From Candidatus Poribacteria bacterium (GTDB lineage: Bacteria; Poribacteria; WGA-4E; WGA-3G), in the NCBI GenBank assembly GCA_965214095.1, contig OZ243938.1, positions 2,144,001 to 2,208,000 of the forward strand: a DNA stretch of 64,000 nt, written 5' to 3'. The position numbers and the translations under genes are program-made. Positions within the stretch are counted from its first letter, which is position 1. Each line of letters starts with the position of its first letter. The notes below the pieces were generated by a model, which saw nothing but the letters and a program-made list of their open reading frames with translations, had not been told where the DNA came from and did not search any database. Below, in pieces: positions 1-64,000 of the stretch.

Positions 1-2139
1 AATAGCGGTGTGGCAACAGCAAGTGCTTCCGGTGCTCAAGTGTCGATTAGCGCAGTAGCAGTTGGAACTACTACTATCACGGTTACCGCAAGCGATGGAA
101 GTTTGTCTGTAACACAGACTATTTCTGTGACTGTCATAGTCGAACTGGCATACCCAGTAAGTGATCGCACTCAACAAGTTCAGGACGCTATTGTGGCAGC
201 TATTGATGGTATAGATTCTGCGTCCGATGTAACAGCAACACACCTTGCGGCAATCACGGAACTTAATTTAGACGATGAATCAATTTCCTCCTTGAAAACT
301 GGTGATTTTGAGGGTCTCACCGCTCTGACAAGGCTCTTTCTGGGTGAAAATTCCATCAGCGATATATCATCGGTTTCTGGGTTGACTAAGTTGACACACT
401 TCAGTGTTGAAGATAATTCGCTCAGCGATATATCAGTAATTTCTGGGTTGACTTCGCTGACATGGCTCAGTCTGAGTGGCAATTCCATCAGCGATATATC
501 GGCGGTTTCTGGGTTGACTAAGTTGACATCGCTCTTTCTGAGTGGCAATTCCATTAGCGATTTATCATCGGTTTCTGGGTTGACTAAGTTGACAGAGCTC
601 TGGCTGGGTGGCAATTCTATCAGCGATATATCAGTAATTTCTGGGTTGACTTCGCTGACATGGCTCAGTCTGAGCGGCAATCCGATTTTACATTACGCCC
701 CACTCCGCACACTCGTCGCTGCAATTGAAACTGCTGGCGGAACTTTAGAGCTTGACATTACAATTCCCCTGTTTGTCCCAGTAAGTGAACGCACTCAACA
801 AGTGCGGGACGCTATTGTGGCAGCTGTTAATGGCATAGATTCTGCAGCCGATATAACAGAAATACACCTTACGGAAATCACGGAACTTGATCTAAACGAG
901 AAATCAATATCCTCCTTGAAATCTGGTGATTTTGAGGGTCTCACTGCTCTGACAGGGCTCGATCTGCGTGGCAATTCCATCAGCGATATTTCATCGATTT
1001 CTGGGTTGACTTCGTTGACACAGCTCTATCTGGATGGCAATTCTATCAGCGATGTCTCCCCTCTTGAAGGTTTGACATCATTAACGACCTTACGTCTGAG
1101 TGGCAATTCGATTTCAGATTACGCCCCACTCCGCACACTTGTCGCTGCAATTGAAGCTGATGGCGGAACTTTAAATCTTGACATTACAATTCCGGCTGCT
1201 CCCCCACTAAGTGGACGCACTCAACAAGTGCAAGCCGCTATTGTGGCAGCTGTTGATGGGATAGATTCTGCAGCCGATGTAACAGCAACACACCTTGCGG
1301 CAATCACGGAACTTGATCTAAACTATAAATCAATATCCTCCTTGAAATCTGGTGATTTTGAGGGTCTCACCGCTCTGACAAGTCTTGATCTGGGTGAAAA
1401 TTCCATCAGCGATATATCACCACTTTCTGGATTGACTACGTTGACACAGCTCTTTCTGGGTAACAATTCCATCAGCGATATATCATCGGTTTCTGGGTTG
1501 ACTAAGTTGACACAGCTCGATCTTTATGACAATTCCATCATCAATATTTCATCGGTTTCTGGGTTGACTAAGTTGACACAGCTCTATCTGGATGGCAATT
1601 CTATCAGCGATATATCATCGGTTTCTGGGTTGACTGTGTTGAAAGAACTCTATCTGGATGACAATTCCATCAGCGATGTCTCTCCTCTTGAAGGTTTGAC
1701 ATCTTTAACGACCTTACGTCTGAGTGGTAATTCGATTTCAGATTACGCCCCACTCGGCAGACTCGTCGCTGCAATTAAAGCTGCTGGCGGAAGTTTAGAT
1801 CTTGACATTATAATTCCCGGATCTGCCCCCGCGAGTTCGCTTCCTATACAAACATCCCTACTTCCAAACTACCCCAACCCCTTCAATCCAGAAACGTGGA
1901 TACCGTATCAGTTATCCAAAGCAGCCGATGTCATGTTGACGATCTACAATGTGCGTGGTGTCGTCGTTAGGGAGTTGGAGTTGGGACATCGGGCTGCTGG
2001 GGTGTATTATAGCCGACCTCGTGCTGCGCATTGGGATGGTAGGAACTCTTTTGGTGAGAAGGTGGCGGGAGGTGTCTATTTCGTCAAATTCAAGGCAGGG
2101 AATTATACGAAAATAAAGAAAATGTTGATTAGAAAATAA
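1..2139 (+). CDS. Internalin-type LRR surface protein with C-terminal FlgD-Ig/T9SS-like sorting domain (5' partial)
   Basis: Frame is open from base 1. Three LRR blocks (LTxLxLxxNSISDISxxSG), each preceded by a PVSxRTQQVxDAIVAA cap. Ends NYPNPFNPETWIPY...KKMLIRK. Confidence 0.9.
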   Translation, partial: NSGVATASASGAQVSISAVAVGTTTITVTASDGSLSVTQTISVTVIVELAYPVSDRTQQVQDAIVAAIDGIDSASDVTATHLAAITELNLDDESISSLKTGDFEGLTALTRLFLGENSISDISSVSGLTKLTHFSVEDNSLSDISVISGLTSLTWLSLSGNSISDISAVSGLTKLTSLFLSGNSISDLSSVSGLTKLTELWLGGNSISDISVISGLTSLTWLSLSGNPILHYAPLRTLVAAIETAGGTLELDITIPLFVPVSERTQQVRDAIVAAVNGIDSAADITEIHLTEITELDLNEKSISSLKSGDFEGLTALTGLDLRGNSISDISSISGLTSLTQLYLDGNSISDVSPLEGLTSLTTLRLSGNSISDYAPLRTLVAAIEADGGTLNLDITIPAAPPLSGRTQQVQAAIVAAVDGIDSAADVTATHLAAITELDLNYKSISSLKSGDFEGLTALTSLDLGENSISDISPLSGLTTLTQLFLGNNSISDISSVSGLTKLTQLDLYDNSIINISSVSGLTKLTQLYLDGNSISDISSVSGLTVLKELYLDDNSISDVSPLEGLTSLTTLRLSGNSISDYAPLGRLVAAIKAAGGSLDLDIIIPGSAPASSLPIQTSLLPNYPNPFNPETWIPYQLSKAADVMLTIYNVRGVVVRELELGHRAAGVYYSRPRAAHWDGRNSFGEKVAGGVYFVKFKAGNYTKIKKMLIRK

Positions 2140-2251
2140 TTTTAATTTACTTTTTTCGCTTGGAACGTATGTAGGTAACCCGTTGCCTACTAATACAGAA
2201 TATACCAGCTGCAGAAGAGCAGTTGATAACTTTATCTAAAGGAAGGTTAAT

Positions 2252-5200
2252 ATGAAAACACTAACTCTAAATAATAACCATGTTCTCTACGTATTGATTT
2301 CCATTTTTTTATTCGCATTAAATGTAACGAGTTATGCAGACATTACACCAGTAAGTGACCGAACAACAGAAGTGCAAGATGCTATACTTTTTGCAGTAGG
2401 TGTGAATTCTGCCGCAGATGTCACCGAAACCGACCTTGCAGCTATTACAGAACTAAACCTACGGTCAAAAGGTATTACAGAACTAAAATCGGGTGATTTT
2501 TCTGGAATGTCCGGACTCACTAATCTGAACCTATATGGTAACGAACTTAGCAGTTTGCCGAATAACATCTTTGATGGACTCTCTGCCCTCACAACCCTGC
2601 GATTGGGTGGAAACACCGTTGATCCAATGCCAATTATCATATCATTGGAAAAAGTTGGCGAAAATCAATTCAAAGCAGTCGCACCCACTGGTGCGCCTTT
2701 TAATATAAGTGTTCCCATAAGTACTGCCAATGGTAGCATTAGTGGGAATACGACATCTCTGACCATTTCCACAGGAACAGTAGCAAGTAGTACAGTCACA
2801 GTGACTCGGACAGAGGGAACAACTGCTGCAGTAACAGCTGATATCGGCACGTTACCCAGTATACCAAGTCTCAACCATTACGGTTATGAATTATCAAAAT
2901 CTGACTCGTTACCTATTCAACTTTTCAGTATATCAGACACAGAAGAAGAAACAGACATGGGTGAACTGGATGATAATGCTGCGCCTGTGTTTAATGAAGG
3001 TACGAGCACGACACGGACGGTTGCAGAGAATACTAAATCCGGTCAAAACATTGGGAGTGCTGTTACTGCGACAGATGACGATGGTGATACGTTGATCTAT
3101 ACTCTCGGTGGCACTGATGCAGCGTCCTTTGATATTGTCAGTACATCTGGGCAGCTACAGACAAAAGCAGCGTTGGATTATGAAACGAAGTCGTCCTATT
3201 CTGTCACTGTTACTGTTCAGGATCCGGACGATAGCTCAGTTCATATTAACGTCACAATCAACGTGACCGATGTCAATGATGCGCCGGTTTTTTCATCGGA
3301 TAGCATTACGCTTACCGTAGCAGAAAATACAGCAGCTGGCACTAATATCGGGAGTGCTGTTTCTGCGACAGATCCAGATGGCGATACGTTGACATATACT
3401 CTTGGCGGTACGGATGCAGCGTCCTATGATATTGTGAGCACATCTGGGCAGCTACAAACAAAAGCAGCATTGGACTATGAAACGAAGAAAACTTACGCGG
3501 TGTCAATCACCGCTAAAGATGATGAAGATGCTTCTAAGACGATCAATGTTATGATCAATGTGACAAATGTGTCGGAACCCGGCGACAATGATGCACCTGT
3601 ATTTGCTGACGGCACAAGCACAACACGAAGTGTCGCAGAAAATACAGTCGCAAGTGTTAATATCGGGAGTGCTGTTTCCGCTACAGATGACGATAGTGAT
3701 ACGTTGACATATAGCCTTGGTGGAACCGATGCAGCGTCCTTTGATATAGTGACCACTTCCGGACAGTTGCAGACAAAAACAACGTTGGATTATGAAACGA
3801 AGTCGTCCTATTCTGTCACTATTACAGCACAGGATCCGGGGGATCTTTCAGCTACTATTAGTGTTACAATCAATGTGACCGATGTGAATGAAGCACCGGT
3901 TTTTTCATCGGATAGCATTACGTTAACCGTAGCAGAAAATACAGGCGCAAGTGTCAATATCGGGAGTGCTGTTTCTGCGACAGATCCAGATGGGGATACG
4001 TTATCCTACAGTCTCAGTGGAACAGATGCAACATCCTTTGATATTGTCAACACATCGGGGCAATTACAGACAAAAACAGCGTTAGACTATGAAACGAAGA
4101 CGTCCTATTCTGTCACTATTACAGCAAAGGATCCGGATGATCTCTCAGATACCATTAGTGTTACAATCAATGTGACCGATGTGAATGAAGCACCGGTTTT
4201 TTCATCGGATAGCATTACGTTAACCGTAGCAGAAAATACAGCAGCTGGTACTAATATCGGGAGTGCTGTTTCTGCGACAGATCCAGATGGGGATACGTTG
4301 ACATATACTCTTGGCGGTACGGATGCAGCGTCCTTTGATATTGTGAGTTCATCTGGGCAGCTACAGACAAAAACCAGTTTGGATTATCAAACGAAGACAA
4401 CTTACTCGGTTACGGTAACTGCCGAAGATGGTGACGATGCTTCAGATACCATCAATGTTACTATCAATGTAACAAATGTGTTGGAGACTGTTGAGAATAT
4501 AGCACCCATATTCACTGAAGGCACAGACACAACACGGAGTATTGCAGAGAATACGACATCAGGACAAAACATTGGAAGTACTGTTTCTGCGACAGATGAG
4601 AATGGTGATACGTTGACCTATTCTCTGGGTGGCACTGATGCAGCGTCGTTCGATATTGTGAGCACAACTGGACAGCTACAGACAAAAACCAGTTTGGATT
4701 ATGAAAGTAAGAACATCTATTCTATAACGATTACTGCATCAGATGGAACACTTACAGATACCATCAATGTAACAGTCGGTATCACAAACGTACACGAGGC
4801 AGGTATCAACAATTATCCTGAGTTCAACGATGGTATTATTACCACAAGATCTGTTAGAGAGAACACCGATGCTGAGAATTCTATTGGTACACCGCTTACT
4901 GCCACGGACAGTGATGGTGATACCTTGGAATATTCCATGACTGGAACAGAATCCTCTTCATTTAGTATTGACAGCACAACAGGACAGCTCAGCACTAATA
5001 GTGCGTTAGATTTTGAAATGCAGCATACTTATTCTTTTACTGTCACCGTAACAGATTCGCAGGGTGGCAGTGTAAGCATTGCTGTTATGATCAACATCAT
5101 TGATGTATTGGAGTCAACGCCTCTCAGTGAACGCACAGGAGTCGTAAGAAGTGCCATCATTGATGCTATTGATGGGGTATCAACTGCATCCGAAGTTAAT

Positions 5201-8200
5201 GATGGACACCTTGCTGCAATTACAACACTCAGAATTGCTGCAACATCTATAACCACATTAAAAAACGGTGATTTCGATGGGCTCTCTTCATTGACATACC
5301 TTGGATTACAGTTCAACAGATCATTCAAAAGCATACCTGAGGATATTTTTGAAGGATTGACACTCCTAAAGACTTTAAAACTCTCGACCAACAACACGTT
5401 GGAAAGTGTACCAACTGATCTCTTTGATGGATTGTCCTCACTTGAGGAGCTTGATCTGCTTGCGAATAAACTTACGGTGTTACCCGTTGAATTATTTGAA
5501 GGTTTGTCATCGTTGAAACGGCTTGATTTGTCACGAAACGAAATAAGCAGTCTACCTGAAGGCATTTTTGATGGGTTGACAAAGCTCGTCTACCTCTCAT
5601 TGCATAAGAATAGACTGACAAGTCTACCAGCAGATATTTTTGACGGCTTATCAATGCTTCATTCGCTCATAATGGATGGTAATCGGTTGACGAGTTTACC
5701 TGTTGGTGTGTTTGAGGGGTTGACATCACTGGTTGTTCTTGAGGCACATCAAGGCACCTCACTTCCTATCACGGTATCGTTAGAGAAGGTTCAAGATGGA
5801 GAGTTCAAAGCCAATGTTGATACTGGGGCACCGTTTGATCTTGTATTGCCTCTCAGTGTGACCAATGGTAGTATTGACGGAGACACTACTACGATTACGA
5901 TCAAGACAGGTAAAATTGAAAGCGACACTACGCTCACTGTAACCCGAGAGACAGGAACGACTGGATCGGTCAATGTGGATATCGGTACATTACCTACACC
6001 TCCAGAAGATGAACATGATGGTTACATTTTAGGCACATCTAACCTACTACCTTTGAGTGTTATCCCAGCAACTGGTGAAGCGAGTAACACTGCCCCCACT
6101 TTTACAGATGGTGCAAGTACCACCCGTTCAGTAGCAGAGAATACTGCATCTGGTCAAAATATAGGGAGTGTTGTTGCGGCAACAGATGATGAAGGTGACA
6201 CATTAACTTACACACTCAGCGGGACAGATGCATCCTCCTTTACACTTGATAGTTCATCAGGACAGATTAAGACAAGTGGTACGTTGGATTATGAAACCAA
6301 GACGTCTTATTCTGTGATTGTTACAGCCACGGATCCGGATGGTCTCTCAGATACAATCAATGTCACTATTAACATCACAGATGTGAATGAGGTCGTCAAT
6401 AATGCACCTGTGATCACAGAAGGCACAAGTGGGACACGCACCGTTGCCGAAAACACTGCAGCAGGGCAAAATATCGGGGATCCTGTCTCAGCAACCGATG
6501 AAGATGGGGATACATTGACTTATAGTTTGAGTGGTACTGATGCAGCGTCATTTGACATTGACACAACAAATGGGCAGCTGAAAACGAAAGCCGCTTTGGA
6601 CTATGAAACGAAGGCTTCATATTCTGTGACGGTGACAGTTAAGGATGATGACAACGCCTCCGATTCTATCAGTGTGACGATCAACATCACTGATGTGGAA
6701 GAGACTACACCCAATAATGCACCTGTATTCAGTGATGGCGCAAGCACTACAAGAAGTATCGCAGAAAATACGGCAGCCAATATGAATATAGGTAGTGCCG
6801 TCTCCGCAACGGATGACGATGGTGATACGTTGACTTATAGTTTGAGTGGTACTGATTCAGCATCATTTGACATTGACACAACAAATGGGCAGCTGAAAAC
6901 GAAAGCCGCTTTGGACTATGAAACGAAGGCTTCATACGCTGTGACGATAACTGTGAAAGATGGTGACGAGGCATCAGATACAATCAATGTCACTATCAAC
7001 ATCACAGACGTGGAAGAAGTTGCACCCGCGAATGCACCCGTATTCACTGAAGGCGAAAGCGCGACACGTACCGTAGCTGAAAATACGGCTGCAGCACAGA
7101 ACATCGGAGATGCTGTCTCCGCTACTGATGCAGATGCGGATACATTGACTTATGCTCTCAGTGGAACAGATGCCGCATCGTTTGACATTGACACAACAAA
7201 TGGACAGATTAAGACAAAAGCAGCTCTAAACTATGAAACAAAGAGCAGCTATTCTGTGGTCGTAACTGCATCGGATGAAACGCTATCAGATACCATTAAC
7301 ATTACCATAAATGTGACTGATGTCAACGATGCACCCGTCTTTGCAGATGATTCTAAAACCCTGACTATAGCCGAGAATACTGATGCTGATACAGACATCG
7401 GAGATCCTGTTTCAGCAACAGATGAAGATGAAGATACCTTGACCTATACGCTCGGTGGAACAGATGCAGCATCTTTTGATATTGACAGCACTGATGGACA
7501 GCTAAAGACAAAAGCAAGTTTGGACTATGAAACGAAGGCTTCATACGCTGTGACGATAACTGTGAAAGATGGTGACGAGGCATCAGATACAATCAATGTC
7601 ACTATCAACATCACAGATGTGGATGAGGTGGTTCCCGGAAATGCACCAGTATTCTCTGAAGGCGCAAGCGCAACACGAACCATTGCAGAAAATACTGCTG
7701 CAGCGCAGAACATCGGAAATGCTGTTTCCGCTACTGATGCAGATGAGGATACATTGACTTATGCTCTCAGTGGAACAGATGCAGCATCATTTGACATTGA
7801 CACAACAAATGGACAGATTAAGACAAAAGCAGCTCTAAACTATGAAACAAAGAGCAGCTATGCTGTAGTTGTCACTGCATCCGATGAAACGCTATCAGAT
7901 ACCATTAACATTACCATAAATGTGAGTGATGTGAATGATGCACCAGTCTTTGCAAATGATTCCACAACTCGGTCTATAGACGAGAATACTGCTGCAGATA
8001 CAAACATTGGAGATCCTGTTTCAGCCACAGATGAAGATGGTGATACGTTGACCTATAGTCTTAGTGGAACGGATGCGGCTGATTTCAATCTTGATGATAG
8101 TTCAGGACAGCTAAGTACTAAGAAGGTTCTGGATTATGAGACAAAAACATCATACTCCGTGACAATTACTGCTACTGATGCAGACAACGCGACTGACAGT

Positions 8201-9748
8201 ATTGATGTAACCATCAATGTGAATGATGTGACCGATGTTAATCCACCCATATTTTTAAATATAGATACAGAGAATCTTACCTTTTCAGTAGATGAAAACA
8301 CCGCTGCAAATACAAGTATAGGCGACCCATTTGAAATGAGGGGGATAAGACCGATTAGTTTCTCACTTAGGGGTTCTGATGCAAGTAAATTTAGAATTGG
8401 TCGCACATCTGGTCAGTTAATGACCAGAGCTGCATTGGACTATGAAACCAAGAAATCATACTCCATAAAGGTTGTCGCTACAAATAGTGACGGTAATAAA
8501 TCAATTGACGTTACCATTCAAGTCACTGATGTATTTGAATCCGTCCCATTAAGCCAACGTCCAGCTAAAGTGCGTAATGCAATTGTTGCGGCAATAGATG
8601 GTGTGTCTAAGGCAAGCGATGTAACAGACGCACATATGTTGAGTATAAAAACGCTTGATTTATCAGATAAATCACTCTCCGAAATCACCGCTAATCATCT
8701 GGATGGCTTAACTTCATTGGAAGTATTAAATTTAAGTGATAATAATATCACAAGTCTGCCTGAAAACCTATTTGATAATTTGAGCTCTTTGACAGAAATA
8801 CACTTGGACAACAATAGACTTCATACTTTACCATCGGATCTATTTGATGGTTTAAGTCTCTTGAAAGAACTTCACTTGAATCACAATTTGATTACCAGTT
8901 TGCCATCGGGTATATTTGATGATCTATCCAGTCTGAAAAAGTTATATCTCAATTTTAACACTATTTCCAGTCTCAGTTCATCAGTCTTTCAGGAATTGTC
9001 ATCACTAACTGATCTGAATTTTGAGTATAATGTTTTAACAAGACTGCCAAATAACATTTTTAAAGGGTTGACCTCTATTAATACTATTAAGGCAGCTAAT
9101 AATCGCACTGATCCACTTAATATGACGGTATCTCTCAATAAACTAAGTAATACTAAGTTCACTGCAGAAGTTAATACTGGTATTCCTTATCAATTGAGTG
9201 TACCAGTTACCGCTACTATTGGAGGTGTTGACAATTCATACACTTTAGGTATTAAAAAGGGAGCTACTGAGAGTGAGCAAGAGATAGAAATTCCTTTAGC
9301 TCCGGGCACGGTTTCTGTAAATATTGACGATTTAGCCGCAGTACCTTCAAGGTTTAGTGGATTATCGTTAGTAAAATCGAGTAATTTACCAATCACCCTT
9401 AATCCACCTAATCAAATTATTTTCGGCGCTCCGACGAATTCACAATCAATACCTATTGTCACATCATTTAACCAAAATTATCCGAATCCCTTTAATCCAG
9501 AAACGTGGATACCCTATCAGTTATCTGAAGCATCTGATGTTGCGATGACGATCTACAATATGCGTGGCGTTGTTGTGCGTGAGTTGGCATTAGGACATCA
9601 ACCTGCTGGATATTATCACAGTCGTGCGCGCGCTGCATATTGGGATGGTAGGAACTCTTTTGGTGAGAAGGTTGCAACAGGTCTATATTTCTGCATTTTC
9701 AAGGCAGGTGATTTCACTGCTACCCGCAAGATGATGATTCGAAAATAG
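2252..9748 (+). CDS. Giant secreted cadherin-repeat/LRR adhesin-like protein (2498 aa) with FlgD-Ig/T9SS-like CTD
   Basis: Signal peptide and RBS-like AAGGAAGG. About 15 cadherin-like repeats (ATDxDGDTLTY..LDYE..Y..VTDVNxAP), three LRR blocks, NYPNPFNPETWIPY C-terminus. Confidence 0.93.
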   Translation: MKTLTLNNNHVLYVLISIFLFALNVTSYADITPVSDRTTEVQDAILFAVGVNSAADVTETDLAAITELNLRSKGITELKSGDFSGMSGLTNLNLYGNELSSLPNNIFDGLSALTTLRLGGNTVDPMPIIISLEKVGENQFKAVAPTGAPFNISVPISTANGSISGNTTSLTISTGTVASSTVTVTRTEGTTAAVTADIGTLPSIPSLNHYGYELSKSDSLPIQLFSISDTEEETDMGELDDNAAPVFNEGTSTTRTVAENTKSGQNIGSAVTATDDDGDTLIYTLGGTDAASFDIVSTSGQLQTKAALDYETKSSYSVTVTVQDPDDSSVHINVTINVTDVNDAPVFSSDSITLTVAENTAAGTNIGSAVSATDPDGDTLTYTLGGTDAASYDIVSTSGQLQTKAALDYETKKTYAVSITAKDDEDASKTINVMINVTNVSEPGDNDAPVFADGTSTTRSVAENTVASVNIGSAVSATDDDSDTLTYSLGGTDAASFDIVTTSGQLQTKTTLDYETKSSYSVTITAQDPGDLSATISVTINVTDVNEAPVFSSDSITLTVAENTGASVNIGSAVSATDPDGDTLSYSLSGTDATSFDIVNTSGQLQTKTALDYETKTSYSVTITAKDPDDLSDTISVTINVTDVNEAPVFSSDSITLTVAENTAAGTNIGSAVSATDPDGDTLTYTLGGTDAASFDIVSSSGQLQTKTSLDYQTKTTYSVTVTAEDGDDASDTINVTINVTNVLETVENIAPIFTEGTDTTRSIAENTTSGQNIGSTVSATDENGDTLTYSLGGTDAASFDIVSTTGQLQTKTSLDYESKNIYSITITASDGTLTDTINVTVGITNVHEAGINNYPEFNDGIITTRSVRENTDAENSIGTPLTATDSDGDTLEYSMTGTESSSFSIDSTTGQLSTNSALDFEMQHTYSFTVTVTDSQGGSVSIAVMINIIDVLESTPLSERTGVVRSAIIDAIDGVSTASEVNDGHLAAITTLRIAATSITTLKNGDFDGLSSLTYLGLQFNRSFKSIPEDIFEGLTLLKTLKLSTNNTLESVPTDLFDGLSSLEELDLLANKLTVLPVELFEGLSSLKRLDLSRNEISSLPEGIFDGLTKLVYLSLHKNRLTSLPADIFDGLSMLHSLIMDGNRLTSLPVGVFEGLTSLVVLEAHQGTSLPITVSLEKVQDGEFKANVDTGAPFDLVLPLSVTNGSIDGDTTTITIKTGKIESDTTLTVTRETGTTGSVNVDIGTLPTPPEDEHDGYILGTSNLLPLSVIPATGEASNTAPTFTDGASTTRSVAENTASGQNIGSVVAATDDEGDTLTYTLSGTDASSFTLDSSSGQIKTSGTLDYETKTSYSVIVTATDPDGLSDTINVTINITDVNEVVNNAPVITEGTSGTRTVAENTAAGQNIGDPVSATDEDGDTLTYSLSGTDAASFDIDTTNGQLKTKAALDYETKASYSVTVTVKDDDNASDSISVTINITDVEETTPNNAPVFSDGASTTRSIAENTAANMNIGSAVSATDDDGDTLTYSLSGTDSASFDIDTTNGQLKTKAALDYETKASYAVTITVKDGDEASDTINVTINITDVEEVAPANAPVFTEGESATRTVAENTAAAQNIGDAVSATDADADTLTYALSGTDAASFDIDTTNGQIKTKAALNYETKSSYSVVVTASDETLSDTINITINVTDVNDAPVFADDSKTLTIAENTDADTDIGDPVSATDEDEDTLTYTLGGTDAASFDIDSTDGQLKTKASLDYETKASYAVTITVKDGDEASDTINVTINITDVDEVVPGNAPVFSEGASATRTIAENTAAAQNIGNAVSATDADEDTLTYALSGTDAASFDIDTTNGQIKTKAALNYETKSSYAVVVTASDETLSDTINITINVSDVNDAPVFANDSTTRSIDENTAADTNIGDPVSATDEDGDTLTYSLSGTDAADFNLDDSSGQLSTKKVLDYETKTSYSVTITATDADNATDSIDVTINVNDVTDVNPPIFLNIDTENLTFSVDENTAANTSIGDPFEMRGIRPISFSLRGSDASKFRIGRTSGQLMTRAALDYETKKSYSIKVVATNSDGNKSIDVTIQVTDVFESVPLSQRPAKVRNAIVAAIDGVSKASDVTDAHMLSIKTLDLSDKSLSEITANHLDGLTSLEVLNLSDNNITSLPENLFDNLSSLTEIHLDNNRLHTLPSDLFDGLSLLKELHLNHNLITSLPSGIFDDLSSLKKLYLNFNTISSLSSSVFQELSSLTDLNFEYNVLTRLPNNIFKGLTSINTIKAANNRTDPLNMTVSLNKLSNTKFTAEVNTGIPYQLSVPVTATIGGVDNSYTLGIKKGATESEQEIEIPLAPGTVSVNIDDLAAVPSRFSGLSLVKSSNLPITLNPPNQIIFGAPTNSQSIPIVTSFNQNYPNPFNPETWIPYQLSEASDVAMTIYNMRGVVVRELALGHQPAGYYHSRARAAYWDGRNSFGEKVATGLYFCIFKAGDFTATRKMMIRK

Positions 9749-9751
9749 ACT

Positions 9752-9855
9752 TATGGTGAAGCATAGAATTAATTCTACACTTTCTATCAACGGTAGGCGA
9801 GGTTTCCTAACCTCGCCTCAGCAATGTGTAGAATTAATTCAATAATTTACCATAA
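9752..9855. repeat. GTAG-type REP (family A) wrapped in AT-rich inverted repeats
   Basis: GTAG-GCGAGGTT-TCCT-AACCTCGC at 9793-9816, flanked by GAATTAATTCTACAC / GTGTAGAATTAATTC and TATGGTGAA / TTTACCATA. Confidence 0.8.
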
Positions 9856-9868
9856 ATAGGAGATAATT

Positions 9869-9973
9869 ATGAAAAATCAAGGCAGATTACACACAATTCT
9901 ATCTGTCAGTGTTTTCATGATTTTCTTAATATGCTGGAGTTGTGAAACAGAAGATAAAGTCGTCGTCAAGTAA
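9869..9973 (+). CDS. Small 34-aa ORF, lipoprotein-signal-like (possibly a truncated lipoprotein gene)
   Basis: AGGAGA RBS; MKNQGRLHTILSVSVFMIFLICWSCETEDKVVVK* has a hydrophobic core followed by a WSC lipobox-like motif. Confidence 0.45.
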   Translation: MKNQGRLHTILSVSVFMIFLICWSCETEDKVVVK

Positions 9974-10070
9974 TTTCAAAATCTACTATAACAATACTAA
10001 TCACCGCTATATTCATATCATACATTGAGGTAAACACTTGAGTATTACACACATAACTAAGAGGTCACAC

Positions 10071-10565
10071 ATGAAATTAACACGCTCTCTACTCCTTATA
10101 GCAAGCGGTTTCTTGCTTTGTATCACACCCACAGCAACTCTCGCACAACAACAACACAATGCCGATACCCTCACAGCACAAGCGGATGCCAAACGCAACG
10201 CAAAAGATGATATTATTAAAATATCATGGTTAGCCGTTGGCGCATGCGCACCTATCGCCAGTGTGACTGCCGGTTGCATCATCGGGTACGCAGTTGCAGA
10301 CCAAAGTCGTAGCAGTATGGATTACTATTCCTTCGGGAATATCAACTACACAGGATTCTTCGCAGGGGCAGGAGCTACACTCGGCTTGACATACTTATTT
10401 GTCTACACCTATAAAAGCACCCCACCCGCAGAAAGACTGCTCGGCAAATCACCCGAATATATTGAAATCTATACCACCACTTACAAAAAAACAATGCGAT
10501 CCCAACGCCTTATACACACACTCGCAGGCACAGGCGGACTCGCACTCTTGTTGACTCTGCCATGA
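10071..10565 (+). CDS. Hypothetical membrane protein with signal peptide
   Basis: GAGG RBS before ATG at 10071; signal peptide plus 2-3 hydrophobic segments. Confidence 0.75.
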   Translation: MKLTRSLLLIASGFLLCITPTATLAQQQHNADTLTAQADAKRNAKDDIIKISWLAVGACAPIASVTAGCIIGYAVADQSRSSMDYYSFGNINYTGFFAGAGATLGLTYLFVYTYKSTPPAERLLGKSPEYIEIYTTTYKKTMRSQRLIHTLAGTGGLALLLTLP

Positions 10566-10786
10566 ACTTTATATGCCCAACATAATAAAGTGTCAACAAC
10601 AAAATCAGGTTACACGCATTCAACTCTGTGTTAGTCAACATCCAATTTAAAATTATAACTTTCAAGTTTGACTTCATAATGGTCAACTTCTAATTACTAT
10701 AGTGTGGACAGTTTATTTAAGGACTTGGACAGTGCTCTGGACAAGGAGCATCACAGTCATCGGACCTATTTCTTCAATGATACACC

Positions 10787-10975
10787 TGTCGCCCCGCTGG
10801 GGCTTGTGTGATGGGTAGTATCGCCTCCTATACACCTTTCGTCCCGCTGGGACTGAGGACACGCATGAAATGAGTTGATCCTCTAAAATGACGGTTTTGG
10901 TGTGGTTAGGCAACCGGACCTAAGGAAATCGGGATTACCCAATTAATAAATTAATCTTCATAATTGCGCGGCTAC
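10787..10975. repeat. REP cluster (CCCGCTGGG family and degenerate family A/D copies)
   Basis: GCCCCGCTGGGGC and TCGTCCCGCTGGGAC hairpins; a reverse-complement copy lies at ~20049-20070. Confidence 0.6.
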
Positions 10976-11080
10976 AAACGCGTTTTTCTAAATGGAAAGT
11001 GTATTGTTAATTTCACATTTTACTATAAATACCCTGTGAGTTATGCACCGAAATAGTATATTCTAGTCGTGAGTATCACG

Positions 11081-12076
11081 TTAGTATGAATTCCACAAAT
11101 AGTTGAGATAGAATCCGACATCACCTTCACGATCGGTTATTCCAACCATTTGAACCCTTAAGTCTAAAAGTTCTGCGGATTCTGTTGGGTAGAAGAACTG
11201 GATACCTTTTTCGCCATCGGTTCCGATGAATTGTGCAAAACCTGTTATGTCTCCGTCCGTTAATTGTTTACCATTTATTGTAACTGTTACATTACTTTCA
11301 CTAAGCGTTGGAGGATTTGTCAGTGCTTTTCCCTCTGGGTAGTATATCCAGATAAGCCATCCATGTCCATCACTGGTGTTATCAGTAGGATCGGTATTAT
11401 CAGGATTATCGGCATCTGCAGGTGTATCATTGTTATTACTGTTATTATCATCACCGTTGTTGCCGTTGTTATTACCACCGTTGTTGCCGTTGTTATCATC
11501 ACCGTTGTTGCCGTTGTTATCATCACCGTTGTTGCCGTTGTTATTACCACCGTTATTGCCGTTGTTATTACCACCGTTATTGCCGTTGTTATTACCACCG
11601 TTATTGCCGTTGTTATTACCACCGTTATTGCCGTTGTTATCACTTCCGGGAGTATTCGTTCCCCTTTGAGTCTCGGCTTGATCTGCCTCTGCCAATGTCT
11701 CAACAAAGTCAGTGGTATCCCCTACCCTTTCGGCTCGCACAATTGGTTTGCCTTCATGATGGAACAGATAAACTGTTTTTTCTGGATAAATGTGGATGAT
11801 AGGTCCATTGGTATCTACCGCGCCATTTACAAGTGGGACAAGATCAATACAGGCGGAATCCGTGTCATTATGAATGCAATATCTCCCACCACGAATGGAG
11901 GTGAGATAATCGTCCACATCCGCATGTGTTAGCATTGAACCTGTAGATGAAATAATCGATCCCGTATGGGAAGGATCGGAACACCCTACAATACTGAAAA
12001 GAACAATTAGTATGCTACTGATGAATCCGAACAATAATAGTTGAATTCTTGACATGACACTCTGTAAGTTTTTCAC
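11081..12076 (-). CDS. Lipoprotein with Asn/Gly low-complexity repeat
   Basis: GTG start with AGGAG RBS; IVGC lipobox; GNNGGNNN repeats; N-terminus paralogous to 12101-12784. Confidence 0.8.
   Translation of the reverse strand: MKNLQSVMSRIQLLLFGFISSILIVLFSIVGCSDPSHTGSIISSTGSMLTHADVDDYLTSIRGGRYCIHNDTDSACIDLVPLVNGAVDTNGPIIHIYPEKTVYLFHHEGKPIVRAERVGDTTDFVETLAEADQAETQRGTNTPGSDNNGNNGGNNNGNNGGNNNGNNGGNNNGNNGGNNNGNNGDDNNGNNGDDNNGNNGGNNNGNNGDDNNSNNNDTPADADNPDNTDPTDNTSDGHGWLIWIYYPEGKALTNPPTLSESNVTVTINGKQLTDGDITGFAQFIGTDGEKGIQFFYPTESAELLDLRVQMVGITDREGDVGFYLNYLWNSY
11428..11642. repeat. 24-bp tandem repeat (about 8 units) encoding GNNG(G/D)(N/D)NN
   Basis: Unit GTTGTTATTACCACCGTTATTGCC and variants on the + strand. 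Confidence 0.9.
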
Positions 12077-12100
12077 GTAATACTCCTTTCCTAATGGTAA

Positions 12101-12784
12101 TTATAGCGGTTCTAACTTCAGAATATTCGTGTTATCATCAGAGTTGACGTTATCTGCACTGATATGGAAGGTTGCTGTGTTGCTGGGGATCAACCCATTG
12201 ACTTGAATCGTTATCTCTGCGACCGTCGTTTCAACGACAAATTGAACTCCACCCTCAATTTGTGTCGTTTGAGTAATATCAAGGTCTTTTTGATTGTTTG
12301 CGTCTATGGTTAATCCTTCTACAACTCTGACATTCATTCGATCAGTGGAATATATCTGGATAGTCCATCCTTCAGGAATGGGGGCAACGTTCAGATTATG
12401 TCCGGTTGAGGGTAAATTAACTTTACCTTCATTTTCTAATTGCTGCACGAGTTCTGTAGTATCCATTGTTCTTTTGGCTCGCAAAATAGGACTTCCTTGA
12501 TACTCAAATACATAAGCAACGTTTTCTGGATGCACATGGACAGTAGGTGTGTAACCTATATCTGCCCCATCAATCTCTATTTTATCCAGATCAAGTTTGA
12601 CACAAACGGAATCAAATCCGTCTTGCAGGCAAACGGTATCTTCACCTGTTGCATTAAGGTATGTATCTATGTGGTCAATAGAGAGGACCGGACCTGTATA
12701 AGGCGTCTCGGAACATCCTGTTATGCTAAAAATTATAATCAGAATACTACCGATTAAGGCTAATGATAAATGTTTTGTTTTCAT
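12101..12784 (-). CDS. Hypothetical lipoprotein (paralog of 11081-12076)
   Basis: ITGC lipobox; shares GCS.....TG....D.YL.....C....DS.C and (I/V)H(I/V)xPExxxYxF motifs with its neighbour. Confidence 0.8.
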   Translation of the reverse strand: MKTKHLSLALIGSILIIIFSITGCSETPYTGPVLSIDHIDTYLNATGEDTVCLQDGFDSVCVKLDLDKIEIDGADIGYTPTVHVHPENVAYVFEYQGSPILRAKRTMDTTELVQQLENEGKVNLPSTGHNLNVAPIPEGWTIQIYSTDRMNVRVVEGLTIDANNQKDLDITQTTQIEGGVQFVVETTVAEITIQVNGLIPSNTATFHISADNVNSDDNTNILKLEPL

Positions 12785-13049
12785 GGCTTCAAAATTTCCT
12801 TTGATTTCCTATAAATCTATATGATGCTGTTACTCACCATCGTGTACGAAGTTTGTATTATAACTAAACGAATCATGATTAATATTTGGTACATAATACG
12901 GTATTATAGACGTTGAAATTAGAAATAATGAATCTTTATTTGAAAACGTTCTTTCGTTTCCTGAAACATGAAATACTTGACGCTGCAATTGTGAACGGAC
13001 AAAACCGAACGCTTTTTATAGAAGATAATCTTGATATTATTCTACAAGC

Positions 13050-13079
13050 AGAGGGAACAACCGATCGGTTGTTCCCTCT
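13050..13079. terminator. Perfect 30-bp palindrome downstream of the B12 operon (terminator or REP-like)
   Basis: AGAGGGAACAACCGATCGGTTGTTCCCTCT is its own reverse complement and lies 49 bp past the stop at 13128. Confidence 0.6.
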
Positions 13080-13127
13080 AAGTTTTGTAGTTAGCGCGTG
13101 TTGCACATCAATATGAATTTGTTAAAA

Positions 13128-14780
13128 TCAATACAACACATGCACCCGATTCTTACCACGCAATGTCTCATCAGGCATCACAATCGGTATCTCAACAATT
13201 GCAATAAGCATTCCATCAGCACTGATAGCAAGCGTATCATAAGGAAGCTGTCCTTCCGTGCGATAGGTATATTGGTATTTCGCCAACCCACTATCCTCAG
13301 CAGTTAAGTCAAACACCGAAACCCCATGCAGACTTTCATTCGGATTTTGACTCCGTTTAGATACAGCCAACGCAGCGTAACGTCCCTTTGCATCAACACG
13401 TAAACCTTGTGGCATATTCTCAAGTTTCCACTGCCAAGCCTTCTCACCATTCCACGAATAAGCAAACAACGTCATCCCGTTAGGATGTAACGTAGAGGGA
13501 CGTTGTGCCCCTTTCTGGAGGTGATACGGAATATATGTGTCACCAGTAACAAAGAGTGCAGCAGCATCCGTTGCTCCAATAGTGCCAGTCGTAGCAATAA
13601 TTGGAACATCACTGACCTCCATAGGTGTTGCCAAATTCTGCGTCCATATCGGTTCAGGACGATTCACATCAAATATGTAGGCACGTCCATCATCTGTTGT
13701 GACGTTAACATACTTGCCATTAGGAGACATACTTACACCACGCCAAAAGGTAACCCCTTCAAAATAGGGAGTAAGCGGTTCTATCTCTGCGTGCCACTTT
13801 TCTTCTCCCGTTTCTACATCAAGCACAGACAACGTTCCATTACCCTTACCACTCTCATCTGAAACAAGCGCGAGCATCTTCCCATCAGCACCCACATCAA
13901 ACCAACGAAATATCTTCTGCGTAGTTTCTTCACGAGGAAATTGCCATATAACATCCCCAGATTTTGCATCAAATCGATAGAACAGAGAACGTTTTTGTGG
14001 CGTATCGTTCTGTGTCCACGCATGTACACCGGCAACCAACAGATCACCGTTAGGCAGTGTCCGCATGCACGACTGACCGGGGTAACTCACCCACGCATAG
14101 ACGCTATCAGGATTGGTTGGTGTAGAAGTTTCAATATCATCTGCTGTTCGGTGTTTCCAACGAAACTTCGGTTTAGCACCAGTCAAGTCGTAGCAATAGA
14201 TAAATCCATCCGCCGCTTGTTCACCAACATAGAGCAGTGAACTGTCGGGACTAAATGCAACATGTCGCACATAACCTTCAGAGATACGCGTTTTCCAAAT
14301 CGTCTTACCAGTTATCGGTTGGACAATCGCAAGGTGTCCTTTATCTGTGGCAATAGCAAGTTTCGGTGTATCCGTTCCGTTATCAAGAGCAATGGAAGTC
14401 GGTTTTGCAGGTTGACGCAGATTCTCCATCAACGACAATAATCCATCTAATTCAATGGTTCTGATGAGATAAGAAACAGGTTTCTGTGGTGAAGTTGCTC
14501 CTGTGATACCCGTTCCTGAACGAAACCGATAACTTGTGTTAGGTTGCCATGAAAAGTTCAACAAAATGCGTTTATCATCAATTTTTCGTGATGAAACTGC
14601 TTGAAATGATGTCGTGTTCGGAGTGGATGCAACTTCAATTTTCGTGTCAAGTGCGTCTTTAGTTTCTGATTCAAGCACTACCCCTGTGCGAACCCAGACG
14701 ACGTTCAGTTCAGCCACCACTACACTGGCAGACAAACTAAATAACAATAATAAAAAAGAAAAAATGCGATTCGGTTTCAT
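13128..14780 (-). CDS. Secreted PQQ/WD40-like beta-propeller protein (last gene of the B12-regulated cluster)
   Basis: Signal peptide; repeated TGKxxW / VAFSPD / DAKSGDVIWQ blade motifs. Confidence 0.8.
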   Translation of the reverse strand: MKPNRIFSFLLLLFSLSASVVVAELNVVWVRTGVVLESETKDALDTKIEVASTPNTTSFQAVSSRKIDDKRILLNFSWQPNTSYRFRSGTGITGATSPQKPVSYLIRTIELDGLLSLMENLRQPAKPTSIALDNGTDTPKLAIATDKGHLAIVQPITGKTIWKTRISEGYVRHVAFSPDSSLLYVGEQAADGFIYCYDLTGAKPKFRWKHRTADDIETSTPTNPDSVYAWVSYPGQSCMRTLPNGDLLVAGVHAWTQNDTPQKRSLFYRFDAKSGDVIWQFPREETTQKIFRWFDVGADGKMLALVSDESGKGNGTLSVLDVETGEEKWHAEIEPLTPYFEGVTFWRGVSMSPNGKYVNVTTDDGRAYIFDVNRPEPIWTQNLATPMEVSDVPIIATTGTIGATDAAALFVTGDTYIPYHLQKGAQRPSTLHPNGMTLFAYSWNGEKAWQWKLENMPQGLRVDAKGRYAALAVSKRSQNPNESLHGVSVFDLTAEDSGLAKYQYTYRTEGQLPYDTLAISADGMLIAIVEIPIVMPDETLRGKNRVHVLY

Positions 14781-14852
14781 TGATAAATTTCCTCATAATA
14801 TAGACATAAAAAAGATATATAGTGATATGTAAGAATACGTGCACACTCCTCG

Positions 14853-15055
14853 GTAGATGTGGTTTCCTAACCGCATCTATGAGACTGAACAAACACCGGT
14901 TCGGTTAGGAAACCGAACCATAGGCGTCAATTTAAGAGAATTACGCTATAATTCTAGGCTGGTAGGTTCGGTTTCCTAACCGAACCGGATCTTACGCGAG
15001 AACCTCTATGAAGGTATTTGGCACAAAGCCGGTTCGGTTAGGAAACCGAACCTAC
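14853..15055. repeat. Two inverted REP doublets (REPIN-like, family A variant)
   Basis: GTAG-(A/G)T(G/T)(T/C)GGTTTCCTAACCG.. at 14853 and 14962, each paired with an inverted copy at ~14898 and ~15031. Confidence 0.8.
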
Positions 15056-15095
15056 CGTCGTGTGTAAATAATTGTGGTTTTAACTATAAATATAT

Positions 15096-17018
15096 TCAAT
15101 CCGCCACGCGCCACAATCCACGTCCTAATCTTGCCCCTAAAAGCACACCCAAAAATGTATACGCAAAACCCTCAACAAAAATACGGAGCCATATATACCA
15201 GTCCGCGTAAAACAGACGGTAAAAGAGAATAGAGAGTTGAAAATCAACATACACGGTGACAGCATCGCAAATACCAAGCACAAGTGCCCATGCCAGTAGG
15301 CTTCGCCTTCGCACAAATAGAAATCCTGTTTCCAACAGCAAAATGCTTGTCCCTGTATAGATAATCGTCATCGGAGTGAAAAGTCCAAACGTCACAGCAC
15401 CCAGAAGTAGACGCACAGCAGAAACAAGCAGGATCACACCACCTTTATTGACCGTGTTTAGCCCACTATTGTCCTGCTTAGCTTTAACGCCAGGAGCACC
15501 GTAAATATAGATTAACAATGCCGTGAGCAAAGCATAATATAACGTCTCATTGACCAATCCTGTTAACAGAACTGAGACTGGACCAAGAATTACGCGGATA
15601 AAGTTCAGAAAAAGGGTTGACGGCACTACGACTGCCACGAATATCGTTGTGCCGAACAGCGCAATTACAATCAGTTGCTTCGTTGAAAAACGCGCAAAGA
15701 ATTCCCGATGATACCGGAGTAGAACGATAAATCCAGTACAACTCGCTAAAATAGCCAATCCACTCACAAATAGGGCATGTCGGTTTGGCACAACGATATG
15801 CAGCAGTCTTTTGGTCCTGAGGACAGTGGTATCACTCCCCCAAATTTTTACCGAGATTTCGCGCTCATATTCACCTGCGACAGCAAGTTGTGGATGAAAA
15901 TAGATAGGTAAAGGAATAGAAGTGATTTCTCTCGGTGCTAAACTTGCAAAACTAATACTCTGATCTGTTCCTGCATTGACCGCATCAGGAGGTGCAAGAA
16001 ACGGTACTGCTTTTCCAGTGTTCAGATCACGGTTGATTGATGAAACTACGACATGGATTGTCTCTTCACCTTGATTGTTAAGATGGACTGTCTGATAAGT
16101 AGTAGGGGTATATTCGTCTGTTTGCTGTGCACCAAGCCAACTAAACAACGGACGTGGATGGTAAATCGTGTCTTTTCGTTGCCTCAGATCTACTGTTCCT
16201 GCTTCATCTGTTGGCATATCTATTGATGCAATAGAAATATGTTTCTCAATCTCAGGAATAGATGCGACCCGCAATTGAACTGTCGCTTGCTGCTTCCATG
16301 TTTCCCTATCACCAGTTGTCCATCGGACATTACCTGATATGCTCTGTATATTAGGGGGATTCGTTGGACTTATAGGAGAATGAGGCACATCTATTTCCAG
16401 TTCACGATGCCACACTTCTGAAGCAACTTTAAACTCTCCCGTTGTTGAAAGACAGGTTTGTTCATCTGTTGTTTCATCAACCTCCCATTCCGTAGGAATA
16501 CGCTTTATACCCAACGATGAAGGTATACACAACTCTAAATCAAAAGTAGTCGGCACATTACCGTTTGTTACAATAACGGTCGCTGTCATCACGCTTCCCC
16601 GCAGAAGCAGTGCTTTCTGAGTGCTAACTTTAGAACTCTGTGTGTCCAAATTCCTTGCAACACCGTAAGGTATAGCAATCTCAAAGTTGCCACGTGCATA
16701 TTCAAGCGGTGCAGACACTGTTTGAACGACAACATCTCCCGAGGATAGAGTTGCTTCAAACTTATAGGTTTCTCCAGCATCCCATTCAAAATAAACCGAT
16801 TCTATCTGACGTGGCTGCACAGGAAAATCAAGTTGAGCAACCTTGTTTCCATCAGAATTGTAGGCAGAAATCTGTTTTATCGGTACTTGGTTGGCAATCT
16901 GTACTTTGGCACCAAGCGGGAAGAAGGTAATCTGCCATGAGAGTGGTTCATCTGGCTTTTCCTGCCTACAACCAATGAAAAATATTGAAAGAAGCAGCAG
17001 AAATCCCCATTTACCCAT
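15096..17018 (-). CDS. Lipoprotein-anchored protein with large soluble region and C-terminal multi-TM domain resembling an ECF S-component
   Basis: FFIGC lipobox; about 6-7 C-terminal TM helices starting FSTKQLIVIALFGT, similar to the N-termini of ECF S-components. Confidence 0.65.
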   Translation of the reverse strand: MGKWGFLLLLSIFFIGCRQEKPDEPLSWQITFFPLGAKVQIANQVPIKQISAYNSDGNKVAQLDFPVQPRQIESVYFEWDAGETYKFEATLSSGDVVVQTVSAPLEYARGNFEIAIPYGVARNLDTQSSKVSTQKALLLRGSVMTATVIVTNGNVPTTFDLELCIPSSLGIKRIPTEWEVDETTDEQTCLSTTGEFKVASEVWHRELEIDVPHSPISPTNPPNIQSISGNVRWTTGDRETWKQQATVQLRVASIPEIEKHISIASIDMPTDEAGTVDLRQRKDTIYHPRPLFSWLGAQQTDEYTPTTYQTVHLNNQGEETIHVVVSSINRDLNTGKAVPFLAPPDAVNAGTDQSISFASLAPREITSIPLPIYFHPQLAVAGEYEREISVKIWGSDTTVLRTKRLLHIVVPNRHALFVSGLAILASCTGFIVLLRYHREFFARFSTKQLIVIALFGTTIFVAVVVPSTLFLNFIRVILGPVSVLLTGLVNETLYYALLTALLIYIYGAPGVKAKQDNSGLNTVNKGGVILLVSAVRLLLGAVTFGLFTPMTIIYTGTSILLLETGFLFVRRRSLLAWALVLGICDAVTVYVDFQLSILFYRLFYADWYIWLRIFVEGFAYTFLGVLLGARLGRGLWRVAD

Positions 17019-17055
17019 AACAGAATACCTTCTATACCATTACACATAAACTACA

Positions 17056-18354
17056 CTAAAAATGCTGAGCAACGAGGACCAGGTCTAAAATATTAACCTC
17101 ACCATCCCCATTGACATCCCCAACGAGACCTTCACCACTCTCACCGAAATCCTGAGCGACAAGTACGAGATCCTTTATGTCAACAAAACCATCATCGTTC
17201 ACATCTTCATCCCGAGGAACAACTTGAGCAAGTGCCACTTTATCTGTTCCGTGTCCAAGTTGATAGGTTTTGAGAAGTGTCTCATCCATCCCCATGACAA
17301 GGAGTGTAGACAGACCACCACCTGTCCAGTCAGGTTTAGCGATGTAGAGATTACCATCATCCCCAAAAGTCATTCCCGAACCACCAGCAAACTCTTCTAA
17401 TGTGTTATCTTTATCACGAATCCACTCTTGCGATGGCACATCATAAATTAGCAGACCAGGACTCATCCAACCGCCTTGAATAAACAACTGTTTCTCTGAG
17501 TTGATGACAAATGAACCCGGAGTCATTTTCAAATCAACCGTATTAGTAATTTCATCAGTTGTTGCATCAATAAAGACAAGGTTTCCAGTAATATCACTGT
17601 AATTACCTGTCGTCTTTACAATCACTGTGGAATCCCCATCGTTGAGAATACCACCTGCATTGATAGGCACCGAGATCGTCTTTATCACAGAGTCTGTCTG
17701 CGTATCTATGACAGAGACAGTACTCTGATGATAAACGCTTTTGTTTGCTACCGCATCCCACTCCCAAGCAGGATTGGTGACATACGCTTTGCCGTTCAGA
17801 ATCGTGATGCCTGTCGTTTTATTGAAAGACGCATCACTTATGATTTTCGTTACGCTTCGACTACCAATATTAACGACATGCACCTGATGCGTGTTATCAC
17901 AGGTTACATAAATCTTATTCGAGTTCACAAGTGCAAGCTGCTGTGGGTATGATCCTGTTTGAATCGATATGACACCGATAATCTCCCGCCGTTCAAGGTT
18001 GACCATTACTATGCTGTCATGTGTGATATCAGATAGCCAATCGAAATTGGGTATAAAAGCCAGATGTCCATGAATCAGAATGTCACTCGGAACACCGCCA
18101 ATACTAATGACTTCACTATCAACAGCACGATTGAGATTCGGTTCATCAAGATCAACAATGGAAAGGGAAGAAGTGATATTCCAGTCGTCCTTATCCAATG
18201 CATTTATAACTACTGCAAGATTTTCAACTTCTGATTGAGAAAAACCAGAACTGACAAGGAGGGTGAAAAACATCGTCCCAATAAGTAGTAACGATGTCAG
18301 TTTATGGTTGAAACGGCATGAAAGATGTCGCCTAAAGAAAAAATGTCTGTTCAT
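17056..18354 (-). CDS. YncE/YVTN-type beta-propeller with C-terminal dockerin-like domain; candidate surface B12-binding protein
   Basis: GGAGG RBS before ATG at 18354; KAYVTN and TVSVIDT blades; DVNDDGFVDIKDL / DVNGDGEVNILDL dockerin EF-hand pair; first gene after the B12 riboswitch. Confidence 0.8.
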   Translation of the reverse strand: MNRHFFFRRHLSCRFNHKLTSLLLIGTMFFTLLVSSGFSQSEVENLAVVINALDKDDWNITSSLSIVDLDEPNLNRAVDSEVISIGGVPSDILIHGHLAFIPNFDWLSDITHDSIVMVNLERREIIGVISIQTGSYPQQLALVNSNKIYVTCDNTHQVHVVNIGSRSVTKIISDASFNKTTGITILNGKAYVTNPAWEWDAVANKSVYHQSTVSVIDTQTDSVIKTISVPINAGGILNDGDSTVIVKTTGNYSDITGNLVFIDATTDEITNTVDLKMTPGSFVINSEKQLFIQGGWMSPGLLIYDVPSQEWIRDKDNTLEEFAGGSGMTFGDDGNLYIAKPDWTGGGLSTLLVMGMDETLLKTYQLGHGTDKVALAQVVPRDEDVNDDGFVDIKDLVLVAQDFGESGEGLVGDVNGDGEVNILDLVLVAQHF

Positions 18355-18370
18355 TAATACCTCCGTAATG

Positions 18371-18407
18371 AAACAAGAAACCCCTGCTCTCTCTGAGAAG
18401 ACAGGGG
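18371..18407 (-). terminator. Leader terminator/attenuator hairpin of the B12 operon
   Basis: Minus strand CCCCTG-TCTTCTCAGAGAGAG-CAGGGG followed by TTTCTTGTTT, just upstream of the RBS. Confidence 0.6.
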
Positions 18408-18549
18408 ACAAGGCGACACTTTTATGTGAAATTAATCCTATTTTCAAGGATAGATAAAATACCTTATATCAGTATTTTTATTTCATTTCGTCAGGATAAT
18501 GTCGTGCTTTGTTCCACCGCTTTCCCGCGAAAGCAGACGCGTGAAACAC

Positions 18550-18782
18550 AATCCAGGCAGGTCTCCTGACTTCCGATTCTTTTGCTATAGATGACAAGTT
18601 CAACTTGTGTTACAAAAGTCCGCTGTACCTTCCCATCAACCGTTGACAGTGGTCTTTTCCAGCGGAAATTCCCATTGAGGAATAAATCGTTTACAGTGGC
18701 GGGGCCGTGGCGGAATCTCACCGCGCTTCCCTATTCTCCGGGGTTTGTCGCAACTCTTGCGAACCGGCACCTGAACCGTTCA
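18550..18782 (-). promoter_or_regulatory. Cobalamin (B12) riboswitch
   Basis: Minus strand shows AGGTGC...AATAGGGAA-GCGCGGTG-AGATTCCGC-CACGGCCCCGCCACTGTAA...CCACTG...GGGAAGG...AAGTCAGGAGACCTGCC (B12 box). Confidence 0.95.
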
Positions 18783-18803
18783 AATATTCAAATGTATTTG
18801 AAA

Positions 18804-18832
18804 ATTATATCATACTGCACAACTTATTGCAA
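18804..18832 (-). promoter_or_regulatory. Sigma70 promoter driving the riboswitch leader
   Basis: TTGCAA-17 nt-TATAAT with extended TG. Confidence 0.75.
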
Positions 18833-18837
18833 ATTTA

Positions 18838-18969
18838 TTAAACTGGTACAGGCGTGTAAAGTTTTTGGTTCTGGACGAATTTTGTTACGTCGTTGATAGG
18901 TGTTTGGCTATCTGTTTGTCGTGTGATGGCGAACCATGAGTGGTCGCCGAGTCGTAGTGCGAATGTCAT
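18838..18969 (-). CDS. 43-aa small ORF or N-terminal gene remnant
   Basis: AAGGAG RBS; MTFALRLGDHSWFAITRQTDSQTPINDVTKFVQNQKLYTPVPV*. Confidence 0.35.
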   Translation of the reverse strand: MTFALRLGDHSWFAITRQTDSQTPINDVTKFVQNQKLYTPVPV

Positions 18970-19140
18970 TGTTTGTCTCCTTGTATGTGGCTATTGGCAT
19001 TTTATTGTCGGTTATTCGTCGGCTGTATGCTGATGGCTGATTGTTAATATTATATCTGATGGGGATGCGGTATGGAGAAGGTGTTGGGATGTTAGAACAA
19101 TGGATTTCTAATGGGATTTCATGTGAGTTGTGCTTTTATT

Positions 19141-19214
19141 TTATCTGAACCAGGATTTTCAGGATTAGTAGATTTACAGGATTATGAGTTTGGCTCTGTC
19201 AAGTTGCTATTCAC
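19141..19214. repeat. Family C MITE copy interrupted by the IS605-type mini-element
   Basis: TCTGAACCAGGATTTTCAGGATT...GAGTTTGGCTCT..CAAGTT.CTATTCAC matches the copy at 23471-23546. Confidence 0.8.
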
Positions 19215-19278
19215 CAACGTTTCAGGCAGGAAGCCCACTTCTTTAGGTGTGGGAGGAATGCCCGTTCCTATATTTTGC

Positions 19279-19307
19279 TTGACAGAAAACGTCAAGTCTG
19301 TTATTAT
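19279..19307 (+). promoter_or_regulatory. Sigma70 promoter inside the mini-element left end
   Basis: TTGACA-17 nt-TATTAT. Confidence 0.8.
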
Positions 19308-19308
19308 A

Positions 19309-19549
19309 TGCCCAAGCAAGTCGGAAGTGTCTTGCATATCGGGGCACGTTGATTATATCCGTGTCCAAGTAACTCGAAGACGATAGTTCGCTCGAACAAC
19401 TTCCGAAGTCGGAAGTGTCTGAGGTTCTGTATCGTGGGTCGCTGGGACCCCTCGGTGGCATACAGGTAAAGTTACGAGCCAAGACCGAAGAACATCAAGC
19501 CTGGCAGAAGATTAACACAATCCCATGCCTTTAGGCTTGGGTACCTGAA
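19309..19549 (+). ncRNA. Candidate structured ncRNA (omegaRNA/HEARO-like or novel) carried by the mini-element
   Basis: Multiple stems (GCAAG/CTTGC, GGGCACG/CGTGTCC, GTAACT/AGTTAC, CTGTAT/ATACAG, GGGTC/GACCC); duplicated AAGTCGGAAGTGTCT; CAGGTA/TACCTG pairing with the RE; no credible ORF. Confidence 0.55.
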
Positions 19550-19566
19550 AGTTTATTCTATCCATG

Positions 19567-20070
19567 GTAGGCGAGGTTTCCTAACCTCGCAATTACCCAC
19601 CACCATCACACCGTAGCCGCGCAACGCATTACGCCTCTTACATTCTCCCCGACATCCGAGACATCCGTGAAAATCCGCGATTCAGACCCACGGTAGGCGA
19701 GGTTTCCTAACCTCGCTCTTCATAGCCTCAGTTTCCAACCACGACAATCCCGTAGGAACGAAATGTATATCAAAATACTACAATGAAATTCAAAATAATA
19801 TTGACCATATACTACAACTAGTAGTATTATATAAACATAATAAGACAATAAATAATAACAAATATTAATTAACAATAATGAAGTCATATTATACCATTCT
19901 AACAGATCATCTAACATTAAGAACAAACGCCTTCGTAGTCGCGCAATTCATTGTGTCTCACATTGTTGGAGTGGTTTCTAACCCCGAGGCAAAGTAGTAG
20001 GCACGCTCCGCGTGCCGTCCTCTTGTTGGAGCAGTTTCCAACCGTGACAGCCCCAGCGGGACGAAAGGTT
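19567..20070. repeat. Mixed REP cluster (families A x2, D x2, B, E and others)
   Basis: GTAGGCGAGGTTTCCTAACCTCGC at 19567 and 19693; GTAGTCGCGCAATTCATTG at 19935; GTAGTAGGCACGCTCCGCGTGCCGT at 19994. Confidence 0.8.
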
Positions 20071-20102
20071 TATCAAATGCAAACACAAACTGGAGATATA
20101 TT

Positions 20103-21233
20103 TTGAAAACACACAATTGGATTGTTAGTATCATTGTTGTAATCGTATTAAGTCTATTTGGAATAAGTTGTGGAACTGATAGTGACGATCAAAAAGTGGA
20201 TTTACAAGAAAATGAGTTAGACACGCTCTATAAGGAACTCACTGGAACTTACGTTTTGAACAAGATAGAACTGCTCTTACCTGAAAACCCTGAATATGAA
20301 CCTGATTCTGAAAATCCCTTTATTTCCACGGACATTGAGGGTACTATGGTAATCACAGCAGACCAGGTAATGAAACAGAGGACAAAAGTAGCTGATTCAG
20401 ACATTTTTGACTTATTGAACTTAGAGCTCTCTTTTGACATATTGATAGACGAGCAAGTATTCGTGCTCACAGAAGTTAGCGAAGAATTTCAGTCTGCTGC
20501 TATTAGAATGAAATATACATGGGATGGAGAAGTCCTAAAACTAACCTTTGTTCTTCAAGAATATACTTACTTTGAGCCTACATATTTTCATTTTAATCAA
20601 TATTGGCAAAAGAAATCAAACAATATAGAAGATCTCCCACCTATCACAGAGGATGAACCGTCAGAACCGATAAAAGTAGGTTTCGATGCTGCATTTGTAA
20701 GTGCTACACCCGCATCTGGTGCCGAGTTAGCTGCAAATGACATCATCACCATAACATTTGACAATAATCCCGGAGACGTAACAGCCAGTATAGGGGAAGT
20801 CAGTGGGTCAGGTAAATCAAGAAATATTGAAGGAGACTTCCCTCTCGGTGACATTACCATCACAATTGAGTGGACAGGCGGTGACGGCAGCATAACACTT
20901 TCCTATACAGTCATTCCAATCGATAACACCCCTCCCAGTGTAATATTCAGTCGTCCCCAAGATGGTAGTGAAGGCATTGATCCAGGTGCATTATTTGATG
21001 AAGAAATCACTGTTGTCTTTGATGAACATATCACTGGAGACCTCACGCTTCTGGAGAACGGAGATGATCTCCATTGGATTTCCATCACTGACGAGGACAC
21101 AATCATACTAAGTCCAATTGCTGGTGCAGAACTCGCCAATGAAACTGAATATCTTATTACTGGAATAGTAGCTGATCGTGCTGGCAATGAAACCGAGGTT
21201 AGCATTACTTTTGTTACCGCTGCCTTGGAGTGA
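20103..21233 (+). CDS. Lipoprotein with C-terminal bacterial Ig-like (Big_5-type) domains
   Basis: TTG start with GGAG RBS; GISC lipobox; DNTPPSV..SRPQDG..ITVVFDE..VADRAGN Ig signature. Confidence 0.8.
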   Translation: MKTHNWIVSIIVVIVLSLFGISCGTDSDDQKVDLQENELDTLYKELTGTYVLNKIELLLPENPEYEPDSENPFISTDIEGTMVITADQVMKQRTKVADSDIFDLLNLELSFDILIDEQVFVLTEVSEEFQSAAIRMKYTWDGEVLKLTFVLQEYTYFEPTYFHFNQYWQKKSNNIEDLPPITEDEPSEPIKVGFDAAFVSATPASGAELAANDIITITFDNNPGDVTASIGEVSGSGKSRNIEGDFPLGDITITIEWTGGDGSITLSYTVIPIDNTPPSVIFSRPQDGSEGIDPGALFDEEITVVFDEHITGDLTLLENGDDLHWISITDEDTIILSPIAGAELANETEYLITGIVADRAGNETEVSITFVTAALE

Positions 21234-21266
21234 TCAAATATATATCTTTTCCACCACCATCACACC

Positions 21267-21470
21267 GTAGGCGAGGTCTCCTAACCTCGCAATTGATGGA
21301 TCGGTTTCCCACCGCAATGCAAAGTAGTAGGCACACTCCGTGTGCCGTATCACATCAGTGTTTTTTCAAAGTAGTATGCACACGCCGTGTGCCGTTTACA
21401 AAAGGCTTACGGCACGCGGAGCGTGCCTACTACCATGAATGTAAGAGTGCCGTTTAGAACCCGCTCCAAC
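21267..21470. repeat. REP cluster (family A, three family B copies, family E)
   Basis: Family B GTAGTAGGCACACTCCGTGTGCCGT at 21324 and 21371, inverted copy at 21409. Confidence 0.85.
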
Positions 21471-21574
21471 AAAAGTAATAATTCACGCTAATATTGACTA
21501 TATTAGTCAGAAATGATACAATCACAAAATAACTTAGAAAATTCTCATCAAACAACACACATAGGAGAAAAACC

Positions 21575-23455
21575 TTGAAAAACCTATATACACAAAAAAA
21601 CATCATAACATCCACCTTACTACTCCTCATCCTCACAATCACACCGCACGGACAAGCAGCGGACAAAAGCGTCCAACTTCCAGACGGAGCAACCGCGCGC
21701 CTCGGTAAAGGACGCATCTACACCATGCAATACACCGAAGATGGTACACGTCTTGCACTCGCAACATCAATGGGAATATGGCTCTATGACACCATCAATT
21801 TTACAGAAATATACCTACTCAAGAAACATAGAGATAATGTCATGAATATGGCTTTTAGTCCAGATGGCAAAATCCTCGCAACTGCTGACCGAAGGGGCAC
21901 AATCCACTTATGGAATACAGACACAGGAGAACACGAACTTGAACTATCAGATGACGAAGGTGTTGTCAAGATCATTTTCAGCAATGATGGTGCGATATTT
22001 GGCATGATAACTGTAAGAGGATCCGTGAAGTTATGGGACACGCTCACTTGGGAAGAGAAAGAGAAGTATAGTAATATCCTCAACTTTCGCGCACAAGGCA
22101 TTTTCAGTACGGCACTCAGTCCAAATAGTTTTGACATCGCAGCCGGGGATCAAAACGGACTTGTCACAATCTACGACCCTTTCTCAAACACCAAAAAGCA
22201 TGAATTGGAAGGACTTCACCACATAGTAAATCCAGTCGTATTCAGTTCCGATGATAGTCTCATTGTAGCAAGCAATTTCAACAGTATCTGCTGGTGGGAC
22301 ATAGAGAAAGAAGAAATGATGCATCTGATTGGCGATGACTTGTATGTGAGGGCACTGACCTTTAGTCCGGATGATAGTCTAATAGCAAGTGGAAGCGTTC
22401 GCGGAGATATACGTTTGTGGGATGTTAATACAGGTGAACAGCGACAAGAGATGAAAGGGCACACAGCCGAAGTCATTGATATCGCCTTCAGTTCCGATTT
22501 ACGCACAGTTGCCAGCGCGAGTGTGGATGGGAGTGTGCGTATCTGGGATGTCTTTTCCGGCAAAGAACTCCATGTATTTGATGGACATTTCGGCAATTTC
22601 ACCTGTTTAGATGTGAGTCCTGATGGGAAAACAGTGGTTGCCCCAACGCACGACCTCACCGTCTGTTTGTGGAATCTGGACTCTGCCAAACTGGACACAA
22701 CGTTTGACAAAGAAGGGTTCTATGGTGTCGCTGAAGTTGTCTTCAATCCCAATGGCAAAACAATCGCCACAGCCAGTTATGGAAAGTTTATCAGCATGTG
22801 GGATCGTGAAACAGGTAAACAAATCAGCAGGTTAGGTGGACACAAAGGGCATGTATTTTCCGCTGCCTTCAGTCCAGATGGCAAGAAGCTTGTTACTGGC
22901 AGCGATGATACGACCGTTCGACTGTGGGATACGGAGACATATCAAGTGAAGCATATCCTGAAAGGGCATGAACTTGGGGTCACAAGTGTCGCTTTCAGTC
23001 CAGACGGCACAACAATCGCCAGTGGCGGCAAAGATGCAACCGTCAGAATCTGGGATGCAAACACCGGTGCGGAAAAGTATGTGCTGACAGGACATGAGTC
23101 GGGTGTGTTAGGAGTCGCCTATCGTCCGGACGGCACGACCCTTGCTACCGTTGCAGAAACGGAAATCATCATGATGTGGGACATAACCACAGGTAAAGAC
23201 AGTAACACTATAATGAGCGAAGGGTCTGATTTCTCAAGTATCGTCTTCCATCCGGATGGCGATGTGGTAGCGACTGGAAGTCGTTCAGGTGTTGTCCAAC
23301 TTTTCAACATCAACTCAGGATTATCGTTGCGCAAGTTTTCAGGACATCTGAAGCAAGTAACGGATCTTGCCTTTGCTGCAAATGGCGATAAACTTATCAC
23401 CCGTTCAGACGATGGCGTTCTGTATGTATGGGATGTTGCGAATGTAGATCATTAG
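21575..23455 (+). CDS. Secreted WD40-repeat protein (double propeller)
   Basis: AGGAGA RBS with TTG start; signal peptide; LPDGATARLGKG cap; about 13-14 GH..FSPDG..LWD repeats. Confidence 0.92.
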   Translation: MKNLYTQKNIITSTLLLLILTITPHGQAADKSVQLPDGATARLGKGRIYTMQYTEDGTRLALATSMGIWLYDTINFTEIYLLKKHRDNVMNMAFSPDGKILATADRRGTIHLWNTDTGEHELELSDDEGVVKIIFSNDGAIFGMITVRGSVKLWDTLTWEEKEKYSNILNFRAQGIFSTALSPNSFDIAAGDQNGLVTIYDPFSNTKKHELEGLHHIVNPVVFSSDDSLIVASNFNSICWWDIEKEEMMHLIGDDLYVRALTFSPDDSLIASGSVRGDIRLWDVNTGEQRQEMKGHTAEVIDIAFSSDLRTVASASVDGSVRIWDVFSGKELHVFDGHFGNFTCLDVSPDGKTVVAPTHDLTVCLWNLDSAKLDTTFDKEGFYGVAEVVFNPNGKTIATASYGKFISMWDRETGKQISRLGGHKGHVFSAAFSPDGKKLVTGSDDTTVRLWDTETYQVKHILKGHELGVTSVAFSPDGTTIASGGKDATVRIWDANTGAEKYVLTGHESGVLGVAYRPDGTTLATVAETEIIMMWDITTGKDSNTIMSEGSDFSSIVFHPDGDVVATGSRSGVVQLFNINSGLSLRKFSGHLKQVTDLAFAANGDKLITRSDDGVLYVWDVANVDH

Positions 23456-23470
23456 GTTTCCAACAGCGAA

Positions 23471-23546
23471 TTGTCTGAACCAGGATTTTTAGATTTCCAA
23501 GATTACGAGTTTGGCTCTCCCAAGTTCCTATTCCCAGTTTGACGTT
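23471..23546. repeat. Truncated family C MITE (empty-site reference for the 19215 insertion)
   Basis: TTGTCTGAACCAGGATT...CAAGTTCCTATTCCCAGTTTGACG. Confidence 0.75.
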
Positions 23547-23595
23547 GCAATGGAAAGGGAACGGCTATAGTGTTGAGATTGAAGTAGGTGAGATA

Positions 23596-23790
23596 TAAAA
23601 TTTCTCAGAGATGCTACCCTCGTTTGGTTTCGGGGAGTTACCCGAGTGTTGGACACTCAGGTCGACCATGAGAGGAACAGCATCCCTGAAAAATCGCCAT
23701 TCAGCGATACGGTTGATATGTTTATCAGTCCTGGTAAATATGTAGTGGACATCAAGACTCTGACCACTACGTCACGATGTTTAGTAAAGT
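23596..23790 (-). ncRNA. Candidate orphan structured ncRNA (~195 nt)
   Basis: Promoter at 23797-23825; hairpin GTAGTGG/CCACTAC; long stem TTTCAGGGATGCT/AGCATCTCTGAGA enclosing ACCTGAGTGT/ACACTCGGGT. G-U pairs favour the minus strand and a U-rich tail follows. Confidence 0.5.
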
Positions 23791-23796
23791 AATGTA

Positions 23797-23825
23797 ATTA
23801 TATCATGATAATAGTATAAATTCAA
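23797..23825 (-). promoter_or_regulatory. Sigma70 promoter with no downstream protein gene
   Basis: TTGAAT-17 nt-TATAAT with extended TG. Confidence 0.65.
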
Positions 23826-23875
23826 ATTTATTTTGACACCTTATATTACGATTTCGTGTTTTGAATTTTGAGATT

Positions 23876-24089
23876 GTGTCTGAACCAGGATTTTCAGGAT
23901 TTGTAGATTTGCAGGATTAGAGGTTGGTTTGTTTAGGTTCTATTCTTATGATATAGTTTATCTTCTGATTGGCACTTTGATATTTCATTCTCTTTTCCTG
24001 AAAATGCTGGTTTAGAGAATAAATAAATCGTGGTTTTAAACCACTGCAACAAGCGTATGTAAGAACGGCACGCGGAGCGTGCCTACTAC
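23876..24089. repeat. Degenerate full-length family C MITE plus family E/B REPs
   Basis: GTCTGAACCAGGATTTTCAGG...GGCACTTTGATATTTCA...CCTGAAAATGCTGGTT; family B copy at 24065. Confidence 0.7.
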
Positions 24090-24107
24090 TATCAATCGGT
24101 TCACAAA

Positions 24108-24756
24108 TTATTTTCTAATCAACATCTTACGCGTTGCAGCATAGTGAGCAGTAGTGAGGGTGTAAAAATACACACCGCTGGCAACCTTTTCACCGAATTC
24201 GTTTTTACCATCCCAATATGCGGCGCGGGATCGGTGTTGATAGATACCCGCAGGTTGATGTCCAAGCGTCAACGTCCGCACCAGTGTGCCGTTGAGTGTA
24301 TGGATGGATAACGTAACTTCAGCATCTTTTGCTAAGTGATACGGTATCCACGTCTCTGGGTTGAACGGGTTGGGGTAGTTAAACAGGAGTACGGTTTCCT
24401 TCGGTGTCAAAGTCTGTAATAGATTTTCCAGAAAGCGTAGACCTTGCTGAAAGTTGGGGTCTGGTAAGTTGAGTTGACGTGCTTCTTTTAACCATGCTGT
24501 CACCGTTGCACGTGGAGGCAGATCATCAGGATGGAGACTTGATATGGCAGGTGCAGCAGTGTCCGCGCTCCCAATTGCCATTGCGACGAGTGTCAAATCC
24601 ACGATATTGACGACACCGTCTGCGTTAACATCGGCTGCATGTTTGCCTATTTTGCCGAAATTCACTGCAATAAAGGAGAGATCTAAGATGTTGACGACAC
24701 CATCCTGATTCACATCTTCGTGCATGAACATTGGGACGATTATGTCTGTGGATGCA
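24108..24756 (-). pseudogene. 3' fragment of a secreted protein gene (dockerin-like + FlgD-Ig/T9SS-like CTD), cut by the IS605 element
   Basis: DVNQDGVVNILDL dockerin and NYPNPFNPETWIPY CTD; no signal peptide; the apparent TTG start lies inside the IS right end. Confidence 0.85.
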
Positions 24757-24915
24757 TTCAACTACCCAAGCCTAAAGGCCTTTGGATTGTTAAGAGGTTC
24801 AAACAGCGATAACTGAATGATTTTCTTCTCCATAGCCTTTGTTACTTCGTTCTTGTTTCTCGTTTCATAGAGGGTGGCACCCCACCGCTCTCCACGACGG
24901 GCAGTAGCTGCCCGA
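24737..24915 (-). ncRNA. TnpB omegaRNA (reRNA) scaffold plus flank-derived guide
   Basis: Hairpin GGGCA-GCTAC-TGCCC (24899-24913) whose loop can pair with GTAGT at the RE (pseudoknot); RE hairpin; predicted guide TGCATCCACAGACATAATCG. Confidence 0.65.
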
Positions 24916-26024
24916 AAAAGTCCGTTTATTGCAGCGTTGTGGTCTCGGTCAAGCGAGTGTCCACAATATCCGCAGTTGAATGTCCGCACCGATAGCGATA
25001 ACTTTTTCGGTGCTTTCTGTCCGCAGCAAGAGCAAGTTTGCGAGGTGTTCTTCGGATCAACTTGGTGGAAATGGAAACCGTCTCTTTCGGCTATGTTCCC
25101 ACACCACTCAAAGAAGTGTGCCCAAGACGCATCGCTGATACTCTTGCTGAGGTGTTTGTTCTGAACCATATTGGCAGTATTTAGATTTTCGGTTACCAAG
25201 ACATTATTTTTCTTATGATGGTAGAGTTTGTAAACGAGTTTACCAATAAAGTCTCTGCGTCTGTTTACAGTGCGCTCCTGATGTAAAGCGAGTTTGTGGT
25301 GTTGTTTCTTTCTACGGTGAGAACCTAACTTTTTACGAGAAAGGTCTTTAGCGTGCTTGCGGAGTAATCCCTCCGCTTTGCGATACCAACGCGGGTTGTC
25401 AACTTTTTCACCCTCAGATGTCGTCAAATAGTGGTTCGTGCCGACATCAACGGCAACAGCACGGGTCGGTTCCACTTTCGGCGTATCACCGATGTCGCAG
25501 GAGATATGTGCATACCACCCGGTTGCTTTTTTCACGATAGTAACCTCTTTCGGGTCACCTTGAATGGGACGGGACATCCGCATTTTGATTTCACCGAGTT
25601 TGGGCACAATCAGTCTATCTAAACGGTGCTTCGTTGGACGAATAGGATTTTGACGAATGCCTGCTTTGTTCTTACGTAGACTCCAGGTGAGAGAACGGAT
25701 ACGTTTGCGATAGCGTGGGAATCCCGGTTTTTCACCACCTTGTTTGACACGACGGAAAAAGTTCGCAAAAGCTTTGTTCACACGTTGAAGTGCGTGTTTC
25801 TGAAACTCTTGCGGCACAATGTCGAAGTCTTCATACTTTGCACGTGCTTGTGTCAGAAGTCGACACTGTTCAGCATAACTTACAGAACGTTTCTCTTCTT
25901 CATACGCACGCATACGATTCAGTCGCGCTGAGTTGTGTAACTCACACAAATGCGAAAGATATTGATATAACTCGGTTTCTTGCGTAGGTGTCGGATACAA
26001 GCGGTATTTGAACGTTAAAACCAT
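24762..26024 (-). CDS. tnpB: RNA-guided endonuclease TnpB
   Basis: FKYRLYPT N-terminus, GFPRYR, RuvC-I AVDVG, RuvC-II VTENL, Zn finger CSCCG/CGYCG, RuvC-III DRDHNAA. Confidence 0.97.
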   Translation of the reverse strand: MVLTFKYRLYPTPTQETELYQYLSHLCELHNSARLNRMRAYEEEKRSVSYAEQCRLLTQARAKYEDFDIVPQEFQKHALQRVNKAFANFFRRVKQGGEKPGFPRYRKRIRSLTWSLRKNKAGIRQNPIRPTKHRLDRLIVPKLGEIKMRMSRPIQGDPKEVTIVKKATGWYAHISCDIGDTPKVEPTRAVAVDVGTNHYLTTSEGEKVDNPRWYRKAEGLLRKHAKDLSRKKLGSHRRKKQHHKLALHQERTVNRRRDFIGKLVYKLYHHKKNNVLVTENLNTANMVQNKHLSKSISDASWAHFFEWCGNIAERDGFHFHQVDPKNTSQTCSCCGQKAPKKLSLSVRTFNCGYCGHSLDRDHNAAINGLFRAATARRGERWGATLYETRNKNEVTKAMEKKIIQLSLFEPLNNPKAFRLG

Positions 26025-26440
26025 TATTTACCTCGCTGGTTCTCTACATACTTGCGAAGCACTTCTAAAGTGATACCCCCTATGGAGGCGATAAATTTAG
26101 AACGCGTCCAAAGCGAGGGAATACGAGATTTCAGAGAGGGATACTCATCACGCAACACACGAGAAGTCCAACCTTTGATCCTGCCAACGACAGATGCAGG
26201 AGCGAGTTGGGGACTGCTACTCATCAGAATATGAACATAGTCATCCATCACTTCACAGGCGTGCACTTCATACCCATAAACCTCTTGTTGTTCATAGATC
26301 AGTGTTTTGAGCCGTTCAGCAATAGGAGAGACAAGCACAGGACGACGATATTTTGTGCACCAAATCACATGGTAATCACAACTATAGACTAAAGAATGAG
26401 TTGATTTGTAGGTAGAGGGTTTTTCTTTAATTTCTAACAT
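26024..26440 (-). CDS. tnpA: IS200-type Y1 transposase TnpA (HUH motif altered to YVH)
   Basis: YHVIWCTKYRRPVL, IKGWTSR, LWTRSKF, KYVENQ; stop overlaps the tnpB start (TAATG). Confidence 0.95.
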   Translation of the reverse strand: MLEIKEKPSTYKSTHSLVYSCDYHVIWCTKYRRPVLVSPIAERLKTLIYEQQEVYGYEVHACEVMDDYVHILMSSSPQLAPASVVGRIKGWTSRVLRDEYPSLKSRIPSLWTRSKFIASIGGITLEVLRKYVENQRGK

Positions 26441-26473
26441 GTTATCTATTTATTTATTAGATATATGTTATAT

Positions 26474-26502
26474 ATAATAATATATATTTAGTTAATAGTC
26501 AA
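26474..26502 (-). promoter_or_regulatory. IS left-end sigma70 promoter
   Basis: TTGACT-17 nt-TATTAT upstream of tnpA. Confidence 0.65.
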
Positions 26503-26738
26503 ATATATTTGGGCTAAAGCAAAGAAAAGTCCTCATATCCCAAGTCTAAAGACTTGGGCTTCACGGACTATGAGAGGTGAAAGGGTTTGGGAATTGAAGA
26601 CAACTGAATCATAAGTGATTTTGGGTGGGAATTATGTGAATTTGTCTGAACCAAGATTTTCAGGATTGGTAGATTTTCAGGATTGGTGTTTTGGGCTTTA
26701 AAGTTTCTTTCAGAGTATCAGCGTATTCTTTTGAATGT

Positions 26739-27099
26739 CAGTGACATCATCGTAGAAAATCTACCACCCAAAGCTGCAGCAGCCCTAAAAGAGTATGATG
26801 AGATACAGTTAGCATCTGATGCTTTAACTACCGAGTTAACATCCCTTTTGAAAGCAAGACCTATAGACATAAATGCTATAAATCCATTAACTGAAAAATT
26901 GAATAAGCTAAATCAGCAGCATTTTGACACCCTTGAAATACTTGCCTTATACTCTGACAAAGCATCCAAGCAACTCAAAGGATTAATAGAAACGAAAAAA
27001 GTAACTGATAGAATGATGGCTGAAACTAAAATGGATATCAAAGAATTTAGAAAAACGATGGAAGATGCAGAACGGATATTGGAGGAATTAACTAAGTAA
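26739..27099 (+). pseudogene. 5'-truncated paralog of the 43522-44223 gene
   Basis: SDIIVENLPPKAAAALKEYDEIQLA is identical to the paralog; the N-terminal anchor is missing and the ORF start falls in a family C repeat. Confidence 0.8.
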
Positions 27100-27207
27100 G
27101 GAATGCGAACATGAAAGCAGTGCTTACATGCAAACATTGTTGGAGTGGTTTCCAACCACGATTGATGGAGAAAGATGGTAGCGCGAGGTCTCAGTGCCTC
27201 GCCATAT

Positions 27208-27438
27208 CTAGTATCGTCTAACAACGGATGGCGGGTGATGATCCGTCTCTGATGGACTATTACATTACGGGGAGTGGTCAGGAATACCAAGTGGTATTTC
27301 TGCCGGCGCGTGGCACCCACGGGACGATATTGGTGGATATTGATGCGAGATCTGATGTCGGATATGGTGTTCTCCGTGTCGCTGAGAGATGTATCTAATA
27401 CATATATCTCTCGCATCTGTTAATATCTAGACGACTAG
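27208..27438. mobile_element. Putative ~230-bp MITE bounded by CTAG
   Basis: Imperfect TIR CTAGTATCGTCTA / TAGACGACTAG; internal hairpins; higher GC than flanks. Confidence 0.5.
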
Positions 27439-27556
27439 AAGATGAGAGGAAACATTTGCTGAACAACTTGACGATATTCAGTGGGACTAAGTCAATCCGC
27501 GTCCTGCCACGATTGTTGGAGCGGTTAGAAACTACTCCAACAATATAAGAAAGAGA

Positions 27557-29491
27557 TTATAGAGTTGAATCAAGGTCCCACAAATATATGATACCAACTC
27601 TTGGCTTGTTGCTATTCGAATGGAGGTTCAGACTGATAAGTTTTTTCCCATCTGAAGTAAATGCCACCTTCTTAACCCCTTTCCGATTCCCCTTGATCGT
27701 CTGTATAGGTTTCATTGTGTCGGCATGATAGATAGTAATCTCTCCAACTGTATCACCAAACGCAAGCGATTTTCCATCGGGACTGAAAGCAACGCTGGAT
27801 ATCGGTGTTTTGTGCTTTACCAATACACTCTTTCGCTCACCAGTGTCAACATCCCACAGATAGATATCTTCGGTATGTCCCGCAGTGGCAATGACTCTTC
27901 CATCGGGACTGAAGGCAAGTTCGGCAACACTTTTTCCATGTTCCGGGATGACTCTCTTTAACTCAGCAGTGTTCGCATCCCATAGATGAACGGTCCTATC
28001 TAGGCCACCACTTGCGAGCGTTTGTCCATCCGGACTGTACGCAATACACATCACAGAATCCGTATGTCCATTGAACGTTTGATGCGTTACACTTACCTCA
28101 GCTGAATTGAGATCCCACAAACGGACAGTCTGATCTTTACTACCACTTGCGATCGTTTTTCCGTCTGGACTGAAGGCGAGACATGAGACATGCGAAGTAT
28201 GTCCTCTTAAGGCATTTATACGCTGAGCTGGGTTCACACCTTTTAGCCGGATGATATATGGGAATTCCCCAATAGCCGTAGTTTCACCATCCGGACTGAT
28301 CGCAATAGCTGAAGCAGTATAGCCGTGTCTCACGAGTTTGTCCTCTAATGCACCTGATGTTGCATCCCAAGTATAGACGGATCTGAGTGATGACAGACTT
28401 GTAATCGTTTTTCCATCGGCACTTAAGGCAAAGGATTCGAATTCATCGTGATCTTCTGCTACTGTCTGTATCAGTGCACCGGAGATGATGTTCCAAATAC
28501 GGAGACTTCCATCATCGCTACAACTTGCCAGCGACCGCTGATCGGGACTGAATGCGATATCAAGCACATTTTCACGATGTCCTTGAAGCGTTCTTTTATG
28601 CTCACCAGTGCTTGTATCCCACAAAAAGATAGTGCCATTGCTGTACCCAGCGGCTATTAGACTGCCATCTGCACTGAACCTGATTTTATGCACACCCAGT
28701 CTCCGAGTAAGATTGTGTAGCTGCTGACCTGTTTCCGTATCCCACAGATAAACATTGTGGTTCCCATCACTTGTTACCAACTTGGTTCCATCCGGACTGA
28801 ACACAATGTTCCTAGCTCCAAATTTGTGTCCAGCGAGTTTATGTTTGTGCTCTCCTGTTTCCGTATCCCATAAAGAGATCGTCTCCCGTGTATTTCCGAC
28901 AGCGAGTAGAGAGCCATTAGGGTTCAACGCAATGATGCGATGATAAACAGTAATTGTCTTGTCATCATTTTTCTTATCATCTTTGAAGAGTGTTTTCTTT
29001 ATATCACCCGTTTCAATATCGTACAAGTTGATACCACTGTCTAACACATCACTTTTAGCATAAGTTTTCCCATCCGCACTGAAAGCGAAACTATAAGCAA
29101 CACCCTTCCAAGGCAATTCAATCTTTGTTGTGCCTGTATCCGTATCCCACAGCACTACATCAGCTTTAGAGTGTCCGTATCTTGCGAGTAAGTTGCCATC
29201 TGGTCTAAACGCTATGTGTTTTGAATACATAGCCTGTTTTTTCAGCACTTTTATGGGTTGGAATGTGGTTGTATCGTATATCCATATCCCTGTAGGACTT
29301 GAAGATGCAAGCAACTTGCCATCTGGCGAATAGGAGATATCATCAATTTGTCCTTTACCGATCCGTGCGATCGCGCCTTCGGGTCGTGCCAATGATGTGT
29401 TGAAAATCTCTTGTGCAATGCTTGCGGGTGTGTGGTATATCAACAGGTATAGTAGCGTTATTATTGTGAGTAGATGTGATTTTCTTAACAT
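27557..29491 (-). CDS. Secreted WD40-repeat protein
   Basis: Signal peptide, RPEGAIARIGKG cap, many GH..FSPDG..LWD repeats. Confidence 0.92.
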   Translation of the reverse strand: MLRKSHLLTIITLLYLLIYHTPASIAQEIFNTSLARPEGAIARIGKGQIDDISYSPDGKLLASSSPTGIWIYDTTTFQPIKVLKKQAMYSKHIAFRPDGNLLARYGHSKADVVLWDTDTGTTKIELPWKGVAYSFAFSADGKTYAKSDVLDSGINLYDIETGDIKKTLFKDDKKNDDKTITVYHRIIALNPNGSLLAVGNTRETISLWDTETGEHKHKLAGHKFGARNIVFSPDGTKLVTSDGNHNVYLWDTETGQQLHNLTRRLGVHKIRFSADGSLIAAGYSNGTIFLWDTSTGEHKRTLQGHRENVLDIAFSPDQRSLASCSDDGSLRIWNIISGALIQTVAEDHDEFESFALSADGKTITSLSSLRSVYTWDATSGALEDKLVRHGYTASAIAISPDGETTAIGEFPYIIRLKGVNPAQRINALRGHTSHVSCLAFSPDGKTIASGSKDQTVRLWDLNSAEVSVTHQTFNGHTDSVMCIAYSPDGQTLASGGLDRTVHLWDANTAELKRVIPEHGKSVAELAFSPDGRVIATAGHTEDIYLWDVDTGERKSVLVKHKTPISSVAFSPDGKSLAFGDTVGEITIYHADTMKPIQTIKGNRKGVKKVAFTSDGKKLISLNLHSNSNKPRVGIIYLWDLDSTL

Positions 29492-29567
29492 TTCGTTGCC
29501 CTCCTTCCATGTGTTTGGTTAGATAGGATTATACCTGATGGTGCGTGTGTATGTCAATATGGTTTCT

Positions 29568-29815
29568 TTGTTGGAGCGGTTTCTAACCCGGATTGTCAGG
29601 ACCAAGATTTTCAGGATTTTTAGATTTTCAGATTTTCAGGATTATAGCGTGAAATATCAAAGTTCCATTCAAAAAATAAAGGTCAAATTGTAGATATGGA
29701 ACTGGAGTCCCAATCTTATAATCCTGTGAATCCTGGTTCAGACAATAAGGAGATGTGTCACGGAGACCCGCGCTACAATGGATAGCGGCAATCGTGGTTT
29801 TAAACCGCTCCTACA
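29568..29815. repeat. Full family C MITE (29592-29744) flanked by family E REPs
   Basis: TTGTCAGGACCAAGATTTTCAGG...GAAATATCAAAG...AATCCTGGTTCAGACAA; TTGTTGGAGCGGTTTCTAACC and AAACCGCTCCTACAA. Confidence 0.8.
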
Positions 29816-29833
29816 ATGGAAGAGAAACCGCAC

Positions 29834-32800
29834 CTACTTCACAATCAACATCTTACGCGTCGCAGAGAAATCGCCAGCGACGAATTTAATGAAATAGATG
29901 CCAGCAGAAACCTTCTCACCGACACCGTTTCTACCATCCCAATACGCCGCGCGACCCCGACTCTTGTAATAACCAACAGGCAATTGTCCAAGAGCAAGCT
30001 CACGCACAACGTCACCTTTCATATTGTAGATGATGAAAGAAACATCAGCAGATTGTGCCAACTGAAACGGAATCCACGTCTCTGGATTAAACGGATTCGG
30101 ATAATTGACCAATACCTGCGTTTCCAAGGGCTTATCCGATATACTCACGGCCGCAATCATGGGGACAGGTACATTCTCAGGTAGCACTTCAATAGGTTCA
30201 CGACTAACGAGATGACCATATCCGGTATGTCCTGGATGATAAACAATAACCTGTTCAATAAATGCGCTAACTGCATTTACATCTTCTGCACTACCCCTCT
30301 CTACAGACAATGTCTCGCTTTCAGTGCCACCGACAGGAATAGTTAGTGTATAGTCTCTAGTGCCTGTTACACCGTCTTGGACTGTTGCCCCGCCTGTGAC
30401 TACTACAAGTATGTTCATTGTGTAAGGTGCACCCGGTTTTAAAACCGCTTTAAACTTACCGTCTGACACTTTTTCAAGGACAGGATTAAGTCTTAAGAAT
30501 GTATCAGGATCACCATTGGATAAATGAAGATACTTCAATGCGGTAAGACCTACGAATAAACCATCTGGAATTGCGGTTAACTGGTTGCTACTCAGGTCAA
30601 GAGTTTCCAGTGATGTGAGTACATTAAATTCGGTACCAGACAAAGAAGTCAATGGATTATCCGACAATACAACTGAAGTCAACTGCGTTAGACTATCAAA
30701 AAAGCCAGAAGGAATTGAGGTTAACCCAATATCAGACAGGATAATTTCGGTGAGCGAGGTTAAATCATCAAACATACCCACTGTGAGCGTTAATGGGTTA
30801 CTTGACAGGTTGATTGATGTCAAAGACGTGATAGCAGACGCAGCATCAGGTATTCCAGACAAACCGTTATCAGCAAGGATTAGGGATGTCAGTGACGAGA
30901 GATCATCAAACAAATCTGATGGCAACGAACTGAAATCAAGTGAACTCATATCAAGCGTTGTCAACGCTGTCAAGTTCTCAAATATATCTGATGCCAGCGA
31001 TGTTATAGGGTTATCTGATATATTTAGATATGTCAACGCTGTGAGTGCATCAAATATATCTGAATGCAATGATGTCAATTCATTTTCGCTCAAATCAAGC
31101 GAGGTTAATATTGTCAACGAATTAAAAATATCCGAGGGTAATGACTCCAGTTCGTTTTCACTCAGATCAAGCTTTTCCAGCACTATCATACTATCAAAAA
31201 CACTTGAGTTTAATGACTGAAGATCGTTGCCATGCAAATCAAGACAGGTCAGTGAACCCAATATATTGAATACCGTTGCCGGCAACGTTCTCAACTTGTT
31301 ATTTGAGAGGTTCAGATTAGTAAGTCTTGGTAGACTGTTAAAGATAGCAACCGGCAATGACTCTATCTGATTCCCATCCCAAATGTTTTCCGCTGACAAA
31401 TCAAGGGTTGTGAGAGATGACAAATCAGCAAAAATACCAGCTGGAAGAGATGTCAACAGATTGTCCTGTAGGTATAACGTTTCCAAAGCAGTTAAACCAT
31501 TAAAATCAATCATTTTCAGATTCGTAATCTCTTTTGATTGCACATCAAGTGTGGTGATACTTTCAAGGTGCGTGGCAGTTATTTGATCCGCTCTGGTTAC
31601 ATTCGGGTCTCCAATCGCAGCAATAATAGCATCAATCACCGCTTGTGTTCGGTCGCCAATTTCGACCGTCTCTGGTTCTACATCAGTGACATTGATTGTC
31701 ACTGGGATGCTTACACTTGGATTCGTGTTGTCAGTCACCGATACAGTTACCGAATAACTTGATTTTACTTCAAAGTTGAGGCTATCCTTTGTCTTTAGCT
31801 GCCCGGTTGAGTCGTCAATATCAAAGGAGTTCATATCAGTGCCACTGAGCGTATACGTCAAGTTATTGTTTTCAGGATCAGTCGCAGAGACAGGAGAACC
31901 GATGTTGATATCTGAGGCACTATTTTCCGCAATACTTCGCGTCGCTGTATTGCCAAGCTCATCAAAGACAGGGGGTTCATTGACATCAGTCACGGTTATC
32001 GTAACAGCAATGGTATCAACGCCACCCCTATTATCACGAACGGTGATGGTAACTGAATAAGATGCCTTATCTTCACGGTCAAGTGCTGACTTCGTCTTTA
32101 ACTGACCTGTTCCGTCATCAATATCAAACGATGCATCGTCTGTCCCACCAAGACTGTATGTGAGGGTATCCCCGTCTTGGTCTGTTGCGGATACTTGGTT
32201 TCCGATATTCTGATTAGCCGCGGTATTTTCAGCAACGGAACGTGTTATGCTTGCCCCTTCTGTAAATACTGGCGCATCATTTTGATTGCTGATATTGATG
32301 GTAACATCAATAGAATCACTGCCGCCTCTGTTGTCTGTGACAGAAACAGAAACAGAATAGGTCGCTTTCGTTTCAAAATCCAGAGCATCCTTTGTTTTGA
32401 TCTGTCCAGAACTATCATCGATATCAAACGATGCATCATCTGTCCCACCGAGACTGTATGTGAGGCTTGTGTCATCCTGATCAGTCGCGGCGACTGGCGT
32501 GCCGATATTTTGATCAGCCGCGGTATTTTCAGCAACGGAACGGGTTGTGCTTGTGCCATCGCTAAATATTGGAGCATCATTCACATTGCTGAGATTGATG
32601 GTAACATCAATTGAATCGCTACCCCCATTATTATCGGTGACAGATACGGTAACGGAATATCTCGGTTTCGTTTCAAAATCCAGCGGTGTTTTTGTTTTGA
32701 TCTGTCCAGAGGTATCGTCAATATCAAACGATGCAGCATCTGTGCCGGTAAGACTGTAGTCCAATGTATCGTCATCCGCATCCTCAGCGGCGACTGGCGT

Positions 32801-35800
32801 GCCTACATCGGTATCTGCTGGACTGTTTTCAGCTACGCTGCGGGTTGTCGTCGCGCCATCCGTAAATGTAGGCGCATTATTTCCAACAATTACCTCTGTG
32901 ACTTCAATGGTGACAGCAATGCTATCACTACCGCCTCTGTTATCTGTAACAGACACAGTAACAGAATGGGTCGGTTTATTACTAAAATCAAGTGCGGATT
33001 TCGTTTTCAATTGCCCCGTGCCTGTGTCAATGTCAAACGAAGCAGCATCTGTGCCAGCAAGACCATAAGTCAGGTTACTGTCATCCTGGTCAGTCGCAGC
33101 AACTGGCGTGCCGATATTTTGATCAGCCGCGGTATTTTCAGCAACGGAACGGGTTGTGCTTGTCCCATCGCTAAATATTGGAGCATCATTCACATTGCTG
33201 ATATTGATGGTAACATCAATTGAATCGTCACCCCCATTGTTATCGGTGACAGATACGGTTACCGAGTATCTCGGTTTTGTTTCAAAATCCAGCGGAACTT
33301 TTGTTTTGATCTGTCCAGAACTATCATCAATATCAAACGATGCAGCATCTGTGCCGTTCAGACTATAAGTCAAAGTATCGTCATCCGCATCCTCAGCGGC
33401 AACTGGCGTGCCTACATCGGTATCTGCTGGACTGTTTTCAGCAACGATTCGGATTGCTGTCGCACCATCCGTAAATGTCGGTGCATTGTTTCCAACAATT
33501 ACCTCAGTGACTTCAATGGTCACAACAATGCTATCACTACCGCCTCTGTTGTCTGTGACAGATACAGTGACAGAGTGTATCGCTTTATTGTCAAAATCAA
33601 GTGCGGATTTCGTTTTCAATTGACCCGTGCCAGTGTCAATGTCAAACGATGCAGCATCCGTGCCACGAAGACTGTATGTGAGGTTTGCGTCATCTTGGTC
33701 AGTCGCAGTAACCGGACTACCGATATTGGTATTTGCTACGGCATTTTCTGGAACGGAACGGGTCGTGCTTATCCCTTCTGTGAATATCGGTGCATCGTTC
33801 ACATTAGAGACGGTTATCGTAACAGCAAGGGTGACAATACCACCGTTGTTATCATCAGCAGACACCACAACCGAATACGATGCTTTCATCTCATGATCAA
33901 GCGCATCCTTCGTTTTCAATTGACCGTTGTTTGGGTCGATGTCAAAGGATAACGCATCCACCCCACTGAGACGATAAGTCAGATTATGCCTGTCTTCATC
34001 CGTTGCAGAGACTGGCGTGCCGATATTGAGATTTGCGTTCGTATTTTCAGCGATGGTGCGCGAAACCGAACCCGATTCTGAAAACACCGGCACATCATTC
34101 TCATTCGTAATGCGTATTTCAACATCAATAGAAGTTGTTCCACCTCTATTATCAGTCGCCGTGATGATGACAGCATATAACGGCTTCGTTTCAAAGTTTA
34201 AGGCATCCTTCGTTCGCAATTGACCGCTTGTGCTATCTATATTAAAGTGCGTTTGATCTGTGCCACCGAGCAGATACGTCAGACTACTATCGTCATCATC
34301 CGTTGCTGCGACCGGTTCACCGATGTTAATTCCTGGTCCCGCATGCTCACGGATGGTGCGGGTTGTGTCCGTGCCATCAGCAAAAGCAGGCGAATCATTG
34401 TCATTCGTCACGTTGATTGTCACGGTGATCCTATCACTCTGATTATTGTCGCTCACGGTTACTATGACAACATATTGCGAATCATCTTCAAAGTCAAGTG
34501 GCGCAAGCGTTTTCAGTTGTCCCGAGTTCGCATCAATGCTGAATGAAGCCGCATCGGTGCCACTTAATACATACCGTAACTGATCACTATCGTCATCCGT
34601 CGCATAGATAGGATTGCCGATGTTTGTATTGGGTGCTGAGTTTTCTGCGATGGTACGGATTGTGCTGGTGCCCTCCGTAAATTCAGGGGCATTGTTAGAA
34701 GGCGTTTCATTGACATTGATTACGGATATCGTCACCGTGGTAGTGTCAGTTCCCTGCTTACTATCGTCCACGGTTATAGTTACCGAATAACGTGGTTTTG
34801 TTTCAAAATCCAAAGCTGAAAATGTGCGTAATTGACCAGTATCTGAATCAATACGAAATGCACTGCCGTCCGTCCCACTAAGGCTATAGATCAAAGTATC
34901 ATTGTCAAGATCCGTAGCAGAAACAGGACTACCGATAGCAACACCCGCGAGGGTATTTTCAGGGATTGAACGTGTTGTACTACTGCCTTCTGTGAACACT
35001 GGCGCGTTGTTCGTATATCTGAGTGTAATAACAACCGTAGTAGACGTGCTACTGCCGCTGCTATCGGTTACAATCACCGTAAACGTATAAGTGGTTTTCG
35101 AGGTGAAGTCAACAGATTCATTTGTGCTAATCTGTCCAGTGGATTCATCAATATCAAAGTATGATGCATCATCGCCACCAAGACTATAGGTCAATGAGTC
35201 GTTATCTTCATCGTTAGCAGACACTGCTGAACCGATGTCAACATTGGCAGAGATCACATTATCTGTAACCTCAATCCGAATGCTGCCACCTTCTGAAAAC
35301 TCAGGTGCATCGTTCTCATCTGTAACATAGATAGTGACATTGATTGTCGCAGTTAGTTTATTGTCGGATACGGAAACAATGACGTTATACGTATTCCTAT
35401 CTTCATAGTTCAACGTTGCCCTTGTTCTCAATTGACCGCTCGTTCTATCAATGTCAAATAGGGACGCATCTGTGCTACTCAGGCTATAGATGAGGGTGTC
35501 GTTATTGACATCTGTTGCGGACACAGGCGTGCCGATATTCGAGCCAACAGAAGCGTTTTCCGACACAGACCGAGACGTAGCCGTTCCATCCCTGAATACG
35601 GGTGCACTATTGATAGGACCTTCCACGATGTCAGTAATAAGGATTGTCACTGTTATTCTATCCACACCCAAATTGCCATCAGAGACAGAAATGGTTACGG
35701 AATAGTTGGATTTACCCTCATAGTCAAGCGGTGCTTGTGTTCGCAACTGTCCCGATGAACTATCAATGCTAAACGATGCGGCATCCTGTCCACTGAGGCT

Positions 35801-38800
35801 ATATGTCAATGTATCGTTATCGGTATCTCTCGCAGACACGGGGTTACCGATATTGACACCCGAGCCAGTGTTTTCAGCAATGGAACGGGTTGATGCAGCA
35901 CCTTCAACAAAGACAGGGGCGCGGTTTTCATTCACATCTCGGATATATATCGTGATCGCGATTGAATCGCTCCCACCATTCCCATCCGACACAGTAACAG
36001 TCACAGAATGGGTGGTTTTGCGTTCATAATCCAAAGATGCCTTGGTATAGATTTGCCCCGTTGTGCTATCAATACTAAATAGCGATGCATCCACACCGCT
36101 GAGTTTATAGGTCAATGTATCATTATCAGCATCGGTTGCGAAAATTGGATTACCAATCTTCACGCCCGATGCTGTGCTCTCCTGTATCGTTCGGGTGGCG
36201 CGTACACCTTCTGTCAATACAGGGGAACGATTTGGCGGGGACTCAAACACATTACGGACAATGATAGCAACTAAAATAGATGCTTCTCCACTATGACTAT
36301 CGGACACAGAGATCGTCACAAGATATGTGGATTTTTCTTCAAAGTCAAGCGGTGCTAATGTGCTGAGTTGCCCCGTTGCACTATCTATAAGAAACGACTC
36401 GACATCTGTGCCACCGAGCGTGTATGTCAATGTGTCGCCATCCGCATCTGTCGCAGACACAGGTTCTCCGATCTTAACACCGAAGGCAGTATTTTCTAAT
36501 ACCGTGCGGGCAGTGCTATCTCCTTCAGTGAACACAGGGGCATCGTTCGTGGCAACCTCATCTACATCAAGAATAAACACTTGAACAGTTATATTTTGAT
36601 TCGGATTCATACCGTCAGAGACGGATATGATGACTGAGTAGCTTGATTTGCTTTCATAATTTAACGGTGCGAGTGTTAGCAATTGCCCCGTTTCCGTATC
36701 AATGTTGAAAGCAGCAGCATCCTCGCCACTGAGCGTATAGGTCAAGGTGTCACCATCGGAATCCGTTGCAGATATCGGTATTCCAATATTTTCGCCTGCA
36801 TCCGTATTTTCAGACGCATAACGGAATGCTGTTCTCCCATCGCTAAATATAGGGGGTTTGTTGTCAAATACGTCTGTGATTGTAATCGTGACACGGATGC
36901 TATCTCTGGCGTTATATATATCCATCACAGAAACGAGAACTGAATACGATCTTTTGCGTTCAAAATCAAGCGGTGCGCGTGTTCGCAACTGTCCCGTTGT
37001 GGTTTCTATGTCAAATATCTCAGCATCTTCACCAGTGAGACGATAGGTGAGGGTATCCTCTTCCGCATCTGTCGCGGTGATAGGGCTGCCGATAGCACTC
37101 CCAGCAGCGGTATTTTCAGCAACAGAACGAGTCGTGTTCATACCCTCGGTAAATATAGGTGCAGTATTGAAACGCGGGATAATTTCTAATTGATAGTCGC
37201 TACCTTTTACAAGCACATACCCTCTATGTAATAGGGGTATAGTCGGCATCTCGCCTAATTCTACAGAAACAGGCTCCTTTGTGCCGGCATCGCGAGTTAC
37301 AGAGAACGGTCTACTTTCAACACTCCCCATCGGCAGTGCGATAGAAGTGATGCCGTCCTCAATTGTGCCATTCTCTATGCTAATCGGCACCTCAATGTCA
37401 AACGGGGCACCCGCAGGGATAATCACGTTGAATGTGCCATCCGCTAGTTTCTCTAATGAGACTGTGAGCGATAGCGGATCTACGCTGTTACCACTCAAAT
37501 CAAGCTCCTTCAGAGAGACCAGCCTGTAGAAAAGACCTTCAGGAAGTTCCTTAATCTCATTGTCTTTTAACGAAAGCGTGGAAAGTGAAAGCATCCCTCT
37601 GAAATCATAGCCTGTGAGTGAAGGAATATCCATATTACTCAGGTCAAGTGCCGTTATCTTCGCAAGGTCAATGTCTGTTATGTTATAGCAATCGGTAACA
37701 TGCGGAACCATCATATTGATCGCATCTGCGACCTGTTTTGTGCGATTACAAACGGTTGATTTCGCGATGACATACCCGAAGTGACCTACAGGTATTCTCG
37801 GCAAAACACCGAAAGTCACATCAATTTCAGCGGATGACTCCGCAACAAAGATGGAACTTATCAAACTCCCTTTCGGTATAGTTACCATAAGCCTTGAAGT
37901 CGTTACCAAACCGTGTTTTATTTCAATCGGGACAACTATATCAAAAGGTGCCCCCGTAGGCACGAAGGCTCGATATTTGCCTTTACTCTCCTTTAGCATT
38001 GAGACAACCAGCGGGAACGGTTCAAGCGTGTTTCTTCCAAGTCGTAACTTTTTCAGGGACGTTAACCCTTCAAAGATGCCGAAAGGAAGTGAAGTCAGTT
38101 GATTGTCGTGCAGATTGATACTTTCTAAACCTGTCAAGCCGGAGAAATCTCCGATCTTGAGTGCTGTCAGCCCGCTTTCTCGTAGGACGAGTTCAGTGAT
38201 CGTTGCTAAATCCGCATCGGTTACTTCCTCCGCAGAATCGACATCCGGGAGTGCGTCAACAATCGCATCACGCACGGCAGGTGTCCGTTCACTTACAGGA
38301 ACTATCATCGGCACATAACCGATGTCATCCGTATTGATTAGAGCAATCAGCACACTGATACTATCAGAAACAGCACCATCCGTTACGAACACTTTCAGAA
38401 AACATACAGACTTCTTTTCATAATCCAGTGCGGATTTCGTCTTTATTTGTCCTGTTTCAGAATTGAGAGTAAATAGGTGTGCATCCGCGCCGTCTAAGGT
38501 ATAGGTCAAACTATCCTCGTCCATATCCGTCGCGGAGACAGCAGGACCGACATTAACACCGGAGGGTGTATTCTCTGGAATCCTACGAATAGCAAACGCA
38601 CCTTCAGGAAACACGGGTGCCCTATTTGTAACCACATCAATAATGACGATTATAGTATCTGTCAGACTACCATCTGAAACTGTAAGATTGAGATAATAGG
38701 TAGATTTGGTTTTGTAGTCTACAGCGGGTTTTGCTTTCAATTGTCCCGTTGCGGTGTCAATATCAAAAAATGCAGCATCTGCACCGTCTATGCTAAACGT

Positions 38801-39982
38801 CAAAGTATCTTTATTCGCATCCGTTGCGGAGACAGGTTCACCGATGGCAGTGCCTGCTATGATGTTATCTGATATTGACCGCCTGGCAATTTCCCCTGAG
38901 AATACGGGTGCTTTGTTTTCTGGCACTTCAATGACAACAACGATTTCGTCTGTTAACTTACCATCAGATACTTTCAGCGTTAGATAATAGGATGACTTGA
39001 CGGTGTAGTCTGTTGATGCTTTCGCTTTCAACTGTCCGTTTGTTGTATCAACATCAAATAGGGCAGCATCCTGTCCACTCAAACTATAGGTGAGTGTATC
39101 ATTTTCAGGATCTGTCGCAGATATAGGTTCCCCGATATTTTCACCCGCCGCTATATTCCGTTTCAAAGAACGCATGGCGATGATACCTTCGCTGAACTCT
39201 GGTGAGGTATTCGGTTCAACTTTCAACACGAGCGGGAGGAGGTCAGACTTGCGGAGATAATACCCAAGATGGATTGCTGGTAACCTTGATAAGGTACTGA
39301 TGTCTACAGATATTTGCTGCGTGGTGCCGGGTGTGCGAGTTACCGTGATGGTTTCGCTGTATAATTTACCGATGGGTATTTTCAGGTTGAACGTATCTCT
39401 CGGCACAGTGCCGCCAGTGATTGTCACGGACACTGTGATATTGAAAGGCGCGCCGGTGGGCATTTCCGCTCTAAATTGGTCGTTTTCAACCGATTTTAGC
39501 GAAACAGCAATCGGAAAAGGACGCAGCAGATTCTGGCTTAATCGCAATGTTTGTAAGGATGTCAAGCCTTCAAATATCTTCGCGGGTAAACGTCTCAATT
39601 TATTGTTAGATAGATTGAGATTTTTCAGTCCTGTTAACCCTGAGAAATCTCCCGTTTTCAATGTAGAGATGTTCTTTGATGCGAGTGTCAGTTCTTGAAT
39701 TTTAGTGAGATGTGTTTCATTTATATCTTCCGCGGCACTCACATCCGGCACGGCTGCAACGATGGCATCTCGTACCTGTTGTGTGCGGTCACTTACCGGT
39801 GTAATGTCAGCATATCCTATATGATTTATGGACAGACCTATCAGCAGGAGTGCCAGAAAGGATATGGTGCTTATTCTATTCAGACTGAGGTTTCGTTGAT
39901 TTGGGTTGTTTGGGTTTACAGAATTGGTTTCTTTTAATTTTTGTTTTTCTTTATTTATATTAATTGTTTTCTGTAAATTCAA
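29834..39982 (-). CDS. Giant secreted cadherin-repeat/LRR adhesin-like protein (3382 aa) with FlgD-Ig/T9SS-like CTD
   Basis: AGGAG RBS with TTG start; signal peptide; about 21 cadherin-like repeats; four LRR blocks; NYPNPFNPETWIPF...RKMLIVK. Confidence 0.93.
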   Translation of the reverse strand: MNLQKTININKEKQKLKETNSVNPNNPNQRNLSLNRISTISFLALLLIGLSINHIGYADITPVSDRTQQVRDAIVAAVPDVSAAEDINETHLTKIQELTLASKNISTLKTGDFSGLTGLKNLNLSNNKLRRLPAKIFEGLTSLQTLRLSQNLLRPFPIAVSLKSVENDQFRAEMPTGAPFNITVSVTITGGTVPRDTFNLKIPIGKLYSETITVTRTPGTTQQISVDISTLSRLPAIHLGYYLRKSDLLPLVLKVEPNTSPEFSEGIIAMRSLKRNIAAGENIGEPISATDPENDTLTYSLSGQDAALFDVDTTNGQLKAKASTDYTVKSSYYLTLKVSDGKLTDEIVVVIEVPENKAPVFSGEIARRSISDNIIAGTAIGEPVSATDANKDTLTFSIDGADAAFFDIDTATGQLKAKPAVDYKTKSTYYLNLTVSDGSLTDTIIVIIDVVTNRAPVFPEGAFAIRRIPENTPSGVNVGPAVSATDMDEDSLTYTLDGADAHLFTLNSETGQIKTKSALDYEKKSVCFLKVFVTDGAVSDSISVLIALINTDDIGYVPMIVPVSERTPAVRDAIVDALPDVDSAEEVTDADLATITELVLRESGLTALKIGDFSGLTGLESINLHDNQLTSLPFGIFEGLTSLKKLRLGRNTLEPFPLVVSMLKESKGKYRAFVPTGAPFDIVVPIEIKHGLVTTSRLMVTIPKGSLISSIFVAESSAEIDVTFGVLPRIPVGHFGYVIAKSTVCNRTKQVADAINMMVPHVTDCYNITDIDLAKITALDLSNMDIPSLTGYDFRGMLSLSTLSLKDNEIKELPEGLFYRLVSLKELDLSGNSVDPLSLTVSLEKLADGTFNVIIPAGAPFDIEVPISIENGTIEDGITSIALPMGSVESRPFSVTRDAGTKEPVSVELGEMPTIPLLHRGYVLVKGSDYQLEIIPRFNTAPIFTEGMNTTRSVAENTAAGSAIGSPITATDAEEDTLTYRLTGEDAEIFDIETTTGQLRTRAPLDFERKRSYSVLVSVMDIYNARDSIRVTITITDVFDNKPPIFSDGRTAFRYASENTDAGENIGIPISATDSDGDTLTYTLSGEDAAAFNIDTETGQLLTLAPLNYESKSSYSVIISVSDGMNPNQNITVQVFILDVDEVATNDAPVFTEGDSTARTVLENTAFGVKIGEPVSATDADGDTLTYTLGGTDVESFLIDSATGQLSTLAPLDFEEKSTYLVTISVSDSHSGEASILVAIIVRNVFESPPNRSPVLTEGVRATRTIQESTASGVKIGNPIFATDADNDTLTYKLSGVDASLFSIDSTTGQIYTKASLDYERKTTHSVTVTVSDGNGGSDSIAITIYIRDVNENRAPVFVEGAASTRSIAENTGSGVNIGNPVSARDTDNDTLTYSLSGQDAASFSIDSSSGQLRTQAPLDYEGKSNYSVTISVSDGNLGVDRITVTILITDIVEGPINSAPVFRDGTATSRSVSENASVGSNIGTPVSATDVNNDTLIYSLSSTDASLFDIDRTSGQLRTRATLNYEDRNTYNVIVSVSDNKLTATINVTIYVTDENDAPEFSEGGSIRIEVTDNVISANVDIGSAVSANDEDNDSLTYSLGGDDASYFDIDESTGQISTNESVDFTSKTTYTFTVIVTDSSGSSTSTTVVITLRYTNNAPVFTEGSSTTRSIPENTLAGVAIGSPVSATDLDNDTLIYSLSGTDGSAFRIDSDTGQLRTFSALDFETKPRYSVTITVDDSKQGTDTTTVTISVINVNETPSNNAPEFTEGTSTIRTIAENSAPNTNIGNPIYATDDDSDQLRYVLSGTDAASFSIDANSGQLKTLAPLDFEDDSQYVVIVTVSDNNQSDRITVTINVTNDNDSPAFADGTDTTRTIREHAGPGINIGEPVAATDDDDSSLTYLLGGTDQTHFNIDSTSGQLRTKDALNFETKPLYAVIITATDNRGGTTSIDVEIRITNENDVPVFSESGSVSRTIAENTNANLNIGTPVSATDEDRHNLTYRLSGVDALSFDIDPNNGQLKTKDALDHEMKASYSVVVSADDNNGGIVTLAVTITVSNVNDAPIFTEGISTTRSVPENAVANTNIGSPVTATDQDDANLTYSLRGTDAASFDIDTGTGQLKTKSALDFDNKAIHSVTVSVTDNRGGSDSIVVTIEVTEVIVGNNAPTFTDGATAIRIVAENSPADTDVGTPVAAEDADDDTLTYSLNGTDAASFDIDDSSGQIKTKVPLDFETKPRYSVTVSVTDNNGGDDSIDVTINISNVNDAPIFSDGTSTTRSVAENTAADQNIGTPVAATDQDDSNLTYGLAGTDAASFDIDTGTGQLKTKSALDFSNKPTHSVTVSVTDNRGGSDSIAVTIEVTEVIVGNNAPTFTDGATTTRSVAENSPADTDVGTPVAAEDADDDTLDYSLTGTDAASFDIDDTSGQIKTKTPLDFETKPRYSVTVSVTDNNGGSDSIDVTINLSNVNDAPIFSDGTSTTRSVAENTAADQNIGTPVAATDQDDTSLTYSLGGTDDASFDIDDSSGQIKTKDALDFETKATYSVSVSVTDNRGGSDSIDVTINISNQNDAPVFTEGASITRSVAENTAANQNIGNQVSATDQDGDTLTYSLGGTDDASFDIDDGTGQLKTKSALDREDKASYSVTITVRDNRGGVDTIAVTITVTDVNEPPVFDELGNTATRSIAENSASDINIGSPVSATDPENNNLTYTLSGTDMNSFDIDDSTGQLKTKDSLNFEVKSSYSVTVSVTDNTNPSVSIPVTINVTDVEPETVEIGDRTQAVIDAIIAAIGDPNVTRADQITATHLESITTLDVQSKEITNLKMIDFNGLTALETLYLQDNLLTSLPAGIFADLSSLTTLDLSAENIWDGNQIESLPVAIFNSLPRLTNLNLSNNKLRTLPATVFNILGSLTCLDLHGNDLQSLNSSVFDSMIVLEKLDLSENELESLPSDIFNSLTILTSLDLSENELTSLHSDIFDALTALTYLNISDNPITSLASDIFENLTALTTLDMSSLDFSSLPSDLFDDLSSLTSLILADNGLSGIPDAASAITSLTSINLSSNPLTLTVGMFDDLTSLTEIILSDIGLTSIPSGFFDSLTQLTSVVLSDNPLTSLSGTEFNVLTSLETLDLSSNQLTAIPDGLFVGLTALKYLHLSNGDPDTFLRLNPVLEKVSDGKFKAVLKPGAPYTMNILVVVTGGATVQDGVTGTRDYTLTIPVGGTESETLSVERGSAEDVNAVSAFIEQVIVYHPGHTGYGHLVSREPIEVLPENVPVPMIAAVSISDKPLETQVLVNYPNPFNPETWIPFQLAQSADVSFIIYNMKGDVVRELALGQLPVGYYKSRGRAAYWDGRNGVGEKVSAGIYFIKFVAGDFSATRKMLIVK

Positions 39983-40219
39983 TCATTTCTCCTTTATTAT
40001 GTTAGCCATAATGAGTCACAATTTATTTTTCATTACATTAAACATATTTGTCCCTCCTGATATTATTATATATTAGTATATCATTTATTGTCAAACATTT
40101 TTTATTATTGTTTGGTGTAGAATTTCGGATGTGTGCGGAGCATGTCCGAGGCGTGGCACGGAGACACTGCGCAACGATGTGTGGACTGTTTATCCCTAAA
40201 TTGATGTTTGTGGTAAAAT

Positions 40220-40421
40220 CGGAAAGTCCTGAAAATCCTGGTTCAGACAAAATCCCTGAAAATCCGAGATTCATATACAACCCTTGCATTCAATAAAGTA
40301 GAGTTCAAGATTATCTCCATCACAACACAGAAACAGAAAAATTGTATATCTACATGAAGATTAAGAAATAAATCAGGTAATTTCCTTGAGAAGTCCAGTG
40401 CGGTTAGGAAACCGCACCTAC
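40220..40421. repeat. Family C end and family A REP
   Basis: CCTGAAAATCCTGGTTCAGACAA at ~40228; GTGCGGTTAGGAAACCGCACCTAC at 40398. Confidence 0.7.
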
Positions 40422-40659
40422 CGGGTTTGGGTAAATGAGAATTACCCGTTTAATAAATTAATCTTCATCAAGATATACCCAAAGCAGAAAATACATAAGC
40501 CAAACAAATTGTCCCCCGTGTCCCCTTATCTCTCGGCTCAGAGAACCTTGACCTTGCAAAAGAAACATTCTTACAACGCGGATTTGCTTATATCCGACAA
40601 GAGGACGATATTCACCGATGGACACAATCTGAATAAGCGGATCGTCCAGGTTGAATTGG

Positions 40660-41114
40660 AACGATTGACGGATAGACGGATCGTTTTGATAGCAGGCGCG
40701 CCACTTCCCAACATCACAAACAGACAGGAAACTGCCATCTTCGACTGGGAAGATTTTGAGATCGCAGGCGGATTAGATAAACTCCTTGAAATCATCGCAA
40801 TACGCGAACGTTTTGAACAGGAACGCGAAAACCTAACAGCAGACTCCAGCAGAGAGGAAGTGCAACGCGTATTGGAGTGTTCTCAAAGACAAGCAAACCG
40901 CGTCTTGCAAAGACTTAGAGGTGGGAATATCCCACGTAAAACCTTCAAAGAGCAAATCCTTTCTCTCCTCACGGATGGCGAGAAAAAAACAGCCGAAATC
41001 ACCGCTGCCATTGACGGACATCCAGAAGCGATACAACACGAACTCACCCGCCTTGTAGAGGCAGATGAAATTGTCAGAATCCGCCGCGGTGTATATGCAT
41101 TACCAAAACAATAG
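40660..41114 (+). pseudogene. C-terminal fragment of a DNA-binding protein with tandem HTH/winged-helix
   Basis: REEVQRVLECSQRQANRVLQRL HTH and QILSLLTDGEKKTAEI..HELTRLVEADEIVRIRRGVYAL wHTH. The upstream part of the ORF is translated REP sequence; the 5' boundary is approximate. Confidence 0.55.
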
Positions 41115-41254
41115 CGTAATACAACGCTATTTAATGTTGAAGCCACCCATGCAAAATATTATCCACTGTAGGTCCGGTTTCCTAACCTCATCCACAGTGG
41201 ATAGAAAAGCGGGACACGGATGCCCCGCATTACAATGATTGACGGTATTTGCAC

Positions 41255-41950
41255 TTATCGGGAGTTCTTGATGCCTCCCCATGTCGTTGTGAGCTTAGCT
41301 TTAGGGTCTACGGGATAACTATCGTCGCCGAAGAACTCAATCTCGCCAATTTGAAAGTACGCCCCACCCGGGTTCGCTACGGTGTTAAAAGTAACATGCC
41401 GAAAAAACCGATACCCGACTTTTTGAACATCGAAATCTTCTCCTGCATCAAAACGGACGACTTGCAGTCGCTGATCCCAAAAACTATCGCCGTCGTGAGA
41501 AAAGATGGTTGTAAACTCCTCACCATCGTTAGAGCCCTGAATTTCCCACTCTATAGGATCCCTTGCAGGAGTATCGTTCGCTGAAGATACGGTGAAGTGT
41601 GTCAATGCGTATATCTCATCAAACTCAGCTGTTATATGTAGGCCTTCCTCCGGAATGCCTCCAGCAGGTCCTCAGCACCACTTAGCATTGCCGCCACCAA
41701 GTATGTTATCAAAGACGTTAAACGCAGATTCACCGCCTCCGAATCCGGGTTCATCGTTAGCAGTGAAGATGGCGTTGTAACCTTCATCTGCATCCGCCGC
41801 GCCATCGTCTTCTGGGTCTGTTAGGTCACCGCCAAGCAGTGATTCCGTACCTACTCCCAAGATTTCCTCCGCCTGGGCTATCTGGCTTGTGCCGACAACA
41901 AAAAGTGCCATCATCAACACAAAACCCGCTAATACCACAATATTTTTCAT
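41255..41950 (-). CDS. Secreted discoidin/F5-8-like protein with in-frame UGA (candidate selenoprotein, 231 aa) and KLTTTWG tail
   Basis: The 92-aa and 116-aa ORFs share a frame and are separated only by TGA at 41672-41674 (AKWC*GPAGG). GAGGAG RBS, signal peptide, SANDTPARDPIEWEIQGSNDG..QIGEIEFFG motif. Confidence 0.8.
41628..41671 (-). promoter_or_regulatory. Putative bacterial SECIS element
   Basis: After the UGA: GCUG..AGGC-A-UUCC-GGA-GGAA-G-GCCU..CAGC hairpin; the G-initial loop is 20 nt from the UGA. Confidence 0.55.
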
Positions 41951-42128
41951 TATGTGTGATCTCCTCTAAAGAAATGAATCTCACGTTTACGTGAGTTCAA
42001 ATTAATTGTATGTATTATAACTAATCTTTACTAATCTATTTTCCATCGTAACAAATTACCAAAAATTAGTCAATATTATTTTTGAAGGTGCCAAGATTGT
42101 TTAGTTATCGGTTTTTGTTCAATATTAT

Positions 42129-42413
42129 TCACAACAACTTCGCAAAAATCATGTAACGGAACATCAAAATGCAGGGCACACTCACAAATACCACAACATT
42201 CGCAAAAATCTCATATCTTCTCACATCATGGTGAGGTTTCATCTGTTTCCACCGGGTGATGAACGCCGATGCACCACCCCATATCCCAAGACATATACCA
42301 ACATCGCAAATAATAAGGTTCATACCGCTTGTAATGAACTTCAGCAGAAAACAGACAATCCCCAAACTCATTGACCAAGTGATGAGGAACGAGTCGGAAG
42401 TCAAAATAGACAT
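42129..42413 (-). CDS. Small membrane protein (3 TM)
   Basis: AGGGGAG RBS; three hydrophobic segments. Confidence 0.6.
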   Translation of the reverse strand: MSILTSDSFLITWSMSLGIVCFLLKFITSGMNLIICDVGICLGIWGGASAFITRWKQMKPHHDVRRYEIFANVVVFVSVPCILMFRYMIFAKLL

Positions 42414-42619
42414 AACTCTCCCCTTTCCTGATACTTCACTATCAGTTCATAAATATTTTTGCCATATCTATGCAATATCCTTGCCAATTCAATAAACCCT
42501 ACTGTTATAGGGTTTATAAAGATCGCACACATAACATTCTGCCGTAACATACAAGTTATGCATACCTCCACACAATTTATGCATGTTGTATGAACAAATA
42601 TTGCGTGTTTTTCTGTTTT

Positions 42620-42784
42620 GAACAACAATATTTGCGTATTTCGTGCCTTGATGCCGTTACCTGATACCGCACGAAATGTGATGTCTGATTTGATGAAGTC
42701 CGTTACGTTTGTGTCAAAAACCATGTTGATGCTGAATGTACCGCTATGAACTGTTATGTAGTTGGTAATATTTGCGTTAATCAT
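42620..42784 (-). pseudogene. Possible Ig-like domain gene fragment
   Basis: FSINMVFDTNVTDFIKSDITFRAVSGNG resembles the start of an Ig-like module, then degenerates. Confidence 0.3.
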
Positions 42785-42861
42785 GGTAAGCCATATCCTT
42801 GATAAATCTGAAAGAATATGTGAAACTTAACAATATTTTCTAACACGATGGAGAGAGCAGC

Positions 42862-43386
42862 ATGAAATATTGCCATTATATAAGTATATTGTTAATTCCA
42901 TTTATTGCCTGTTATATGATGTTCGGGTGCGGTGAACCGACTGATACTGTGCTTGATGTGATGCAACCGACCGTTGTTGTGGACGACCCACCACCTACCA
43001 CGACACCAACTAATCCGAATTCTGTTGTGATAGAGATTAATACACCACCAGAAATTATTGATCGCGATCCTGATACTGAATTACCAGTGTTTGATACTGC
43101 GCGAGAAGCCATTAGGGACGATGACATTGACCAACATATAGATGATATGGATGTCTGGATTAAAGAGAACTGTGGTAAAGTTGTTCATACTGACCCGATA
43201 CTTCCTGTTCAGATTCTGTTCACCGACCGTGAGGAGCGAGATAGATATATAGATTTCATTCAAGAAGAACTGGAATACGTGAGAATTAATCCTGACGATA
43301 TGCATGAGGTTGACGGTGATATCTACTTTTTTCTCCGTTTTGAGGTCAATCGTGAAGAAGCAACGAAGCCTGAGAACTGTGAGTAA
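42862..43386 (+). CDS. Hypothetical acidic lipoprotein
   Basis: GGAG RBS; MFGC lipobox; Pro/Thr linker. Confidence 0.75.
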   Translation: MKYCHYISILLIPFIACYMMFGCGEPTDTVLDVMQPTVVVDDPPPTTTPTNPNSVVIEINTPPEIIDRDPDTELPVFDTAREAIRDDDIDQHIDDMDVWIKENCGKVVHTDPILPVQILFTDREERDRYIDFIQEELEYVRINPDDMHEVDGDIYFFLRFEVNREEATKPENCE

Positions 43387-43521
43387 TTTGGTCTGTTTGT
43401 AGTCGCGCAATTTATTCCGTCTCTTCCATTCTCCGCGTCATCTGTGGCATCCGAAAAAATCAGGAGTCAGAATGAAATCGTGGTTGAAAACATTCCAACA
43501 CTGCTTTCATGTAAACACTTC

Positions 43522-44223
43522 CTACTGAGTTAATTCTTCGATTCTCCGTATTGCATCTTGAGCGTCCATATCTCGGTCTTCCACCATTTCCTCCACTACT
43601 ATCTCAGCTGCCTTTTCCCGTTTTATTATTGCGTCGAGTTCAGCGGATGCTTCCTTAGAATATTCTGAGAGTATTTCAAGGGCATCCTTTTTCCGCTCTC
43701 TTAGATCTTTCTGCTTCTCATTCATCTCACGGACAGCGTCAAAGTCTACAGGTCTTGCTGCCAGAATGGGTATAGACTCTTCAATTAATTCAGGAATTGC
43801 TAACTGTATCTCATCATACTCTTTTAGGGCTGCGGCAGCTTTGGGAGGTAGATTTTCTACGATGATGTCGCTGAATACTGGGTGGACAGTCACATTAGCT
43901 GTATTATCGGTTTCTTCAGGTGTGAGCGTGTCTATAGGTTGCGGTGTTTCACTGGGTTCCATTTCTCCATCTGTGTTGTCACTCCTCTTTTCAGATGTGT
44001 CTTTAGGTAGGTTGTCCAGTTCTACTGGTGTGCTTTTATCTGCCTTTTTCTGTTTTATAGACGCGGTTTTCGGTGATGTGTCCGGTTCTACTGATGTGTC
44101 ATTATATACATTTACCGGCTCAGCATTCATTACTTTGAGATAGTGATGTCGCCAAAATCCGATACCAGTAGCAACGATAGCAACGGCAATGAGAATTATA
44201 GTGAAACGAAATGTCTTTTTCAT
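43522..44223 (-). CDS. Hypothetical N-terminally anchored helical protein
   Basis: GGAAGG RBS; TM anchor, disordered linker, coiled-coil C-terminus. Confidence 0.8.
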   Translation of the reverse strand: MKKTFRFTIILIAVAIVATGIGFWRHHYLKVMNAEPVNVYNDTSVEPDTSPKTASIKQKKADKSTPVELDNLPKDTSEKRSDNTDGEMEPSETPQPIDTLTPEETDNTANVTVHPVFSDIIVENLPPKAAAALKEYDEIQLAIPELIEESIPILAARPVDFDAVREMNEKQKDLRERKKDALEILSEYSKEASAELDAIIKREKAAEIVVEEMVEDRDMDAQDAIRRIEELTQ

Positions 44224-44370
44224 TTTTACCTTCCTTTTGTATCATTAACTGTTAGTATGTGCGATTAAAATTGCTTATACCGAACTCTAATATTATATGC
44301 TAACTTGACTATTGATTTCAATATATGTTCGTGGTCCCCTTTGTTGTAAGGTTTCAAACTCCGATGCATA

Positions 44371-44541
44371 GTAGTAGGCACACGCCGTGTGCCGTTCTGT
44401 CTGAACCAGGATGGACAGAATTAGTAGATTTCCAGGATTAGAGACTGAAATATCAAAGTGCCATTCAAAAGATAAAGGTCAAACAGTAGATAGGGACATT
44501 GGAGTTCCAAACTCCTAATCCTGAAAATCCTGGTTCTGACA
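44371..44541. repeat. Family B REP plus full-length family C MITE (~145 bp)
   Basis: TGTCTGAACCAGGAT ... ATCCTGGTTCTGACA terminal inverted repeats with 9-nt GATTTTCAG-type subrepeats. Confidence 0.85.
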
Positions 44542-44624
44542 ATAATACCTTTTGACAAACCAATCTCAAAATTATATAATAATCAGAAAACATACGCGGA
44601 GGATTACAATAGGCATAACACACA

Positions 44625-45398
44625 ATGAACACACCTATTCAAATAACAAACCTAAAAGATTACATTGACAAATTAAATGAAAGAGCAGAACCCGGAGTAA
44701 GTTATCTATATCGTGGACAAGAAAATGCAGATTGGTTAATCACCAGTAGTGGCTATCGACGTGTTTTACAAGAACAATCCGTTGCTGACACAAGAGTTTT
44801 AGCAGTATCGTTCGTCCGGTATCTGATACAGATAATTGATGAGGTGCGACTCAAATATCCGACTACCTATATGGATATGTCTCCAATGGAGTGCATGGCA
44901 CATCTGCAGCATAACAGAGTAGCTACAGGACTGATAGATTTCACATACAACCCACTTGTCGCACTCTGGTTTGCATGTGATAGGCACGAGGATAAGGATG
45001 GAAAGGTTTTTGTATTAGAAAACGATAGTGATAAAATTGAAGAAATAAAACGAATAATTGACCTTCAACAGAACCTTGATGTGTTGTTTGATATGAATCA
45101 ACCGAAGTGGTATCTCTGGACACCGACTTTGGACAGTAATGTCGTAGATACGCAACGGATGACGATACAGCAGTCTGTATTTCTATTCGGTTTGCCTGTG
45201 GTAACTGCCGAAATGAAAATGCAAGAAATAGTCATCTCTTATCAACATAAAGAACTAATAAGAAGTGAATTGGACAATATGGCAATTTCAGAAATAACAT
45301 TGTTCTCAGATCTACTCGGTTTCTTTGAAAGAAACACACATGCACACCCATACGATCTTCCACCTAACACATCAGATGAAGGAGAAAATCAGCAATGA
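44625..45398 (+). CDS. FRG domain protein
   Basis: YLYRGQ..W.I.SS.YR, LQH..VAT.LIDFT.NPLVALWFAC, RM..QQSVF. Confidence 0.88.
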   Translation: MNTPIQITNLKDYIDKLNERAEPGVSYLYRGQENADWLITSSGYRRVLQEQSVADTRVLAVSFVRYLIQIIDEVRLKYPTTYMDMSPMECMAHLQHNRVATGLIDFTYNPLVALWFACDRHEDKDGKVFVLENDSDKIEEIKRIIDLQQNLDVLFDMNQPKWYLWTPTLDSNVVDTQRMTIQQSVFLFGLPVVTAEMKMQEIVISYQHKELIRSELDNMAISEITLFSDLLGFFERNTHAHPYDLPPNTSDEGENQQ

Positions 45399-46603
45399 CA
45401 GACATACAATCCCGCACAGATAATAAATTCAGAAAATATTTCGACTACGCAACTGATATGTTAGTAAGAAAACAATACGATGAAGCTATTGCAAATTACA
45501 ACAAGGCAATTAGGCTTATTCCAGACGATGAAAAATTATTTAGAGAAAAATCATATAGTTTTCTTGGTCTCGCTTTCTATGAGAAGGGCGAACCTGATCG
45601 TGCTATTGAATTCTACAACAAATCATTAGAACTCATACCTGACAATGCGGATGTATTGTACTATTTTGGTAATGCATACTTGGCAAAGGGTGAGGTTGAC
45701 ATTGCCCTTGACTACCTCAACAAATCATTAGAACTTGATCCTTATAGTTCTAATACATACAGCAGTCGTGGGAATGCCTATCTACAAAAAGGTCAGGAAA
45801 ATCTCGCTATCACTGACTATACCAAAGCATTAGAACTCAGATACGACAATACCAAAGCCCTACAGAACCGGGCTGCTCTATACATCACGAGAAACGAGGC
45901 AGACCTTGCTCTGGCCGATCTCAACAAATTAGTTGAAGTCAGACCGAATCTTGCTGATGGATATTACCATCGGGGCATGGCACTGAAGTTGAAAGGGAAA
46001 CTTGACCATGCGATTGATGACTACACAAAAGCGATTAAACTCAAACCTGACTTTGTTGATGCCTATCTTGAACGTGGTATTGTCTATAATAAAAAAGGTG
46101 AGTTTGACCCAGCGATTATAGATTTTGAGAACGCAATTGAACTCGATCCGAGTAACTTCAAAGGGTATAACAACAGAGGGATTGCCTACAGAATAAAACG
46201 GGAATACGACCTTGCTCTCAATGATTTTAACAGAGGAATTGAACTTGACGCTGATAACTTTAAACTTTATGTTAACCGCGGCACCGTTTACACTAACACA
46301 TCTGACTTTGATCTTGCAATCAATGATTTCAACAAGGCATTAGAACTCAATCCTAATGATCCTGTCGCTTATTACAATCGTGGAGTTGCCAACGCGTGCA
46401 AAGGTGAACTTGATACTGCCTATCAAGATTATACGAAAGCCATTGAGCTTTATCCAGATTTTGTGGAAGCGTATGCTGCGCGCGGGAAACTCCTCAAGAA
46501 AAAAGGTGAATTGAAAAATGCAATTGAAGATTTCAACAGAGTCTTAGAAATAAACAAGATTACTACAGAGGCTATATTGACCCCTTCCCAGTATTCAGCA
46601 TAA
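45395..46603 (+). CDS. Tetratricopeptide-repeat protein
   Basis: About 10 tandem AY.NRG.AY...G..D.AI.DY.KAIEL.P repeats; ATGA overlap with the FRG gene. Confidence 0.92.
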   Translation: MTDIQSRTDNKFRKYFDYATDMLVRKQYDEAIANYNKAIRLIPDDEKLFREKSYSFLGLAFYEKGEPDRAIEFYNKSLELIPDNADVLYYFGNAYLAKGEVDIALDYLNKSLELDPYSSNTYSSRGNAYLQKGQENLAITDYTKALELRYDNTKALQNRAALYITRNEADLALADLNKLVEVRPNLADGYYHRGMALKLKGKLDHAIDDYTKAIKLKPDFVDAYLERGIVYNKKGEFDPAIIDFENAIELDPSNFKGYNNRGIAYRIKREYDLALNDFNRGIELDADNFKLYVNRGTVYTNTSDFDLAINDFNKALELNPNDPVAYYNRGVANACKGELDTAYQDYTKAIELYPDFVEAYAARGKLLKKKGELKNAIEDFNRVLEINKITTEAILTPSQYSA

Positions 46604-46707
46604 TACAATAACTTCAACCACGATTTCTTTATTGTCTGAACCAGGCTATTCACAACAACCTATGATAAAATACCAACAAACAAAACCAAAATCAAGGAAT
46701 CCCAACC

Positions 46708-47775
46708 ATGAAATATCCGATAAAAACACAAAAACGGATCCTCTTTATGTCCGTTGCGATAGTATTCTTGTTGGTCTCACTCCAAAATGTCAGTTTCGCT
46801 TTCGGAAAAAGCAAAATATATTGGACACAATGGAATACAATCAGTAGGGCAAATCTGGACGGATCCAACGTTGAAGATGTCATCACAGACCGTTATTTAC
46901 CAGAAGACATTGCGATAGACACACAGAACGGCAAGATATTCTGGATTGAAACGAATGTAGCCGAAGTCGACAACGTCAAACTTGGCACCGGCACAATACA
47001 CAGTGCAGACCCTAATGGTAAGAATATAAAAGAAATAAGCACAGGATATAAAGTTCCACTTGAGGGAGGAAATAGCGGACTGGATTGTTTTCATGGGGTA
47101 TGCAAAGGATACATCCAACCGGAAGGGCAACCAGAAGTTGAATTAGATCCTGAACAACTTTTTAATCCATTCTCCATCGCAATAGATACTGAGAAAAACA
47201 AAATATATTGGGTTGATGAATTTCATGACAACTTTCAACGTGCGAACATTGATGGATCCAAAGTTGAAAATATACGCGACATACGAGGCATAAGAAGAAA
47301 GGATATAGAATTAGATTTGAAGAGAAATAAACTATATTGGCTTTCAGGTAGTTCAATTAGAAGAATGGATGTTAATGGAGACCAGATTGAAGATATTATT
47401 GTAAGATGGAATCCATTTATATTAAACTTTGGTCTGGACGTGACAGCACAACATATCTATTGGACAAGTTCAAGTAGAGGCATAATCCACCGCTCGAATT
47501 TCAATGGAGGTGACATTCAGGAAATTGTCACAGATTTGAAAGAACCCTATCATATCATTGTTGACGCAGAATCACAAAAACTCTACTGGGCAAGTTGGGA
47601 TCGCCAGACAAGCCTCTACAAAATCCAACAAGCGAATCTCGACGGCACAGATGTCACAGATATCGTTACCGATTTACAGAGAATAAATGGACTCGCTTTA
47701 GATACAGCAGGCATATACAATGTTTCATCCAAGGATAAGCTAACAACGACTTGGGGAAACATAAAAGTTGAGTGA
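46708..47775 (+). CDS. Secreted LDL-receptor YWTD-type beta-propeller with KLTTTWG tail
   Basis: KIYWT..ISRANLDGSNVED repeats; C-terminal KLTTTWGNIKVE. Confidence 0.88.
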   Translation: MKYPIKTQKRILFMSVAIVFLLVSLQNVSFAFGKSKIYWTQWNTISRANLDGSNVEDVITDRYLPEDIAIDTQNGKIFWIETNVAEVDNVKLGTGTIHSADPNGKNIKEISTGYKVPLEGGNSGLDCFHGVCKGYIQPEGQPEVELDPEQLFNPFSIAIDTEKNKIYWVDEFHDNFQRANIDGSKVENIRDIRGIRRKDIELDLKRNKLYWLSGSSIRRMDVNGDQIEDIIVRWNPFILNFGLDVTAQHIYWTSSSRGIIHRSNFNGGDIQEIVTDLKEPYHIIVDAESQKLYWASWDRQTSLYKIQQANLDGTDVTDIVTDLQRINGLALDTAGIYNVSSKDKLTTTWGNIKVE

Positions 47776-47990
47776 CATCTGCCTCTCTTACATTATAGGA
47801 GCACTTTCCAACCGCAATGCAAAGTAATAGGCAGACTCCGTGTGCCGTTCTGTTATTAGTTGGAGCGATTTCCAACCCCGAATATACCCGCTTGTAGTCG
47901 CGCAATTCATTGCGCCTCGGACATTCTCCGCGTCATCCCAGAAATCCGTGAAAATCCGAGATTCACAACCAAAACCCACGATTCAAATCA

Positions 47991-48080
47991 TGCACCGATA
48001 TGTGCAACAACAATCCACGATGCACATAATTGTGCAGCACGACAGCAATTCAGCAGACTGCAATTGGCACATAAATTGCT
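47991..48080 (+). promoter_or_regulatory. Sigma54 promoter with two upstream palindromic activator sites
   Basis: TGGCAC-ATAAA-TTGC at 48065-48079; TGCAC-N6-GTGCA at 47991-48006 and 48021-48036. Confidence 0.75.
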
Positions 48081-48113
48081 CTTTAATCAGTAGAATAACT
48101 GAAGGAGAAATCC

Positions 48114-49115
48114 ATGCGAATACTACAAACGACGTTATGTATCAGTCTCATCCTGCTATGTGCAGCAACAACCACCGCAAAAATCGTATTCAGTGCTGAC
48201 TCTAAAATCTATGTGATGAATGACAACGGTAGAAACATCACACAAATCAACGACAATCCATACTCAGAATTGCGACCAGTATGGGCACCCAACGGTAGAC
48301 GCATCGTTTTTATGCGGGACACAACACCGAATGACTACGGCACTCATCCCGACATTTTCATCATGAATGCCAATGGAACCAATGCCCATCAACTCTCGGA
48401 CGGTGTAGGACCAACACGTGAGCTAAGAGTTTCACCTAACGGTAAAATAATCCTCTACCACACCAGTCTGACAGGACTCTATACAATAGATATTGACACT
48501 CGCGAAGTAAATATGATAATCAGAAACCATGTCTATTACTGCGATTGGTCCCCGGATGGAACGCAGATTGTCTTTATCAATGACGACCACGATATTATTG
48601 AGAAGAACATCTGGTTTGTGGATGCAAATGGAGAGAACATGCGTCAATGGACACACCCCGACCCTGATAAAGGTGAGATACATCGTTTCTTTCCGCGATG
48701 GTCGCCGGATGGGAAACAAATATTGTATTCTGAAATGGACATTGATGTAGAAAGAATTGATAGGGACGATGGCGGTTTTGGTCTTCGCATTCAGGCTGAC
48801 GAAACGTTTCGGATTATCATTCAGAACATAGATGATGACAGCACGCGGACACTCAAAATACCTGAAAATTGGTATCCATCATCTCTTGCTTGGATGGATG
48901 GACAGCAGGCTGTGCTTTTCAGTGCCTATGAATATGAGAGAGATCGCCATGGTCCTATTGAAATAAAGATATACAAATATGATCTCGCCACAGATGAGAT
49001 AACATTCTTGACAGAAGGTTCGAATCCGCATTGGAATGGCGGCGCATTACCTATCTCACCTGATGGCAAGCAATCAGTGCGTTGGGCGGAATTGAAGAGA
49101 GCATATACGGAATAA
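48114..49115 (+). CDS. Secreted TolB/PD40-like beta-propeller
   Basis: AAGGAG RBS; KIVF..IYVMN.NG, P.WSPDG.QI.F repeats; tail ISPDGKQSVRWAELK. Confidence 0.87.
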   Translation: MRILQTTLCISLILLCAATTTAKIVFSADSKIYVMNDNGRNITQINDNPYSELRPVWAPNGRRIVFMRDTTPNDYGTHPDIFIMNANGTNAHQLSDGVGPTRELRVSPNGKIILYHTSLTGLYTIDIDTREVNMIIRNHVYYCDWSPDGTQIVFINDDHDIIEKNIWFVDANGENMRQWTHPDPDKGEIHRFFPRWSPDGKQILYSEMDIDVERIDRDDGGFGLRIQADETFRIIIQNIDDDSTRTLKIPENWYPSSLAWMDGQQAVLFSAYEYERDRHGPIEIKIYKYDLATDEITFLTEGSNPHWNGGALPISPDGKQSVRWAELKRAYTE

Positions 49116-49260
49116 TTGTCTGAACCAAGATTTGCAGGATTAGTAGATGGACAAGATTATGAGTTTGACTCTACAAACTGCCTTTCAAAAGTTGATGCTT
49201 CTTACTTGCAAAGAACATACGATATATCAAAATCACAATCCTGAAAATCCTGGTTCAGAC
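49116..49260. repeat. Family C MITE between convergent genes
   Basis: TTGTCTGAACCAAGATT ... AATCCTGGTTCAGAC. Confidence 0.8.
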
Positions 49261-49278
49261 ATCTCCAACAAGCCAACG

Positions 49279-50268
49279 TTACAGCAATCCCGCTGCGCGG
49301 AGCACCGTCTCCTGAACCATAAACTCGTGTTCAAGCGAACGATCCGGCGATTTCTCACCCCGAATATCCGCAACAAAAGCACGAAGGCTCTCAACATAAC
49401 GCGGACGCGCCTCCACAGACACCGTCTGCCATCCTTTCGCATATCCATCACGTTCCTCGTCAAGACACAGGCGTAACGCAGGCGGTTCAAGCGGTTCAAG
49501 AATAGCACTGCCGCGCGTGCCGTAGACTTCCAATCGTCTTGACTTCCCCGAATCAATCTCCAACGCAGTCGATTCCAGAATCGCCAACGCTCTCGGATAT
49601 TCAAACACAGCCGCCGTATTGTTCCGATACCACGGTACATCGTGTCCATCGTGCCTTGTGAACGGAGTCACCCGTGTCGGTCGTCCCAGCAAAGCAACGA
49701 TAATATCTGTCAGATGACACGCAAGGATAAACATAATCCCACCAGAATGTTCCCCCAGAGAATCCCAACGTTGCCAATGTGCAGCATTGGACCGCCCCGT
49801 TGAAATCCTCCCACGCACCGAGAAAATCTCACCGAGTTTACCAGTATGCACCCACTCAAGAATGAACTGGAAACCCGCATTATATCTGAACATATAACCG
49901 AGTTGCACCAGTAGTTTTTTATCTCTCGCTAACACCAACACATCTCGAAAAGCATCGAGATTATCGCCTGCAGGTTTATCAAACCAGACATGCTTGTCAT
50001 GTTCGAGTATCTCCTTTGCGAAACCGAGGTTCTGCGAGACGCGACCTTGTGCTGCAACACCAACAATCGTATCATCTTCCAGAATCTCTTCTTTACTTGA
50101 AAACCAATGCACCCCATCATAGACACCGTTTTGACCGATAGTCTCACGGACTTCAGCTGAGGGTTCAAAGACACCAGCGAACTCAACATCATCACTTTCC
50201 TTCATCACACGCGCCTTACCAGATGCGTGGTCATGCGAAATACCGTATTGTGCAAGTTTTATTTTCAT
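49279..50268 (-). CDS. Gfo/Idh/MocA family oxidoreductase
   Basis: N-terminal Rossmann fold, KHVWFDKP, QLGYMFRYN, GKLGEI, GG....ACHLTD, LEVYGTRG. Confidence 0.9.
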   Translation of the reverse strand: MKIKLAQYGISHDHASGKARVMKESDDVEFAGVFEPSAEVRETIGQNGVYDGVHWFSSKEEILEDDTIVGVAAQGRVSQNLGFAKEILEHDKHVWFDKPAGDNLDAFRDVLVLARDKKLLVQLGYMFRYNAGFQFILEWVHTGKLGEIFSVRGRISTGRSNAAHWQRWDSLGEHSGGIMFILACHLTDIIVALLGRPTRVTPFTRHDGHDVPWYRNNTAAVFEYPRALAILESTALEIDSGKSRRLEVYGTRGSAILEPLEPPALRLCLDEERDGYAKGWQTVSVEARPRYVESLRAFVADIRGEKSPDRSLEHEFMVQETVLRAAGLL

Positions 50269-50368
50269 TGAATCTCCTCCTTAAAGGTCAACCCCAATTC
50301 TATCATAGATACTAACTTTTGGAAACATGAAGTGCGCCTACGAACGCGGACAATGTTCTAAAATTGAT

Positions 50369-50842
50369 CTAATCTATTGCCTCTGATAACTTACGCATTG
50401 CCGCTTGATATAACGCTCTGCCTTGGTTTTCAAAAGGTCCCGGATTGGACAAATTTTCTGGGTATTCCGAGAATAACTTCGCTTCACTGACTTCGTTAAG
50501 GTCTGTTGGACTCCCTAAAGTTTTGATCTCTCCCAAGTATGCGATCCCCCAGTATTCGAGATTATACATGAAGCAGTGAATATAACAAAGCACTTCCGGA
50601 TTTTTCATCGTTGCCCCGGTTTCCTCAAGGAGTTCACGGTATGCGGTTTCTTCAATCGTCTCCTCGGATTCAACGCGTCCACCGGGCAATACCCAAATAT
50701 CCTCATCACGCCATTTACAAAAAAGTATCCGATTTTCTTGATAAGCGGTACAATTAACAAACTTGATTTGTCCTAAGTCTGCCGGCGGTACTCCAAAATG
50801 GAGGAACATATACCCATCCTTTTCCTCAATCCTTGCAACCAT
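50369..50842 (-). CDS. NUDIX hydrolase
   Basis: LPGGRVESEETIEETAYRELLEETG Nudix box. Confidence 0.92.
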   Translation of the reverse strand: MVARIEEKDGYMFLHFGVPPADLGQIKFVNCTAYQENRILFCKWRDEDIWVLPGGRVESEETIEETAYRELLEETGATMKNPEVLCYIHCFMYNLEYWGIAYLGEIKTLGSPTDLNEVSEAKLFSEYPENLSNPGPFENQGRALYQAAMRKLSEAID

Positions 50843-51192
50843 TTTTATGCTCCGTGTAATTCAAATTCAATTGATATTATACTTACCAATTCTATCATAG
50901 ATGTTGACTTTTGAAAATATAGTATTCTGCATCGCTCACAGTCGCGCTTTCCAACCGCGCTCTCTTACCGTTCGTAGTCGCGCAATTCATTCCGCCTCGG
51001 ACATTCTCCGCGTCATCCGAGACATCCGTCAAAATCCGAGATTCAGAAACGAATTCCACGATATATTAACCTATTCCAATTCCAATTGAATACACTTGAA
51101 ATCCATCAGCATATATGCTAAATTAAAATCAGAAAAACGTACTATTCCCACACACTCTCAAAAAGACAAACCAAATTATAGCGGAGTCATCA

Positions 51193-61100: not shown

Positions 61101-61985
61101 ATGAAAACCTCTTTTTCAATCTTCAGTAGCATAACATTATTGATATTATGTTTGTTTTTTCCTCTAACTGGCTCAACACAACAGCAACCCAATGAGAATT
61201 CAATAATAAAAGATATTTCGTTAACGCATATTGATGGGAACACGACACTAAACTTAGATCTTTCTAAGCATTTAGGTCTAACCAATACTGAATTAAAAAA
61301 ACTTGCTGATAGTTTATCTATAGGCGTGTTAGAGAAAACACCTGACACGGCTAAAGGTGTAACCATTGAGATGTTGAAACCTATAGAGTCGACCTTTCAT
61401 CCAAACGCGCTTGTGCTTCGTGAAATCATAACATATCCCGCAAAAGTCATGGGTGTCCTATATGAATCTAGAAAGGAAAAATGGTTAAATAGCAAAGATT
61501 TATCGGAAAAATTAGTAGAAGAGTTTGATAAGGTTAAAACTCCGTTTCAATCAGAGATAATCTCACCCCAAAATACTATCTTGATAAAAATATACAACAC
61601 CACCAAAAGCCGCATCAATCTAAAAAATTGGAAAATTCGTTTTACTTACGGCACGATGCCTGATGACAATACTGAACGCGTAATTGATAGGATGAGTAAT
61701 GTGATTGTTGGGGAGTGGAAACCAGCAAAATCACCCAAACCTGTAGAACCGCTATATGAATCCTATGGTGTTACATTATCACGCAAGATTGATTTTGAAC
61801 TTCTCAATGATACAACAAAAACGCAGAATGAGCAATTGTCTGCTATTTCAGATGGAACACGTAAAATAGGTTGGGAAATCAAGAAATCACCTAATTTATC
61901 TTCATGGGTTGAAATCCAAGACCTCACTGGACAATTGAAACACATGAAAGATCCGTTAATACTTGTCATTCCAAATAAAAAGTGA
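61101..61985 (+). CDS. Hypothetical secreted protein
   Basis: AAGGAG RBS; signal peptide; IKIYNTT...INLKNWKI segment reminiscent of lamin-tail-like domains. Confidence 0.75.
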   Translation: MKTSFSIFSSITLLILCLFFPLTGSTQQQPNENSIIKDISLTHIDGNTTLNLDLSKHLGLTNTELKKLADSLSIGVLEKTPDTAKGVTIEMLKPIESTFHPNALVLREIITYPAKVMGVLYESRKEKWLNSKDLSEKLVEEFDKVKTPFQSEIISPQNTILIKIYNTTKSRINLKNWKIRFTYGTMPDDNTERVIDRMSNVIVGEWKPAKSPKPVEPLYESYGVTLSRKIDFELLNDTTKTQNEQLSAISDGTRKIGWEIKKSPNLSSWVEIQDLTGQLKHMKDPLILVIPNKK

Positions 61986-62099
61986 ATATTGAAGATTTAC
62001 CAAAGGTTGATACGCGAGTCATCATTAAACCTCGCAAACAAGGCGACGAGAACCAGTTACCAACAGATGACAGGTAAAAATTCAAAAGGAGAGATTGAC

Positions 62100-62600
62100 T
62101 TGTTTCGCTTACAATTGAGAATTCGAGTAGTCATAATTATCTGTATCTGTACTCTCACGCTACTTGCATGCGGGACAGGAGAAATCCAGAACTTTGAAGG
62201 TATCAGCATTCTAACTGAACCACGTGTGAATCGGATAAACGTCACAATCCTTCTGACTGATCAAAATGGGATCCCACTTATTTGGAACCAAAGCATTCTC
62301 AGTCCAGGTGTCGGCGTAAGCACCATTTCTGATGCAGATTTTACCACAAATGCAAAAGTCTACTCCATGCTTAACGGTAAGATTCATCAGAAGGTTTATG
62401 ACGGTAGACTTATTGATGTGCGATGGGCACAGGAAGCGAATAACTTGGATAGGATGCTAAAGGCACAAATCCCACACAGGCTGATTGAAGAAGACCCCGA
62501 ACGCGATACATACATAGGGGTTGTCACTGTAGAAATAAAGACCGATAAACAAGGACCTTTTTCGGATACCGATGAAGAGGCAATTATTTATTCGAGGTAA
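62100..62600 (+). CDS. Hypothetical lipoprotein
   Basis: GGAGA RBS before TTG at 62100; LLAC lipobox. Confidence 0.7.
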   Translation: MFRLQLRIRVVIIICICTLTLLACGTGEIQNFEGISILTEPRVNRINVTILLTDQNGIPLIWNQSILSPGVGVSTISDADFTTNAKVYSMLNGKIHQKVYDGRLIDVRWAQEANNLDRMLKAQIPHRLIEEDPERDTYIGVVTVEIKTDKQGPFSDTDEEAIIYSR

Positions 62601-62602
62601 CG

Positions 62603-63460
62603 ATGCCAATCCACACACAAAACTATAGACATTGGGAAGGCACGTTGAATTCTCAAAACCGTGCACGGTGGTGGGTTATTGCCAAAGCAGAATTGAAAAT
62701 ACTCGCTAAACGAAAAATCGTCCGACTAATAGTCGCAATTCCTCCTGTAATCTACTTCTTAGCACACGCAATTCTTATCTACCTTGGAAATCTATTTGAA
62801 AATATAACTTTGCCGTTTGAAATTGATCCGGGATTTTTTCAGAGTTATCTCTTTAGAATGCCTGCCCTATCAGGGTTTCTTGTTGCACTTATATCCATAT
62901 TTGGCGGTGCGGGGTTAATCGCAGATGATCTAAGAAGCAATGCACTTTCACTTTATCTATCCAAACCCATTACATGGTATGACTATCTTATCGGGAAATT
63001 CATTGTAGTCGGAACATTACTTGTCTGTTTGACGTTGATACCAGGTCTATTACTATTCTTGGAACACACCTTGTTAGCAGACTTTACGTTTTTTAAAGAA
63101 CATTATTGGGCAATCTTCTCTATAATAACCTATTCAGTAATAATTACTGTCATCACGAGTCTATTGATGTTGTTTTTCTCATCACTGACGACCAATTCCC
63201 GCTACGCTACAATTGGCTTTTGTGCTGTTTGGTTTGGGTTGCCAGTGATTGCGCTTATATTAAAAGAGGCGTTTTCAATGAGTACAGTCTCTATTGTCTC
63301 AATTTGGGCAAATTATGACATACTTGGAAGTGTGCTCTTTGGCGAGTCTCCCGACTTTGATATACACTGGAGTTGGACAATTCTCGTCCTATCTGCATTG
63401 ACTGCTGTCTGTCTCTTCGTTCTCCGTCTACGAATACGTGCAGTCCAAATCGTAAAATAG
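62603..63460 (+). CDS. ABC-2 type transporter permease
   Basis: 6 TM segments; GAGLIADDLRSNALSLYLSKPITWYDYLIGK signature. Confidence 0.88.
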   Translation: MPIHTQNYRHWEGTLNSQNRARWWVIAKAELKILAKRKIVRLIVAIPPVIYFLAHAILIYLGNLFENITLPFEIDPGFFQSYLFRMPALSGFLVALISIFGGAGLIADDLRSNALSLYLSKPITWYDYLIGKFIVVGTLLVCLTLIPGLLLFLEHTLLADFTFFKEHYWAIFSIITYSVIITVITSLLMLFFSSLTTNSRYATIGFCAVWFGLPVIALILKEAFSMSTVSIVSIWANYDILGSVLFGESPDFDIHWSWTILVLSALTAVCLFVLRLRIRAVQIVK

Positions 63461-63518
63461 ACACCAACATAAGTATATTATTGTTGGAGTGGTTTCTAAC
63501 CACGATATTATACCATTT

Positions 63519-63680
63519 CTATAGTAGGCATTAGAATTAATCGGACACTTTGCACCAGCGAGGTTAGGAAACCTCGTCTACTATGGGTGGAAAGTGTCCG
63601 ATTATTTTTAGGTTTCACCATAAATAAAACTTCTCATTACCGAAACAGGTGTTCGTAGTCGCGCAATTCATTGCGCCTCT
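63519..63680. repeat. Family A REP in inverted-repeat wrapper plus family D REP
   Basis: AATCGGACACTTT / AAAGTGTCCGATT around GCGAGGTTAGGAAACCTCGTCTAC; family D at 63655. Confidence 0.75.
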
Positions 63681-63773
63681 CACATTCACTAAGCGCAATT
63701 CACACGCCTCTTACATGTGTCCATAAATATTTATACAAACTCCCAAAGGTGATTTTCTTAACCAGAATTGACA

Positions 63774-64000
63774 CTACTTTAATCGCGCACCATTCGCATC
63801 CCACATCTCTACTTCAGTATAGTTCTGTGGTGGTGTTATCGGCGTAAGAGTTGGCACCCAATCTGGTCGAAACTGTTGAACCAACCGAACTGCATTTTTA
63901 TACGCAATCCGTTCTTTCGTCTCGTCGTCAAGTTGTGATTCTTCAATTTGTGATTGAACCAACCGAAAATCGTAATACGGCAGATCACTACCGAACATAA
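63774..64000 (-). CDS. Amidohydrolase-family protein, C-terminal part (5' partial)
   Basis: MFGSDLPY...KERIAYKNAVRL is typical of amidohydrolase_2 C-termini. Confidence 0.7.
   Translation of the reverse strand, partial: MFGSDLPYYDFRLVQSQIEESQLDDETKERIAYKNAVRLVQQFRPDWVPTLTPITPPQNYTEVEMWDANGARLK

What the first reader, a model, noticed from the sequence alone, without database searches (positions are those of the whole stretch)
19215..19570. Protein-free IS200/IS605 mini-transposon carrying its own promoter and a ~240-nt structured RNA (candidate stand-alone guide RNA or novel mobile ncRNA)
Seen: a 335-bp element after TTCAC with LE guide GAAG + hairpin and RE guide CAAT + hairpin ending TGAA, the same guides, target and end as the tnpA-tnpB element 5 kb away. 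Removing it restores CTATTCAC|AGTTT, matching the uninterrupted repeat CTATTCCCAGTTT at 23528-23540 with no target duplication. Inside are a near-consensus TTGACA-17-TATTAT promoter and a cargo with no evident similarity to tnpA/tnpB. The cargo has nested stems, a 15-nt duplication (19318-19332, 19406-19420) that lets ACTTCCGA pair with either copy (switch or pseudoknot), and CAGGTA (19463) complementary to TACCTG at the RE, paralleling the loop/RE pairing of the neighbouring TnpB omegaRNA. Established: TnpA mobilises such ends in trans, and TnpB/IscB use end-derived RNAs with flank-derived guides. Inference: each new insertion would yield an RNA with a new 3' guide (here AGTTTATTCTATCCATGGTA), giving a distributed guide library, or the cargo is a selfish structured RNA. 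One hairpin (GCCAGG/CTTGGC) folds better on the minus strand, so the functional strand is not certain.
Basis: partly seen in the sequence, partly recalled or inferred. Interest (0 to 1): 0.85.

Follow-up and report, generated by a model that had tools for sequence, protein, structure and literature searches.

The report
Protein-free transposon carrying a structured RNA
A 335-base jumping element with no gene of its own carries a promoter and a conserved, folded RNA that reads out into the neighbouring DNA; it is most likely a free-riding guide RNA for a transposon nuclease encoded elsewhere, though that partner is not yet identified.

Summary
Window 19215-19549 is a 335-bp protein-free IS200/IS605-type element. 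It has 5 copies at 98-100% identity in this genome. It is inserted right after T(T/C)CAC with no target duplication, inside a dispersed repeat whose uninterrupted paralogs serve as empty sites.

The element carries a TTGACA-17-TATTAT promoter and an RNA of about 235 nt. The RNA family occurs in three genera of relatives titled Candidatus Poribacteria, with at least 50 copies in one genome. It has no Rfam match. A pseudoknotted fold is strongly supported by covariation: 95% of cells paired against 31-40% in slid controls, and 20 pairs changed on both sides.

None of 95 loci, and none of 50 copies in one genome, lies at the 3' end of a tnpB. No tnpB 3' end matches the RNA core. Only the last 33-55 nt match the co-resident ISDra2-like tnpB element.

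Best reading (about 0.5): a trans-acting omegaRNA-like guide on a PATE, which is a kind already in print. This one has an extra, highly conserved 5' domain and no known parent. A sister element in the same genome is a textbook omegaRNA PATE. The "switch" idea and the loop/RE pairing lack covariation support.

The parts
19210..19214 (+). Target / transposon-adjacent motif TTCAC, immediately 5' of the element
   Evidence: All 5 genomic copies follow TCAC (TTCAC in 2, CTCAC in 3). The neighbouring tnpA-tnpB element also follows TTCAC.
19215..19549 (+). The whole protein-free element (called PATE-1 in this report), 335 bp
   Evidence: 5 copies at 98-100% identity. Boundaries come from the flank alignment. 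Insertion is precise, inside a dispersed repeat, with no duplication. No Pfam family on either internal ORF and no codon periodicity.
19230..19253 (+). Left end: GAAG followed by the subterminal hairpin CCCAC...GTGGG
   Evidence: Read. The LE and promoter are 80-86% identical to the LE of other IS200/IS605-type elements in the genome, including a tnpB-only element (L006-L011).
19279..19307 (+). Internal promoter TTGACA-17-TATTAT with TG before the -10; the -35 lies in a TTGACA...TGTCAA palindrome
   Evidence: 11 of 12 consensus matches. The position and motifs are kept across family members in three genera and match the promoter of tnpB-only elements.
19316..19366 (+). Lineage-specific 5' extension of the RNA: hairpins P1 (19316-19320 / 19331-19335) and P2 (19342-19347 / 19361-19366)
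   Evidence: P2 has changes on both sides in 3 of its 6 pairs. P1 and P2 are replaced or absent in some members.
19367..19494 (+). Conserved RNA core. P7: 19369-19374 / 19470-19475. P3: 19385-19389 / 19394-19398. P4: 19399-19404 / 19411-19416. P5: 19427-19432 / 19460-19465. P5b: 19436-19440 / 19446-19450. Pseudoknot stem P6: 19452-19458 / 19479-19480 plus 19484-19488.
   Evidence: Covariance model R1 scores 144.4 bits, E 9.5e-34. Covariation is: P5 has 5 of 6 pairs changed on both sides, P3 has 3 of 5, P5b has 4 of 4, and P6 has 2 of 7. P7 and P4 hardly vary within A1.
19495..19521 (+). Variable linker. It contains a segment (CAAGCC, about 19496-19501) complementary to the 3' arm of the RE hairpin.
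   Evidence: In 13 of 21 family members, the best 6-nt partner of the RE 3' arm lies 33-42 nt upstream of the loop, and it changes together with the arm.
19522..19549 (+). Right end: subterminal hairpin (19522-19541, loop TTTA) and terminal TACCTGAA, preceded by CAAT
   Evidence: The last 33 nt are 85-91% identical to the RE of the four tnpA-tnpB copies. The loop falls at -20 to -17 from the end, the same place as the UUUA tetraloop of the ISDra2 omegaRNA (PMC10097598, passages).
19550..19569 (+). Flank that a read-through transcript would carry as a 3' guide (AGTTTATTCTATCCATGGTA)
   Evidence: This is an inference from the layout. No terminator-like site lies at or after the RE inside the element. 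Each of the 5 copies has a different flank.
24757..26576 (-). Co-resident autonomous IS200/IS605 element: tnpA 26024-26440, tnpB 24762-26024. It is the likely source of TnpA and the first candidate for the nuclease.
   Evidence: Pfam Y1_Tnp 1.8e-35; OrfB_IS605 and Cas12f1-like TNB. 4 copies in the genome. This TnpB matches ISDra2 TnpB structures at E 3e-49.

Best explanation
PATE-1 is a non-autonomous IS200/IS605 element. The Y1 transposase TnpA of the co-resident tnpA-tnpB insertion sequence moves it in trans.

Its cargo is a guide-RNA gene with no nuclease gene. The internal promoter, which is homologous to the promoter that drives tnpB in related elements, transcribes a folded scaffold. With no terminator, transcription continues through the right end into the flank, so every copy makes an RNA with its own 3' guide.

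An ISDra2-like TnpB encoded elsewhere in the genome would load this RNA. After the element excises, that TnpB would cut the empty site (TTCAC plus the flank), and recombination would restore the element.

Shown here: the element's anatomy, its mobility, its lack of a protein, the conserved promoter, the conserved RNA fold and the strand.

Inferred: transcription into the flank, binding by a TnpB, and homing.

The conserved 5' domain (P7, P3, P4, P5) has no counterpart in known TnpB guide RNAs, and its role is unknown.
For: (1) PATE anatomy and recent mobility.

(2) The LE and promoter are 80-86% identical to those of tnpB-carrying and other elements in the genome.

(3) A sister element, PATE-2 (406 bp, 4 copies), has the same LE and promoter module. 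Its last 90-107 nt are 77-83% identical to the 3' flank of clade C and D tnpB genes (E 1e-15 to 2e-19). Promoter-plus-omegaRNA elements therefore demonstrably exist in this genome.

(4) The RE of PATE-1 tracks the RE of the co-resident ISDra2-like tnpB element. In this genome 33 nt match at 85-91%. In G143 the last 55 nt match at 94.5%, and an identical 22-mer is shared with about 12 tnpB genes. The last base is A in this genome and in G019 for both element types, and C in the other genus for both.

(5) There is no terminator-like site at the RE. The UUUA loop is at -20 to -17, as in the ISDra2 omegaRNA.

(6) Stem P6 covaries. Its loop holds CAGGUA, which is complementary to -8 to -3 just before the guide. 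This is the same order as stem 1 and the pseudoknot of ISDra2. The pairing is possible in 92% of cells.

(7) The RNA fold is under selection in a selfish element: 95.3% of cells paired against 31-40% in slid controls, and 20 pairs with changes on both sides.

(8) The clade A TnpB keeps the D, E and D positions of RuvC in the printed alignment.

(9) Contigs from RNA libraries of three studies hold related copies of the core. This is weak, because DNA can be present in such libraries.
Against: No tnpB-linked 3' region resembles the scaffold upstream of the last 33-55 nt. nhmmer and the covariance model find only the 5 copies in this genome. With filters off, the model does not match the neighbouring tnpB 3' end. 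A profile of the clade A 3' region finds 1 weak match among the 21 PATE-1 sequences (E 0.3).

No 'parent' element was seen. Of 95 loci holding the RNA, 0 have it at a tnpB 3' end, and 1 has any tnpB in the flank, 1.6 kb away. In G143, 0 of 50 copies lie within 2.4 kb of a TNB domain.

The most conserved part is the 5' domain. In ISDra2 the 5' part of the RNA is disordered, and a version of the RNA without it was used for editing.

The pseudoknot-like pairing has no change on both sides, fails at one pair in 8 of 21, and by eye is poor in the third genus. It also overlaps by 3 nt with P5, which covaries strongly.
Confidence: 0.5

Rival explanations
1. The cargo is a structured RNA with some other job that serves the element. 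Possibilities include a decoy or competitor that soaks up a nuclease or the transposase, a regulator of transposition, or a partner of an unrecognised protein. It merely rides on IS200/IS605 ends, as group I introns do in IStrons.
For: The most conserved part (19367-19432 plus P5 to P7) has no counterpart in any tnpB-linked RNA searched. It was never linked to tnpB in 95 loci or 50 copies. No Rfam family matches any of four lineage variants. The first base of the core pairs with an internal strand (P7), closing a discrete domain, and in two lineages transcription would start right at that base.
Against: No partner or target was found. A search for antisense targets of three conserved single-stranded motifs gave only the copies themselves plus scattered 2-mismatch hits. 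The read-through layout and the RE that co-evolves with a tnpB element are what a guide RNA needs. Part of that co-evolution is also needed simply for TnpA recognition.
Confidence: 0.3
2. The element has been taken over by the host as a small regulatory RNA or as a movable promoter that drives or silences neighbouring genes.
For: It has a strong outward-reading promoter with no terminator. One old copy sits at the same site in three species (L179-L181).
Against: There is no consistent orientation toward neighbours. Downstream genes are co-directional for 2 of 5 copies and convergent for 3 of 5, at distances of 142-452 nt. The copies are near-identical and at different sites, which points to recent selfish spread. 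By eye, the old orthologous copy has a decaying core and scores low (44.8-64.3 bits against 116-164 for the other full-length hits in that genus).
Confidence: 0.1
3. The conserved pairings act in single-stranded DNA during transposition, or the cargo is a neutral remnant or a small antisense protein gene. On this view no RNA function exists.
For: IS200/IS605 elements move as single strands and use DNA hairpins at their ends (established knowledge). The minus strand has an open frame of 60-91 codons in most members. The minus strand also folds at least as well as the plus strand (z -2.84 against -2.07).
Against: TnpA needs only the end hairpins, yet six internal helices covary. There are 34 G-U cells against 12 A-C cells, which fits an RNA of the + strand. 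Substitutions fall 14/14/14 on the three codon phases, and helix swaps change the putative peptide non-conservatively. The conserved promoter points the same way.
Confidence: 0.07

Closest known systems
Palindrome-associated transposable elements (PATEs) with omegaRNAs, as noted for Geobacillus stearothermophilus IS200/IS605 families (Meers et al. preprint PMC10055086; passages read)
   Same: Protein-free, bounded by IS200/IS605 LE and RE. Presumed to be moved by TnpA in trans and to supply an RNA to a TnpB encoded in another element.
   Different: Here the RNA scaffold has no detectable tnpB-linked relative beyond the last 33-55 nt. It has a large conserved 5' domain. It keeps a conserved promoter of its own, and it is spread over three genera with up to 50 or more copies per genome. 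I saw only passages of that paper; its extended data and supplements, which show the PATEs, were not available.
PATE-2 of the same genome (G000:C1:781029-781434 and three more copies)
   Same: Same LE and promoter module (84% identity over 75 nt) and the same protein-free design.
   Different: Its 3' 90-107 nt are plainly homologous to the 3' flank of clade C and D tnpB genes (77-83%). PATE-1 has no such parent. The remaining cargo sequences are unrelated.
ISDra2 TnpB omegaRNA / reRNA (PMC10097598, passages read)
   Same: The RNA ends at the RE with the guide from the flank. UUUA tetraloop at -20 to -17. A stem whose loop can pair with the bases just before the guide. The co-resident TnpB is an ISDra2 relative (E 3e-49).
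   Different: There is no sequence similarity. The ISDra2 RNA overlaps the tnpB 3' end and its 5' part is dispensable. Here there is no tnpB, and the 5' part is the best conserved.
HEARO / IscB-IsrB omegaRNA (Rfam RF02033)
   Same: A mobile structured RNA of the IS200/IS605 world. That copies without an adjacent ORF exist is my recollection, not checked here. IsrB-like elements with the same type of LE exist in this genome.
   Different: No HEARO match on PATE-1. HEARO-type RNAs carry the guide at the 5' end and, in this genome, lie on the strand opposite to the LE, whereas the PATE-1 RNA starts at an internal promoter.
IStrons (IS200/IS605 or IS607 ends carrying a group I intron; 10.1101/2023.11.20.567912, passages read)
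   Same: IS605-type ends carrying a large structured RNA as cargo. A protein-free PATE version is described there.
   Different: The cargo here is not a group I intron: no Rfam match.

Membership tests
IS200/IS605-type non-autonomous element (PATE) | Inserts 3' of a short conserved motif, with no target-site duplication and no terminal inverted repeats | tested here: met
   TCAC precedes 5 of 5 copies. Of 17 paralogous repeat copies printed, 16 are uninterrupted at the same point.
IS200/IS605-type non-autonomous element (PATE) | Subterminal imperfect hairpins at both ends, resembling those of a resident autonomous element | tested here: met
   Hairpins at 19234-19253 and 19522-19541. RE 85-91% identical to the tnpA-tnpB element over 33 nt. 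LE 80-86% identical to other resident elements.
IS200/IS605-type non-autonomous element (PATE) | No protein-coding gene | tested here: met
   No Pfam family on 2 of 2 internal ORFs. Substitutions are even over codon phases, 14/14/14.
IS200/IS605-type non-autonomous element (PATE) | A Y1 TnpA is present in the genome | tested here: met
   4 full tnpA copies and 1 partial.
IS200/IS605-type non-autonomous element (PATE) | Excision and insertion catalysed by TnpA | not testable with these tools
   Only indirect: near-identical copies at five different sites.
TnpB omegaRNA | Scaffold ends at the RE and the transcript continues into the flank | tested here: inconclusive
   The layout fits and there is no terminator-like site at the RE. 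RNA ends could not be read from contigs.
TnpB omegaRNA | Scaffold homologous to one encoded at the 3' end of a tnpB gene | tested here: not met
   nhmmer and the covariance model find only the 5 copies in this genome. 0 of 95 loci and 0 of 50 G143 copies lie at a tnpB 3' end. Similarity to the clade A 3' region ends 33-72 nt from the RE.
TnpB omegaRNA | ISDra2-type topology: terminal stem with UUUA loop, stem 1, and a pseudoknot with the bases before the guide | tested here: inconclusive
   The loop position matches. P6 covaries. The pseudoknot pairing is 92% pairable, but has no change on both sides and is broken in 8 of 21.
TnpB omegaRNA | Bound by TnpB and directs TAM-dependent DNA cleavage | not testable with these tools
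   Needs RIP-seq and interference assays.
HEARO (IscB/IsrB omegaRNA), Rfam RF02033 | Match to the family's covariance model | tested here: not met
   No match on the element at E up to 10. The 5 sub-threshold matches in the genome (20-29.5 bits against a gathering score of 83) lie in other, IsrB-like elements.
Any Rfam 15 family | Match at gathering score or E up to 0.1-10 | tested here: not met
   The window at gathering score gives only a cobalamin riboswitch elsewhere. The element region at E up to 10 gives 4 chance-level hits outside the cargo or on the flank. Four lineage variants at E up to 0.1 give none.

The most novel reading that the evidence does not exclude
PATE-1 may be a new class of mobile RNA gene: a promoter plus a pseudoknotted RNA of about 180-330 nt. 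It has freed itself from any nuclease gene and spread through a bacterial phylum on borrowed IS200/IS605 ends. Its conserved 5' domain would do something no described omegaRNA does. One possibility is capturing a nuclease from unrelated elements, making it a hyperparasite of the TnpB system that out-competes the nuclease's own guide. Another is working with a partner that is not TnpB at all.
Probability: 0.3. Interest if true: 0.8.

Novelty: new variant of a known kind. Interest (0 to 1): 0.55.

Why it matters
If the RNA is a guide for a TnpB encoded elsewhere, this family is a clean natural case of guide and nuclease living on separate mobile elements. That separation is a step toward the split architecture of CRISPR systems. 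Each copy would add one guide to a genome-wide set.

The family also gives a compact, promoter-equipped, naturally trans-acting scaffold for an ISDra2-like nuclease, which is the family most used for compact genome editing.

If the RNA is not a TnpB guide, it is an unclassified, strongly covarying, pseudoknotted RNA present in tens of copies per genome in sponge-associated bacteria. It would be a new entry for RNA family databases, and its function is testable in E. coli.

Either way, the RNA family is new to Rfam and can now be searched with a covariance model.

Tried and rejected
Rfam: nothing on the element or on four lineage variants.

Parent tnpB: I searched with BLAST against sixteen tnpB 3' regions, nhmmer on the genome, the covariance model on the genome and, unfiltered, on the window, a clade A 3' profile against the family, and the family profile against 29 clade A loci. 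Only the right end matched. By eye the clade A 3' region and PATE-1 share an order of motifs: a GC hairpin with a GCUG-type loop, CUUCGU...ACGAAG against CUCGGU...ACCGA, ACGAG, UUAACA, then the RE. This similarity is not statistically supported, so I treat it as a lead only.

Co-occurrence: the clade A 3' end is present in 4 of 6 RNA-positive and 4 of 34 RNA-negative genomes of the genus. In the second genus it is present in 29 of 31 RNA-positive and 28 of 34 RNA-negative genomes. These genomes are kin and not independent. Shared dependence on TnpA would give the same pattern, so this does not identify the nuclease.

Antisense targets of three conserved motifs: none beyond the copies themselves.

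Small protein on the minus strand: rejected.

Regulatory orientation: none.

The 15-nt duplication as a switch: the upstream copy is missing or replaced in 7 of 21. The one informative variant (L023) pairs better with the downstream copy (by reading).

Phage carriage: 0 matches of the core pattern in viral contigs. The same strict pattern in species genomes gave 22 loci, all titled Candidatus Poribacteria.

RNA runs: holders had only 0.07-0.10 of the sampled words. When laid at 80% likeness, they show contigs of related copies over the core in three studies, and one very deep short contig over 19457-19498 in one run. Contigs cannot show ends, strand or level, and parts without cover mean nothing.

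Literature: no paper holds both 'Poribacteria' and 'TnpB', and none holds 'Poribacteria-1'. I recall a motif of that name from the supplements of PMC5737381. The main text does not mention it and supplements are closed, so I could not check whether it is this RNA.

MFE folding does not tell the strands apart.
Full report
WHAT IS THERE

Window 19215-19549 is a 335-bp block present five times in the genome at 98-100% identity. Aligning the copies with their flanks fixes both ends. Every copy follows TCAC (TTCAC in 2, CTCAC in 3), every copy ends in CCTGAA, and the right flanks are unrelated.

The window copy lies inside a dispersed repeat of about 110 nt. Of 17 paralogs printed, 16 continue uninterrupted across the insertion point and one diverges there. 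So the insertion is precise and makes no target duplication.

Neither internal ORF has a Pfam family. Substitutions across the family fall 14/14/14 on the three codon phases.

The ends have the IS200/IS605 design, with a subterminal hairpin at each end. GAAG precedes the left hairpin and CAAT precedes the right one. The tnpA-tnpB element at 24757-26576 on the minus strand has the same features, and it also follows TTCAC and ends in TGAA.

THE PROMOTER

TTGACA-17-TATTAT with a TG extension lies at 19279-19307. It matches 11 of 12 consensus positions and is the only promoter-like site in 19000-19800. A single consensus hit is not above chance. However, the site is kept at the same place in relatives from three genera.

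The left end plus promoter is 80-86% identical to that of other elements in the genome. In one of these (clade D) the same promoter precedes a tnpB gene.

THE RNA

DNA and covariance-model searches find the cargo in 38 of 112 genomes of the family and in 46 of 151 genomes sampled from the phylum. By genus that is 5 of 37, 28 of 57 and 12 of 20, and none in the other 19 genera sampled. Public records holding the core motif are all titled Candidatus Poribacteria (22 loci). None is in viral contigs. One genome holds at least 50 copies.

I aligned 21 distinct members (A1). Core identity runs from 0.59 to 0.99, with a median of 0.76.

I tested a fold of nine helices that includes a pseudoknot.
- 95.3% of cells are paired, against 31-40% when partners are slid by 1-3 columns.
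- 20 of 44 pairs change on both sides.
- 0 of 500 column shuffles reach the observed covariation score.

Such shuffle counts overstate significance for related sequences. The slid controls and the per-helix swaps are the sturdier evidence: P5 has 5 of 6 pairs changed on both sides, P3 has 3 of 5, and P5b has 4 of 4.

G-U cells outnumber A-C cells 34 to 12, which fits an RNA of the + strand.

In the third genus P4 is replaced by a longer helix with different sequence, and transcription would start right at the first base of the core (by reading).

No Rfam family matches.

NO NUCLEASE GENE NEXT TO IT

Flanking ORFs are unrelated to each other. Of 95 fetched loci holding the RNA (not all distinct places), one has any tnpB in its flank. 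That tnpB is 1.6 kb away and belongs to another element. In G143, none of 50 copies lies within 2.4 kb of any of about 100 TNB-domain hits. Six low-scoring hits are also protein-free elements, and three of them sit at the same site in three species and look decayed.

RELATION TO THE RESIDENT ELEMENTS

The genome has 22 TNB-domain hits in seven tnpB clades. It has four tnpA copies, all in clade A elements, plus one partial tnpA. It also has five IsrB-like elements (RRXRR domain, sub-threshold HEARO).

PATE-1 shares only its last 33 nt (85-91%) with clade A. In G143 it shares its last 55 nt (94.5%), and an identical 22-mer, with about 12 tnpB genes. The terminal base of the element is A in this genome and in G019 for both PATE-1 and clade A, and C in the second genus for both. 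That fits shared dependence on one transposase.

Upstream of that stretch, nothing matches by BLAST, nhmmer or covariance model, even with filters off.

AN INTERNAL CONTROL: PATE-2

A second protein-free element, PATE-2, is 406 bp long and has 4 copies. It uses the same left end and promoter. Its last 90-107 nt are 77-83% identical to the region just downstream of clade C and D tnpB genes. It is a textbook PATE carrying an omegaRNA.

The design 'promoter plus guide scaffold, no nuclease' therefore exists in this genome. PATE-1 is the same design with a scaffold of unknown parentage.

HOW IT MOST LIKELY WORKS

TnpA from the clade A element moves PATE-1. This is an inference from the matching ends and from established IS200/IS605 biology.

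The promoter makes an RNA that has no terminator inside the element, so it should carry flank sequence at its 3' end. That is the layout of a TnpB guide RNA.

The clade A TnpB is a close relative of ISDra2 TnpB (E 3e-49). Passages of the ISDra2 structure paper describe a terminal stem with a UUUA loop at -20 to -17. They also describe a stem 1 whose loop pairs with the bases just before the guide.

PATE-1 has UUUA at exactly -20 to -17. It has a covarying stem, P6, whose loop holds CAGGUA, which is complementary to -8 to -3. It is pairable in 92% of cells, but it has no change on both sides, is broken at one pair in 8 of 21, and overlaps by three bases with the strongly covarying P5. I rate it possible, not shown.

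A further feature: a segment 33-42 nt upstream of the RE loop is complementary to the 3' arm of the RE hairpin in 13 of 21 members, and it changes together with that arm. This would compete with the RE hairpin in the RNA.

WHAT SPEAKS AGAINST A SIMPLE GUIDE RNA

The best-conserved part is the 5' domain, and no described TnpB RNA needs such a domain. No parent element exists in any genome I looked at.

I therefore give the trans-acting guide reading about 0.5. Another element-serving RNA function gets about 0.3, host co-option about 0.1, and no RNA function about 0.07.

EXPRESSION

RNA-library contigs from three studies hold related copies of the core. Examples are 19369-19491 with 19 differences and 19368-19481 with 18 differences. 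One run has a summed word depth of about 4300-6900 over 19457-19498. These libraries can contain DNA, and contigs cannot show ends or strand, so this is a hint only.

NOVELTY

The kind is in print: PATE elements 'often encode' omegaRNAs to be used in trans (PMC10055086, passages). A protein-free PATE with IStron ends is also described. New here are the RNA family itself, its extra conserved domain, its own conserved promoter, its lack of any nuclease-linked relative, and its spread and copy number. I file it as a new variant of a known kind.

LIMITS

Searches of papers for Poribacteria with TnpB found nothing. Supplements that list RNA motifs were closed, so an earlier naming of this RNA cannot be excluded.

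Noticed in passing
G000:C1:781029-781434, 5082162-5082566, 959174-959579(-), 3279134-3279539(-) (loci L008, L007, L011): A second protein-free element family (PATE-2, 406 bp, 4 copies at 98.5-100%). It has the same left end and promoter as the finding. Its 3' 90-107 nt are 77-83% identical to the region downstream of clade C and D tnpB genes. The roughly 230 nt in between are unexplained.
   Followed up: partly
G000:C1 near 1931302-1932560, 172740-173998, 2599798-2601056, 4219751-4221009, 4128120-4129394 (loci L012, L017, L016, L015, L010): Five elements with a similar left end carry a 354-409 aa ORF on the opposite strand. The one tested has an RRXRR domain (E 1e-34) and no HNH hit. Each has a sub-threshold HEARO match (20-29.5 bits, gathering score 83) at the far end. 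They look like IsrB-type elements with a divergent omegaRNA.
   Followed up: partly
window 19140-19214 plus 19550-19575; also about 23480-23560: A dispersed repeat of about 110 nt (it starts GTCTGAACCAGGATTTTCAGGATT...). At least 17 copies in this genome and many in the genus. RNA-library contigs cover it at high summed depth. The finding is inserted into one copy.
   Followed up: partly
window 18539-18789 (-): Cobalamin riboswitch, 90.4 bits, E 4.5e-21. It lies upstream of the 463-aa ORF at 17056-18447, which carries a dockerin domain.
   Followed up: no
window 19566-19590 and 19693-19717: Two copies of a short palindromic unit (GGTAGGCGAGGTTTCCTAACCTCGC), just downstream of the element. It looks like a REP-like repeat.
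   Followed up: no
G000:C1:2451771-2453366, 2759589-2761175(-), 3207780-3209375, 3362215-3363663, 3413998-3415704: Five copies of a larger TnpB-like ORF (478-563 aa) with an N-terminal extension of about 170 aa. They have their own conserved flanks and a short upstream frame that looks like a helix-turn-helix. The ends differ from those of the other clades.
   Followed up: no
G000:C1:2067904-2068043: Copy c5 of the finding lies convergent to a clade C tnpB element. The two right ends face each other across a 45-nt spacer, so both would draw their guides from the same short stretch on opposite strands.
   Followed up: no
G000:C1: upstream of tnpB at 326077, 490494-491669(-), 2247205-2248431(-): The tnpB-only elements of clades D, E and F share a conserved leader of about 100 nt between the promoter and the start codon. 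It looks structured.
   Followed up: no
L179, L180, L181 (G119, G100, G104): One copy of the RNA element sits at the same genomic site in three species and scores low (44.8-64.3 bits). It appears to be an old, vertically inherited and decaying insertion.
   Followed up: partly

What the first reader, a model, noticed from the sequence alone, without database searches (positions are those of the whole stretch)
41255..41950. Candidate new selenoprotein family: secreted discoidin-like protein with vicinal Cys-Sec (KWCUG) and SECIS-like hairpin
Seen: two ORFs in one frame split only by UGA right after a Cys. Read-through gives a coherent 231-aa protein from signal peptide to KLTTTWGGIK tail with no other lesion. 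A stem-loop with a G-initial loop starts 20 nt after the UGA, fitting the bacterial SECIS model. Established: CU/UC motifs are redox or metal-reactive, and most known bacterial selenoproteins are oxidoreductases. Inference: an exported lectin-fold protein with Sec would be unusual. The alternative is a TGY>TGA nonsense mutation in a Cys-Cys motif.
Basis: partly seen in the sequence, partly recalled or inferred. Interest (0 to 1): 0.8.

Follow-up and report, generated by a model that had tools for sequence, protein, structure and literature searches.

The report
New exported Cys-Sec lectin-fold selenoprotein
A sponge-symbiont bacterium (Candidatus Poribacteria) makes a secreted, sugar-binding-type protein whose in-frame TGA "stop" is almost certainly read as selenocysteine next to a cysteine, which adds an apparently unlisted family to the bacterial selenoproteins and points to the reactive centre of a widespread protein module of unknown function.

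Summary
On the minus strand (41950..41255) one frame gives a 231-aa protein with a single in-frame TGA (41674..41672) straight after Cys92 (KWC-U-G).

Evidence that the TGA encodes selenocysteine:
- In 65 family copies extracted from Poribacteria genomes, this column is TGA in 28 and TGC/TGT in 37, never anything else.
- TGA forms occur in 22 of 40 genomes of the window's genus. The genome's own paralogue has one too.
- The genome has SelA, SelB, tRNA-Sec and a Sec-containing SelD.
- dN/dS after the TGA is about 0.2, the same as before it.
- A 19-nt hairpin with a GGN loop 20 nt after UGA meets the published bacterial SECIS constraints. It is kept in all 28 TGA forms and has decayed in most Cys forms. 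Among copies encoding the same GIPEEGL peptide, 7 of 7 Sec forms share one nucleotide version, while 19 Cys forms use 11 others.

The hairpin shows weak covariation and is not thermodynamically exceptional.

The protein has a confident CBM32/discoidin fold. Its vicinal Cys-Cys is invariant in a widespread module, which usually carries a PEP-CTERM anchor.

No such family appears in the 2026 catalogue of 119 prokaryotic selenoprotein families, and NCBIfam has no match. This scan had not noted it before.

Function is inferred only: a redox-active or metal-binding Cys-Sec centre.

The parts
41255..41950 (-). Complete coding sequence of the 231-aa selenoprotein precursor (ATG 41950..41948, TAA 41257..41255), read with TGA93 = Sec
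   Evidence: Homologues of the same length occur across Poribacteria.
41870..41950 (-). N-terminal signal-peptide-like segment (residues 1-27, MKNIVVLAGFVLMMALFVVGTSQIAQA|EE)
   Evidence: Read from the sequence: a basic N-terminus, a hydrophobic helix and an AQA motif. The model shows helix 2-19 at low confidence. No signal-peptide predictor was available.
41675..41677 (-). Cys92 codon (TGC), first residue of the vicinal pair
   Evidence: Invariant in 56 of 56 aligned sequences, remote homologues included.
41672..41674 (-). In-frame TGA = Sec93
   Evidence: The column is TGA in 28 and TGC/TGT in 37 of 65 copies.
41641..41659 (-). SECIS-like hairpin GGCAUUCC-GGA-GGAAGGCC (7 pairs with one A.G mismatch, GGA loop at +24..+26 from the U of UGA)
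   Evidence: conserved only in TGA forms. It meets the bSECIS constraints quoted in PMC13188914 section 5.
41323..41866 (-). Conserved module, about residues 29-209: acidic N-terminal stretch (GGDLTDPEDDG), FNVFDN...KWC[C/U] motif and CBM32/discoidin-like beta-sandwich
   Evidence: Model pLDDT is 93-98 over residues 30-210. Foldseek hits are CBM32, a GH92 accessory domain, galactose oxidase domain 1 and muskelin discoidin. 1618 representative clusters match at E <= 1e-3.
41258..41314 (-). C-terminal tail PVDPKAKLTTTWGGIKNSR, a lineage-specific tag standing where remote homologues carry a PEP-CTERM anchor
   Evidence: 60 ORFs in the genome end with the same tail motif. Remote homologues have VPEPS + TM + RRR at this place.
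41209..41228 (-). Intrinsic-terminator-like hairpin (8 pairs, 6 GC, followed by a T-rich tail, TTTTCTATCC) 27 nt after the TAA stop
   Evidence: It follows the full read-through frame, not the TGA.
41961..41965 (-). Shine-Dalgarno-like AGGAG 10 nt before the ATG
   Evidence: Read from the sequence.
42045..42073 (-). Sigma-70-like promoter match (TTGACT-17-TACGAT, with TG before the second hexamer)
   Evidence: This is a consensus match only; the number of such sites in the region is no higher than in shuffles.

Best explanation
This is a genuine selenoprotein gene. The UGA at 41674..41672 is decoded as selenocysteine by the organism's SelB and tRNA-Sec, guided by a small in-frame hairpin (GGCAUUCC-GGA-GGAAGGCC) whose G-rich loop lies 20 nt downstream. 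The product is a 231-aa exported protein with three parts: a signal peptide; a roughly 180-residue module made of an acidic N-terminal stretch and a CBM32/discoidin-type beta-sandwich; and a lineage-specific C-terminal tag that replaces a PEP-CTERM anchor. The module's hallmark is an invariant vicinal Cys-Cys after a conserved Trp (KWCC). In one Poribacteria genus the second Cys became Sec (KWCU). The SECIS arose from the coding sequence for G-I-P-E-E-G, which is nearly self-complementary and needed only two or three synonymous changes. The following are shown: the recoding signature, the Sec machinery, purifying selection, the fold and the invariance of the pair. The function is inferred, at about 35-40% confidence: the Cys-Sec pair forms a redox-active selenenylsulfide/selenolthiol centre on a lectin-like scaffold at the cell surface, chemically like the GCUG end of animal thioredoxin reductase. 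It would act on, or bond covalently and reversibly to, an extracellular ligand. Binding of a soft metal or metalloid is the main functional alternative. The confidence given (0.88) is for the Sec-decoding claim, not for the function.
For: Cys/Sec alternation:
- Among 65 family copies the column after KWC is TGA in 28 and TGC/TGT in 37, with no other codon.
- TGA forms occur in 22 of 40 genomes of the window's genus. They include two subtypes (12+2 type A, 14 type B) that are only about 74% identical.

Sec machinery in the genome:
- SelA, 538.8 bits.
- SelB wing domain, 71.7 bits.
- tRNA-Sec, 78.1 bits, about 150 nt after selB.
- SelD with its own in-frame TGA.
- A second known selenoprotein, DUF3179, also with an in-frame TGA.

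Selection and transcription unit:
- dN/dS downstream of the TGA in Sec forms is 0.24, against 0.20 upstream. In Cys forms the figures are 0.19 and 0.16.
- The terminator follows the full frame.

Hairpin:
- All 26 Sec forms tested keep it at dG <= -5.0 (means -8.2 and -8.3). The 32 Cys forms average -0.7.
- In type A, codons +5..+11 show zero synonymous variation. The 11-codon window starting at +5 is the lowest of 212 windows (0.044 against a gene mean of 0.234). In Cys forms the corresponding +1..+11 region is at 0.328 against 0.268.
- Among copies encoding the identical GIPEEGL peptide, 7 of 7 Sec forms use one 21-nt version, while 19 Cys forms use 11 other versions. Only 1 of those 19 reaches -7.5 kcal/mol.
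- The hairpin meets the four published bSECIS constraints: loop 3-9 nt, stem 4-16 bp, G in the first two loop positions, spacing 16-37 nt, MFE <= -7.5 (PMC13188914 section 5; values).
- The SelD and DUF3179 genes of the same genome have hairpins with loop G at +21..+25.

Fold and module:
- The AF2 model has pLDDT 88 and hits CBM32-type structures at E down to 6e-10.
- C92 and C93 are two of 11 invariant columns in 56 sequences.
- 173 of 201 domain hits in 150 representative proteins have [K/R/T]-[W/F/Y/L/S]-C-C.
Against: - No direct evidence of selenium incorporation or of translation past the UGA.
- Covariation in the hairpin is weak. RNAalifold keeps only the 4-bp core. On my 8-pair structure only 2 pairs show two-sided changes, and 58 of 500 shuffles reach that.
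- In the single window sequence the local fold is no better than shuffles (z -0.15).
- Six of 14 type-B minimal hairpins are weaker than -7.5 kcal/mol (-5.0 to -7.2).
- No Rfam family matches.
- One genome with a Sec form (G016, 95% complete, 300 contigs) gave no SelA match.
- The functional reading has no support beyond analogy. No redox partner or conserved neighbour was found. Coordinates of the model could not be inspected, so the 3D environment of the pair is unknown.
Confidence: 0.88

Rival explanations
1. The UGA is a real stop, or is read through at a low level by a near-cognate tRNA (Trp or Cys). In the first case the gene makes a 92-residue secreted N-terminal peptide and perhaps a separately initiated C-terminal domain. 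In the second case a full-length protein is made without selenium.
For: No experimental proof of Sec insertion. An alternative TTG start exists 23 codons after the TGA. The hairpin is small, shows little covariation and is not thermodynamically exceptional.
Against: A C-terminal product started at the TTG would lack a signal peptide and the invariant N-terminal half of the module. The residues between the TGA and the TTG are conserved at the protein level, and synonymous sites there are frozen only in TGA forms. The hairpin meets the bSECIS constraints and the full Sec machinery is present. Homologues show only Cys at this column, never Trp or Gly.
Confidence: 0.07
2. This is a fresh nonsense mutation in a Cys-Cys motif, that is a pseudogene, or else an assembly or sequencing error.
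For: TGC>TGA is a single base change, and outgroup homologues are all Cys-Cys. Degenerate copies do exist. G002 has a frameshifted copy, and G001's only copy has a TGA at a Trp codon.
Against: The same TGA is found in 28 copies from 22 genomes assembled independently, several of them single-contig. dN/dS downstream is about 0.2. Some genomes, including G000, G005 and G016, have only TGA forms. No other lesion is present.
Confidence: 0.02
3. This rival concerns function only and accepts Sec. The Cys-Sec pair is a binding site for a soft metal or metalloid (Hg, Cu, As, Cd or an organometal) on a surface-displayed scaffold, not a redox catalyst.
For: In the 2026 catalogue most families with an adjacent CU motif are metal- or organometal-related: CopZ-type form 2, MerB-like SaoL, HgcA, SaoC and MbdU. 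The protein has no other Cys and no flavin or thioredoxin-like domain. Sponges are known to accumulate metals (recalled, not from a call).
Against: No similarity to any of those families (NCBIfam scan). No metal-resistance or transport genes are nearby. The CC pair is invariant in more than a thousand clusters from many habitats, which suits a general structural or catalytic role better than a niche detoxification role.
Confidence: 0.25

Closest known systems
CBM32 / F5/8 type C (discoidin) carbohydrate-binding modules (for example Clostridium perfringens GH89 CBM32-5, PDB 4a41/4a44, and the accessory domains of GH92 mannosidase 7nsn)
   Same: The same beta-sandwich fold: Foldseek E 6e-10 to 1e-7, target TM 0.73-0.74, 154 aligned columns. 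Pfam PF00754 matches weakly here and is precomputed for many Cys homologues. The profile search of PDB sequences finds 7nsn.
   Different: Identity is only 12-21%. There is an extra acidic N-terminal stretch of about 60 residues. The invariant vicinal Cys-Cys/Cys-Sec after the conserved Trp was not found in any solved structure by sequence search. Sugar binding is untested.
Vicinal Cys-Sec redox centres of animal selenoproteins: the thioredoxin reductase C-terminal GCUG and the selenoprotein N SCUG (motifs recalled from memory). Bacterial SelenoN-like genes with C-U-G in Poribacteria were noted earlier in this scan (e1-3522230).
   Same: An adjacent Cys-Sec followed by Gly (here W-C-U-G). A selenenylsulfide couple is expected by analogy.
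   Different: Unrelated fold and context: an internal loop of a lectin-like exported domain, against the flexible C-terminal tail of a flavoenzyme or a thioredoxin-like ER protein. The SECIS is bacterial and sits in the coding frame. No look-alike of this protein was found among earlier scan findings.
Catalogued bacterial selenoprotein families with an adjacent CU motif: CopZ-type 2Fe-2S form 2, MerB-like SaoL, HgcA, SaoC, SaoB, MbdU and KCU-star/DUF466 (PMC13188914 Table 1)
   Same: Bacterial origin, a single Sec directly after Cys, and Cys-Cys homologues.
   Different: No sequence relationship. The NCBIfam scan, which holds those NF models, returned no significant family. Fold and cellular location also differ.
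Other exported selenoproteins of Poribacteria: DUF3179 (UxxC) in this same genome, and tandem Sec-peroxiredoxins and a thioredoxin-TPR fusion noted in earlier scan findings
   Same: The same organism group, the same machinery, a signal peptide, and an in-frame hairpin with a G-containing loop at +21..+28.
   Different: Those belong to known redox or catalogued families. This one is a lectin-fold module not listed as a selenoprotein.

Membership tests
Bacterial selenoprotein (UGA decoded as Sec through an in-frame bSECIS) | In-frame UGA aligned with Cys in homologues | tested here: met
   28 TGA and 37 TGC/TGT among 65 copies, with no other codon. Remote homologues are all Cys-Cys.
Bacterial selenoprotein (UGA decoded as Sec through an in-frame bSECIS) | bSECIS model: 3-9 nt apical loop, 4-16 bp upper stem, G in the first two loop positions, 16-37 nt between UGA and the loop, MFE <= -7.5 kcal/mol (PMC13188914, Fig. 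2 legend) | tested here: met
   Window copy: loop GGA (3 nt), 7 pairs, GG at loop positions 1-2, 20 nt spacing, -7.9 kcal/mol. Type B: 17 nt spacing, and 8 of 14 copies at <= -7.5 on the minimal hairpin. bSECISearch itself was not available.
Bacterial selenoprotein (UGA decoded as Sec through an in-frame bSECIS) | Genome encodes SelA, SelB, tRNA-Sec and SelD | tested here: met
   A strong SelA match (E <= 5e-129) was found in 58 of 61 related genomes.
Bacterial selenoprotein (UGA decoded as Sec through an in-frame bSECIS) | Sequence downstream of the UGA is under purifying selection as coding sequence | tested here: met
   dN/dS is 0.24 downstream and 0.20 upstream in 24 Sec forms.
Bacterial selenoprotein (UGA decoded as Sec through an in-frame bSECIS) | Selenium actually incorporated (75Se labelling or mass spectrometry) | not testable with these tools
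   The organism is uncultured. RNA-library contigs only show that family transcripts are present, and they cannot tell Sec from Cys forms.
F5/8 type C (discoidin) / CBM32 domain | Pfam PF00754 at or above the gathering score | tested here: not met
   26.3 bits against a cut-off of 28.2, E 8.5e-6. Many Cys homologues carry a precomputed PF00754 hit.
F5/8 type C (discoidin) / CBM32 domain | Galactose-binding-domain-like beta-sandwich fold | tested here: met
   Model pLDDT 88. The top Foldseek hits are CBM32 and discoidin structures, with probability 1.00.
F5/8 type C (discoidin) / CBM32 domain | Binds carbohydrate (or lipid) through loops at one end of the sandwich | not testable with these tools
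PEP-CTERM sorting-signal proteins (the name NCBI gives to some family members) | C-terminal P-E-P motif, a hydrophobic transmembrane helix, then an Arg-rich cluster | tested here: not met
   The window protein ends PVDPKAKLTTTWGGIKNSR, with no hydrophobic helix. Remote homologues do end in VPEPS + helix + RRR at the same place. NCBIfam gives no PEP-CTERM hit for this protein.
Catalogued CU-motif selenoprotein families (SaoC, SaoL, SaoB, HgcA, MbdU, KCU-star, CopZ form 2) | Match to the family's NCBIfam, TIGRFAM or Pfam model | tested here: not met
   The NCBIfam scan at E <= 1 returned only a spurious 13.9-bit signal-peptide hit. Pfam returned only discoidin models.

The most novel reading that the evidence does not exclude
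The natural Cys-to-Sec swap marks the invariant KWCC pair of a widespread, uncharacterised, mostly PEP-CTERM-anchored lectin-fold module as a catalytic redox centre. More than 1600 representative clusters contain the module, often as 2-3 copies in giant surface proteins. That would define a new class of extracellular, glycan-directed thiol/selenol oxidoreductases or covalent adhesins. It would also capture the recent birth of a selenoprotein, including a SECIS element made from the pre-existing, nearly self-complementary codons for G-I-P-E-E-G by two or three synonymous changes.
Probability: 0.3. Interest if true: 0.8.

Novelty: new member of a known kind. Interest (0 to 1): 0.62.

Why it matters
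Most bacterial selenoproteins are thioredoxin-fold or metal-cofactor enzymes. A selenocysteine in an exported lectin-type beta-sandwich is unusual.

Sec/Cys pairs are an established pointer to catalytic redox cysteines (recalled). This one therefore gives the first functional clue for the KWCC module, which has 1618 representative clusters at E <= 1e-3 and no known function.

The family is also a clean natural example of how a selenoprotein arises. Outgroups are all Cys-Cys. The Sec forms are confined to one genus. The SECIS differs from the Cys-form coding sequence by only a few synonymous changes, and some Cys forms still carry hairpin remnants.

In practical terms, public annotation splits or truncates these genes, so the exported selenoproteome of sponge symbionts is undercounted.

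Tried and rejected
- **Rfam:** a scan of 41200-42100 at E <= 10 gave no SECIS-type family. The only hit was a chance CRISPR-DR29 match (E 2.9) on the terminator hairpin.
- **RNAalifold:** on the 26 Sec forms it returned only the 4-bp core with no compensatory pairs. My 8-pair structure gave weak covariation.
- **Single-sequence folding:** not better than shuffles.
- **First structure model:** the model from 48 close homologues was poor around the Cys-Sec loop (pLDDT 60.9). A more diverse alignment fixed this.
- **PDB sequence search:** it found only 7nsn, over residues 106-168, and nothing covering the CC region.
- **14-nt pattern search in the phylum:** extra hits were checked and are chance matches in other frames (L065-L071). 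Hits in the sister genus g13 (8 of 65 genomes) do not lie at the family loci listed, and they occur at about the rate of the control pattern.
- **GTDB-wide 23-nt degenerate pattern:** 30 hits. All 7 outside Poribacteria are not family members. This pattern cannot find Sec forms whose next residue is not Gly, so Sec forms of the module in other phyla are not excluded.
- **Conserved neighbours:** none shared across 31 loci with flanks of about 1.5 kb. The neighbours in the window are cadherin/LRR, AbiEi-like, FRG, TPR, LDL-receptor-repeat and PD40 proteins.
- **Sequencing runs:** RNA-library contigs from three studies carry 80-95% relatives across the whole gene, including the TGA site. No difference at the TGA appears in the rows printed, but 264 rows were not shown, so Sec and Cys transcripts could not be told apart. 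This says nothing either way about expression of this copy.
- **ESM Atlas look-up:** the tool does not accept a read-through protein, so no Atlas look-up was made.
- **Alternative genetic codes (TGA = Trp or Gly):** rejected. Homologues show only Cys at the column, and long genes in the genome are open under table 11.
Full report
**Observation.** The feature lies on the minus strand. Under table 11 there are two ORFs in one frame: 41950..41672 (92 aa, ending ...GGGNAKWC) and 41605..41255 (116 aa from a TTG). Reading the single TGA through gives a 231-residue protein with one recoded position, U93, in NAKWC-U-GPAGG, and no other lesion. The TGA is at 41674..41672 and the preceding TGC (Cys92) at 41677..41675. 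Its loop starts 20 nt after the UGA and its stem 12 nt after. An AGGAG lies 10 nt before the ATG. A terminator-like hairpin (8 pairs, then a T-rich tail) follows the TAA of the full frame at 41228..41209.

**Cys/Sec alternation.** The window is G000:C1:2144001-2208000. The same genome holds a 74%-identical paralogue at C1:635945-636613 that also has one TGA, in KWC-U-GPANLPAGG. In 60 relatives, 33 genomes have homologues, many marked '1 TGA' and many 'none'. I extracted every copy from the loci delivered plus 20 further regions and aligned them. Of 63 copies, the column after KWC is TGA in 26 and TGC or TGT in 37, with nothing else. Two more TGA copies came from G108 and G109, giving 28 of 65.

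The TGA forms fall into two subtypes:
- Type A, KWCUG[PR]xGG[IF]P[EA]EGL: 12 copies plus the 2 later ones.
- Type B, one codon shorter, KWCUG[PF]xxLP[AE][GE]GI: 14 copies.

They come from 22 of the 40 genomes of the window's genus that were searched. Some genomes (G000, G005, G016) have only TGA forms.

**Distribution.** In 176 genomes of the phylum the family is found in 99: family f1 93 of 111 (genus g1 32 of 39, g13 60 of 65, g12 1 of 1), f4 4 of 7, and f3 1 of 29. Among the 150 rows listed, every '1 TGA' row is from genus g1; 46 rows were not listed. A 14-nt pattern for KWC-TGA-G hits 24 of 39 g1 genomes. In g13 it hits 8 of 65, none at a family locus listed and at about the rate of the reversed control pattern. 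The extra hits I fetched are chance matches in other frames.

A 23-nt degenerate pattern over one genome for each of 185,579 species gave 30 hits:
- 23 in Poribacteria: 22 intact family copies and one frameshifted copy.
- 7 in other phyla, none a family member.

Source names call the Cys homologues 'discoidin domain-containing protein' or 'PEP-CTERM sorting domain-containing protein [Candidatus Poribacteria bacterium]'.

**Sec machinery.** The genome encodes the following:
- SelA (538.8 bits).
- SelB (wing domain 71.7 bits, in a 652-aa frame).
- tRNA-Sec (78.1 bits against a gathering score of 47, about 150 nt after selB).
- SelD with an in-frame TGA in KCAG-U-ASK.
- DUF3179, a catalogued selenoprotein, which also carries a TGA (WU-PLC).

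A strong SelA match (E <= 5e-129) is present in 58 of 61 related genomes. The three without one are G013 (81% complete), G025 (73%) and G016 (95%, 300 contigs), and G016 has a Sec form. Because the whole order uses Sec, no Sec-less control group exists.

**The hairpin: evidence for.**
- On the 21 nt from codon +5, all 26 Sec forms tested keep the hairpin. Type A has mean -8.2 (range -11.8 to -7.9) and type B mean -8.3 (range -11.0 to -5.0). The 32 Cys forms with the same spacing average -0.7 (range -7.9 to +7.9).
- In type A, codons +5 to +11 show no synonymous variation at all. The 11-codon window starting at +5 is the lowest of 212 windows (0.044 against 0.234 for the gene). In 28 Cys forms of the same genus the +1..+11 region is above the gene mean (0.328 against 0.268). 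In type B the core codons are low but the window is not the gene's minimum.
- The cleanest test uses copies that encode the identical heptapeptide GIPEEGL. All 7 Sec forms use one 21-nt version, GGCAUUCCGGAGGAAGGCCUA. The 19 Cys forms use 11 other versions, with mean -2.68 kcal/mol, and only 1 of 19 is at or below -7.5.
- The hairpin satisfies the four constraints of the published bacterial SECIS model as quoted in the Fig. 2 legend of PMC13188914 (section 5 read). For the window copy these are loop 3 nt, 7 pairs, GG at the loop start, 20 nt spacing and -7.9 kcal/mol.
- The SelD and DUF3179 genes of this genome have hairpins with loops CGGGU (+20..+24) and CGUGU (+24..+28). Loop G therefore falls at a similar distance in all three genes.

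**The hairpin: evidence against.**
- RNAalifold keeps only 4 pairs with no compensatory change.
- On my 8-pair structure 84.9% of cells pair, against 31-67% when the partners are slid. Only 2 pairs have two-sided changes, and 58 of 500 shuffles reach that.
- The window sequence alone folds no better than shuffles (z -0.15).
- 6 of 14 type-B minimal hairpins are weaker than -7.5.
- Rfam has no match.

**Selection and history.** By Nei-Gojobori counting, dN/dS downstream of the TGA (from codon +13) is 0.24 in 24 Sec forms, against 0.20 upstream. In 36 Cys forms it is 0.19 against 0.16.

A DNA tree of 60 copies was built with 3 partial rows left out and with the Sec column and hairpin codons removed. 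It was rooted on seven of the nine copies from the sister family f4. Sec and Cys forms interleave: 11 changes by parsimony, with at least 4 forced by well-supported branches. Tandem paralogues of one genome sometimes cluster together, so gene conversion probably blurs the tree.

All outgroup copies (f4; the listed g13 rows; remote phyla) are Cys-Cys. Sec is therefore the derived state. The usual Cys-form sequence GGC AUU CC[AG] GAA GAA GGU CUA differs from the Sec-form hairpin only at synonymous sites. Several Cys forms nested among Sec forms keep partial hairpins of -5.2 to -7.9, as expected after reversion.

**The protein.** With remote homologues added (56 sequences) the model reaches pLDDT 88, and 93-98 over residues 30-210. 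W91-C92 form a short strand, and U93 opens an 11-residue loop (93-103) before the long strand 104-122.

Foldseek places the model with CBM32 modules, the accessory domains of GH92 mannosidase 7nsn, galactose oxidase domain 1 and the muskelin discoidin domain (E 6e-10 to 1e-6, 12-21% identity). The profile search of PDB sequences finds only 7nsn, and not over the CC region.

The module is widespread: 1618 representative clusters match at E <= 1e-3 and 185 at <= 1e-30. It often occurs as 2-3 copies inside proteins of up to 3906 residues. Of 201 domain hits in 150 of those proteins, 173 have Cys-Cys at the two columns: 161 as K-W-C-C, and the rest with F, Y, L or S in place of W or with R or T in place of K. 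A further 16 hits do not cover the columns (15 have a gap at all five motif columns and 1 has only the first), and 12 have other residues. In the 56-sequence alignment C92 and C93 are two of only 11 invariant columns. The mature window protein has no other cysteine.

Remote homologues end in a true PEP-CTERM signal (VPEPS, a hydrophobic helix, then RRR). The Poribacteria copies instead end in PVDPKAKLTTTWGSIKNxR, a tail shared by 60 ORFs of this genome.

**Novelty.** Table 1 of the 2026 review PMC13188914 lists 119 families and subfamilies; I read section 7, parts 1 and 2 of 3. It has no discoidin, CBM32 or PF00754 entry. Its CU-motif families are CopZ form 2, SaoL, HgcA, SaoC, SaoB, MbdU and KCU-star. 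The 2022 review PMC9312934 has no occurrence of 'discoidin' or 'galactose-binding' (term search only).

NCBIfam release 20, which holds the NF models of those families, gives no hit. Full-text searches returned nothing relevant in their listings. The searches were:
- Poribacteria + selenoprotein
- selenoprotein + discoidin + SECIS
- sponge + symbiont + selenocysteine + selenoproteins
- selenoprotein + PEP-CTERM
- CBM32 + selenocysteine
- Poribacteria + selenocysteine

I did not see the supplementary tables of the primary surveys. Earlier findings of this scan show other exported selenoproteins in Poribacteria, including SelenoN-like genes with C-U-G. No look-alike of this protein was found among them.

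**Mechanism.** The following are shown: the recoding signature, the machinery, selection, the fold and the invariance of the pair. Sec insertion by SelB at this hairpin is inferred with high confidence.

The function is inferred with moderate to low confidence. Sec almost always replaces a catalytic or metal-binding Cys (recalled). The pair is therefore probably a reactive centre: a vicinal selenenylsulfide/selenolthiol couple like GCUG of thioredoxin reductase (recalled), carried on a lectin-like surface scaffold. Soft-metal binding is the main alternative, as in most catalogued CU families. No partner gene is conserved nearby.

**Limits.**
- There is no proteomic or labelling evidence.
- RNA-library contigs from three studies contain relatives spanning the site but cannot tell Sec from Cys forms.
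- Model coordinates could not be inspected.
- Sec forms of the module outside Poribacteria were sought only with a Gly-after-Sec pattern.

Noticed in passing
Genome-wide; in the window 41258-41314 (-) and the end of ORF 46708-47775 (+): 60 ORFs of this genome, mostly 230-350 aa, end in the same tail: (V/L)(E/D)P-xx-K-L-(T/A)-T-T-W-G-x-(I/L)-K plus 2-5 residues. Remote homologues of the finding's protein carry a true PEP-CTERM signal at exactly this place. The tail therefore looks like a Poribacteria-specific C-terminal sorting or anchoring tag that lacks a transmembrane helix.
   Followed up: partly
window 29834-39982 (-): A 3382-aa open frame with 21 cadherin-domain stretches, LRR repeats, bacterial Ig domains and a weak Por_Secre_tail/FlgD_ig C-terminus. 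It is a giant eukaryote-like surface protein and ends about 1.3 kb beyond the 3' end of the finding's gene.
   Followed up: no
L028 (G001:C3:623242-623934): The only family copy of genome G001 is a Cys-Cys form that still has the full Sec-type hairpin (-7.9 kcal/mol). It also carries a TGA at a conserved Trp codon (TE-U-EVQGS). It is either a recent revertant turned pseudogene or a sequencing error.
   Followed up: no
L103 (contig_30 of a Poribacteria MAG, which matches G002:C30 around 33129): A Sec-type copy with KWC-TGA-G and a hairpin disrupted by small insertions and frameshifts. It is a degenerate copy or carries long-read indel errors.
   Followed up: no
G000:C1:4989200-4989585 and C1:1272212-1273138: tRNA-Sec lies about 150 nt downstream of selB. 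SelD is itself a selenoprotein (KCAG-U-ASK) with a hairpin whose CGGGU loop is at +20..+24.
   Followed up: partly
G016 (a genome of the same genus): It carries a type-B Sec form (L042), yet no SelA match was found in this genome, which is 95% complete in 300 contigs. The likely cause is an assembly gap.
   Followed up: no
window 41200-41233 (-): A weak Rfam CRISPR-DR29 match (16.1 bits, E 2.9) coincides with the terminator hairpin of the gene. It is taken as chance.
   Followed up: yes
window 40386-41114 (+): A 242-aa ORF with an AbiEi_4 antitoxin-type C-terminal match (E 8.7e-6) converges on the 3' end of the selenoprotein gene. No partner toxin gene was looked for.
   Followed up: no
window 41200-42000, coded runs X16, X18, X19: RNA-library contigs of three sponge or metagenome studies contain 80-95% identical relatives of the gene at high word depth across the whole coding sequence. 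The family therefore seems well represented in metatranscriptome libraries.
   Followed up: partly
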